Shown here: positions 1 to 64,000 of the stretch, piece by piece
Layout of the letters: every line of letters begins with the position of its first letter
Position numbering within the stretch: position 1 is the first letter of the stretch
Assembly: GCA_035221665.1 (NCBI GenBank)
Contig: CM069168.1
Location: 13,516,001 to 13,580,000 of the forward strand
DNA from: Okamejei kenojei
Lineage: Eukaryota
Length of the DNA stretch: 64,000 nucleotides
Direction: 5' to 3'
Translations under genes and position numbers: made by a program
The notes under the pieces: generated by a model
Database searches by the model: none
The model's input: the letters and a program-made list of their open reading frames with translations, nothing else
Told to the model about the DNA's origin: nothing

Positions 1-55
1 TGTTCAGTGGCGTCTCCTCGATGGGCGGCTGTGGTGATGGTGACGGTGCCGCCAT
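1..55 (-). CDS. BNIP3L: Probable first coding exon of BNIP3L/NIX (mitophagy receptor); gene continues left of the window
   Basis: ATG at 55 reads MAAPSPSPQPPIEETPLN plus 1 nt (A) ending at base 1. This fits the EE..LN|SSWVEL exon 1/2 junction of BNIP3/BNIP3L. It sits in CpG-rich DNA, and BNIP3L lies directly downstream of PPP2R2A on the same strand in human (recalled synteny). The donor and WVEL motif are outside the window. Confidence 0.75.
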   Translation of the reverse strand, partial: MAAPSPSPQPPIEETPLN

Positions 56-265
56 GGAGAGCGGGCGGCCGTTAACGCCCCGTCGCCGTTTGAAATCTTC
101 CCCCCAACTGCCGCGACGCTCGAGCTGCTGCCGCCGCCGCGGGTCAGCGCGCATGCGCCGGGTGGCCGGGCCCGCCGGGGGTGGGGGGGGGGGCAGTGAG
201 CCCGACGCGATTGCGTCATCACGTCAAGAGGTTGGCGCCTGACCCGCCGAGTTATGAACGTCAGG
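56..265 (-). promoter_or_regulatory. CpG-rich promoter/5' UTR of the left-edge gene with NRF1, HRE-core and CRE/ATF-like motifs
   Basis: Very GC- and CpG-rich against an AT-rich background. Perfect NRF1 palindrome GCGCATGCGC at 149-158. Minus-strand TGACGTGATGACGCAA at 211-226 contains ACGTG and two TGACG half-sites. G tract at about 177-193. Confidence 0.7.
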
Positions 266-822
266 TCAAGTCAAAAGAGTTTATTGTCATGTGTCCCTGA
301 CGGGACAATGAAATGTTAAAGAAGGAACTGCAGATGCTGGAGAATCGAGGGTACACAAAAGGCTGGAGAAACTCAGCGGGTGCAGCAGCATCTAAGGAGC
401 GAAGGAGATAGGCGACGTTTCGGGTCGAGACCCTTCTTCAGACTGGACAATGAAATTATTTCTTTGCATAGCACAACAGAACATAATAGGCATTAGTTGA
501 CTATAGTTATATTCTTAAATACACACATTAATTAATAAATTAATAAAGTGCAAATAACAGATGGAGGGATCAGCCATGATCACATTGAATGGCGGTGCTG
601 GCTCGAAGGGCCGAATGGCCTACTCCTGCACCTATTGTCTATTGTCTAATGTTCAGAGTTTTGTCCGAGCCAGGTTTAATAGCCTGATGGCGGTGGGGAA
701 GTAGCTATTCCTGAACCGGGTTGTTGCAGTTCTCAGGCTCCTGTACCTAACCGAAGGTAGCAGGGAGATGAGTGCGTGGCCAGGGTGGTGTGGGTCCTTG
801 ATGATGCTGCCAGCCTTTTTGA
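262..822 (-). mobile_element. Rex1/Babar-clade LINE 3' fragment, interrupted by a Penelope end (315-444) and a CR1 tail (about 563-647)
   Basis: Minus frame KKAGSIIKDPHHPGHALISLLPS..RYRSLRTATTRFRNSYFPTAIRLLN plus the same 3' UTR seen at 32590-32770 and 50890-51103. Confidence 0.8.
315..444 (-). mobile_element. Penelope-like element 3' end with minimal hammerhead motif (414-441)
   Basis: Same sequence as the tails following GIY-YIG-like ORF fragments at 44075-44485 and 55992-56318. Flanked by a 12-bp direct repeat GGACAATGAAAT (303-314, 445-456). Confidence 0.75.
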
Positions 823-868
823 AGAAAGGTGCAGAAACAAAACAACGGAAATAGCTGCAAGACTTTGA

Positions 869-1120
869 TAAAGAAGGAACTGCAGATGCTGGAGAATTGA
901 AGGTACACAAAAGGCTGGAGAAACTCAGCGGGTGCAGCAGAGTCTAAGGAGCGAAGGAGATGGGCGACGTTTCGGGTCGAGACCCTTCTTCAGACTGATC
1001 AGGGAAACAACTGTCTACTCCACTGCGATATCTCCTCAAGGTATGCCTACTTTGAAGAAGTTATCCTCCTCGCTACGACCTATCTCCTCGATTCTCCAGC
1101 ATCTGCAGTTCCTTCTTTAA
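869..1120. mobile_element. Penelope-like end with short inverted partner and hammerhead motif (966-993, minus)
   Basis: 869-998 is the family tail. About 1090-1119 is the reverse complement of its terminus. Confidence 0.7.
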
Positions 1121-1412
1121 CACTTTGTCTACTCAGCTGCAGGAGATGTCTAGGCCAGAGTATGCAGCCTGCCAGAACTCACCGAAAGTTTAGGATGTTG
1201 GAATGGTGTAAGGGGGCTGTGGAGGATTGGGTTACTGACTGGCTAACATGCAGAGAAACTTGTTTACAGGATTCTTCACCAGGATCCAAGCCACAGCCTC
1301 AATCTAAGGGTCAACATGGAATGTAGAGACAAGGAATGGCCTAGTTCTGCTCTTAGAACCTAAGAGCTTACAGGAGAATGGGGTTAGGAGGGAAAGATAC
1401 GTCCACCATGAG

Positions 1413-1843
1413 TAGACATAGAAACGTAGAAAATAGGTGCAGGAGTAGGCCATTCGGCCATTCGAGCCTGCACCGTCATTCAATATGATCATGGCTAATC
1501 ATTCCAACTCAGTATCCTGTACCTGCCTTCTCTCCATACCCCCTGATCCCTTTAGCCACAAGGGCCACATCTAACTCCCTCTTAAATATAGCCAATGAAC
1601 TGGCCTCAACTACCTTCTGTGGCAGATAATTCCAGAGACTCTCCACTCTCTGTGTGAAAAATGTTTTCCTCATCTCGGTCCTAAAGGAATTCCCCCTTTT
1701 CCTTAGACTGTGACCCCTTGTTCTGGACCTCCCCAACATCGGGAACAATCTTCCTGCATCTAGCATATCCAACCCCTTAAGAATTTTGTACGTTTCTATA
1801 AGATCCCCCCCTCAGTCTTCTAAATTCTAGCGAGTACAAGCCA
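1413..1843 (-). mobile_element. CR1-clade LINE (HER1-like) 3' end
   Basis: Minus frame LDAGRLFPMLGRSRTRGHSLRKRG..FRTEMRKTFFTQRVESLWNYLPQKVVEASSLAIFKRELD, the typical CR1 ORF2 C-terminus, followed by a TTTCTAYG-type tail. Confidence 0.85.
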
Positions 1844-2410
1844 AATGTTGGATTTTTGCGCTGTGAAACATTGTGGAAGTCGGGGTAAGCGTGAGAGGCT
1901 TCAACATCGAAGAAAGATGCAGAAACATAGAAAATCGGGAGGTTTCACGGCAGTCGGGTCACGACCCATGACCCGTGCTGTTGCTACGCTACCCCAAGCG
2001 GAGTACACGCAATGAACTGCAGGTAAGCACTTACAGCATAGCGGGCCCGTTAAAACCCGCCGAAATGGTCAACTTTTGTGCGGTAAATAATTATGGAAAT
2101 TGGGATAAACGTGAGAGACATTTAGCCTACTTCAGAATTCCAAAAGTGAGGAGAAATTACGGTATATAATACCTTCATTTCGTTTCACTTTTGGAATTCT
2201 GAAGTTGGGTACATGTCTCTCACGCTTACCCCGACTTCCACAATTTTCCACAGCGCAAAAATCCAACATTTCGGCGGTTTTTAACAGGTCGGAAAGTACG
2301 TGTTTCTTGTATTAATAACATGTAACGGAAGTGACGTATGTCCTCTAGATGGATTGAGCGGCTCCTTGCGTCAAGCTCTATGACCCAGTGACCTTTCGTG
2401 CAAACCCCCC
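1844..2410. mobile_element. Non-autonomous foldback/MITE-like DNA element
   Basis: Imperfect terminal inverted repeats (gggaggtttcacg at 1937; cgtgcaaacccccc ending 2410) and long internal inverted arms (about 2049-2150 vs 2185-2285). 1843-1896 is an extra inverted copy of 2217-2270. Confidence 0.6.
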
Positions 2411-2701
2411 TATAGCTGCAACAGATGTCTAGGCCAGAGTATGCAGCCTGCCAGAACTCACTTAAAGTTTAGGATGTTGGAATGGTGTGAGGAGGCTGTG
2501 GAGGATTGGGTTACTGACTGGCTAACATGCAGAGAAACTTGTTTACAGGATTGTTCACCAGGAATACCCAGGATCCAAGCCACAGCCTCAATCTAAGGGT
2601 CAACATGGAATGTGTAGAAAAGGAATGGCCTAGTTCTGCTCCTAGAACCTATGAGCTTATAGGAGTATGGGGTTAGGAGGGAAAGATAGATCTGCCATGA
2701 G

Positions 2702-3075
2702 TAGACATAGAAACATAGAAAATAGGTGCAGGAGTAGGCCATTCGGCCCTTCGAGCCTGCACCGCCATTCAATATGATCATGGCTGATCATCCAACTCAG
2801 TATCCTCCACCTGCCTTCTCTCCATACCCCCTGATCCCTTTAGCCACAAGGGCCACCTAACTCCCTCTTAAATATAGCCAATGAACTGGCCTCAACTACC
2901 TTCTGTGGCAGAGAATTCCACAGATTCACCACTGTGTGAAGAAACATTTTCTCATCTCGGTCCTAAAAGACTTTCCCCTTATCCTTAAACTGTGACCCCT
3001 TGTTCTGGACTTCCCCAACATCGGGAACAATCTTCCTGCATCTAGCCTGTCCAACCCCTTAAGAATTTTGTAAGT
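2702..3075 (-). mobile_element. CR1-clade LINE 3' end (second copy within the duplication)
   Basis: Minus frame YKILKGLDRLDAGRLFPMLGKSRTRGHSLRIRGKSFRTEMRK. Confidence 0.85.
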
Positions 3076-3186
3076 AGGCCTTTCGGCCCTTGGAGCCAGC
3101 ACCGCCATCCAATATTGTCATCCAACATATGTCATTCCCCCTATAAAGAATCCCTCTATTCCTTTAGCCCTAAGAGCTAAATCTAT

Positions 3187-3319
3187 TCAAGAAGGAACTG
3201 CAGATGCTGGAAAATCGAAGGTAGGCAAAAATGCTGGAGAAACTCAGCGTGTGCGGCAGCATCTATGGAGCGAAGGAAATAGGCAACGCTTTGGGCTGAA
3301 ACCCTTCTTCAGACTCCTC
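3187..3319 (-). mobile_element. Penelope-like end inserted in a CR1 tail
   Basis: Family tail with degenerate hammerhead motif, flanked by direct repeat AGAGCTAAATCTAT (3173-3186, 3320-3333). Confidence 0.7.
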
Positions 3320-3833
3320 AGAGCTAAATCTATCTCTCTCTTGGAGCTACTCCAGCATTTTTGTGTCAATGCAAGGTTTCTTGCAGTGGATACATTCCCA
3401 GCTTTTGCCTACAGCACTGTAAGCAATACACACATTTGGGCACCTGATGCAATGAACAAAGCGAAGCAGCTAAAATTGCACCGTCCATTCCATCGCACTA
3501 CAGCATTTGAAAGCTTTTTAAAGACAATCTTCTCATCATAAACTGTTATCTTCAGCTCAAATCAAATACAAGTTTCCTCCATTAATTCCACAGCAAAAGG
3601 CAACCAACCCACAAGTCATATAGTCATAGAGTGTGGAAATAGGTCCAACCTGCCCGCACCGACCACCTGCCTGCGTTTGGCTCATATCTGTCTAAATTTG
3701 ACATATCCCTGTACCTGTCCAATTGCTTCTTAAACTTTGCAATAGTCCTTGTCTCAATTACCTCCCCCCTCAACCCTCTGGCTCCTCCTCTTCCTTTCTT
3801 CTTCCCGCTACAAGCAAGCTCTAAAGTGACAAG

Positions 3834-4026
3834 GGTACACAAAAGGCTGGAGGAACTCAGCGGGTGCAGCAGCATCTAAGGAGCGAAGGAGATGGGCAAC
3901 GTTTCGAAGGGTTTCGGCCCGAAACGTTGCCTATCTCCTTCGCTCCTTAGATGCTGCTGCACCCGCTGAGTTTCTTCAGCCTTTTGTGTACCCTCGATTT
4001 TCCAGCATCTGCAGTTCCTTCTTTAA
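3834..4026. mobile_element. Penelope-like end arranged as an inverted pair (hairpin)
   Basis: 3834-3906 is the reverse complement of about 3920-3993. Flanked by CTCTA(A/T)AGTGACAAG (3819-3833, 4027-4041). Confidence 0.75.
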
Positions 4027-7000
4027 CTCTATAGTGACAAGCATAGGAAGTTGGAGGTGCAGTGTCATCTGTAAAACAATCTATAACTTACCAAAAGTAT
4101 GAGACTACTGTTTGATTGCACGACATAAGTGATCGGGCAACGACATAATATTGAAGCAAGCGTGTAAATGGAGCGTGTGGCGGCTTAACTCGCACCAGAC
4201 GGAACACAGCCTCTTTAAATCCACAAAACTGGCCTGGGCGTTTGTGCAGAAAACAAGCTGCTTCGAAAGGATTTCGGCGGATCAGGGAGAATACTCGACC
4301 GCTGCGCCACCGTGCCTCTTGTGTTTAAGCATTATGTGCCCACTTCGCGTTTGTCCGCCAACATAACTTAAGCATTCATTAAAACACTGAGATTACAAAG
4401 TCAGCTGCAAGCTTGACAGTCGTAATATTGCGAAATTAATTACCAATACTAATAGGAGGAATATTTATATCCCTGCATTTCACTGTATTACAAATAGCAG
4501 TGGCCTTCTGCTTTAAAACGACATTTGTTAAATGATCATAATAAATCAGAATAGCAATGTCAAATGTGTAATGGAAGGAACTATCAACAGCTTAGACAAA
4601 CACAAAGTGCAAACACATTGATAATGATCGCTTTAAAATATTCCCGTAAGTGATGTGGAACAGGTTTCAAATAGGACTCAACACTTAAGCAGAAACTCGT
4701 GACGTCTGCACTCAACCACTGCCAGAAGCCTTGAGAGCCAGAAAGAGATTTATGAGTTTGTGTTAGCAGTGTTTAACAACACGGTTTCAAGTGGGGCTTT
4801 GTTTTTATAATGGAGCTCGTGCAATTTTTTTTCTTCCTCCTAAACATTTCCCGAGGTTGATATTTTCTGTACTAATCCTGGGCTGTATGTATAAAGCACA
4901 AGCCTGACTGTTCGAGTCTAATCACGGGGATTAGCTCATTATATTTCTATTGAATCGCGCCACTGCATGAATGTTCCTTCATTTACACGCACTATCAACT
5001 TCCCTGGGCGGGGCACAGCACCTACCATCAGAAGCAGCGATTGCGTGGTGCGTTATATTGGAGGTCCCTGTGCACTTAATCAGAAATTCTTAATACATGG
5101 AGGAGTTTTATTAATACGCAGTATATTGATCCTCCATTACACAGTAAAAAAAAAGACAACCGTTTAGTTATTTTCGCAGTGATGTCCAATCGGAATGGAA
5201 ACATGTCTTGCAGCAGCCTGGGGCGTACCTGGATCGGGGATTTTATAAACGGCCCCAAAATATGGCGACTGTGCATTTGTGGTTGTATAAAAGAATATCA
5301 CTGTGCATACGTGACAATAAAGAACCATTGAACCGTTTGAAGGTTTTTTTATTTCACTGCCTTGGGTGTTCAATTAATCACCCCAAACATTAAAGTTCTG
5401 TACATTATCAGCACACTGCGGCTGCAGTGTGCCATCTCCAAAGCCAGAGGGACCACAACCCCATCATCATCCCCCAACTCCACCACCAAGATCAATGAGG
5501 TTAGAGGCACACAAGAATGCCAACACGCATGGGCTGCCCTTGCACATCATGCCAACTTGGAAATACATTGCCATTGTATCCATTGCTGTATTGTCTTCTA
5601 ACCTCCAAATTATTTTGATGAATCTCTAGTGCACCTCTTCCTGAACGAAGTTAACTTTCCTGAGATTTAGAGGGCAGAATTGATTGAATTTAACCATCGA
5701 ATCCCCACTCAGCACTTTAAGAAGGGTTTCTGCCGAAACGTTGCCTATTTCCTTCGCTCCATAGATGCTGCCGCACCCGCTGAGTTTCTCCAGCACTTTT
5801 GTCTACCTTCGATTTTCCAGCGCCTTCTTAAACACTTTATTAGATCTATCGTTTTTGCGAGCCATGTTTAACCCCTGGGGATAAAGGTTAACATTCCATG
5901 GGTTTTCATATCCGTTGCGATTGACCACGAGCCTGAGATTTCTATACTTGGCCCTGTCCTTGGCTGCTTAACACTATTTGTGGTTCCCATCCTAAAGGGA
6001 CTACACAAGAACGAGCCTGCATCCTGGACCGAGATCAGCCTTGATTGAATGACGAAATAGACGATGGGCCAAGTGGCCTTCTTTGAATTGTGAACTTGTG
6101 ATCTCAGATGGATCTTTACTAACCAAATTCCACTTGCATGAATTTTACTTTTGTCGAAATCTATCAACCTTACTTTGCATTGCTGTGCACCATCCTACTT
6201 AATGGTGAAAGGAGCTGGGTCTGCAGTCGAGGGGCACCACTGAGTAAATTGTATCTTCGGTGAAGATTTAAGATGAGGAGTGTGTCACGGCTTTATATAT
6301 CAGGTTAAGTGTTTCCTCAAAGTACCCATACTCCAACAGAGTAACAATTCCACACGGCCTCGGGCCACACGTTACCTGCTTTTCCACCTTGCTTTACTGA
6401 CTGACGGTTTTAGACTGCATTGTAAGCAATCCCTTACCAGCTCATCTTCAACTAGTTCTCTTGGTAACTACCCGAGGCCCCATGAGATTGATGTACATTT
6501 CTCACACTTCAGCAAAAACAAGATAATCTATTAGGAGGAAAAAAAAAAATCACCCATTGAACCTAAAGGGTCCAAACCAAGACAACCGGACGAACTCCCA
6601 ACAGATTATTCACTCATTCCTTTAAGGACAGCCTGACAATGATTTACGTAATTTTGCAATGATTTAAAGTGTAAATTAAAACATCTTATCACATAAAATG
6701 TGCTATTGTAATATTTCAGTATATTACTGGCTCTTCAGAGATACTGACATTAATAATCTGAAGCGTCTTTTTCATATGTGATGCATGTTATTTCATGATG
6801 GTCCACAAGATACTGTAAATGTTACAGTTCAAATCCAAAGCTATGTACAATAACTTGTCACAAGGCTGTTTCCAGAACCTGCGATTAATCCAGCATAAGC
6901 AAATGTTAGGACTTCTTAATATATTTTGTTGAGGGAATTGCATGGAACATACCAGGAAACAGACGTGTAGCTTGAGTAGCACGCATGCTCTTGACCATTT

Positions 7001-8224
7001 CTTGTGAATATTCTTCATTTTTAATAGCTTACCTGTGCCAATTTTTATGTCGCTTTCAAATTCCTTTCAACATTGACATTCACTTAAAACATCTGTCGTC
7101 TTGCCAAAGAACTAGGTACCAAGGGGGATGACATCGCAAAAAAAAGGTATGCAGGCTTAGAAAAATAGGAACAAATTAGGGAAATTAACAAGGGTGAAAA
7201 GATTTTGGAAGTCTCTGCACCTCCCGGATTTAGGAGATTCTAATTTAAAAGGATACATTTTCAGAAAGCCCGTTTGTTTACTTGTGGCAGCGAACTAATG
7301 CTTGCAGACCGCGGTTAACTACGGATTCCATTCTTGGGAACTGCCAATAAACCGATTTTCCCTCAAGTCCGAAACATTCCTTTTTAATGGTAATCCATAT
7401 TGCATTGCTCTGCCTACACTTCTTATAGTTCTTCCATTTCGTGGAGTATCTTCAATGTTGATTTTAGGATTACATAATTAAACGTGGAATATATACTGTA
7501 TTCAGCTGCTAATGGACCCCATAAAACATCAGTTTATCTTGAAAGTTCAAGTTTTTTTTATATTTAGCCCTGAACGGATTTTCTTTCAGCACATGAAGAT
7601 GTTCTGCTACTGGTGGTCTTTCATGCGTTCAGAAGTCATTGGAGTAGAATTAGGCAATTCGGCCCATCGAGTCTAGTCTGCTATTCAATCATGGGCGATC
7701 CATCTCTCCTTCACAACCCCATCCTCACCTTCTCCCCGTAGCATTCAACACCCTTACTAATCAAGAACCTGTCAGTCTCAGCTTCAAAAATAACCAGTGA
7801 CTTGGTCTCAAATTTTAAATCCATTTAAATGACCATTTTCAGCTCCAAAGCAAAATCATATTGAACTGGTATAATCTTTAGATAACATTCTGCCCTCTTC
7901 TGGAACAAAAATATAATTTAAAGTCCAAGAACAATGTTATGATTTCTCAGCAAATGCATTATTTTCTTTAGCTCCAGAGGCTGATCCAACCTTTAAAAGT
8001 GCAATCCAAATTTTAGTTAAACTTAAATTCTAGGTGTCCAAGCAACTTCCACTTTCATTCCCAACATTGTTTTAACAGTATTCAGCTAGGTAATGTTGTA
8101 CCTTGCTCCAGATTAACTCAGTTTCAAACTTATCAAACATTTAAAGTTTCAGGTATGTAAAGCATAGCGGGTAAAACTTCACCAAAAAAAAGTGATAGTC
8201 CAAACATGTTGGTGTGTTAGGGAC

Positions 8225-8835
8225 TAGAGAGCTTGTGTTTACACAGCAGCACAGGAACAGGCCCCTGGGCCCATCATGTTTGTGCCAACCAGGACATCAA
8301 TCTAAATTAATCTCATCTGCCTGCACGTGGTACGTATCCCTCTATTTATGGCTTGTTCTTTCATCTGTCTAAATGCAACTTAAACATTGCTATCATACGT
8401 ACTTTTACCACCTCTCCTGACAGCACCTTCCGAGAGGAACCTTCCACCCAATGAGTTAAAATAAAAACGCCTCAACTCTCCTTTAAATTTTACTCCTCTC
8501 ACCCAAAACCTCTATTCTCTAATATATGACATAAATACTTGGGGGAGAAAAGACAGACTGTCTACCCTATTCTTCTCATGACTTTCTACATTTCTATCAG
8601 GTCACCTCTCATCCTCCTTTGTATCAAAGAAAATAATCTATTTTTCTCAATTTTATACCAAATACACTTAATCCAAACAAGGTGAACATCTTCTGGGCAG
8701 TTCAGTATCCACATTCTTCCTGTGCAGAGATCAGAACTGCACACAATACTCCAAATGTGGCCTAACCAAAGTTTAATAGAGCAATAATGTAGCTTGCCTA
8801 TTTTTATACTCAATGCCCTGACCAATAGACAAGCA
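8225..8835 (-). mobile_element. Old CR1-clade LINE 3' fragment
   Basis: Degenerate minus-strand translation (YKTLVRPHLEYCVQF-like, LFSL..RRMRGDLIEM) and an elasmobranch LINE/SINE-type tail. Confidence 0.65.
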
Positions 8836-9559
8836 TGCTTTACATCTATAATATAAAGCCTTCTCTGATCTCACTATAATCCTTGTCCATCTAGGTTTAT
8901 GTACATCCACTCCACCTTTGTTTCAGGATATCCAAAGTGGGATCTGCACACTAGGGCAGGAGGTTCATAAAGGGCTGTGTGGGTGGGTTACAAGCAGTTT
9001 AAGGAGGAACTGCAGATGCTGGAAAATTGAAGGTAGACAAAAATGCTGGAGAAACTCAGCGGGTGCAGCAGCATCTATGGAGCGAAGGAAATAGGCAGCG
9101 GGCCGAACCCCATCAGCTAATGTTTTAATGTGGAAAGAAAATTGGCCAGCAGTGTTTTCCCAGAGGTCAGGGATTCTGCATCAACAGAATCGATTCATTG
9201 CTCCAGTATCATGAACCACTAAAAGTGATAAATCACTTCTCACAGCTCTGTGTGGACATTGTGCTGCACCAGAGTTGGCAACCTTCAGATGAAGCAAGCG
9301 GAATTCAAAATAAATTATCATTCTCATATTCCCAACACACTATTAAAACTAATATAGAATTACTTCACATTGCCAAGTAATGCAAAGGGCTTTTTGATAC
9401 TTCCAAAGATTTTATTCTCACTCTGGGACGTTCAGTTCCTCAGGCTCTTGCTCCTTCGGGTCCAGTCAGAGCAGTTATCACTTTAGTGAGTGATAACGAG
9501 TCTGCTACACCAGACATTTACACGTTTCTACGGTTTAGCACAGATCAAATCTCTATGCA

Positions 9560-10280
9560 GACCTGTTGTCAAGCAAAGCCATGTCATTATTCCAAACATT
9601 CTTCTCAATTTTTGTTGCTGAAACAGTACATCTCACCTCCAAATCCATCTCCCCAAATAAAATGCCATGGGACCCTGGAAGACATGGGCCACTCGATATC
9701 TCAGGGGACAACCCCCAGAGAAGATATATACCAGTATTGAAATTCACCACTACCTCAGATTCTTCAGCACCTTTGCTGGAGGAAAGTGTTGAGATTGTCC
9801 TTAAATCTGGTAGAAAATCCACCATCTACCTGATGGCAGTTTTTCCTGTACATCTCTACTTTGGAGAAATATATCCTCAAAGCATTGGAGGGATTCTACC
9901 AACAATCCGCGCCAAACCGTCCCAAACGATTAGCAGGAAAAAAAGAACCCAAATCAGTGTCCTCTTGCTGGCCAACATCCCCAGCATCTTGGCGGAGTCA
10001 GCCAGCTCCAACTAGCAGGTCATTGTGTTCACATACTCAACACCAGAATCCCAAGGGAGGCCCATTATTCCAAGTTCCTTCACAGCAAGGTATTAGCAGT
10101 ACAGAAAAAAAAACCTGCTCCATAAAGTGTTTGTCACTGAGTTATTGGAATACCAGTCCATGACCACGCAGATAAGGAGAAACTGATTTCTGGGTAGCAC
10201 CAAAAACCTCTTCTCTTCATCAGGTGCGCTCCATCCAAGCACACTCAAGCAACTCCTGTCTCCCCCGCAGATCACACAAT
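9560..10280 (+). mobile_element. Highly decayed RTE-clade LINE ORF fragment
   Basis: Across frameshifts: VKQSHVII/QTFFSIF (GVKQGCV..PTLFSIF-like), IYLMAVFPVHLYFGE, ILKALEGFYQQ, RTQISVLLLANIPSI and AGHCVHILNTRIPREAHYS. These follow the order of RTE post-RT motifs (W.GHV.RM...R.PK). Confidence 0.6.
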
Positions 10281-11301
10281 GGCCTCAATGCTCATCCAAA
10301 ACCTCCAGAGCTGAAAAAGAAGCAAGTTACCCATAATCTGATGTACCTGAGGGGAGACAAAGATAATTGTATAACGTGATACACTAAACCAGAGTACAAT
10401 ATCTTATTTGCTGTTTTGGCATTACTAAGAAAAAAAACTTCATTTATAGCCAACCCAAGCTGGGTGGGACTCATTGGTTGCTGTTCTCAAGTCGGGCTCC
10501 CCACATAATACGTCAACATTGCAGCACCATTGGTTTGAGCCTTGGGATACTCACCAGCAAGAATCCCATGCGACTACTAAACACATGGAACTGTTGATCT
10601 GCCTTCACCAACAACCCCATTGCAAGATCCATTAAGTGGAAATATTAGGACATTGGAAATTCTTAAACGACAATATAACGTTGACATTCATAGTGCATAC
10701 ATACCTCAAAAACTCAGTTAATTGGATCCTACAAAATGCAACTAAAATTAAGGCCACATTTGTCACCATTTTTAATCCACCACTATCCCAATTTTCCTGT
10801 CCCCAGAAATGCAGGATTTAAAAAATAATTTCACATCAAAGCTGCTGTGTAAATCATTCATTCAAGAACTAAAGAGCGACACTGTAAGAATAACTGATAA
10901 ATGGAGTAACTTGTTAACAAAGGTTTATTCTCCTGCTAGGAACCAACCACCTCACTGTTTTGCAGTGCATTAAAGTGCATTTCATGTAGTTTTCTATTTC
11001 ATACTTTATTCTACAGAATAGTTATTTGGATTTGTCTACAAAGTAATTGGGGATACATCAGTTCAGATTCTCCAATAAAGCTAATATGCTTGGATCAATT
11101 TCTAATTGCAGTGTTAACCACAAAGGCTATATTTCCTCAATTCACTTTGAAACTGATTGAAGAGTATGAAGATGAAATGTATTTTATGAACCCATTGATA
11201 GCTCTGAGGAACTATTTGCAAAGTGCAGAAGTTGGCAAACAGGGTGAAAACAGTTGAACACATTTGCCTCCAGGAAAGAACCTGCACATAACCACCTGTA
11301 G

Positions 11302-11428
11302 GGGAAAGAACTGCAGATGCTGGTTTAAATCGAATACACACAAAATGCTGGAGTAACTCAGCAGGTCAGGCAGCATCTCTGGAGAGAAGGAATGGGTGAC
11401 GTTTCAGGTCGAGACCCTTCTTCAGACT
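11302..11428 (-). mobile_element. Penelope-like end with hammerhead motif (11398-11425)
   Basis: Family tail; minus strand reads CTGAAGAAGGGTCTCGACCTGAAACGTC. Confidence 0.7.
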
Positions 11429-13660
11429 GTACTTGTAACCACATTACTTGGATTAGAAGCCATTTGGATATACGAGTTCAGAAATCATCTACATGGACGG
11501 CACCAATCCCCCCCCCCCCCCCCAATTGTCAGTCTCTAACTCTCTAACTTGCACAATCCAATTGTAGCACTCTTCCTAAATGTACATTGCCTCTCTGCTG
11601 GTCCTAAAATGGGCCCCTTCACAAGATAACAAAAGCCTGCAAACTCATCAAGAGGCACAATCTTCACAACTGCTTATAATGTTATTTGAAGGAACTGCAG
11701 ATGCTGGTTTATACCAAAGATAGGCACAAAATGTAGTCACTCAGCAGGTCAGGCAGCAGAGAAAATGGATAGGTTATCGCACCATTTTCACCGGTGATGC
11801 TGCCTGACCCGCCCGCAGACTCCAAATGTCACCTATGCATTCTCTCCGGAGATACTTCCTGACCCGCTGAATTACTTTTGTTTTTTGTATCCATCTCCAG
11901 AAACTGCTAAGTCTAAAACATTAACATTTCTCACAGAATCTGCAAAGTGAAACTTAAGTTCAGAACACTAATCGTGCACGTCAGTTCTGAATACATCATT
12001 TGCAAAACCGCAAGGAGTTTATCTACAAAGCTCAATCTGGGATATAATTTTACTTCTCAATAAAGGGAAACCAATCATATTCTTCCATTCGACCAGTTGA
12101 GGTTGTTTTTGGCATCAATTAATCCCTAATTTTAGAACAGTCAAATTTAAAACAACTGTCAGGGGATGTAAAACCATCTAACAACTCACTGCACTTTAGT
12201 CCTTCCATGTTTCAAGTATACAGCTGCCTTACTCAACTACACAGGAAAGAATATTTCAACTGGCATTACATCAAATTAGCTCCGGATGTTGATGACCAAG
12301 AACTAAGTTGGGAAGTCAGAACTGGCATCGCACCCCCATTCCCACAGAAAATCTCCAAACGTCACCTTCCATTGCCAGCCTTAATTATTGCAGCACAGCG
12401 AACGATGAGAATCAGCACATGAGCAGCAGATCATCCGAACATTCAGCCAGAGGTCAAGCAGTCTATTAAAAAAATAACAATCTTTTCCTACAGTTCAGTT
12501 GCCAACTGCAAAGATCCAAGAATCCAACACAAACAATGCACCGAGTTAACCAGCCAGGTTAGGTGGCAGTAAAAATTGTATTACTTCAATCTTCACCAAT
12601 TTACATGGAGTCCTGCTGCTGATCACACCTACAACAGGTCAGTACTGGAATAACTATTACACGAAAAATGGAGATGGGCTGGTCAAATCATCTCTCTTTC
12701 AAACAAATTAGGTCACAGCAGCTGTTGTGATTTTGTTTTCTGAGACAAAACATATGTTTTAGAAGAATTTGGACAACTTGAGGCACATTATCATGAAACA
12801 TGACCCCCTAAAGAAAACAAAGTTCAAGCCAAGTCACAGCAGTTTTTACAATATCCTCTGTGATGCGTCTGAAACCACTGGACTGGAAGTTGTTAAGTAG
12901 CCATGCAGCTTTTGACATTAAGTGAACAGGGACATTGCAATCATAATTTTCCAACTAATGCAGCACTTGAGATATAATTATACTTCCCAGTAAATTGGGC
13001 CAAATCATATTCTTCCATTCACCAAATCAAGAACATTGTTTCTGCACTGGCATCAAACCCAGTGAACTCTGAGTGATACCCACTGATTGAGGAACTCAAC
13101 GGGTCAGGCAGCTGGGAGGGATGGAAGGGCTAAGTTTCATGACTGGTAACTTCTTCCCGATCCGGAACATCACCTGTTCATTCCCTCCCCAGATGCTGCC
13201 TGACTCGCTGAGTTTCTCCAACACATTATTTTGTTCAAGATTCCAACATCTGCAGTTTCTTGCGCCTCCAATTCACTGACTGAGAACTAGTCAAACCCAG
13301 CTCCAATTTAACTTACCCAACTTAAATCAAAATTCTGAAAATCCAAGCAAGTAGTGTTGGGAGATTTAACACAGAATAAATGGCACTTGGGCTCCCACCT
13401 GCAGAATCTCAATCGCAAACTTGCCAGTTATGGCTGGTCTAAAACATTCGCACTAAGAAACTGACTCTGAGTGATACCCAATTAACTCCAAAATTTCAGC
13501 AGTTTGAACTTTGAACCTAAGCACCACAGTTACTAACCATCCAGACCATATGGTGAAAAAGAATGGCAGGAAATGAAGGGGGGTGGGGGGAGAAAAAATG
13601 AAACAGTAAACACAGATGGACTTCATCAAGTCCACTGGCGTCCCCTTGAAAACGCACAAG

Positions 13661-14475
13661 TTTATTAACACCGAATAGAAAATACTTAAGATTCATAATC
13701 CATTACATCAAACATCAGTAAAACTTACCGGTATTAGACACACTCTTTAATGCATTAATTTAAAAAGAGTACATGGTATTTTCAAAAAGTACAGCTAATT
13801 TCAAAAAGAAAAGCACCAAAGGAGCTATTTTTATCATTTTTATTCAGTAGGTTTTTCTTGTGCCAGAAATGGCAAGGGCAGCAATATTACAGTCGGTTGT
13901 TAAAACATCAGTATGCAACAAAAACCACCTGACCCACTGACCCAACTCTGACCTGGTCATGTCCTTTTACGCTCCAACAGGGCCGGATGGAGGAATCCGT
14001 GAGGTCAGAGAAGGAATGTTACAAGCATTAACAACAAGCTGTATGTAGATAAAAAGGGGGAAGGTGGGGCGAGGGGGTATAGAACATTACGGTAATGAGG
14101 GTACACAGTAAAACATTGCCATATCATGACTGGAGGACTTCTTCCTCGAAACCTCACCACAATGGAAGGCAAAGGAGTGGATTAAATGAACGTCTGATGC
14201 AGTAAAATGCTAATGTAGTAGCCCATTATTTGTAATGCAGAGACAACCTCCCTCCCCGCCAAATGACTAGCGATCATGAATTGCAAATTTGGATGGGGTT
14301 GGGTATAGGAGTAAAAAGAATTCCCTGCGATAACATGACTAGTGTGCGTTATAAATGGCACTGATTCAAGAGAGGTGGTGGGGAGGGGGCCAGAATGGGC
14401 CCCTCTCTTACAAGATACAAAGGCTACACTATCTTAACTAGGCAGGAATCGGATTCTTTCTTCACTGCACGGGTT
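13661..14475 (-). other. PPP2R2A: PPP2R2A 3' UTR with candidate polyadenylation signals
   Basis: Repeat-free sequence after the stop. Minus-strand AATAAA at 13839-13844 and 13661-13666, ATTAAA at 13746-13751. The true 3' end cannot be fixed from sequence. Confidence 0.6.
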
Positions 14476-14755
14476 TTAATTCACTTTGTCCTGGAATATA
14501 TACAGGTTGTTGGTTGTGGCTACGGCAATGATATTTTCCTTAGGGTGCCAGGCTGTGTGCAGGATCTTCTTGTTGAAGTCCAGACTATCAACACTAATCT
14601 CGTCCTTCTTCCTCTTGCCCCCTGAACACACCCTGCGTGGTTTCAGGATAGCCCGTGGTTTGCTGTTCTCTCTCGAAGCCTCTAGCGTAATGTCCCGTTT
14701 TGTGTTTCTATCGAACATTCTGAAGAAATTGTTGTACGACCCAGTCATGACAACA
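14476..14755 (-). CDS. PPP2R2A: PP2A B55-alpha, last coding exon (exon 10, 280 nt)
   Basis: TTTCAG acceptor, then (S)[29 protein letters not shown]...[23 protein letters not shown] and TAA at 14478-14476. [12 protein letters not shown] is alpha-type. Confidence 0.97.
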
Positions 14756-15183
14756 CTGAAAGTGGTAAAACAGTCAACCATTAGTAAATATACATAAGTT
14801 CATAGTTCATAAGTTCTAGGAGCAGAATTAGGCCAGTCGGCCGTCAAGTCTCCTCCGCCATTCATCATTGCTCTATCTTTCCCTCCCAACCCCATTCTCC
14901 TGCCTTTGCCCCATAACCACTGATGCCCTTATTAATCAAGACTGTCAATCTCCACCTTAAAAATATCAATTGAAATGAATTCCACCGATTCACCATCCTC
15001 TCTCTGACTAAAGACATTTACGCAGGTGTTAGTGAGTCATGTAGGGTTTTGCTGCAATATAAAATTCCAGCTTGGATTCTTAACACTTCACTGAGAAATA
15101 TGAGCCTTGCAGCTTCACTTTTATTAAATCCCCTCTTGGGTTTGAAAACCTGCTTGCTTATTTTGTACTACTCTTTCAAAGGT

Positions 15184-15617
15184 CAGGAATGGAACGGCTG
15201 GGCTTGTACACTCTGGAGTTTAGAAGGATGAGAGGGGATCTTATTGAAACATAAGATTGTTAAAGGTTTGGACACGCTAGAGGCAGGAAACATGTTCCTG
15301 ATGTTGGGGGAGTCCAGAACCAGGGGCCACAGTTAAAGAATAAGGGTTAAGCCATTTAGAACAGAGACGAGGAAACACTTTTTCTCACAGATAGTTGTGA
15401 ATCTGTGGAATTCTCTGCCTCAGAGGGCGGTGGAAGCAGGTTCTCTGCATGCTTTCAAGAGAGAGCTAGATAGGGCTATTAAAGATAGCGGAGTCAGGGG
15501 AAATGGGGAGAAGGCAGGAACGGGGTACTGATTGGGGATGATCAGCCATGATCACATTGAATGGCGGTGCTGGCTCTAAGGGCCGAATGGCCTACTTCTG
15601 CACCTATTGTCTATTGG
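15184..15617 (+). mobile_element. CR1-clade LINE 3' end in the last PPP2R2A intron
   Basis: ERLGLYTLEFRRMRGDLIETYKIVKGLDTLEAGNMF... followed by the family 3' tail cctattgtctattg. Confidence 0.85.
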
Positions 15618-16702
15618 ACCTTGTTGCAGCTCCCTACACCAGAACTCAAATGCACTAAACAGTACTGCACATGTTGGCCATTCAGCGACCTTATTGCAAT
15701 TACAATTCACTGGAGACCTTTTCACAGTAAAAAAATGCAAACTTTTATCTTCCCTTTTTTTAAATAATTTCCCATTTCCTCTTCTGAGAGACCATTCCTA
15801 CAACAGGGCCTTTGGAAGAGTCATAATCATGCTCTTTGCATTTATTTCTTAATGAATGACAATTTGAGATCAATATTTGCCAAACGCGGACAGGTGGGAC
15901 TAGTGTAGCTGGGACATGTTGGTCAGTATGGGCAAGTTGGGCCGAAGGGCTTGTTTCCATACTGTATTACTCTATACATGATCTTGAAATCAAACAAAAA
16001 CAAAACCTGCACATGGCAAGTGACAAGGCATTATGATTCAAAAGGCATATACTTGGAGTTTATGAAATAGTTTGTATCATAGACTGACCTAGATACCAAG
16101 GTTAAGAGAACCCATCTTCCAATACTCAGGGTATGCATCACCCCCACTACACCTTCCCCCACTTGCTCCCTCGAGAACCCAATTCCCCCATAATTGTTAA
16201 CTTCCATCATATCCAGCTTTCAGCATATTCATCAATATTTCTCCACCCACTCACCAGGGAAAGTGAGCATGACCATCACAGCAGAGGTATCATGGGAGCA
16301 GAGCCCTGGTAACTAGTACAAACCAGGGATCAATTAAAACAGCCCTCCTACCCAGTGGGAAGAGTCTTGGGCTCGCGCTTCATAGACTAGCTGGTAAACT
16401 GCAGACCCTGTAAAGCTTGGATATGGCTTTACCAAGTCTGCAAAGTGGCACTAACTTTATTCTTTCATTTCATCACCAGAACTCTCATCTCGAGTCAAAG
16501 GTGGCGCTGGCTAAATGTCATCATATTTCAAACAATTTTACAACTCGTGTAATCTGAACTTAATTGTCAAACTTTGGATCATCGTATCTGAAGCAGGATT
16601 CACACAGAAATCACCGGTCCCATGATATGTCATACAGAACCTAGATACCATTAGCAAGAACAGAACAGTTGAAGATCTCATTGAAGAAGAATCAGCTTTT
16701 AC

Positions 16703-16794
16703 CTATCGCATCCATTCCAACAACATTCGAACTTGTCAAAAATACAGTCGTTTTCATACAGTGAGCACAGTTTGCTTCGGAGGTATTCATGCAC
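16703..16794 (-). CDS. PPP2R2A: PP2A B55-alpha exon 9 (92 nt)
   Basis: TTACAG|[30 protein letters not shown](S)|GTAAAA; phases match both neighbours. Confidence 0.97.
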
Positions 16795-18287
16795 CTGTAA
16801 GAACAATTAATACGTCGATCTGAGTGAAATCCAGTCCGAGTTTTATACAAAACACATGGTCATAAATATACAAATATCTGGCTAACTGGCATGTCAATAG
16901 ATCCTTTAGAGTACTGATGGAGAGGAGGGGGCAGAAGTAGAGAAGAATAAAGTCACGAGAACAGGATTATCAACAAATATTATTTTCCCCTCTAAGTTAG
17001 CTTTAATTGGTAGTATTTTCACCAAAGTCAGAAGAATGAATGCTAACTCCATTACAAGAGCTAATTGGACAGGTTGGGACACATGGGTAAACACCATGCT
17101 ACTTTAGCGGGTGCTGTTTGTCCAATGCATGTTTTGTGGAATGTGACATTTTAACCCAAGTCAGAAGACTGAATGTTAGCTCCATTGCAGGACAGCTACA
17201 AATGAATGGATCAAGGAAGACGATGGCTGGAGACCTGTAGCAGCCTGGGTCTTGCCTGGATCGGGCACCACTCATACCAACTGGAGAGCGGACTGGTCTT
17301 TGATAATGGCGCCAAAACATGGCGTCTCTTGTATACGGGATCAGTAGACTTATTTTTGTACACTTGCTAATCGTGAATGTGCTTAGGAATGGGACTACTA
17401 TACTGGACTATATGTATGAAAAAAAGTTCACTGGATGACAATAAAAGCACATTTGAACTATTGAAAAAACTCCACATCAATAATGAAGATGCAGGGAGAT
17501 GTGTTGCACTTCGTACAATAAACTGAAAACTCGCCGATCTGTTCCAAGGGCCCAGTACACCACCCACAGCGATGCAAAAACAATAGCATAAAACATAACT
17601 AGTCATTGATATCGCGAATGTCCATAGGATCGTGCTGGGTGTAAATGTTTGCCATAGGTGCACGAAACAATGACAAGTTATTTAATGTTTTATGAAAAAT
17701 GGAACTATAAAGTATACAACTATAATATGAACTTTAAATATTTTCTAATCCCAGCATGGAAATATAAATTATCACCCAGAAGTAAAATTACACGCAGGCA
17801 TTGAGTGAAATTGCAGAAATATGAACGTGTTATTTGTCAAGTGCATTTTGCAAATTAGCTGGCAACTGTTCTTTCTGAGGCAAGTGTTAACATGAATAAA
17901 TCAGCTTTAATGCAAAAAGAATATTGTAACCAGAAAGACAAACATGTAATGCTAGCTATATTCTTGTTTCTAGTTACTATAACCAGCGTAGACAATTCCT
18001 GGTAGAAATTAATGTCCCAAATACGTCATTAACTGGCTGTGCCACTGAACAGGTTGGGAGACATTGGAAATGATTGTGCTGGTTTAGCAGGTTCTGTTTG
18101 TCTAATGGATTTTTAGGGAGGGTAACGGAAGCTTCATTCTCTACTGCACCCGTCTCAAGAATCATGAATTGTTAAAAAAAAAAAGTGCACTTGGCATCCA
18201 AGCCATAAAATTGATACACATAGAATTATCAAATAAACAGAGGACAACCTGTCAAGACAACACAGAAAATGGCAGGAGCCTGTGTAC

Positions 18288-18457
18288 CTGGTATGTCTCC
18301 ACAGGTCTACTTTCCATATTTAAGTCCCAGATTTTCACTGATAGGTAATCTCGTGTCATCATGTAACGACCACTGTGACTGAATTTGACGTCTGATATTG
18401 AAGAAATTATTTCTGAGAAGAACGACCTGTTGCTGGGATCTTCAGGTTCTTCAAACA
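18288..18457 (-). CDS. PPP2R2A: PP2A B55-alpha exon 8 (170 nt)
   Basis: CCAACAG|(L)[56 protein letters not shown]|GTACAC. Confidence 0.97.
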
Positions 18458-18661
18458 CTGTTGGAGGGAAAAGAAATGTTGGAAAGGTCCAGAAAGTTGA
18501 CAGGCTCCATTCTTATACTTTTTCCATTTGATAGCACCTAAATATTTGCCGCCAGCATTGTACCATATTCAACACCTCATATTCCACAGAAATATATTCA
18601 AGTCATACCAGTCAGCATCTGCATTGAACGGTACACTGCAAAAAAAAAATCAAATGCATGC

Positions 18662-18942
18662 TGGCACAGCAGGAGAGTTGCCACCCTACAGCGCCAGAGA
18701 CCTGGATTCAATCCTGACTGCATGTGCTGTCTCTACAGAGTTTGCACGTTCCCTGTGACTGCGTGGTTTTTCTCCATGTGCTCGGGTTTCCTCCCACACT
18801 CCAAAGACGTGAAGGTTTGTAGGCTAATTGGCGTGTAAATTGTCCCTAGCGTGTAGGATAGTGCTAATGTACGGGGTGATTACTGGTCGGCATGGACTCG
18901 GTAGGCCGAGGAGCCAATTTCCTTGCTGTAAAGTCTAAAGTC
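18662..18942 (+). mobile_element. tRNA-derived V-SINE (HE1-like)
   Basis: A/B-box-like head (ggcacagcagg...ggattcaatcc), V-domain-like core gggtttcctcccacactccaaagacg, and a taaagtc-repeat tail. Other copies at 32510-33383 (split), 41410-41634, 47290-47610 (minus) and 61975-62245. Confidence 0.75.
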
Positions 18943-19805
18943 ATGGAATAATAAAAATCAAAGTCCCCTTTTTAATCGCATTTGACCAGAAAACTAGGTG
19001 CTGCAATGTTCTACTTGCAGACATTCAGACCTATATGTTGGCAGACACCAACCGGGCTGTAAAGGTTTTCATAACTGCTAAAATGATTCTAATAGTTGAC
19101 CAGCTTTTTGGCTGCTCACCTCAGCACGTCGACATCTTGTAAACTAACAGGTGACCAGTTGACAGTCAGCAGATCAGATGCTGCTGAGTAGTGGTAGCCA
19201 TGTCACCACTTCAAAGGAACAAGAGTAACAAGTTGTTTCAAGGTTTTCAATGTGGTTTAACAGACTGACCACAGCCCTCCGAGTTCCAGTTCTACAGTGC
19301 TCCCACCAGGGATCTTTGAATTTCTTGACAAGCAAAGGGAAAAGTGAACTCTGAAGAACAAGGTTGGATGGTGGTACAAATGTACAGTTTCAGTCATTAT
19401 AAGCTTGTAGCACAAGGAAGGGAATGGAATAGTTGTGGAGTGGATGTTGTAGTGCATTATGATAATTTAGTGTTAATGTAGACAAAAGGGCAAGCTGTAA
19501 AAAGATCTTGGCCATCTGCTTGACTCGGAATACTGCAGGGCAGTACAAAGCAGGATTCAATTGCTCAAAACCATTTGGGGAAAAGCGAGCCAGTGCAGAT
19601 GCCTTGTTTGTGGTGGTGGCTGAGGAAATATCATTTAAAATGCCTTTGCAGTACTATATCAACGTGCTTCATGCTGAAAATCAAACTCATGACTCTCCTG
19701 TCTTTAGACTAATGCATAACTGAGAAGCCTAAAGCAAAGCGGCAAGATATAAAAACAAAAATACATTTGAGAAATAAATAGGGTCTGTCAAGCTAACATA
19801 TATGT

Positions 19806-19957
19806 ATTTAAGAAGGAACTGCATATGCCGGAAAATCAAAGGTAGACAAAAGTGCTGGAGGAACTCAGCGGGTGCAGCCGCATCTATGGAGCGAAGGAAA
19901 TCCTTCGCTCCATAGATGCTGCTGCACCCGCTGAGTTCCTCCAGCACTTTTGTCTAT
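19806..19957. mobile_element. Penelope-like end hairpin
   Basis: About 19842-19898 and 19901-19957 are inverted copies; 13-bp flanking direct repeat CTAACATATATGT (19793-19805, 19958-19970). Confidence 0.75.
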
Positions 19958-20151
19958 CTAACATATATGTTTTTCAGTTCCACTGTGTGCCTGCATATGG
20001 ACTGCAGCAGGTTGATAAATGTTAGTAATTACCGAACAATCTTGATCTGTTCTTGTTGTGCATTCAAATGAGTCAATTTTGAGCCATGTGAAAAGAGCAT
20101 TCATTGAAAACACAAATCACTAAAGCACAAATATCTGAGTCACAGACTTAC

Positions 20152-20316
20152 ATTTGGCATGTTTGTCACACAGGGCAGCTGCTCTCATGTCACACAGTCG
20201 AATGGTTCCCTTGCTACTGCTGTATACAAATGTGTTGCACTGATTAGGGTGGAATTCTGCTGCTGTGATCACTTCAGTCAGCTCCTCCATGTTAGCAGGC
20301 TTGATATCTACAATAT
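20152..20316 (-). CDS. PPP2R2A: PP2A B55-alpha exon 7 (165 nt)
   Basis: TCTCAG|(N)[54 protein letters not shown]|GTAAGT. Absent from the ORF track; translated by hand. Confidence 0.97.
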
Positions 20317-21803
20317 CTGAGACAGGCCATCAAGGATAATACAAGGCTTACCAGCCACACAAAATGACAACCTGGCCAAAGGATGGAAAAAGTCATCTTC
20401 AGCTTATGCATGCAACTGATCCTATAGAGTAGCCAATTTCTATAAAATTATAACTAAGAAAATAAACCTTATTAGAGCAAGATATAAATCAATGATTTCT
20501 GCAATATTCAACTCTGGATCAACATGAAACGGGAAAATAATCATCTCTTAATGAGTTTTCCATTACTTCACACAATCCAATTTCCATGGTTATAGATAGA
20601 TCTTACCTTTATATCTTTATAAAAACCTAACAGGTGTTTCCCTTTGCTTGTTGCAACCCGTTTCCTTCAAAGCTTGGTCAAATCAATTCTAAGAACAAAT
20701 AACTTAGGTTCCCATAAAATCAAACTGTGTAGGAGTGAACTGCCGATGCTGGTTTAAATCGAAGGTAGACACAAAAATCCAGAGTAACTCAGCGGGACAG
20801 GCAGCATCTCTGGAGAGAAGGAATGGGTGACTTTTCGGGTCGAGACCCTTCTTCAGACAAGTTGAGTTACTCTAGCTTTTTGTGTCTAAAATCAAAACTG
20901 CAACTGCCCAGGTTTCAAAGAAATCTGATTGTGTAAATCCCAAATCGTTGCTAATCCCAAGTCACAAGTCAACTTGTGCCAGCAGTTCACATTGCCTTTT
21001 TTGGTCTTCAGAACCGTACCCAAGTAAAAACTATCTGTTCACTTCAGGATTACAATAGCCTGTAACACCAGCACAAAAATTATCTATTGTCCATTTTACC
21101 AAATTGACCAATGTTAGTTTTACTCTGCCCAAGACAATTGGGCAGAGTAATGAACAATTTTCCTCACAGCAGATTCTGTCTAATTTGCTGAGCATTTCCA
21201 GTATTCTGTTTTATTTACAATTACTTTACTTTTCTTTTACAAGAACAAGTTAAGAGCTTTTTGTAGCTGTCTCAAACATAGTATACTGTGAAATACAGAG
21301 TCCAGGCAAGATTCCAAGAGCATGAGCCAAACTCTTTAGTGCAATAATGGTACTAGTCAGCAGCTAATGAAATTTTAACACTTTTTTTGACAAGAATGGG
21401 AGAAGTCAAAGATAAAATGTGCTATTAGATTAACTGTATATCCAATAATACTCCTGATGGTTTTAACGCCAGTTATTTTGAATTTCGGGTTGCAGGAGAC
21501 CAGCTGCGTGATCACATTTAATACAGGAATTTCAGCATTTGCCAAAGATTTGTTCTTGAAAGATCAGCAGAGCCATTAACCTGCCCTGACAGTCATGCAT
21601 ACTGGAGAGACTGGCTGCGATTCAAGCCAAAATATTCACCATCTGCCTTAGGATACAGAATGCAAGGTGTTGAACAATACCGACATAACAATGCGTGAAA
21701 AAAAAATCCTTTGTGCTTTCAAGTGAGATTAGGAACATTGCTGCCAAATAAAACATTTTGCCCCCCCCCCAAAAAAAGCAATCTGCCACATTGACAAGGA
21801 TAC
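20317..21803 (-). other. PPP2R2A: U12-type (minor spliceosome) GT-AG intron, 1487 nt
   Basis: Donor GTATCCTTG at 21803. Branch sequence TCCTTGAT at 20336-20329 with the A at position -14. No strong polypyrimidine tract. Confidence 0.9.
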
Positions 21804-21981
21804 TAAAACTTCTGTCTGTGATTTCTAAATGCCACAGGTTAATCCTAAGATCATCTGCTGATAAGTAAGTTTCATAGTCACTATTGACTGAAATAGAGTT
21901 TATATGATATGTGTGTGCATTAGCGAATATTCGTCGAGGACTTGCTTCAACCATTAAATCCATAGGTTTGAATACCGGCAC
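21804..21981 (-). CDS. PPP2R2A: PP2A B55-alpha exon 6 (178 nt)
   Basis: TTCTCAG|[59 protein letters not shown]|GTATCC. Confidence 0.97.
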
Positions 21982-23558
21982 CTGAGAATTAGAAAAAAAC
22001 AAGGTGTTAAAAGAATTTAAACAATGAAGAAACCCATCTAGAGAAAGGTACATCATTTTACAATACAACTCTGAAGGATTTTTGATATGAAACTTTAACA
22101 TTTTCTCTTTCTGCAGAGTTTTTCCAACATTTTCTGTTTATATATAACTTTTCAGTACATTTTTTTAAATAAATTAATTTCATGACAGTGCAAGGTACAC
22201 TGTGGCACAAGAGGAAGTCATCCTAGTGCTTATTTTTCAAAGCTAATGCCAGCTATTCATGCACAAAAAAGCCTTTAGGTGTCAAGGCCCAGTAGCTGTG
22301 GGACAAATTCTCTCATCTCTCCTCTCTAGTTTAAGATGTTCTCTGCAATGCCTCCAACCACAATTTCTGTCTTCTTGCACAATCAAGCAGAATATACTGC
22401 ATAAAAACAAGAGTCGAACAAATTCAAGTACTTCCTATTGGAAATGATCAATGTCTGTGTAAAACTTTTCCTTTCAGTTTTCCATTGATATCGCACATTG
22501 ATAGCACCTTGTTTTGCTCTTCAGGCTTGGAATCACACCCCTTGCACATTTTATCAGATCCATGAATACATTTATAGACCGCTGTTGGCTATCTCCATAG
22601 CTCTTTTCAAAAATAGTTGATTGCTGGGAACAGCGTATGAAACCAAATTCCATTTGAACCTCAATGAGGTTCAAATGACAACAAATAAATTGTATTGTAT
22701 TGTATTGACCCACATCAGCAAAAGAATAATGTGAAGGAGCCAGAGCATGCAAACAAGATTAAAAACCATCATGCAGGAACTGTGTAGGTGTACCCATTGG
22801 TAAAGTATTAACCATCTCTCAAACATGTTGGCAGCTGAAGAAGGACCTCTTTTGGGAAAATTAAAACCTGAAAGTTTCCTCAAGATGCGCAACTCTGAGG
22901 TGGGAGTGGATTGCCCACAAATCTTCACTGGAAGATAAGTCTAGGTAGAAGTACTGGAAATCCTCACTCATCAGGATTACATTTATGAAGATACTTGTAC
23001 AATGGTTCATTGCAGCAGTTCATTATTTCCAAGATTAATAAGGGTGGGACAATGCCAGCCTTGCCAACAATACCCCCATCCAACGAATTAATGAGCAAAT
23101 CATACTTCAGCCTTCTCCTTTCGCAATAGACCTGGCCTGTTCAACATTTCTTGATCTATTTGCAAGTTTCGAACCTGCAAACGTATCTGGAATGCTCTCC
23201 TTTTATATGGCATCCAAAACTATGCAGTGTAGCAGATGTACCTCACATGGCCTGGCATGGTTTTGTTTGAAAAGACTCCACAGGAGGTCTGAGACTTTTT
23301 GCTACAATATTGATGCCACTAAAGCATGTTTTGGACTTCAGGCCCTCAGAGTGTCACAGGTTGCCCAAATTGGGATACTGGACTTCAATATTAACAACAC
23401 AGGGTATCTTCCACAATTGGTGCCTTGAAGCCAGACCAAAACTGCCCTGGAATTTTCCTTTAACGATTTACCCAGATTTTACGACCAGAGTCAAAAACAA
23501 TGAAACATCCAAGATATGCTGGTGTATCCTTTGAAGCAATTTGCGCTCTAGATCTCAC

Positions 23559-23671
23559 CTTAAGCGTAGTGACTGTGGCAGGATCCCTATATCGACCATC
23601 CTCCTCCTTCAAATTATATCCTTCTGGCCGTTTATCTCTTTCACTGATTTTCCACAACTTTATTGTTTTAT
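23559..23671 (-). CDS. PPP2R2A: PP2A B55-alpha exon 5 (113 nt)
   Basis: TTCTTAG|(D)[37 protein letters not shown]|GTGAGA. Confidence 0.97.
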
Positions 23672-24736
23672 CTAAGAAAATAAATACAAAATTGCATTAA
23701 TAGAGAGGGGCAAATGAGCCTCTGGCATCCAAGTGTTGCATTACAGTTCTAAATGATTAAGGGAGGACATTTTAAAATGAACGCAATTGTGAAATGCAGG
23801 CATCTCATCCAGACCTGCCGTCTGCATAAACAAGGGTCTTGAGGAAACCTTTAATGATATCAATCTGGAATGTTAACTCACTGCAGCATAGCAAACACTG
23901 GAAGCAATGCTGCAATAAATATTAGCAAAGTCTAAATGCACTAGCGATGTAAAATGATAATTTCAGATCTATGCAAGAACACTCACAATACAATTTAGAA
24001 ACACAGAACTGCAGTATAGCAATGTTCTCTTTGAATCTTTAATATTTCCACAAAGAATTACGTATCTATCTATGAATTGGGAAAATTAATTTACTTTTAC
24101 AATATACTAGAGCAATAGCTTAAATTCATATAAGATTTATCCATCTATCAATGTCTCAAGTCATTTACCCACCAATATTTTCAAATGCAGTGATTTTATG
24201 TAGGCAAAGCTGGCTGCCATTTTTCACACAACAAATTCATTCAAAGCTATGTAGCTGATTGAAAGGATTTTGGCCAGAGGTGTTTTTCCAATTCCAGTAA
24301 AGGTGCAAAGGTGAGGCAGACCACAACCTGTAGTCTGCAGTATTTATTATTCAGAATCATTTCATCAGTGAATAATACAAACTATAGCCATTTGAGCATA
24401 ACGCAATGTGCTAGAGGAATTCAGCGGGTCAGGCAGCATCCGTGGAGGGAATACGACGTTTTGAGTCGGGACCCTTCTTCAGACTGATCCCGCCCCAAAA
24501 CAGTTTGTTCATTCCCCCCACTATAAGAAAACAAAAAACAGGGAAAGAAAACTGGCGGCTTGGGGAGATTAATGAGCGGGTAAACAGCATTTGAGAAATG
24601 AAACTTAAAAGTATTATAAAAGAGTCTACTGAAATCTACCATTAAAATTTGTCAGAATAGCTATTGTCCATTCTAAAAGGAAATGCAACCAGGGTTGCTG
24701 TGGTGAGCAAGTGAATGAAGTGAAGAAGGAACTCAC

Positions 24737-24902
24737 CATTTGTAGAGAGCAGGAACTGTGCAGCATTTTGCTGGGGTAACCATCTAATTTTATTGATCTT
24801 TTCTTCAATTTCTAAACTTTTCAAGTAGTCAAATTCTGGCTCATGACTCTGAAAAGTACTGTAAACATTATATTCACCTCTGCAATGAGGCTGGCTTTTG
24901 TT
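24737..24902 (-). CDS. PPP2R2A: PP2A B55-alpha exon 4 (166 nt)
   Basis: TTGCAG|[55 protein letters not shown]|GTGAGT. Confidence 0.97.
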
Positions 24903-26238
24903 CTGCAAGGAATAACAGAATAGATTAGAGCACCACAACTATGTTAAGCTAAAACCAACAAGATTTGTAACCTACAATGCAATCTACAGGTTCTTAAAAT
25001 CTAACTGTGCTGAAGGTATTTCTGCTTTTTTCTACTAACCAGATAAAGCAATGAATATAGAAGATAGACACAAAAGGCTGGAGTAACTCAGTGGGACAGG
25101 CAGCATCTCTGGAGAGAAGGAATGGGTGACGTTTCAGGTCAAGACCCTTCTTTAGACAAGATGAGTCTCGAGGAGGAGGAGCGTGGAAGTTGTCTATGGG
25201 AACGATCCAGCAGCCCTAGCTGCAGGTGGAAAATTCAACTCGCCGATTGGCTTGAGGTCGAGAATGGCCGTCGGACTGGCCTTTTGGGGGGGGACGGGGA
25301 CTTCCCGAGGAGGAGGAGGAGGCGGGAAAGCGTGGACCACCACTTGCCAGAAAACCGGTGGTCGACTTGTACATTACCTCTTTTGGCCGCACTTTGAATA
25401 TGTTAGTTGGGGGAGAAAACCGCCTCAAAATAAAGTTCCCACAGAAATCAATCTTTTTGCTTCACGATGGTATTCAAGCCACAATCCTAACCAATAAGTT
25501 CACAGCAGAGAATATGTTCTCTTATTGAACAAGTCATCAGATGTGGCTGCATACACCTCTTGTCAAGGCATTTCCTTCTGCAGCAAATGAAGCATCACTT
25601 GCTTCAAAACATGCATGGCCATTTCAGGTATATAAATCAGAAGAAAATACACTTAAATTGGCAAAAGATTTTCATTAAAAAAAAAGGAGCAGGTCTTCCT
25701 CATCAACTGAACACCCATTACTTCCGAATCTGGGTACCACCTCACAAGCAACCAATGTACACATGTAGCCACCATGTAATAAATTACATGGCCCAGAATG
25801 GAAGTTGCAATGAAAACACACAAATATGCTTCACATATAGACATGCCCAACCAAATTCAAAACACTGCAAAATGCCTTAGAAATGTTGCTGTGTTTCATC
25901 CCAGAGAGAATTTAAATGAATTCCAACTGATCTTCTGGACGGTTATGTTAATCGAACGAGATGAGTTAACATGAGCGATGTTCTTGGAACATAATTACCC
26001 GCATAAACCTGCAGGGTCAGGTGGTGGCAATATACTGGGAATTCTATGTAATTTCTTTTGCAAAACATTTCAGGTCAAACATAGATATCCATGCATCATC
26101 TATGAGGAATCAATATGCAAAATAAACAGTGACAAGACTTGCCAGGAATATTCCTTTGAACATGCCACCAATGAACTGCAGAAATAGCTAAATCAATTAC
26201 TTCATTTCAACTCGATGTGCTACACCGATAACACTCAC

Positions 26239-26336
26239 CTCCTGCTCCTGCTGGAATATGACGACTCTACCCCCCTTGTCCCCAGTTGCCAGTAGTTCTC
26301 CAGAGTGGTTAAATTCTACTGTGGAAATAACATCAG
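26239..26336 (-). CDS. PPP2R2A: PP2A B55-alpha exon 3 (98 nt)
   Basis: TTTACAG|(A)[32 protein letters not shown]|GTGAGT. Needs a phase-1 upstream exon. Absent from the ORF track; translated by hand. Confidence 0.96.
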
Positions 26337-26604
26337 CTGTAAAGATAAAGAATGATAAAACATTAGGACATTTCACTCACATGGTTGAACTTCAGGAGAA
26401 TTAGCTGATGTACACAACACCTCAGCTATGCTTGAAGCAGAGTTTTGAGCCAAGTAACCAGAGAAGGAACAATTTATCAGATTGTCAAGCTCATGAGGAT
26501 ACGATGAAGGAGTTCTGCATGCACACAAACTTGAAACACTGGTCTTAAGCTCTATATCCAAATCTCGAACCACAAAAAAAAACTAATTGGACATGAGATA
26601 GTTA

Positions 26605-26911
26605 AGGGGCTGTCCCATTGTACGAGCTAATTCAAGAGCTCTCCCGACTTTTAAAAAAAATCAAACTCGTGGTAAGCACGTAGAATGTACGTAGCGGGTA
26701 CGTTGGAGCTCGGGACGTCTCTTAGCGGCTTGTAACGCTAACGGCAGGTACTCTGGAAACGCGGTAAGCTCGTGAAGACTTTTCAACATGCTGAAAAATG
26801 CCCACGAGAGCCCAGAGTACCTACAATCGGCTATTACCGTAATTCTCCGAGTTCGAATCAGGGGAAACTTGGGAGATCTCTTGAATTAGCTCGTACAGTG
26901 GGACAGCCCCT
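26605..26911. mobile_element. PIF/Harbinger-type MITE
   Basis: About 40-bp TIRs AGGGGCTGTCCCA(T/C)TGTACGAGCTAATTCAAGAG; 3-bp TSD TTA (26602-26604, 26912-26914). Confidence 0.8.
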
Positions 26912-28850
26912 TTACAATTTACAGGTGCCCAGATACTGCCGGGCATTCTCCATACATCTCAGTGCTGCGTTTTCCATCCCATTGAGATGGGATGGAAAAC
27001 GTTGCCCTGCAGGTGCCAGTAATACGGGGACAGCCATGTCCCTGTATTGAAACACTGATCTGCAGAGTTACATAACCATAGCCAGTGCTTCTACTCAAAA
27101 ACGTAGAAGCAGCATGCTCTAATAATTCTGGACTTGTTTGCATACAAACGCATTCACACGAGCCCTAAGCTTAGTTTGCAATTTTACTCCTGCCATTTAT
27201 TGCCAACTATTAGTTAAAGGTCTTTAAATAAACCTAGCATTCATGAGTAAAACATGTCAGCCCGGATTCTGCTCCGCCATCAATCATGTTACTCAAGAAA
27301 TGCCTGGACAGTGAGATGTCACCTTCAGGTTGCGTCTAAAGCTGGGGCACATAAAAGATTTTAAAAAACAGTTGGACGAATTCAGAAGAACGTTCTTGAG
27401 CCAGAAACTGGTGATAGTCCACAACTTGCTACCATGAGGTAATTATTGAAGTGAATGGTTCTGGGACTCCAGCCAGGCCGGAGCCGGCAGATCCATTCCC
27501 ACAGCAGACTTCTGAGGTGATCTTTGCGGGCCAGTATCTCGGTCCTTGGCTGGCCAAGGCCGATCGTTCCGGTACCATTCCACTCCTCTCGGAAGCCGTG
27601 ACCTTCGTTGGTCCGGCAAAACAGATAATCCAGACTCTGGAATCAAGGGTGCTGGAAAATCGGTGGTGAGCCTGCAATGACATATATCTGTAATGACATA
27701 TTGCTGCTGCTATAATAATATTTTTTTTTTTTGTTGGTGGAATCTTAAAGTCCACGTGGGTGCCAAAACAGTTTATTTTCAGCATCACTTGCTGAAAGGG
27801 GGGTCACCTTTAAGCGAGGTGGTGAAAGAGCAGAGAGGCAGACCAGGTGTCACTAAAATCATAACTCGCACCTGGGATACAACGTTTGTGTGGTGCCGTC
27901 GACTCAATGCAAACTGCAACCTCTCAGAGTGCTTGTTTCCAGCTTAGCTCAGTGGTAATACTCTGTGCCAGAAGGTCATGCAATCATTCGAGGAACTTCT
28001 GTAATCTAGATAACCCAAGGCCCTGTCTGCTTTCTCTCATTTTGGAATAAATAAGATTTCAGTGAACTATTTCAAGAAATATAGTTCACTGTGGGTTATA
28101 TTTATTCCTCAACTATAAACTAAACAGGGGGGCTTAAGTTATAAATCTAATATACGCAGTAGACACGCAACTCCATACTACAAAAGTAAGTATACATTTC
28201 AAAAGTACACAATTAACCTGGAAACACTTTGCAAATGAAGGTCTTCCAAGAGCCACCATGGAGTCAAGTTCCCTTTCCACCTTTCTCAGCTTTACCAATA
28301 GGGCTAGCCAAATTCAAACACAAGCAGAGAAACACAATTTACTAGCATCTGTAATCCCCACCATAGATCACACGTCTCAAAAACCAGAGTCACTTCACCA
28401 TGCTCGCATTATTACCCAAAGTATAATGACGCACACTGAAATCATACAGGAACCGCTCAGCATCAGAATCTCAGGTAAAGATCCCCAGCCCACGTGTAAT
28501 TAGTTTAAAACCTCAACCAGCTGCATTCTGCAAGTTTAATACTCTGTTCTTGAATCATTTTATTTAAAAATAGTTTTGGATGTGGTAACTCATTGCACAC
28601 CCAAGTTTCTCCCACTCCCTCAACCCAGAGTACTCTGTGTACATATCTCGAGTGCTGCTGCAAGTAAGAATTTTATTGTTCTGTTTAGGGACATAGGGCA
28701 ATAAAGCACTTTTGACGACTCTTGACCCCCCCCCTCATAAACCAATTGAATGTCCATTTGACAATATGATTTATATCAATAGGAATTCCCAGCAAAATAC
28801 ATCAAATTAGCCATCAAATTAGAGTTCCAAGGCCAAGACACACACCCCAT

Positions 28851-28870
28851 CACACACACACACACACACA
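28851..28870. repeat. (CA)10 microsatellite
   Basis: Uninterrupted ca run. Confidence 0.9.
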
Positions 28871-29130
28871 TAATATCCAAGGCTGAAACTGAAATGGAAA
28901 ACAAATGACTTTGGTTTGCTCGATTTGTTGAACAAAAGACAAACAAGGGGGAGTCTGTAAAATGTATCTCTCACTATTCACAGCAAAAATTAGGGCCAAT
29001 AGGCACCTCATTGTGGCTTCTATAAAACAGAATTCAACATCTCTAACGTTCTGATGAATCATTTACTACAATCATCTTCAAACAACATCTTTTTGTCACA
29101 TTCCTACTTGCTTTGCATACTACATCCTCA

Positions 29131-29333
29131 AGGGCCTGTCCCACATGTGTTTTTTTTTGGCCACTAGCCGGCACCTGTCATAGTTGCAGCAGGTTGCCGA
29201 AAAATTTCAACATGTTGAAAATCCAGCGGCGGCCAGAAAGAAGGTACGACTCTTTGGGCGACAACTCACCACCAAACAGGGGTCACCTGTTTGTCACATG
29301 TCAAGTAAAAATCGCGTAAGTGGGACAGGCCCT
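29131..29333. mobile_element. PIF/Harbinger-type MITE
   Basis: TIRs AGGGCCTGTCCCAC...GTGGGACAGGCCCT; TSD TCA (29128-29130, 29334-29336). Confidence 0.8.
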
Positions 29334-29699
29334 TCACTATATTGAAGTCAGGACTTTGAGAACAAGTAGTTCGTGCAACTTTGAAATCAATTGTTTTTGT
29401 CTCTTTTCAAATCTGAAAGGTTTTACAATGCAGGTATCATGCCATGTGAATATATATATTCCTCCCCACTCAACTCTCTTGCATTTAATAACTGGTCAAA
29501 GCTTCAGCCAGGTTGCTAAATTTAATGTGCTTCTTCACAATACAGAATTCAGGAACAAGAGACTATTACAATTCAAAGTTGACATATGCAAAGCTGTATC
29601 AATGCAAGTATTAACTACATCACAAAGTGCAACAAAGCTCTTCACAAACCAGCCCCACTGGTCCTAAATTTACAAATAAATCAAACATAGGTGGCAGAA

Positions 29700-30720
29700 C
29701 GGTGTATTGCAGAAATATTTCATTGGGGCAATGACATGTTAGATGGAGCAAGAAAGTGAGATAATTGGGGGAAAATGTGTGACCATTCAATTCCGTAGAA
29801 AGAGTAAAAGTGGGAGCAATTGTTAAGTATGAGAGATTGAAAGATATTGGTGTGCAGAGGGACCTAGGTATCTTTGTATATGAATTAGCAACAGTTAATA
29901 AGCAGGTACTGCAAGCCATTAGTAAGGCAAAGACTGAGTAACTCCAGCATTTTGTGTCTATCTTCAGTGTAAACGAGCACCTTCAGTCCTCTAACCAGTC
30001 TGGAGAAGGGTCTCGACCCGAAACGTCACCCATTCCTTCTCTCCAGAGATGCTGCCTGTCCTGCTGAGTTACTTGAGCTTTTTGTGTCAATCTTCAGTTT
30101 AAACCAGCATCTGCAGTTCCTTCCAACACATCTCCAGATCCTTGCTACACAAAGAGCATATTGACCTTTATTGCATGATCAGTTCACACTAAGAAACTGC
30201 ATCTTGCTGCAATTATAGACGTCCCCGGGCGAGACGTATAATTTTGAACTGGTCTGTTTTCCTACCCAAGGATCTCCTTCTGTAAGAAGGAGCTCAGCAA
30301 AGGTTAACCAGATTAATTCCAGAGAAGGCAGGTTTGTTATACGAAGAGAGATTAAACAGACTGGGCCTAAAGCCTCAATCTTGGATAAGAGGTGATCTCA
30401 TTAAAACATAAACTTCTTAAAGGGCTTGAGAGTGTTGATGTTTCCTTTAGCTAGGTTAACTAGCAGCGGGGGGGTCACAGTCTAAAAGTCTAAAAATAAA
30501 GTGTTGGCCATTCAGGGCAGGTGAGAAGAAATGTCTTGAATCTTTGCAAGGAATGTGGAGGCTCAGCAGCCGAGTTTGACAGATATTGGGATATTAAACG
30601 AGATACGAGGCTAAGCACATGTTAGCGGCATAAAAGGAAAACATCAGCTGTGATTTGATTGAATAGTGGAGTAACATGAAGGGCCCCATGGCCTACACCT
30701 ACTTTTAAATCCGTTCTTAA
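29700..30720 (+). mobile_element. Old CR1 LINE fragment interrupted by Penelope ends (about 29932-30130)
   Basis: QRDLGIFV..., RLNRLGL, RGDLIKT-like remnants and a CR1 tail. The Penelope tail has a CTGGAGA variant of the hammerhead motif at 30000-30027. Confidence 0.65.
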
Positions 30721-31104
30721 ACAAAGAAAGCCTCTATTTACACACTGTTGTACACATTTTGTTTTGTAATATTCCTAATTACCATTGTCAGCTCTGAGTA
30801 GATTCCACCAAATGAAAATTTTACTTCAACATTACCACAAAAATTTAGATCTTCAAATTACAAACTACATCTTAAAACAAGATTGAGTCTGACCCAAGTT
30901 ATTTTTATTGGCCTACTGTTTGAGAGGGAACTGCAGATGCTGGAAAATTGAAGCAAAAATGCTGGAGAAACTCAGCGGGTGCAGCAGCATCTATTGGCAT
31001 ACTCGTCACCTGATTTTCATTTCTCAAGACAAGGTTAATCCTACTCGCTTCCAAATTTCAATCTACGTAAAAATTCTAACCATACACAATCGATCACAAT
31101 CAAT

Positions 31105-31510
31105 CAGATTTATTCATCTGATATACAATAAAGTGCAGTGAAATGAACTTGCCAGCAGTGGTACAATCAAAAAGAACACACGATACACAATAAAAATTGA
31201 ACACAAACATCCACCACAGCATTCTTTACTGTGGTGGAAGGCACAAAATACAGTCAGTCCTCCTCCATTGTTCCCCCGTGGTCGGGGCCATAAACCTCTG
31301 CATTCGCCGCTGCGGGCGGCCAGATGTACGGGCCTCTCTTCGGGAAGGTAAGTCGCGAATCGGTGCTTCCCTACCGGAGACCGCGACCTCAAGATGACAC
31401 AGGCCGCATGCCGGTGGTCGGAGCTCTTCTGCAGGGATCCCCGGCGAGGGATCCCAGGCTCCGGACGCCGCACCCGTGGCTAGAAGCTCCGTAGACCGCG
31501 GCTTCAGGCT
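31105..31510 (-). mobile_element. GC-rich non-autonomous retroposon related to the element at 43247-44075
   Basis: Shares the 3' segment tttg(tg)ccttcca(c/t)cacagt...tgtgg.ggatgtt...tgtgtt and ends in an aataaa plus short-repeat tail. Confidence 0.55.
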
Positions 31511-32588
31511 GAACAGTCAATGCCATTTTCATTCAGCTGCGCAACCTTTTTCGCCAACACATTCATCAAATCATCACTGCAATATGGTTTGCAGTATCCA
31601 TTCGTACATTAATTCATGAAAAATAAATTTAGAGCACATTTCCCGATTTACAAACAACTTTGGAACATATGGACGATATGCCTATCAAGCAAAAATAGAC
31701 AGTCTGGTGAACTGCAAAATTATGTTGCATACGTACAAGCCATAGCAATTCTTGAGATCAAGCAATATAGTGTTGTTGAGAAAGTGTTTCAGAATTCTTA
31801 TCCAGCAAGATACAAAGGCAAGAATTAAACTCAATAGCTACATATCTCACACACTGAAATGCTCTGACAGACCTCGACTCAGTGGGATTATGAAAGGCTT
31901 TCCAATTGTTCTCTCTGAAGGACAGCATGAACACTAGCAAATTGGGCAATGTGAATGCCTTATCCTTACCGGTCAAACAGTTGGACAACATTCACTCAAA
32001 CTTGCAAAGGACAACAATCAGAAGCAAAGTCGTGCACAGTTCATTCAAAAAGAAATCCAGCAGGAAACAGCTCTAGTCAAAGGACTTGAAGAGATGCAGG
32101 AGCTGGGAGGAGAATCCAAAAAGATAACCAAAACTGGCAAAAAGACAATTCCATGCTTTCTATTGAGAAAATTTGTTTTTATATCACTCCTACTCAGAAT
32201 CATTTTGTTCAACCAAAGAATACTGCTAAGAGACTAAGAGGAACTATTGACCAGCACAGTGTGAGCAAAGTGCACCGCACAAACCTGTCAATAACACACA
32301 TCAAGGAAGCAATTGTGATTATACAAGGCTTGTTCCATACTCATATTCCTACCTGTACACATCCCATGTTCCTTTGTCATTTAAAATAAGATGTTAATTA
32401 ATGACACACTACTCTCACCAACACCGTTTGCCAGATTCCACTGGTCACCCGACACTTGATTTTGAATCAATTCAGAAGTGAATATTTGCATTGCAGTCCA
32501 TTCAGTCACATCGAGACGTGGGTTCAATCCTGACTACAGGTGCTGTCTGTAGGTAGTTTGTACGTTCTCCCTGTGACTGTGGGTTTCA

Positions 32589-33207
32589 AGATTTAAGATT
32601 CAAGAGATTCAAGAGCTTATTGCAATGAATCCCTGATAGGGCAATGAAACATAGTGTGCATTGACTACAAAACAGATCAGTGTGTCCATATACCATTATA
32701 TAAATAAATACACACATGAATAAATAAACTGATAAAGTGCAAATAACAGATAATGGGCTATTAATGTTCAGAGATTTGTCAGAGCCAAGTTTAATAGCCT
32801 GATGGCTGTGGGGAAGTAGCTATTCCTGAACTTGGTCATTGCAGTCTTCAGGCTCCTGTACCTTCTACCTGAAGGTAGGAGGGAGATGAGTGTGTGGCCA
32901 GGGTGGTGTGGGTCCTTGATGATGCTGTCAGCCTTTTTGAGGCAGCGGCTGCGATACATCCCCTCGATGGAAGGAAGGTCAGAGCCGATGATGGACCGGG
33001 CAGTGTTTGCTACTTTTTGTAGTCTTTTCCTCTCCAGGGCGCTCAAGTTGCCGAACCAAGCCACGATGCAACCAGACAGCATGCTCTCTACTGTGCACCT
33101 GTAGAAGTTAGAGAGAGTCCTCCTTGACAAACCGACTCTCCATAATCTTCTCAGGAAGAAGAGGCGCTGATGTGCTTTCTTAATAATTGCATCAGTGTTC
33201 TCGGACT
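32589..33207 (-). mobile_element. Rex1/Babar-clade LINE 3' fragment nested in an HE1-like SINE
   Basis: Open frame LSNFYRCTVESMLSGCIVAWFGN...RKRLQKVANTARSIIG.DLPSIEGMYRSRCLKKADSIIKDPHHPGH...RRYRSL. The SINE head stops at about 32588 and resumes at about 33211. Confidence 0.85.
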
Positions 33208-35312
33208 AGAGTTTTCTTTAGGTGCTTGGTTTCCTTCCATACTCCAAAGACGTACAGGTTTTTTGGTAAAATTATAAATTGTCCCTAGTGTGTGGGATAG
33301 CGCTAGTGTACAGGGGTGATCGCTGGTCGGTGCTGATTCGGGGGACCGAAGGGCCTGCTTCCCCCTGTAGGTCTAAAGTCTAATCTTCCAGTTTCCAGAA
33401 GTATCAAAAGCCAGTGAAAACAAATCAGGCATAGAATATCAGATAGCAATCTCTGACAATTCTGCAAATATTACATGCAAAGCTTCCTCTAATTGTAGGG
33501 AATTAATACGTTGGTTTATTCTGCTGGCAGCCGGGAATTGGATGCAGGTCTTCAAGCCCTGAACTACCATGCAAGTGCTGATTTAAATCTTTAAGCAATA
33601 ACCGATTACTTCTGGTCTCTGTGTTATAATTCACTGCCAAAAAAAACCGTGCTGCGAGGACAAGGCTAAACTGCCTGCATGACTCAGTGATCTGATGTTA
33701 TTCGTTTTGTCAGGCCCTTTCCTGTACAAAGATTATCGACAGCAAAAGGCCTCCAACTGAAAATCACAAAGGAAAAACCAAACTAGAGACCCGTTTTACA
33801 ACCTAGATAAATTTACAGGTGGACACGGATAAAAAGTTTACAGAACAGAGTCCTAAGCTTTTACCACCCTTGGTGCAGAAGTATTAAAAACACTCCTTTT
33901 TGTTTGAAGATTTACCTCTTCCCAACCAGTGGATCAAGATTTCCATTACTAGTTTACCGTACTATCTTGAAAACCCTCATCACCCTTCACGCAGCCTTGG
34001 CAAGGCCACCATCAGAATCATGGATTAGTCTCACCCCGATCACTCCCTCTTCTCCCCTCGCCCATCAGGCAAGAAGAGATAGAGAAGTATGAAACATGCA
34101 CCTCCAATTATGGGGCAGTTCCTTCCCAGCTGTTATCAGGCAACTGAATCATCCTATCAATAATGAAAGAGTGGTCCAGAGCTACTATCTACCTCACTGG
34201 AGACCCTTGGACTATCTTTAATCGTACTTTACCTTGCACTGAACGTTATTCGCTTTACCATGTAACTGTACACTGTGGACGTATAGTCTTTCCGCTGACT
34301 GGTTAGCACACAACTGCTTTCACAGTACCTCGGCACACGTGACAATAAGCTAAATTAATCTACCCTAGTTTGTGCAATCAATAACTTTTTGTTTCCTCTG
34401 TTGAAAAGGTCCCATCCGCTGCAATGTCAGCGAAGACTGACAACGACAGCTGGTTATTTATAGCCGCTTAACTTGAGGCACTCCAGGCCACGTCACTACA
34501 ATTACACAGAAGCACTTTCACAATTGCCATATCACATTTCAAATTTGCATTCACAATGCTGTTCACAACTCAACGTTACAACCAAGCTTCGATTATCTTT
34601 GTGTTAATTGGAATCCAGCAATCAGACTTATGTATACCACAAATCTTCCATCACAGTAACAATCTTCAGTTAAGGAATAAGGTCACAATCATACTTTTTT
34701 TTGAGGGTTTGTCATTGTTGAATAGCAGGAATGTCCAATCAGCTGATTGTGAAACCTACAATCGTAATCCCTGACCATTGAGTACTTAAGCGACAATTAG
34801 GTTCACACCAAGTTCAAAACCTCATTACAGTGCAATATTTAGTTTGAGAAGCTTATCAGGCTGCTAGCAGAGCAGATTGAATGGCTACGACACAACAGCC
34901 ACTTTCCAAATAAAACGTCACTATCATGCAAAGACTGACGATCCAATAAGAAACATTTACAAGCTTTATTCATGCCTACTCCCCTGTGAGATATGCATTT
35001 TGGAGAACTGCTGTCATCAGTCACATTCAACAGGCTACTCCAATAAACTGCCAATTAATAAGCATCTAGATAGATAACAGAAGGCACCGACATTCGCTCA
35101 GTGTGACTGCTAAACCAGCGGCAGGTTAAAACTATCCCCCTCAAAGTTTTTTGTTTAAACATAAAACTAGGATGTCTTATTCATTTTCCCTTTCCCATGA
35201 ACACACCCACACACTTTTATAAAAAAAATTAACTGTTCTTTGAATCTGAGCAAAAACTGTTTTACCCCCAATTTAAAATCCGTCTCAAGTCCAGAAATAG
35301 AGTTTGAAGGAA

Positions 35313-35471
35313 AGGGCCTGTCCCACTTGGCTGTCATTTGCGCGTAATTTACGCGTCACGACGCACGTGATGTGCGCATGGTGACATAGGCTCCCCAGGA
35401 TTTTGGTATGTACAAAATCTTTGCGCGCCATCTGCATGACGCGCAAATGACAGCTAAGTGGGACAGGCCCT
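35313..35471. mobile_element. PIF/Harbinger-type MITE
   Basis: About 32-bp TIRs AGGGCCTGTCCCACTT(G/A)GCTGTCATTTGCGCG; flanks GAA and TAA (TSD with one mismatch). Confidence 0.8.
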
Positions 35472-37542
35472 TAAGGATCCTCAAATGTTGGTACTTCCAG
35501 CTGGTGATGAGTGTTGTGTGCACTAGATGGCTCAGTGTAATATTAACACTACAGACTGCATCGCTTGCCAGATTGCCAATTATGTCCCCATTGCTCCTAA
35601 ACATGGAAATCTCACTTATTGCAAACACACAAAGACGAATGACCTAAAACAGACTCCCTTTACGTAGTGCAACGTGTCATGCCAAAATGTTTAATATTTT
35701 TACAGAATTAGGAATTTTTATAAATGTTGTAAAGTGTTATACAAATGTTACCTGAAAATTACTAAGAATGGAGATAGACATAAAATGCTGGAATAACTCA
35801 ATGGGTGGCATCACCTATTCCTCCTCTCCGGAGATGCTGCCTGCCCCCCTGAGTTACTCCAGCATTTTGTATCTTCCATGTAAACCAGCACCTGTAGTTC
35901 CTTTCAACAAATTACTAACAATGGAGTCAGGCAGATTCCCAACCTTCCCTTGAACAGATCCCCACATCGCATTACCATCAACTGTAGTCCCCACATCCCC
36001 CATCTCTCCCACACGGCCACCAACCCCAATTCCTGAGCACAACCCCAGATACCAAGCCAATGTCCCAAATTGTAAAGCTCATCAAACCTCTTTCGCCAAT
36101 ATCAAAGTGTGTTCACCGCCCCGACTAGTGGCCGATCTGTAGCCAAATATACAGACAAATATGTCCGTAGGGATACCAAATTTTAGGAAAAGGTCCACCA
36201 GAAAATCCCAATTAAATACAAAAATATCAGGTTGTACAGCATCTATGGAACGAGAAACAGAGGGACTTCTTCAAGTTAAAGATCCTTCATCGCACTGATT
36301 CAACTCTAATACCCCAGTCAGGGTGTTGGCATTTTGTTTAGCCCGCACACATAAAGCCAAATGATTAACAACGAGAAAACAGAGCCTACATGTGATGGCA
36401 GAATAGAAAAGTGCAATGAGAAAATTGTCCTGAATTTCAATGTTACTTTCATATCAACGACTTTGATGAAAAGTTATTTTAATCAAACATTTGGAACAGT
36501 TGGGGGCTCAATGACAGTGAAGCAAAGATAACTTCTGTACTTATGATGTGATAATGTTTCGAATCACTCCCACCAGGACTAATTTGATCTTACGGTTAAA
36601 TAGTTCAAAATACCGTCAAAATTGATGTTGAGAATCTAGGATTTGAATACTGGTCAGGTTTCACTATTTTAGTGTACACAGTTATCAATATTCAAACCTA
36701 CACAGCAATTGACATCATTAGTTAAACACGAGTTGTCACTGAAGATATAACTTAAATCCCAAGAGAGGGCAGGATTTTTCTTTTCAACTTTCTTGAAATA
36801 ATATCTGAAATATTCTGAGATGAAAGCTATGAAATATACTCCTCCTCTCTTCCCCACCCCCTACCCCCACTCTCCAATTCAAATGAAAGGCTTGGATTCC
36901 CAAAGTCAATGTATCTCTGTGTAGCCCAGGGGAAAATACGATGAAAACAAAGTCCACGTCATCCATTCACCTAAATATTGATTACATGATGTGTTTGTAA
37001 CAAAGCTTCTCTTCACTCTTCATAAGCCCTGGACGACAACTCAGGGTAGCAGTTTGCCTCATTCACAGGATAGTCCACTGACATCCAGCCACACTAATAT
37101 GGTCATAAGGAACAGGAGTAGAATTAGGCCATTCGGCCCATCAAGTCTACTCTGGCTGATCTATCTCTCCTTCCTAACCCCATTCTCCTGCCTTCTCCCA
37201 ATAACCTCCGACACCTGCACTAATCAAGAATCTATTGATCTCTGCCTTTAAAATATCCACTGACTTAGCCTCCACAGCCTTCTGCGGCAAAGAATTCCAT
37301 AAATTCACCACCGTCTGACTAGACATTTCTCCTCATCTCCTTCCTTAAAGAATGTCCTTTAATTCTGAGGCTTTGACCTCTAGTCCTAGACTCCCAATAA
37401 TCAGTGCAAGACTGTTCATTAAGCTAACTAACAAAACATGTTCACTGGCAGTTTGCTTGCATCAAGAAGGAAGACATGCACAATAGATGTTACATTGTCA
37501 TAATAAAACCCACATCTTACCAAAAAAATGAACATCCCATAC

Positions 37543-37633
37543 CTTGGTTATAGGGTGAAGTGGACATCAGCGCATTGAGGCCAGAGAATGACGATTTGAT
37601 TGAATAGGGGAAATGACAGTGAAAGCATTTCAT
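37543..37633 (-). CDS. PPP2R2A: Candidate alternative first coding exon of PPP2R2A encoding a Bbeta2-like N-terminal leader
   Basis: AAG-ATG (A at -3), 30 codons plus 1 nt: MKCFHCHFPYSIKSSFSGLNALMSTSPYNQ, then AAG|GTATGG donor. Phase 1 gives G+CT = Ala with exon 3. Similar to recalled Bbeta2 MKCFSRYLPYIFRPPNTILSSSCHTE. Confidence 0.75.
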
Positions 37634-38158
37634 CTTCTGCAGTATACCGATATGCTGCTGGAGTTTCATTTATTAACACCACACCCCAAAACAAGGAGTA
37701 AGCCCTTCTATCTATCCATTTGTACGGTTCCAATTAATAACGGAAACTGTAGACTCTTGTCCTGCAATGGGGGAGCGTGTGGCCTAAATGCATACAAAAC
37801 AACCTCTGTCCCTCTTTTCATCTTCTGCCTAGTTTGCGTTTCTTAAAAAACAGCAACCCTTTGACTGGAGGAGCCTTTTGGAAGAGGGGGGAGGGAGGAA
37901 ATCAGCTACCCGCACTGTAAAGAATTATCTGTAAAATGCGGAATTCAGCTGCCTGTATCTGCAGCACCGGTATTCAAACTCGATGCTGTTTAACTCTGAC
38001 ATTGAGCTCCTTTCCCAGATACAGCAGCAATCCAAAATTAAAAGGACGATGGCTTCCTGCAAAAAGTCGATGGTTTTCCCCATCCCTAGAAGTGCCAGCC
38101 TTTATGGCATTGAACACTGAAAGAGCATAATCCTGCTGTGCTTATATCAAGGTCAAAG

Positions 38159-38166
38159 TGACGTCA
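38159..38166. promoter_or_regulatory. Full CRE palindrome upstream of the candidate alternative exon
   Basis: TGACGTCA about 530 bp upstream of the ATG at 37633, in a repeat-free block. Confidence 0.35.
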
Positions 38167-39159
38167 GCTCTATTCTCAGACCTCAGCCATTCCCTGCATT
38201 TCCTTAATATTCTCACCTGCACCATAAAGTTCAGTATAATTGAAGGAACATATTGCAGTTAAGCCAAATAGGAAGGTACACCTCTGCAATGTACCCTAAT
38301 CATTAATGAACAAATCTTAGATCTTTTTTGCCTTTGTAGTGAAGTGATAAAACAGGAAAACATATGATTAGCTTTAAAAGGGTCAAACTATCAAAGTCAA
38401 TTTAAGATTCAAATAAACTTTGAAACATTTAACTATTTCATTAGCAGGGTTGCATCATTCTGAATGCATTTCTAACATTTGGGAACTTAAGGCTCCTTTT
38501 CGAAACCATTTCCAGGCCTTGCAAATTAAGTAATTCTATTTGCTCACAGTTACTTTCAACAACAGAATCAACACTACAATGTGTATTTGATTTTCTGATG
38601 TAAACAAAGCTGTGTCAGCAAACTAAAATACTACAAGAACACACTCCACAGACAGCAATTTTGCTTCGACACCCATATGCAAAAAAACAAACTCCAAGTT
38701 GTTCACATGTTCTAGTAAAAGAATTAAGCCATTCGGCCCATCAAGTCTACTCCGCCCTTCAATCATGGCTGATCTATCTTTCCCCTCAATCCCATTCTCC
38801 GGCCTCCACCCCATAACACCCAACACCCTTACAAATCAAGAATCTGTCAATCTCCACTTTAAAAATATCCATTGACGGTCTCCACAGCCTTCTGTAGCGG
38901 TTAATTCCACAGCTTCACCTTTTATTCTGAGGCTATGCCTCTGGTTCTAGAGTCTCCCACCAGTGGAAACATCCAACTCTGTCCAGCCCTTTTACATTCT
39001 TTCACCTCAAGATGCTCTACAGCCAATGAAATACTTCCAGAATGCTTTCAATGTTACAGTGAAGGAACGTTGAAGAGTAATTAATGTAAAACAAACTTCT
39101 GCCAACAACGGTGAAGTAATGATCATTTGATACGTTTCAGTGTTATTAAATTTAATATG

Positions 39160-39278
39160 TAGGAAGGAACTGCAGATGCTGTTTTAAATCGAAGATAGAC
39201 AAAATGCTGGAGTAACTCGGGCAACATCTCCGGAGAGAAGGAATGGGTGACGTTTCGGGTCGAGACCCTTCTTCAGAC
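39160..39278 (-). mobile_element. Penelope-like end with intact hammerhead motif (39249-39276)
   Basis: Minus strand CTGAAGAAGGGTCTCGACCCGAAACGTC. Confidence 0.7.
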
Positions 39279-39383
39279 AAAATTAAATAATCTTCATTAA
39301 ATGTAATAACTGCTTGAATTATGAAACGAACAAAAATGGCAAAGATATTCAGACTTAATATGTGGAGAGAGAAACAGTTGGCA

Positions 39384-39600
39384 ATGTCTGTGGAATTCTC
39401 CACCTCAGAGGGCGGTGGAGGCCGGTTCTCTGGATGCTTTCAAGAGAGAGCTAGATAGGGCTCTTAAAAATAGCGGAGTTAGGGGATATGGGGAGAAGGC
39501 AGGAACGGGGTACTGATTGGGGATGATCTGCCATGATCACATTGAATGGTGGTGCTGGCTCGAAGGGCCAAATGGCCTACTCCTGCACCTATCGTCTATT
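39384..39600 (+). mobile_element. CR1-clade LINE 3' end
   Basis: Near-identical to 15400-15617. Confidence 0.8.
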
Positions 39601-42600
39601 TCATCAATTACTTCTCTTCGGCAATAGAAAAAGAAGACATGCCATTTTTTTTCAGAGGCACTAAAGGTCAATCCATTAAGTTAACGTTTCTCATCCCACA
39701 GACATTGCCTCGCCTAGAGAGCATCTCCAGAAAGTTTTGCGTTTACAACATCGGTGCATCAAACTTAGAGATGATTCACAAGCTACCGCAATCAAAGATA
39801 ACTCTCAAATTCAAAATTACTAATTGCTAACCACTTGAATAATCCAGGCAAGGAAATGAATTCAGTTGCAGAACAGAAATTATGAAAAACTTCAATAAGT
39901 TAAGCCAACAAGCCAGAGAAGGGTCTGGACCCGAAACGGAGTCTGAAGAAGGGTCTCAACCCAAAATGTCACCCATTCCTTCTATCCAGAGATGCTGCCT
40001 GCCTCAGAGTTATTGTAGCATTTTGTGTATAAACCAGGGGTGATGCCGATTGTCTTACAACAACCTTCTTCAAAAGTTCTGACTGAACAAGGATCATGAT
40101 AGGAAACCGTAGCCAATTTCTCTCCCCCCTCCCGATTCCAATCCAAAGAATTGGACAGAGATCAGCTTGCCTACCAGGACTGAACACAGGGGCTTCACAT
40201 TTTCATTAGCATGACACCGTTCCAGGCCGCCCACATCAGCATTATTACCTTAAAAATAATTGTATCTTTTGGAGCAGACTAATAAAGGTTACTTTCTTTA
40301 GCAAAGTTTGATTTGCAACAAAATTATGAATGTTCAAATTATTATTAGTCATGGCATTAGTGTTTTTTTTTTAAAAGCAGTGTTAATGAAGGGTGTTAGA
40401 CCCAACATATTCTTCATTCTAGGAATATATAGTTTGCTAAGAAAGGCGACTGTAGTTTGAAAGTAATTTCATTCTCCCAAATATTATGAGAATGTTATTG
40501 CAGTTTTTTTCCACTATATTAGTACCAGGGACAATGTTTAATTAAGTAGTTTTCTTTTACTTGTTATGTGCAGTGTTAATAGATGCAACAGGAAACTTAC
40601 AAAAGGCAATGACACGAAGGAGGGTTGCTATCAAGTATAAAGATTTGAAATCCTTTAAATGGACATAAATTCCAGGTACCAATCACTTAAATCCCTCCTG
40701 ATAATTAAATGTCTTACCTACACATGTGCAACAAATTTCCCTTATCCCACAGTGTTTCTCCAGAAGAAAGATCGTTCTCATACAGGGAAACCAATCTTCT
40801 TCAGGCAGTGATAACACATGCGTCACTGGTACACCATGAACGTTTGCATCCAATATATTCATCTGGTCTCAGAATGCTCTAGAGGACCCTCTTCTTTATT
40901 TAGACAAATGCAGTAACTATTTTGGTCCAATCAGGATCACAAACTGGAAATTGCCCAGTAAAACTCCTGGATTTCAAAGAAGAATGCTTCCGGGATAAGG
41001 CACACCATTCTGCTGTTTTTTCAAAACACACCACAAGATCTTTTACGTCCCACTCACAATGCAGATGGCACGTTACTTAATGCCCCATCTGCAAGACAAT
41101 ACAGCATGCCAAGTCAACAATGACAATACAGCGCTTGTTTTACATCAGTCATTTTATTGCATTTGCTCACGTCCTTCCCCCATTTCCTACCATGTGTGCC
41201 GTGAAGGCGTTCGCCATGGGCAAAATAGCCTCCTGGTATCATCATGCTTTCCATTTTTGTACATAGACAGAGTGTGGCATCCACTGCTAGCAAAGGGCAT
41301 GCCACACCAAATCCGGCCCCGAACCCCACAAGACCCGACCCCCCCCCCCCCCCCCCCCCCCCAACCCTTCAACCCAAAGTAATTTTCAAACAGGGATTAA
41401 TGAAAGGGTCGGCACAGTGGTAGTTGTTGCCTTAGTGCCAGAGAGCAGAGCTCGATTCCTGACTCTGGACGTTGTCTGTATGGAGTTTGTAGGTTAATTG
41501 GCTTCAGTAAAATTGTAAATTGTCCCTAGTGCATAGAATAGTGCTAGTGGATGGAGTGATCACTGGTCGGCACAGTCCCAGTGAGCCAAAGGGTCTGTTC
41601 TTGCACTGTACCTCTAAAGTCTAAACTAAAGTCTACAGACAGATTTAAACCCCATCTGGTTTTATCCTCTCTAGCCCAGTGCCACGATTGCAAGTTTTGT
41701 GTCCCGAATTAACAAATGCCATTGATCACAAAACAAACCCTGCGAAGTATGCATTTTTCAGTATTGCAAACATGGGAATTTTAATTCATTTGTGAGGTAA
41801 GCTTAGAATAGAACGATATTGTCACATGAAGAGGACTTTACCCTGCCCCACCCCGAACCAGAATGAACAGCAAATTCTGAATGGAGAATGCCATTTTCTT
41901 TTCCAGGCTGAAAGTAAATATACAAACAGCTTGGCAACGAAAGGTATCTGGGCAACCACTGAAGCATTTTTACAGAATTAGGTCCCAGCAGAGCATTACC
42001 AGGCCAGTCCAAATTTGTATCCTCTTAAAACAAGCAAAGGCATTCCAGAGTAGAGATCAACTCTTCTCTGATAGAGTCTCAAAATGGCGAATCTGCTCTA
42101 GTACAGGAAAGTTTTAATAAATACGATGGAGTAATTTTACAGATAAACCATAGACAGCTGCCCTTTAAAGTTTTACTTGGCAATTTCTTCAGTCATCAGA
42201 TGCTTAACAGCAGCAGAATCCTCCAAGGAGATTTACAATTAAATCACACATTGACTTTGTAATAATCACAAACTAGGAGAAATGTAAACATAATTCTAAA
42301 TATCAGACAATAAAACAAACAAAAATGTTGGTCTTAATGATACAGGACTCAAAATTCAGAGCTCACGGTAACAACACGTACATATCACATCATCTGTCTT
42401 GTCCTACGACAAAATACATCCTTCAGCTGCACGCAAAACCTCATTTGTTGCAGTTACGGACAAGTCCATTTTAGACTTTGATCAGGAGGGAGGACATTAC
42501 AAGGAAGGTTTTGTTAAGCAGAGATAAAGAGATAAGAGGAATGAGAAAATAGAATGGTCAATAAAAGAACAAGTCAGTGAGCATGAATGAACATCAGTAT

Positions 42601-43246
42601 GCAACACAAACACACACACACATGTTGACCTACTTTGGAAAACATCAGCAACTGCTTGATAACCCTACAAGTGAAACCTGAAATTACACAGGCATAGTTT
42701 TGCTTTCAGATAGTGGAAGCACTTATTTTCAACAACTTTTCAATTCCATTACCTTTGTATTTTGGCCATCTTTTATCAAAGAGTGATTGCATCTAAACTG
42801 AAAAGATTTTGAAACAAGCACATGCCACCATAGTGCTTTGGAGAACAGAGTCATGCAACAGGTTAACAGGCCACACCAGCATCAATTGATTTGATGTGGA
42901 TTTCTTCAAGGTTTTGCTATTCTATCAAATAAATATTTAATTTATGATTCTTTTATTGGCAAGGTACAGTGAAATACATGAAAGACTATACGCTTGGTAG
43001 CCATCACCTTCTTTGGAGTTAAATGCCTTTTGAGAACATATTATTTTGCAACTGCTGAAACTTAGTACATTTTCTTGACGATTAATGTATTTTATGCAAT
43101 TGATTTCCAATAGAGTTCAAGGAAGCTCACAATGGAAGCAGTGACCTAATCCTATTGTTTCCCTTTACTTTGATTCAATACCTAATGAGTTACATTTCGA
43201 AAATGTTCAAGAACGAACTGCAGATGCTGGAAAATTATCTAGATTC

Positions 43247-44074
43247 CAAGATGGCGGCGCTGGCTTAACAGCTGCGGTCCGCCTGCAGTCCGTCTGTTAT
43301 TTTATTTATTTTGTCCTGTTTTTAAGTTGGTTTTGTTTTATTAGATTGTGTGTATGTGGGTGGGGGGGAGAAACCTGTTGGGGTCTCTTTCCTTTGGGGG
43401 GGGGGGGGGGGGTGCGACCTTTTTGTCGTATTCCCCGTCTTCGTCCCCGCCGAGGCCTAATGGCGGAGCTGGCGGCCTCAGGGCTGTTCTGGCAGCAGCA
43501 GTGACTCGCAACGGTTCCGACTCGGTCCCGGAGCTGTTCCAGCAGCAGTGGCAGCGGCAGCGACCCGACTCGGCCCCGGAGCGGTGGCGGCGACACTGGC
43601 AGCGACCCGACCGCAACCACGGGCCCGGTGGAATCGGCCGCGGGGCCCAGTGGACGACATCGGCGGGAGCTCACCGCTTACAGGTTGGTGACCTTTTTTT
43701 ACGAGCTCCCGCAACAACAGCTTCGTCCGCTGGTCTGGAGGGCGGCAGCTTCGACCACCCCGGGTCGCGGAGTTGAACCGACCCGTTCGCAGAGCTTGGT
43801 TGAAGCACGGGACTGACTTACTTACCATCACCCGGTGGGGTTACATCATCACCTCGCCTCGGCGCAGAGGGAAACAAAGAGGGAAGAGACAGAGACTTTA
43901 AGACTTTGCCTTCCATCACAGTGAGGAGGTGTTTGGTGAACTCACTGTGGTGGATGTTAAATTTGTGTTTATTGTGTGTTTCTGTCATTTTTTTTAAAAA
44001 TTATATGCATGACTGCAGGGGAACGAAATTTCGTTCAGACCGAAAGGTTTGAATGACAAATAAATTCAATTCAA
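43247..44074 (+). mobile_element. CpG-rich non-autonomous retroposon inserted into a Penelope end
   Basis: Starts CAAGATGGCGGC (YY1-like motif), has short internal repeats (cagcagtggcagcggcag/cgactcgg), and ends in an attca-repeat tail. The Penelope tail stops at about 43234 and resumes at about 44075. Confidence 0.6.
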
Positions 44075-44485
44075 AATCGAAGGTAGACAAAAATGCTGGA
44101 GAAACTCAGCGGGTGCGGCAGCATCTATGGAGCGAAGGAAATGGCAACGTTTCGGGCCGAAACCCTTCTTCAGACTGATGCAGGGTGGGGGGGGGAGAAA
44201 GGAGAAAGGAAGAGGAGGAGCCAGAGGGCTGAGGCAGAGCTGAGAAGAGGAGGAGACAGCAAGGGCTACCGGAAATTGTAGAAGTCAATGTTCATGCCGC
44301 TGGGGTGCAGACTGCCCAAGCGGAATATGAGGAGCTGCTCCTCCAATTTCTGGTGGTGCTCACTCTGGCAATGGAGGAGACCCAGGACAGAAAGGTTGGA
44401 TTCGGAATGGGAGGGAGAGTTGATGTGCGGAGTAACAGGGAGATCAGGTTGGTTAATGCGGACCGAGCAGAGGTGTTCGGCGAAA
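44075..44485 (-). mobile_element. Penelope-like retroelement 3' fragment: GIY-YIG endonuclease C-terminus, 3' UTR and hammerhead motif (44146-44173)
   Basis: Minus frame FAEHLCSVRINQPDLPVTPHINSPSHSESNLSVLGLLHCQSEHHQKLEEQLLIFRLGSLHPSGMNIDFYNFR*, then CTGAAGAAGGGTTTCGGCCCGAAACGTT. Confidence 0.85.
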
Positions 44486-47400
44486 TTACATTTTGAGGCT
44501 GGAAGAGGATCTTTTACTGGCCACGTATACTAGATCTTTGAAGAACGGATTTAGCCAAGAGACTGACCCAATGGCACAACAGATAGATAAGCAACCTGAT
44601 GTCATAGAACAGGAAGGGATCCTAGGTGTGCATGCATGATCTCAAGTTGGCTGCAGTACACGCACTGTGGCTGGTGCAAATCAACCAAGCATAGACTAAG
44701 GACAGGACAGTGGAACAAATTGACATTTGGCCGAGTTGTGATGGAAAGAAACATCAGGATTCCCAGCATTGAACATCAGCTAGCAATGTTTTCAGCAGTA
44801 AGACTCATTATTAAAATCAAAGGAGCACAGGACCAGGCTTGCTACTGAGGTAACAGAACCCACTAACCACGAGCCAAGCATGGGAAATACCATAATGTAA
44901 TTATGGCAACAGTAATCTAATTTAAAATCTTTAAAATGCCTTATACTCAAAGTTTGACATCGTTGATGGAAAAGTGCAGAAACTTACTGTTTTGGCAATA
45001 ACATCCCGCAGTTAAGGAAGAGATCTGATGAGTGGGAAGACACAGGCTGAGTAATAATCTTGTGTGTGGAAATATAAAAGTTTTAGGACTTAGGCATCCT
45101 TCCGGTTCTACTTAGCTTTTGGAGCAACATCTGTCAAATTAGCCCACATTACACAAGCTTTACAAGCACATTGCTATCAAAATACCATCAGGGAAATCTA
45201 TTTAACGGATGCCAATATGTTTTAATGTTCTGCCGTGTGCTTAAACAATGTGATATTTTCTATTATTATGCAGTGTCTCAAACTACTGCTTCCACAACCA
45301 CCTCCCACCAGCCTGAGTGAAAAAAAAAAAGACCTCCGTAGTCCTGACCCAAAGTTCAAGTTTAAATGATTGGACATCCATTCAGGTTCGATTATAAAGA
45401 TGTATCGCTGAAATCATCAAGTTTCACAATGGAAACACGATGTGATGCCCCCTCAGCTGCAACTGGTTGTAAAATAGAAATTATTCCGTAGGTAGTTGTT
45501 GATATCATTGCCAGAAAGACAGGCTTTTCTAACAATTACTTTCTAAAGGCAAGTGTTTAGTTTATTGAACAGCTGTAGCGCCATGATAAAATGTCTACGC
45601 TAGGACTGCATGTGGGTGGGACTGTTCAACAAACCAGATGCAGGCGGATTGATAGAAAGATGAGTAGCATGCCACTCACACAAAGTCCAAGTATAACCAG
45701 CGTATGTGGGCAACCTGACAATAAAGCCAACTGGTAGCACAAATCACAAAGCCGCAGATTTGTGTTTTGCAAGTATCGTCAACCACCCGTACCCAATAAC
45801 AAGCTTGCAGAACCTCACAGCCTTTGCTTCGGATGCGTAATGATCCGTACTGCCATCTATACTCATTAATAAAGTGGTCACAAGTGGTCCAGGGGAAGCC
45901 AACAAAATTGCATCACAATCCAACAATTTAAGACAAAGTATGAATCTGGGATTTAATCTACTGTAGCTTGAAGCAAGAGGTACAACATAAAATTATTCAT
46001 TTCGAATTAATTTGTCAGTAAAAACATTGACTGGGTAGTTATTGGTGACGCAGACAGCTCGAGCCTTCTGGAAACGATCAGAAAAATGGGGCAAGGGAAT
46101 GTACATCAAATGGAAGGACTCCAAATGAATGGAGCATTGAGGGATCGTAAAGTGCACAAGAATAGATTCCAGAAGGCAGGAAAGATATATAAGATGATTT
46201 AAGGCAACACAGGACACACTATGTTTTATTAGTGAAAGAGTGGGCCAGAACCAAGTGATTTGCATCTGATTGGAATTTAGTGCACCACTAGAGTGCCACA
46301 TGTAATGCTGATCATCACCATACATGAAGGGTCTGATTGCACTGAAAGGTAGGGGAGATTGCAGAAATGAAGAATATTGGATGAACTGGGATTGCTAAAT
46401 TAGAACGGTGATAAGAGAGGAGACCAAGCATAGACTACATGCCACTTCGGCGAACGCTAGTTCTCTGTCCAACATAAGAGGGGAAATTTAGTTGGGCTCA
46501 ATAAATGTTCAGGCACCAAAGTTACAGTCAATCCCCTGAGTGGTTACTAAGAAGATACACATTTGAAGTAATCTGGGAACTATCGTAGAAAAACATGTCA
46601 CCTCTAGGCGGCTCTGGAACCCTGTCCGAATAGCTGCGAGATAAAAAACGTTTAAAGAAATAAAAATAGTTAGATGTACCATTGCCGTTCCACAAATTGC
46701 AAGCTGACTCACCATGGGCTGGGCACTGGGCTGAGGCAGGCAGATCTTCAGCCAGCACATATGTCAGTTTATAGTCTCATTCTGTTTGAAGATTTGGGAT
46801 GTTCAGTATGATGAGATTACTGCTATTTGAAACCCAGTTGGAATGGTACTTGGGAGCCTGATATCCCACTTATTAAACCGCATTAATGGTCGTTTAGAAA
46901 GTGCCCTTACTACCCAATGACTGAGATAATGCTTACCATGGCAGATGGCTGCCCCAGTGCAAAATGCACATATCCACCAGTTTAAAAAAATACTGCCACA
47001 CAAATCTCAACCATCTGTAGATATCCATCACTATATCTAGACTAGATAAAGTCTCGTCAGTCCAGTCTCATGGTAGCCATGACCCAAATATTACTCAATC
47101 CCTGACCAAGTCATATCCACAGAAGCATCCTTAACGAGTATTGTCAATATCTCTAGAAAGCATATTCGAGAAGGCTAATTTGCACCATTCCTGTTTTGCA
47201 CTCGCATTAATTGTTGTATTTATCATTTCAGTATGAATACTGTTTCGTCTGAAGTGAGGATTTCATTGCACACTGGTATTGAATTGAAAGATACAGCAAT
47301 GGGACAGCCCCTTCGACCCAATGAGTGCACGCCTAACATCAATCACCCGGTCACACTAGTTCTATGTTATCCCACTTCTGCATCCACTCCCAACACATCA

Positions 47401-50400
47401 GAGGAAATTTATAGAGGCAACTTAACCTACAAACCCGCACGCTTTTGGGATGTCGGGGGGGGGGGGGGGGGGGGGGGGGGGGCGTGGGGGGGAAATCAGT
47501 GGAACCCACACAGTCACAGGGAGAACGAGCAAACTCCACACGGACAGTCAGGGACAGCATTGAACCTGGTCTCTGGTGCCGTGAGGCAGCAGCTTTACCA
47601 GCTGCACCGCCCATATATATGACAATAATCTGACCCCAAATCTGAATCTGCTCTGGAGCAACATGCAGTTCTTACTAAGAACCAAGTGAAGCAAATCATC
47701 ACAGAATCAAGTGCAGCAAATCTTCACAAGTTCTCTGTTCTGGTTTCGGTGCTAACCATATAGATCAAAAACAATATTTTTTCTCCTGCTGGATGAAGTT
47801 ACAGCAGGCCTCAGCAATGTCTCAAAATACCAACCAAAGAGAACTGCTAAGTGTATACCAAAAAGGCAGCAGAGCAATGCAGAGACACAAAATGAAAACA
47901 GAAAATGCTGTAAATTATCGATAACATCACCAACATGTTCTATTACAACACTTACATCTCACAAATATAGATGATCAAATTTCACTCCGTGGCAAATAAA
48001 ATCTCAGCAGCAAACCCACAGCAACTGGAACCAAAAATTCAATTGCTGTTTCAACAAATGCAGTCTTAACATTATTCAAGGGAATGGCAACTCTAAATTA
48101 TACTGCACATGCCTGCTGCTTTACAATGCAGGCCCTGCTGCTAAAACTGCCTATGGTTCAAATAGAGTAATCATGGTCAATTACTATTTTCCATTACAGT
48201 CAATTGAAAAGTTGCCACTTAGTGCTTCAACAGCCTTCTACATTTCAGGCACAAACAGCTGTTTACTCAGTAGAATTCAACTTGTCAATACAACTTTGTT
48301 AAGGTGTAAACAGTTTGGGTGCAGCATCTGTTCTGGTCACCAATGCACTGTAAAAGAGATGCCATTTCACCAGAAGGGATGCAAAAGATATGATTGGAAA
48401 ACTATAGAAATGAAAAAAGGTTGGATAAGCTCAGTTAGTACTCATTGGTACCAGGAACCAATTAAGAGAATGAACTGAGAGCCATAAAACAAATTACGAA
48501 TGGCACAGACAAGAAGCAATCTTAGCACGTCATTACAGCAGCAGATACAGATTTCAAGTAATTGATAAAATAATTAAAGAGCAAAACCAGAGGATTTTTT
48601 TCCCCTTTAAGACTGTGGAAAAAGTTTGACATTCATACCCAAATGTGAATATTTCAGTGCGAAACACCCTTAAGTAGTACTGATGAGCCATGTTCTGTAG
48701 GGCCATAGACCTAGCTCTGGAAAGTAGAGGCAAATGCCATCCCGAGTAGTACATTTTTTTAATCAAATTCTATGATACCAGTATCTTTTCTCCAAAACCC
48801 CGGTACTGTTTTTCAGCAGTTGATCCCATGTCTTCAAATATATTCGAGACATGGTAGATGTGCTTTCACCAAGTTCCCAGCTCCAGGCCATCATCTTCGG
48901 ACCACTGATTTACAGGCTTGGTGATTATTTATCAACTAACTATAAGTGGTATCATGAGGCATGTCAGCTTTGAGGTTTACTCTTTCCCATGGCATTAGTT
49001 TCCCTTCATCTCTCCAGTGCAGTTCAGGATTTCACCACATCAGACAAAGAATAAACACTAACATTAAATAAACTGGAACCCCAAAATGGCCTATTGCCAT
49101 TTTAGTCACTTCTGATCCCACCATTCTATCGTAACCCTCCAAAACACCACGAGGCTGGTTAATAACTACATTCAGTGTTGCCTACCCTACCTGATTCAAG
49201 GAGCTGACATGCCCTGCATCACATTCCAACCCATGAGCTTAGTAACTGGATTTCCGCGTGCAGGAACTAGCACTCAATGTTAATCTGGCAAGTTATAACA
49301 CAGAAAAGTCATCCCATGAGCTCTGCAGTGCTAATACATCCAATCAAGACCATTGGTGAACAAATTAACTGCTCACGTAGGAGGTTCCAAGAACATACCA
49401 TTCACCAACTCGTATCCCAAATCGTATGACTACAAAAATGGAAAAGAAGTGTACAGTATCAATATATTAGAATATATCAGTCCGATGAAGGGTCCCAACC
49501 TGAAATGTTACCTATCCGCATACTCCAGGGGCGCTGCCTGACCTGCTGAGTTACTCCAGCATTTTGTCTTTGATTTTAGTGTAAATAAATACTTTTTTTT
49601 TTTTTTAAATAGCCCAGAAGAGCACACCGCTGACAACACAAGCAACTCCACACTATCCAGGCAATGCAATTCATTTTGGTGGCCACCATTGCCATACACA
49701 ACCAGTGGACTGTGATGCAATGTTTACTATATACAAACTAGTTTGCTGTGATTACCAAGCATGCCCCAATCCCACGACCGCTACTATTTTGAAGGACAAA
49801 GTGCAGCAGCTGCATCAGAACACAAGACTGTTGCAGTCTTTGATTTGGAAACCTATCACAGTCGTTCTTCCTGCATTGCTGGATTAACCTGCAGAAAATT
49901 CCACCATCATTGTCGGAAATGCAATGGATGTGGTTCAAGGTGGTACATAACCACCTGGGCGAACAATTAATATCAACCTTGCCTACCATCCTACACACAC
50001 AAAGCTGGAATAACTCAGCAGAACAAGCAGCATCTCTGGAGAGAAGGATGGGTGGAGTTTCGGGTCGAGGCTCTTCTTCCACGTACCTCGACTCCATCCT
50101 ACCCCCCTGGTCCAATCTCTCCCAACCTACGTCCAAGGTGCCTCACATGCTCTTCGTCTCGTTAATGACTTCCGCTTTCCAAGCTTTTAATGACTCCTTC
50201 ATCTTTACTATTTTTAATATTGCCTACCATCCGCATATCCCAGGAGAATGTTTTTTTTAAGTCAACAGAAAAAAAACAGAAAAGTGTTTGTAATTGTTGG
50301 ATTAGTTGATTCTTAATTCAATTACAAATCAAATTCCTATTCTGCACCAAACAATCAAAATGTAACATGGCAACAGAAATTCTACTGTTAATCTAAATGT

Positions 50401-50834
50401 CCATTCTTGATAAAGGGCAAGGATATTCATGTCCTTGACCACTCGTCTCAACCTCTAACACGCAAGGAGGGGGAGGTGAGATGGAAAGAAGATCAGGCTC
50501 AGCTGTGCTCCTGCAACCTTTTACTTTCCCCTTTCCCTACCTATCCTGTCAACACAGCCACGATGGCTCAGTGCCTAAGTACACTACACAGTGTGGCAAC
50601 AAGCCACGCATACCAGGAAGATCCCCGACCTGGGCCAAGCCAGAAAGGCTCAGCTCAAGTAACAGTTTGAGCGTTAACAGCAAGTGGACTGCTTGGGTTG
50701 GGGTAGTGGGGGCACAGTGGAGCAACAGGAAGAAAGTCAGCCAGGACATCCAATGTTTCTTGCTAACCAGAAGCTTGCTGCTGCTGTGACAGGTGACTTG
50801 CAAAGGCCCAAAATGAACGATCATCAGATCCTGC

Positions 50835-51103
50835 AACGACCAGGTTCAGGAATAGCTACTTCCCCACAGCCATCAGGCTATTAAACTTGGCTCGGACAAA
50901 ACTCTGAACATTAATAGCCCATTATCTGTTATTTGCACTTTATCAGTTTATTTATTCATGTGTGTATATATTTAAATAATTGGTATATTGACACACTGAT
51001 CTGTTTTGTAGTCAATGCCTACTATGTTCTGTTGTGCTGAAGCAAAGCAAGAATTTCATTGTCCTATCAGGGACACATGACAATAAACTCTCTTGACTTG
51101 ACT
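50835..51103 (+). mobile_element. Rex1/Babar LINE 3' end
   Basis: TTRFRNSYFPTAIRLLN plus 3' UTR and tgact-repeat tail. Confidence 0.8.
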
Positions 51104-51645
51104 CATAAGTTATAGGAGCAAGATTAGGACATTCGGCCCATCTAGTCCTCTCTGCCGTTCGATCATAACTGGCCTATTTTTCCTTCTCAATTCCATGCTC
51201 CTGCCTTTTCCCCATAACCCATTACACCCTTACTATTCAATAACCTATCAAACGCCACTTTAAAAATATCCAATGATGGCCTTCACTGCCGTCTGTGGCA
51301 ATAAATTTCAGATTCACCACCCTCCGGCTGAAAAAAAAATCCTCATCTCCATTCTAAAATTACGTCCTTTAAATCTGAGGCTGTGCCCTTGGTCAGTCTC
51401 CCACTACTTGCAAACATCCTTATCCACACCTACTCCATCCAGGCCTTACATTATTCGACAAGTTTCAATGATCCTACCACATCCTCATAAACCCCAGCAG
51501 GCACAGGCCCAAAGACATCCGATGCTCCTCATACCTTCGCCCAAACATCCCTGGGATCAGTCTCGTAAATTTTCCCTGGACCCCCTCCAACAGCAGCACA
51601 TGCTTCGTCAGATATGAGACCCAAAACGGTTAATAATATTCCAAA
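51104..51645 (-). mobile_element. CR1-clade LINE 3' fragment
   Basis: Same diverged tail and body as the copies at about 7635-7810, 14795-15015, 37100-37395 and 38705-38990. Confidence 0.7.
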
Positions 51646-53049
51646 TATAAGACACTAGGGTATCACCTTGGTATTTTCGGGGGCAAAGGTGGACGAAATT
51701 AGAGTGACTGGGAAAAAGAGAATAACTTTTAGCTTTCATCTTCACCTACATTGCGCAACACTCTCCCCCCCCCCCCAAACAAAAGTGCCTTCATCATTAA
51801 CTCTCAAGTGTACTCACATCTCCTGGTGAGTGAGAATAATAGGAGTCCAATAACATTTCCCAAGCTTACAAGGAAAACATAATAGACAATAAAACAAAAT
51901 GCTGGAGTAACTCAGCGGGTCAGACAGCATCTGTAGAGGGAATAGACAGATGGTGTTTCGAGTCAGACCTGTATTCGGTCTGTAAATGCTGCCAGATCCA
52001 CTGGATTGCACCAGCACTGTATTCGATTCACGATTCAAGCATCAGCAGTTTCTTGTGACCCCAAACATAATAGCTAATTGCCTTAAATTTCCTTCCAGAA
52101 AAGCAAAAAATGAGACGACTAACTTAAACTGCATCATCAACATGAAACAAACTCCTATTCCCTCTCCACAAATGCTGCTTGCCCTTTGAGAATTGCCAAA
52201 ATTATGTGCATTTCATTTCAGATTTCCAGCATCTGCAGCTCCTTATTTCTTTTGCTTGTTGCTATAACAACAGATCTACATGATGGCACAGATTAAATAT
52301 CTGGCTGAGTTTCCAAAGACAAACCATTAGCTGGATCTTTTCCTGCATGGATTAGGAAGCCACATTTTCCCCAGTGCAGAAATGAATGACTCAATGCTAC
52401 CCAAGATTTTCCCACCACATATTCTTTGCTTTCTTTCCCTTACTATACGGATATAAACAGCTGTGCGGCACACCACCTGTTCTTGCCAAAACTAAGTTTG
52501 CATCAAAGTGTTCTAAACCGCTTCACAGAAACACGAGCAGAATAACCCTAATTATTGACGGCTATAGTTTCTAGCCAAGTCGAGGTGTGATCAAAATCAT
52601 GGTCCATAAGATATGTCCCTTTTGAGGGAAAACCTGCAATGAAACCTAGGATTCAAAGGGGGCAGAAGTAGTGGGGAGTTTGTGGAGGGTTTATAAGATT
52701 GCAATTATCATAGATGAAGATTGGCCGGGGATAGGATCACTGATGAAATTTTCAAAATCCAAACATAGCCAGACATTATTTTTCGACATTAGTGCCAGGA
52801 GCAATAATGCCAGGAAAAAATTCCACAACAATGGAAATGCGCTATTTATGGGTTCTATTTACTTCCTAGGACAGTAGGACAAAACACAATAAATGACAAA
52901 CTTTTACACACAAGCTCCCACAATAGCATATTTTAGCCCACCATGGTATCCATTTTCCTGCAAGCTTCCAGTAATTTGATGTGCAAGCCAGCAAGGTCCA
53001 ATAGTTTTAATAATATATTTTCACTACCTTCTGTACCTTTACACGCCTC

Positions 53050-53175
53050 TAGTTTCCCTCTCCCCCGATTCTCAGTCTGAAGAAGGGTCTCGACCTGAAA
53101 CGTCACCTACCCCATTTCTCCAGAGATACTGCCTGACCCACTGAGTTAGTCCAGCATTGCGTGTCTATCTTCGGT
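53050..53175 (+). mobile_element. Penelope-like end with hammerhead motif (53077-53104)
   Basis: CTGAAGAAGGGTCTCGACCTGAAACGTC followed by the family tail. Confidence 0.7.
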
Positions 53176-54299
53176 ACAGCTGCAAATCTCCGTTCCAATA
53201 TTCTTCACTCAGACTTAGATTTTAAGAATGAAAGCAATGTAGATGGCTACGAACACCTGTGTTGCAGTACTACCGAGCCACATCTCACTGAATATCACTG
53301 GAAAACAACACACTGACCAAATACTCTTCCTGCAGCTTCAAGTGACAGGAAAATACTGTTTGTTTTTGCTATTCTGAATAATTCAGCTTCATTGTTTGAG
53401 AACAGAAAGCTTCTGGAACAATGCCGAATTCACACAATGAGTATCAATACTGTTTTTATGTTTTTTGTGGCAAACATTTGTTTCCTGCCTTAAATCTCAA
53501 AAATAGAAAATAAAATCCAACAGATTACACAAAATACTTCTACAGGGAGAATGGCTAAAGACAAATCTTACATACAAGATTTTAAACTAACAAATTTCTC
53601 ATGGGAAAGAAAAATACTGAATGCCTTAAAAGTTATGAGGCAAAGTGCAGATCTTTCGACCTTTCCATTCCACTGAGTATCCTTGTATTTGGAACGAGAT
53701 TTTCAACTTAGCTACTGTTCTTGCACACAAACCACATTCAAATCTCAGCCGTCATGTGTCCCTGACAGACATTTGGATTGCCCAGATAGGCATTTGAAAT
53801 TGTGTTCAAACCCAAATCCCACACATCAAAGCAGACCCTCAAGAGCCAGTGGGCACACCGGCGTCTCAAAGTGGACGAGGAGCATTCTGGAAGATACAGG
53901 TTACAATTGGCTGCCTAATGAATAACCCGCGTACAAACAAGCATTTGAGAGTCCGACTAGATGAATTTGCTGGCTGCTCTGGGACTGTAGGCATTTTTTG
54001 CTGAGAAAAATGCTCAGTCGCATCACCGACATGCAAACTGTTCGGGTTCGGCATCAGGGTCACGCCACATTAAAATTTACTTACCTGGTAGCCACCACAT
54101 GCCCTATCTGTGGAAGTCTAGAGTTTCCTGATGGGCCTCATCATCCAGCTCACATCCCACAAAACCAGTGACCAGGAAATAAGTCATCCACAATCCCGCG
54201 AGAGTGCCAAGAAGAAAGTCATCCACACCCAAAGCAAGGTAACTAAAAAAAATAGGTCATAGTTTCTAAGATTCCAATAGCTTAAATGATTTAGTCAAA

Positions 54300-55100
54300 A
54301 TAGTCATATGACAGGAACATTGGCCCTTGGGCCCAACTTGTCCATGATGCCCCATCTAAGCTAGTTCCATGTGCCAGCGTTTGGCCCATATTCCTCTCAA
54401 CCTTTTCAAATGTCTTTAAAACATTATTGTACATGCCTCAACAGCTTCCTGTGGCAGTTTCTTCCATCTATCCACCACCCTCTGTATGAAAACATTGACC
54501 CTCAGATATCTATTAAATCTTTCCCATCTCACCTTACGCCAACAATTCTCCTACTCTGGAAACAAGACTGTGCAGTAACCCTATCTATTCCCCTCGTGAT
54601 TTTATACACCTCTGTAAAATCGACCTTCAGCCTCCTGTACTGCAAGAAATAAAGTCCACGCCTGCTCAACCTCTCACTATAACTCAGGCCATCGAGTCCT
54701 AGCAAAATCCTCATAAATCTTCTCCACACAGTTTCCAGCTTAATGACATCTATCCTATGGCAGGGCATTCAATCCTCCAAGTGCAGCCACACCAACATCT
54801 TAACTGCAACATATTGTCCCAACTTCTGTCCTCAATTGGCTGGCGAACAAAGGGGCAGCATGCCAAAACCTTCTTCACGACCCTGTCTACTTGTGACACC
54901 ACTTTCAGGGAACAATGTACCTGCACTCCTTCATATCCCTGCTCTATAACACTCCCCAGGGCACTACCATTCACTGTGAAGATGTTGCCATGGTTTGAGT
55001 TCCCAAAATGCAAACCCCACTTATATGAATTAAACTCCACTTCCTCAGTCCACCTGCCCAGATAAGTAAGATCTCACTGCAATTCTTAACCTTCATCACT
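54300..55100 (-). mobile_element. CR1-clade LINE ORF2 3' fragment
   Basis: Minus frames LHFGNSN..GVQVHCSLKVVSQVDRVVKK and DVIKLETVWRRFMRILLGLDGLSYSERLSRRGLYFL..RRLKVDFTEVYKITRGIDRV. Confidence 0.8.
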
Positions 55101-55757
55101 GGATTTCAGTATTATTTGCGAAGGAAAATCCCCAAGGCATAGGGCAGCAACAACTCCACTTGTGCAATGTGTATCACCAATCGTCAAAGATACGCAGATC
55201 CAGTGTGCAATGTCTATCACCAAAGAAAGAGCATGATAGGCATATTTGTTTGATTGCCCAGGTCAAAATCCAGGCATCAACAACCCATTATTGATGCATC
55301 ATCAACTCAATGGGAGGAAGAACACTTGCAATGTTAGACAAAAGTGCTGGAGAAATTCAGCGCAGCAGCATCTATGGAGCGAAGGAAATATCGTTTCGGG
55401 CCAGTCAGAATGATATCATCAATGTTTGTTATATCAATGTTGTTACCAACTCTAGTATGACAGAAGAAAAACACTGACATGTAACTATCTTAGATCGGGC
55501 ACCTTGGTCAACAAGGACAACTTGGGTCGAAAGGGCCCATTTCCATGCTGTATGACGTAATTTAAACTCTTCACCACTAATTTCTCACTACGCTTTTCAC
55601 CAGCTCATGGGTTCTTTATGGGTTCTTATGCAACAGATTTTGCAGAACAAGATCTGTGGGCGTCTCATTCACTTTTCTTTACAGCCGCAGCTCACGTGGG
55701 AAATAAGCTGTTCACATTCTCTTTTGCACTTTGCCTAAATTCCTGTAGCAACATGCC

Positions 55758-57167
55758 AAAAGATCAACAACACTGAAAATCAAGCACTGGGCAGGAAAAA
55801 GACATTCCACATTACAAGGTGTGGATTGCAGGTCTAGCGGCACTGAGCAATTGGCAACACTGTGCTAAAAGGTTTTTGATTTTGCCTATTTTAGGTAACA
55901 CTTGACCAACAACTTTGCACATTCCTGCAAGGGAGTCCACAAGAATATTATTTCAGCTCCTCAGCCAGAAGACTGTAATACCCAAACTACTTAGCTTATC
56001 TGATCTCCCTATGGCCCAGCACTTCAACTCACCCTCCCATTTCCAAACTGACCTTTCTGTCCTGGGCCTCCTCCATTTTCAGAGTGAAGCTCAGCGCAAA
56101 TTGGAGGAACAGCACCTCATATTGCACTTGGGTAGTTTATACCGCAGCGGTATGAACATTGACTTCTCTAACTTCAGATAGCCTTTGCTTTCTCTCTCCT
56201 TCCCCTTCCCAGTTCTCCCACTAGTCTGAAGAAGGGTCTCGACCTGAAACATCACCCATTCCTTCTCTCCATAGATGCTGCCTCACACGCTGAGTTACTC
56301 CAGCATTTTTGTGTCTACACCCAAACTACTGGTCCACAATCAGGCAATGCAATCACAGTACTAAATCTGGGCTTTGTGGCCTCAATCTATAACTGAGCAT
56401 GACATGTGCCTACTATGTTAAATACTGGAAATTATCCATAACTTCTCCAACCAAAACCACATCCACAGTGCTGCCCCAACGCTGGATACTACAGCCACAC
56501 ATTTCAATGCAAGACAACCAGAGACAAAGATGACGGCATGCAAATACAATCAGAATTATTGACATCAAAACAGCTTGGTATGTGGTCAATGCTATTTCAG
56601 TAAGCAGCTGCTGAACAATCAGGAGTGGGGATAGAAAAATAGTTGTCCTCGCTTTACACCTGGCCCACCCAATCCATTTCCTGGTCTTCCAATTATCAAA
56701 TTAAACCAATAGCTCAATTCGTGCATCATACTCGTGTGTTACGGGTTTCTACCCCCATTCCAAATACCAATAACACAGGCACCAACAGAATCCTGCTGCT
56801 CAGTCCACATCACAACATACGTTGCTCCTTTAACTCCAAAGCATAAAGCCTTCCAGGGCTGAATGTCAGCAGGGATGACATGGCACCCAAATCATATCCT
56901 AGTTTCACCCAAAACTCTATACAGGTCATTGGATAGTGAACACGAGTAAACATTTATAGGACAGCACAGGCCCTTTGGCCCACCATGGTTGTGCCAGTCA
57001 TCATGTGCAAAGTTGTTGGTCAAGTATTACTTAAAATAGGCAAAAGCAAAAGCCTTTTAGCACAGTGTTGCCAATTGCTCAGTGCCGCTAGACCTGCAAT
57101 CCATACCTTGTAATGTGGAATGTCTTTTTCCTGCCCAGTGCTTGATTTTCAGTGTTGTTGATCTTTT
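55758..57167. repeat. 165-bp inverted duplication (55758-55922 vs 57003-57167)
   Basis: Hand alignment shows 5 substitutions and no gaps. Confidence 0.9.
55992..56318 (+). mobile_element. Penelope-like retroelement 3' fragment (GIY-YIG C-terminus plus hammerhead-like motif 56226-56253)
   Basis: DLPMAQHFNSPSHFQTDLSVLGLLHFQSEAQRKLEEQHLILHLGSLYRSGMNIDFSNFR*; flanked by direct repeat ACCCAAACTACT (55980-55991, 56319-56330). Confidence 0.85.
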
Positions 57168-57250
57168 AACTGTCAACTAATCCCATATGCACCCCCCCTT
57201 TACCCACCTGGACTCGCTCCAATTTCTCTAATCCCCCTCCTACATTCCTT

Positions 57251-57501
57251 NNNNNNNNNNNNNNNNNNNNNNNNNNNNNNNNNNNNNNNNNNNNNNNNNN
57301 NNNNNNNNNNNNNNNNNNNNNNNNNNNNNNNNNNNNNNNNNNNNNNNNNNNNNNNNNNNNNNNNNNNNNNNNNNNNNNNNNNNNNNNNNNNNNNNNNNNN
57401 NNNNNNNNNNNNNNNNNNNNNNNNNNNNNNNNNNNNNNNNNNNNNNNNNNNNNNNNNNNNNNNNNNNNNNNNNNNNNNNNNNNNNNNNNNNNNNNNNNNN
57501 N
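57251..57501. other. Assembly gap (251 N)
   Basis: Run of N. Confidence 0.99.
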
Positions 57502-59315
57502 TGTGTATACACACTGAACTTTTCTCTTTACATTGTTTACAGAGTACTATATTTACATTCTGTTGTGCTGCAGAGGTAAGAATTTCATTGTTCTATCATG
57601 ACAATAAAACACACTTGACTCTTGAGGTAATACTTGTGGACATGAGCAAGGGTAGGTTTTTGGTGCTTTTATTTATTCCTCATATAATCTTGTATAACCA
57701 AAACGGGTTACTTGATTCCAAACCAAAGATTAAATACCCAAAGAGAAACTTGGACAAAATAGTCCATTCACCCATGGGCCTTACTGGTCTGCATTGTTAA
57801 ACCCCACCCTGCAATTAACACACGGGGTATTGATGAAGCCCGTCATCAGAGGCTTGTCAGAGCATGCATTTAAACTCCACCTAAAACGATCTTGTAAAGT
57901 TTTACTGACAAGCTTGTGTGCATTCTTTAGTCCTGATCTACACCAGACACCAACGTGATATTTCACCCACTTTCTGTAGTGTAAATTTTTTACTTTGGAA
58001 AATATGAAGATCAACATTTCAAGCATCCTATAGTAATAATGGCAAGAGTAAAAATTACTTCAACTGTTCTCATACTGACTGCAGGGCTAAAGTAAGCCCT
58101 CGTTTTTAGGGACCACTATAACGGGTCTACTGAACTTCACCACAAGGACGGACTGCCAACTCCACCCTTGAGCTGCATCGTCTACCTGGTCAGGCTGCCA
58201 AAGGCAATGCTGCCCCCACCCACACTGCCCTACCCAGTCGCTTCCAGGCTGGGCTGCCGACACCAACCCTGGCAACACCATCGCCAGCCCACACAGCTTC
58301 CTTGGCTTGCATTACTGTATTGAGACCATGGAGCTTTGTGAGTTAGCGCAGGTAAAGCTTTGCTTTAATGTTTCAGCTGAAAAAAAAGGCACCTCTGAAG
58401 AGCGCAGTTCTTCTCCCAGTCCCACAACAGAATTAAAGTCAATTCACCAATTGCCAATTTGAATGAATGATTTCATGGGTAGCACACACAACTGAAAGTC
58501 TAATAAAAATAGTAAGCACTCAGTAGGTTAGGTAACCTGTGGAAAGAGAATACAGAGTACAGTACATGAACAGGTCTTTCAACACACAATGTCTACGGTG
58601 ATGACAATTTAAATTAAGCCCATCTGCCTACATATGATCTATGTTCCTCCAATTCCTGGCTGTTCACATGCCTGTCTAAATGTCTCTTATACATTAGTAC
58701 CTCCATTGCCTTCTCATCAGTGCATTCCAGTCACCTATTACTCGATGAATAAAAACATGCCTTGTGAATCTCCTTTAAACTCGCCCTCTCTTACCTTAAG
58801 GCTATGCCCTTGAGTGTTTGACATTTAATCACAGCAAACCCCTTAGATTCGCTCGTGTGTGAATGGTAAAAGCACAGAACATATTGCAGCATGCGTACGC
58901 TGACACGTTTCCTTAAATCCGGTAATAAAACTTAGGAGTATAATTCTGTTATATAGAACCGGCAACTTTAATCATCAGTCCTGACTAACCATCAGCTTTG
59001 ATATACTGAAAGGTCCCAGCTATCTGTCCATTCCCTCCACAGATCCTGCCTGGTCGGCTGAGTTTCTCCAGCACTTCATGTTTAGATTTTATATACTGTT
59101 CAATGCTAATATTTAAACATATTCCACAACTTATGAAATACAAGCTCTTCTGTAAAATTTGGTCTGCCAAATGTTTTAATATTCTCTGGGCAAAGGGGAT
59201 GTAGTTCAGGAAAGGATTCCTTGTGTGCTCTTCTGTTGTTTCACAATAGGGAACAGCACCTCTCACCTACTGCAGTTCTACCCTATCATTAGGAGCAAGA
59301 AGGTCCTACTGCACG

Positions 59316-59524
59316 TAGACACAAAATGCTGTACCTCAGCAGGATAGGCAGCATCTCTGGAGAGAAAGAATGGGTGACGTTTCAGGTCGAGACCCTTCTT
59401 CAGTCTCGACCCGAAACGTCACCCATTCTTTCTCTCCAGAGACGCTGCCTGTCCCACTGAGTTACTCCAGCACTTCGCGTCTACCTTCGATTTAAACCAG
59501 CATCTGCAGTTCTTTCCTACACAC
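59316..59524. mobile_element. Penelope-like end hairpin centred on the hammerhead motif
   Basis: 59316-59403 (motif on minus at 59376-59403) is followed directly by an inverted copy starting tctcgacccgaaacgtc at 59404. Confidence 0.75.
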
Positions 59525-59529
59525 AAGGT

Positions 59530-60232
59530 CACTGTATGTTGTACAGGGCCCTGGTGAGACCGCACCTGGAGTATTTATGTGTAATTTTCGTCTCCTAATT
59601 CGAGGAAGGGCATTATTGCTATTGAGGGAGTACGTACAGCGTAGGTTCACCAGGTTAAGTCCCAGGATGGCGGGGCTGACATATGATGAGAGAATGGGTC
59701 GACTGGGCTTGTATTCACTGGAATTTAGAAGGATGAGAGGGTATCTTATAGAAACATCAAAAATTCTTAAAGGAGTGTAAAATTTGGTCAGCCATGATCA
59801 CAATGAATGGGTGCTGGCTTAAAGGGCCGAATGGCCTCCTCCTGCACCTATTTTCTATGTTTCTGTTTCTATGAGTGGACAGGCTAGATTCAGGAAAAAT
59901 AATTCCGATGTTCAGGGAGTCCAGAACCAGGGGTCACAGTTTAAGAATAAGGGGTAGGCCATTTAGGACTGAGATGAGGAAGAGTTGTGAATCCAGATTC
60001 ACACCCAGAGAGTTGTGAATCTGTGGAATTATCTACCACAGAAGGTAGTGGAGGCTAATTCACTGGATGTTTTCAAGGGAGAGTTAGATTTAGCCCTTGG
60101 AGCTAAAGAAATCAAGGGATGTGGGGAAAAAGCAGGAACAGGATACTGATTTTAGATGATCAGCCTTAAGCTTATTGAATGGAGGTGCTGGCTCGAAGGG
60201 CTTTACTGCATCTAGTTTTCTATGTTTCTATC
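59530..60232 (+). mobile_element. CR1-clade LINE 3' fragment with a nested second CR1 tail (about 59785-59873)
   Basis: LYRALVRPHLEY...VQRRFTRLSPRMAGLTYDERMGRLGLYSLEFRRMRGYLIET; ttttctatgtttctat tail. Confidence 0.85.
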
Positions 60233-60472
60233 TTATCTTAGTAGGAAGCAACTACAGACAGACTCTGAAGATAGACTCAGCGGAGTAACTCAGCGGATCA
60301 GGGAGCACCTCTAGAGAAGAGGAATGGCAAAATAAATTCTAATAACAAGATATAGCGACTGAGGTACTGCTACCTAAACCACTCTTGAGATCATGTCTTG
60401 CCCCCAGTTCGCATTGGAATTGGGCCTCTAACAGAAATATTTTGTTTAAATTCATGGTTCTGGACTTGACAG

Positions 60473-60801
60473 CTCGGGAGTATGAGAGAATACAAGTTGC
60501 ACTGCACAACAAGTCACAATCACCAGGGGATGTGTTGTGTTGTATAGCATTAACTTGCTGAATCTAGTTATTTTTGAGGTGTTACAAATCGGGGAATAGA
60601 CGGGGGGGGAAAATAATGGTTGATAAACTCATGTGTTGAGAATGGTCAGTTTTAAGGATGAAATTTTAATTTTGCTCCAGTCTATCACCCGAATTACAAC
60701 ATCAAAAATAACTAGATTCAGCAAGTTAATGTTATACAACACAACCCCTGGAGCTTGTGACTTGCTGTGTAGGGCAACTTGTACTCTCTCATACTCCCGA
60801 G
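60473..60801. repeat. Imperfect inverted repeat, about 125-bp arms (60473-60601 vs 60680-60801)
   Basis: ctcgggagtatgagag...cattaacttgctgaatctagttatttttga is mirrored on the right arm. Confidence 0.85.
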
Positions 60802-61974
60802 TGTGTGCAGGCAGCAGCTTTCAATGGCAGGTTCAATCATCTTAAACTGGTGCAAAGAGGAGGAGCATGAACGAAGCAGGCACCATGGTCCTCCAAGTGG
60901 AGAGTTAGCCATAAAGAGACTAAAATGTTACAGATAGGGGAAAACAAATGGTCGGCACGGACTGGAAGGGCCGAGAGGGCCTGTTTCCGTGCTGTAATTG
61001 TTATATGGTTATATACGGGTAATACCAACTGGACTGCATGGGTGGGCTTTCTTATCGTAAACAAATGGGCGGAAGAGCGTCACTGACCTAAATACCAGAA
61101 TTAACATGGATCGTAAGGAAGCAAACCGATCACGAGTTTAACTCTACCCAAGAAGAACTGTGAAACCAATAAGCACGCTCAATTTTTGTTGCACCAGAAA
61201 GTAAGTGCTTGTGAAAACTGATGATCGGGTAAACATTGGCTGAATATGGAATCACGAGGAAAAGGAACCTGCCACTACTATCTCATTTAAACATGCAGCT
61301 CGACCCACACACTAGGCTTGGCCCAGTTCTAAACCTGGCAGTGTCAGAACCCCGTAAGCCCATCAGAGCAGTCCAGGCAGTAATTGATCAAAAGGATAGT
61401 CTGGAACTTTCACCATCACATCTAATTTTCATGTCCACCACATCCCTCACAAACATTTTTACAAACACATAATAAAATGTTTACAAGATAAATATCCAAC
61501 TCTATCTCTCCATTATTCCAGGGACAGGTTATTAAACCCACAATTTAAAAAAAAAATCAAAATATTCAGGGTTGGGTCACAGGGATGACACATCTGCTGA
61601 TGCACAATGCCTTTTTCCATCACGCAATTCACATAAAAAAATTAAAAAAAATGAAGGCACTCCTCAGCCAGGGTGTAATGCCAATGTCCTACAAGTGATG
61701 AAACTGCTCAGCAAATATTTTTTTTACAATGTCTGTAAGTACAGGTAATCTTAGTATTACCTCATTGCATAAGACTCCATAGAACAGAAGAAAGGGGACC
61801 AGTTGTGGATCCAGATCAGAAATAGTGACACACCTCTGTCTGATTCTCACAATGAAATTGAGTCACAAGATGCAAATCCAATGTTCAATTCCTGGTGTAT
61901 ACTCAGCTGGAACTGTGGACAGGGGGCTTCTCAATTGCCTTAAACATGTGTATCTAGGGTTTTCTCCCAAAGAC

Positions 61975-62245
61975 GGGTGGCACAGTGGTGGCGTTGCCGC
62001 CTTACAGCGCCGGAGACCCGGGTTAGATCCTGACCACGGGCGCTTGTCTGTACGGAGTCCGTATGTTCTCCCCGTGACCTGCGTGGGTTTTCTTCAGGAT
62101 CTCTGGTTTCCTTCCATACTCCAAAGACATACAGGTTTGTAGGTTAATTGGTTTGGCATAATTGTAAATTGTCTCTAGCGTGTTGGATAGTGTTAGTGTG
62201 TTGGGATCGCTGGTCGGTGTGGCCGAAGGGCCTGTTTCTCTAAAC
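61975..62245 (+). mobile_element. tRNA-derived V-SINE (HE1-like)
   Basis: gggtggcacagtgg...ccgggttagatcc head and ggtttccttccatactccaaagac core. Confidence 0.75.
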
Positions 62246-62766
62246 TATATCACACAGCGACTATTCGTGAAACATCAGGTGAAATCAGGGCCCGACTTAA
62301 TAAGCGAGTTCAGTATTCCGAAAAACGCAAGGAATCATGGGATTTGTCAACGGTCATTTGTGATCAAGAAAAGGCGAACGAAGCGCTGGCTGTATAAAAC
62401 AGTGTATAAATTGTTAACTATTCTACCAATGAATTTATCTAGAATTCTGTCAACTCAATAACTACCTTCCTTGTTCTGCTGTTCACACACTACTCACACA
62501 GTCCCAGTTCACTTCATCAATCTGCAATTATGAGATATTCAAAAAGTTAAAGAATTTACTATTTTCATTTAATCCTTAATGTTTGCCACTGGAATAAGAA
62601 AATATTACTTGTGTTTGAAACATTTTCTTATCTTTATTCATAATTTATGTGTAAAAATATATTTAATCTGAGGAACGGGGGTGCCAGGTAGCGTGAGAGT
62701 GGGGTGTAACAGTGAGAGAGAAGGGGCAGATGCGAGTTGGAGACAGACGGAGAGACAGACGCAGAG

Positions 62767-63767
62767 GAGCTGCTGCGTGTACAGACCCGCGTTTCATCCG
62801 TTGTCAGGATCAGCGGTTCTCCGGCGCTACAAGCGCTGTTGAATTGCTACTGGACCGTCCCAGTCCCCTCCCGAGTGCCTCATCCCTGTCCGGGAGCGGC
62901 CGGAGATGCCCGGGGTGACCCTGGACCAATGGGACACCGGCCCGGAGCAGTGTCAGCCCCAAGCTTGCAGCCAGCGTGGGGAAGAAGCACTAACTCCAGC
63001 TCAACTCTGCTCCAACTCCCGAGGAACGCGTTCCCCAACGGGCCAGAGACAGTCAGCTGCACCTCTCGCCTTATCCAGTGGCTATCGGTTAAACCCCTAG
63101 GTGCCGGCGAAAGCCAAGCACCAGTCATCAGCGGGGACACCCACTAAATGCTGGAGTAACTCAGCAAGTCAGGCAACATCTCTCGACCCATAACGTCACC
63201 AATTCCTTTTCTCCAGAGATGTCGCCTGCCCCGCTGAGTTACTCTAGTATTCTGTGGATATCCCCGTTGATGACTAGTCCCCGGCCCGTTGGGGAACGGG
63301 TTCATCGGGAGTTGGAGCAGAGTTGAGCTGGAGTTAGCAATTCTTCTTCATGCTGGCTGCAAGCCTGGGGCCGCCATTGCTCCGGGCCGGTGTCCCGTCA
63401 GTCCAGGGTCACCCCGGACATCTCCGGCCGCCCCCGGACTGGGATGGGACACTCGAGAGTGGACGGTAGTGACACTCTGCCCACCAATCTGCCTCATGGG
63501 GTTATGCAGGAGAGGGGTGTGTAGTTCATCCCTGTACAATAACCCTGTATTACCCAGGAGGGCAACGGAGTGAGAATGGAACCCATACACCCAGGCTGAG
63601 GGGGACCAATCATTAGATTGTCACTGCAGAGATTTCTGCATGGAACAGTGGAGAAGGGGGAATAGTTTTGTTAACTCCAGTAGCAATTCAACAGCGCTTG
63701 CAATGCTGGAGACCCGGTTCGATCCAGACTACGGATGAAACACAGGTCTGTATACATGCAGCAGCTC
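62767..63767. repeat. About 1-kb interrupted palindrome centred on a Penelope end hairpin
   Basis: Arm pairs: 62767-62854/63676-63767, 62854-63044/63283-63467, 63121-63144/63255-63278. The central 63146-63253 is itself inverted. Confidence 0.85.
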
Positions 63768-63846
63768 AGCTGCCGAGAATCTTTTTCTCGAGTGACCTAT
63801 GACCTGGGCCTGCACAGTCAGAATACCAAGCTCACTTATTATACTA

Positions 63847-64000
63847 GGTAGACAAAAATGCTGGAGAAACTCAGCGGGTGAGGCAGCATCGATGGAGCGA
63901 AGGAAATAGGTGAAGGAGAGTTTGACCCGAAACGTCACCTATTCCTTCGCTCCATAGATGCTGCCTCACCCACTGAGTTTCTCAAGCATTTTTGTCTACC
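63847..64000. mobile_element. Penelope-like end hairpin
   Basis: 63847-63913 and about 63935-64000 are inverted copies. Confidence 0.75.

Follow-up and report, generated by a model that had tools for sequence, protein, structure and literature searches.

A probable alternative leader exon in PPP2R2A of Okamejei kenojei resembling the mitochondrial Bβ2 leader of PPP2R2B

The DNA analysed here is a stretch of 64,000 nucleotides from Okamejei kenojei (contig CM069168.1, positions 13,516,001 to 13,580,000), referred to as the window in the following. Its minus strand carries the propeller-coding body of a B55 gene, PPP2R2A, and the beginning of a BNIP3-family gene (Table 1). Because the latter directly follows PPP2R2A, the direct neighbour is a mitophagy receptor gene, by its motifs probably BNIP3L rather than BNIP3; a BNIP3-family neighbour is also present in a teleost fused model (P0111). 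Since the canonical exons 1 and 2 are found beyond the right end of the window, the leader exon described here is situated inside a PPP2R2A intron 2 of 43 kb. Introns in the window also contain a frame fragment at 32771-33205 (minus strand), presumably of a LINE-type reverse transcriptase, and copies of short interspersed repeats of 60-100 nt (e.g. 25060-25157, 29998-30095 and 35811-35912), both of an ordinary kind.

From the letters alone, an earlier note had proposed a 91-nt ATG-to-donor unit joining exon 3 in phase from a distance of 11.2 kb, and this arrangement was recovered. The ATG is located at 37633 and opens 30 codons followed by one G, which end at 37543 in phase 1. An intron of 11,206 nt separates this G from the start of exon 3 at 26336, which is preceded by a pyrimidine tract and CAG. 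As the note had also stated, acidic residues are missing from the leader (0, with seven Ser/Thr), and a second donor-like site 22 nt further on (37521) would shift the frame: joined to exon 3 it leads to a stop after 38 codons. In a DNA-level search the leader was single-copy in the 2.76-Gb genome.

The main ATG has A at -3. Use of the upstream in-frame ATG at 37669, which the earlier note does not mention, would yield a leader of 42 residues with four basic residues. An unnamed, unspliced open reading frame found in the protein searches (P0191) has seven basic residues in this form; six of the 12 extension residues, the Met included, are identical there, and the Met is at the same place. Since P0191 keeps the upstream Met, half of the extension and the read-through of the donor, a 42-residue form beside the 30-residue form is plausible. 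The leader might also follow a non-coding exon; Table 1 lists a tentative candidate acceptor for this case, of which no counterpart was found in PPP2R2D.

Table 1 Features of PPP2R2A, its neighbour and the PPP2R2D leader (positions without prefix refer to the window, which lies on C38)
Feature	Position	Strand	Remarks
BNIP3-family gene, first coding exon	2-55	minus	more exons at C38:13501700-13508600; same strand, follows PPP2R2A
PPP2R2A body, exons 3-10, WD40 propeller	14479..26336	minus	
PPP2R2A exon 3, shared acceptor exon	26239..26336	minus	
Second donor-like site TTG/GTAAGA	37515..37520	minus	113-nt exon ending at 37521; absent from delta
5' splice site AAG/GTATGG, conserved	37537..37542	minus	delta AAG/GTACGG, beta2 AAG/GTAGTG, same phase; read-through G-M-G in P0191 and P0195
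Coding part of alternative first (leader) exon	37543..37633	minus	30 codons + 1 nt, phase-1 end; equal-length paralog exon, codon-position signature, sauropsid homologs
25-nt block around main ATG	37621..37645	minus	no difference between alpha and delta; Bβ2 leader matches the inner 16 nt
Upstream in-frame ATG and 12 extra codons	37634..37669	minus	T at -3, a weak context for initiation; predicted leader of 42 aa, more basic
Pyrimidine tract and AG	37874..37896	minus	~241 nt upstream of ATG; candidate acceptor if leader follows a non-coding exon
Canonical PPP2R2A exons 1-2	C38:13586183 and C38:13585760		~6 kb past the window's right end, at CpG island
PPP2R2D leader exon, 91-nt ATG-to-GT unit	C15:13641082-13641172	minus	intron 2, 17 kb above exon 3; second candidate isoform

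Four B55 loci are intact in the genome, the window gene on C38 and one gene each on C15, C11 and C1. A first tree was calculated from exons 3, 5, 8 and 10 (215 columns, 27 rows). The window gene grouped with the named B-alpha proteins (support 100/97) and the C11 gene with beta. The C15 gene was placed among named delta rows at an open fork, and each named delta row is closest to it by identity. An exon-10 signature of the human B-alpha chain is common only to the window paralog. The earlier note had assigned the body exons to alpha and had named a placement with beta as the result that would speak against it; when such a clade was forced, it was rejected (p-AU 3.5e-5, 18 rows). The data neither establish nor reject a clade of alpha and delta (p-AU 0.096). 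The window gene branches at the base of the alpha clade (support 93/68 in the first tree and 70/15 in the 18-row tree), which fits a cartilaginous fish weakly. The phylogeny and the signature thus identify the window gene as PPP2R2A.

Exon 2 is present in all four genes. Those on C11 and C1 (beta and gamma) carry in addition an acidic first exon, presumably of the Bβ1/gamma type and matching UniRef rows P0096 and P0167; an exon of the Bβ1 type was found only in these two genes here and in neither alpha nor delta. Two further regions are indel-rich: a partial PPP2R2D duplicate at C15:13554001-13569524, 91% identical over ~15.5 kb and next to an assembly gap, and a partial duplicate of PPP2R2B exons 8 and 10 at C11:68410385-68435471. 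Misassembly or pseudogenic duplication is the probable cause of both. Upstream of the PPP2R2B exon-2 homolog (C11:69043370-69043830) there are four partial copies of ~92 bp in tandem; each contains an acceptor-like sequence and no donor, and they may represent a real duplication or an assembly stutter.

Searching the genome with the 30-residue leader revealed two matches, the alpha leader itself and the unit in PPP2R2D, and the reciprocal search agreed. The two leaders are identical in 18 of 30 residues. At codon positions 1, 2 and 3, identity amounts to 19, 26 and 14 of 30, compared with 30, 31 and 15 of 32 in exon 3 as a control. Third positions have diverged to the same degree in the leader and in exon 3, which speaks against a recent conversion. 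Apart from ~15 nt before the ATG, the flanks show background identity. In delta, an out-of-frame ATG at -37 opens an overlapping frame of 24 codons; the 1-nt offset is either real or an assembly indel. The partial PPP2R2D duplicate stops short of the leader. With an equal-length paralog exon of this kind at hand, the alpha leader is very probably a real and old exon under coding constraint, and its transcript is likely to be expressed and spliced to exon 3.

Homologs were also detected outside this genome. Among the best 120 of 3198 proteins obtained with exon 7, the models KAG8141335.1 of Naja naja and OXB74824.1 of Colinus virginianus have a homologous 30-mer at their N-terminus, followed by an alpha body, and both were placed in the alpha clade of the 27-row tree. 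A search with the Naja N-terminus (two of seven candidates) yielded a third model, POI31241.1 of Bambusicola thoracicus. All three are automated entries labelled 'hypothetical' or 'putative', and two are visibly mispredicted in the body. Their leaders are 43-50% identical to that of the window, and the models start at the second Met. Two join exactly at Q/A-D-I-I-S, the Colinus model via 21 extra residues. The exon, called hidden in the earlier note, is therefore already contained in automated GenBank models. Its survival in PPP2R2A of this lineage, as the note had it, is right for the gene and too narrow in scope, considering PPP2R2D of the same genome and the snake and bird PPP2R2A models. 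Among the retrieved proteins, 90 possess an N-terminus ahead of exon 3; three of these carry the alpha leader and one (Terrapene) the Bβ2 leader. No alpha leader occurred in the teleost alpha rows retrieved, a small sample not designed for testing absence.

A HMMER profile search of 1.84 billion representatives (50% representatives) gave five matches, two of which are homologs. The leader in P0191 is near the bird type. P0195, apparently a decayed alpha leader, has other residues in place of the two Met and the two Cys and retains the C-terminal half and the donor read-through. The repetitive open reading frames P0193 and P0194 were judged to be chance matches. None of 22 candidates from a word-index protein search with the two-leader alignment was homologous. 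Scans of JGI metagenomes produced 62 and 82 motif matches and no confirmed homolog; the best of 80 screened matches has an in-frame stop and no donor. A search of the ESM Atlas with the leader returned no usable match.

The leader of neuronal Bβ2, the known alternative N-terminus encoded by PPP2R2B and associated with outer-membrane localisation and Drp1 dephosphorylation, is the obvious object of comparison. A 7-residue motif matched three times in the genome, once in the C11 gene. The Bβ2 leader found there is a 79-nt exon of 26 residues with a phase-1 donor, and it matches the Terrapene protein and the Bβ2 peptide printed in PMC2810296; that paper names the 24-mer Bβ1, apparently in error. 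The order in PPP2R2B is exon 2, Bβ2 leader, Bβ1 exon, exon 3. Hence, the intron that houses the Bβ2 leader corresponds to that of the alpha and delta leaders, and all three agree in phase and in a stretch of 16 nt around the ATG. Like the alpha leader, Bβ2 (PMC11780858) is specified by an alternative first coding exon between exons 2 and 3 with a phase-1 join, so that the splice point is common to both, as claimed before. Both also start with M-K-C-F and have a Ser/Thr cluster five to seven residues before the junction. The alpha leader differs from Bβ2 in that it occurs in PPP2R2A and PPP2R2D, is 30 (or 42) rather than 26 residues long, and has Cys6 instead of Arg6.

The seven ungapped identities counted earlier among the first 19 residues of the alpha and Bβ2 leaders are correct as a number. 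L19 does not stay in register, as the two leaders are four residues apart in length (91 versus 79 nt), and P9 and Y10 are absent from delta and from the three sauropsid leaders. The exchanges noted at positions 13 (Arg to Lys) and 6 (Arg to Cys) were found as described, and Cys6 is invariant in the alpha/delta class.

Chance similarity was assessed with 4050 ATG-to-GT phase-1 units from 664 kb around the four B55 genes, scored against the Bβ2 leader of this genome. The top scores were those of alpha (40) and delta (33); the best unrelated unit reached 20 (mean -14.6, sd 8.5), and none of 20,000 shuffles attained the alpha or delta score. A two-sequence Bβ2 profile matched the alpha leader weakly (7.7 bits, E 0.64), and the sauropsid alpha leaders scored 16-19 against Bβ2, inside the unrelated range. 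Since these profile and sauropsid scores are weak, homology rests on position, phase, start block and C-terminal register jointly, and on these grounds the alpha leader appears homologous to the Bβ2 leader with high probability. As argued by the PPP2R2D exon, the sauropsid homologs and the intron, phase and 16 nt shared with the Bβ2 leader, the leader predates the B55 paralog duplications, in agreement with the age given in the earlier note. The simplest history, we infer, is one ancestral leader in a single vertebrate B55 gene that was kept in alpha, delta and beta.

No leader was detected in PPP2R2C when 230 kb (C1:45,688,001-45,918,000) were searched by profile, motif and blastn. The sequence M-K-C-F at C1:45750468 is in the right PPP2R2C intron; it lacks the surrounding context of the leader and failed to rank. 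No support was found for a leader that arose from exon 2 by duplication (profile similarity probability 0.3%). Bβ1 and B-gamma leaders differ from the alpha leader as well, being acidic (5-6 D/E) and unrelated to it.

Bβ2 offers a precedent for what such a leader could do. According to PMC11780858, its N-terminus directs PP2A to the outer mitochondrial membrane by binding to the TOM complex, and phosphorylation of Ser20-22 releases it. By homology, the following sequence of events can be proposed for alpha. An internal promoter in PPP2R2A intron 2 would start a transcript with the leader as first coding exon, and splicing in phase to exon 3 would replace the N-terminus of B-alpha encoded by exons 1 and 2. 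The replacement would be an unstructured localisation peptide of 30 residues, or 42 by leaky scanning, which would work like the Bβ2 leader and engage TOM while the folded propeller resists import. PP2A-B-alpha would thereby be parked on the outer mitochondrial membrane, until phosphorylation of S24/T25/S26, the counterpart of Bβ2 Ser20-22, switches parking off.

Features of the peptide bear on this proposal in different ways. In a gapped alignment of sequences only, Ser20-22 of Bβ2 aligns with S24-T25-S26 of the window and delta leaders; the cluster is S-V-S in birds, with two of three residues kept, and is lost in Naja. The alpha/delta class conserves C3-F4-x-C6-x-F8, K13, L22-M23 and Q30, and Arg is found in one of six leaders. 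The Arg-bearing amphipathic N-terminus (Arg6, Arg13) is thus absent from the window leader, which has Cys6 and Lys13. Targeting by Bβ2 presumably requires Arg6; a literature search found no paper on this requirement. The best hydrophobic moment over 11 residues is 0.40-0.50 for the alpha/delta 30-mers (window 0.40) and 0.43 for the 42-residue form, compared with 0.77 for both Bβ2 leaders; the alpha/delta values are no higher than those of the non-mitochondrial Bβ1, gamma and canonical alpha N-termini (0.42-0.68). Since one defining targeting feature of Bβ2 is missing, the alpha leader was not classed as a mitochondrial signal. Of the candidate mitochondrial targeting put forward in the earlier note, the phosphorylation cluster therefore has its counterpart, and the Arg residues and the strong moment do not. 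Putative parking of PP2A-B-alpha on the outer membrane by a Bβ2-like leader is put at slightly less than even probability and is preferred over the readings below.

The conserved residues could also indicate a different anchor. Four of ten invariant columns in all five alpha/delta leaders are C3, F4, C6 and F8, and these four are kept in P0191. N-terminal di-cysteine motifs are acylated in PSD-95 and GAP-43. Palmitoylation of a Phe-flanked Cys3/Cys6 pair could tether PP2A-B-alpha and -delta to the Golgi, the plasma membrane or ER-mitochondria contacts, and Arg-dependent targeting to TOM would then be specific for beta. The loss of both Cys in the apparently decayed P0195 and the lack of conservation of Arg and of strong amphipathicity in alpha/delta leaders are in line with S-acylation. 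Bβ2, however, is mitochondrial although it has C3-F4 too, there is no Gly2 for myristoylation, and a literature search on B55 palmitoylation, judged by title and start of abstract, revealed nothing relevant. S-acylation of the leader appears rather unlikely.

Alternatively, what the isoform loses may matter more than what it gains. By construction, the leader isoform is without exactly the exon-2 segment, which the leader, given the profile comparison with exon 2 above, would not replace by a similar one. In PMC12675759, the N-terminus of Ppp2r2a is reported to complete a propeller blade, and deletion of 26 residues (delta-N26) to cause a new enrichment at the axon initial segment. Bβ1 and B-gamma, by their first exons, and delta-N26 resemble the leader isoform in lacking the exon-2 strand, and in all of these the propeller is predicted to be open. 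A naturally open ('notched') B-alpha propeller could thus be directed to the axon initial segment or to notch ligands, with fine-tuning by the leader. AlphaFold2 models of strand closure had mean pLDDT values of 42.5 and 48.0; in the canonical control, too, the strand was not placed. The conserved leader length, the Cys pair and the C-terminal block would remain unexplained by strand loss, and a leader can override the notch, since Bβ2 also lacks exon 2 and yet is mitochondrial (PMC12675759). A dominant effect of strand loss is considered markedly unlikely. Least likely of all, and improbable, is that the exon is untranslated or unproductive, be it a regulatory upstream ORF, a nonsense-decay exon via the second donor or a relic: the block conserved partly upstream of the ATG, the frameshifting second donor, the out-of-frame delta ATG overlapping the start, the decay evident in P0195 and the low count of alpha-type leaders among the 90 proteins could be read in this way, but the ranking of codon positions (26 > 19 > 14), the exon length and phase fixed across paralogs and taxa, and the conservation of the productive donor speak against it. 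Bβ2-like parking, S-acylation and strand loss are not mutually exclusive.

Bβ2 has been regarded as the sole mitochondria-targeted B55 subunit and as a neuron-specific novelty of PPP2R2B. With homologous leaders under coding constraint in PPP2R2A and in PPP2R2D, the module is placed before the paralog duplications, and non-mammalian vertebrates, birds included, are predicted to have two further re-targeted holoenzymes of PP2A. No alpha isoform with such a leader is known from mammals. No description of an alpha or delta leader isoform was found in the open full-text literature, mostly judged by title and start of abstract and including PMC11780858, PMC2810296, PMC6566066 and PMC12675759; Supplemental Fig. 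S2C of PMC11780858, on isoforms of PPP2R2B, may be relevant to the conservation of the leader. The data suggest leader-bearing, re-targeted forms of PP2A that were hitherto undescribed. In its widest version, which is doubtful, a leader directing the protein to an organelle would already have belonged to the ancestral vertebrate B55, and leader-bearing B-alpha and B-delta (30 or 42 residues, dual Cys, phospho-switch) would still be made by jawed vertebrates other than mammals. PP2A-B55 of the widely expressed, cell-cycle type would thereby be placed on mitochondria outside neurons. The exon would have decayed in some lineage (P0195) and possibly in mammals, and Bβ2 would be the one survivor seen in work on mouse and human. 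The change from Arg6 to Cys6, the 12-residue extension and the loss of the strand form a comparative series for B55 N-termini that are mitochondrial, acylated or bound to the axon initial segment. PPP2R2C has likewise retained an intact homolog of exon 2 (C1:45745629-45745700), 91 kb above the first exon that this gene normally uses, and a closed-propeller gamma isoform may exist here.
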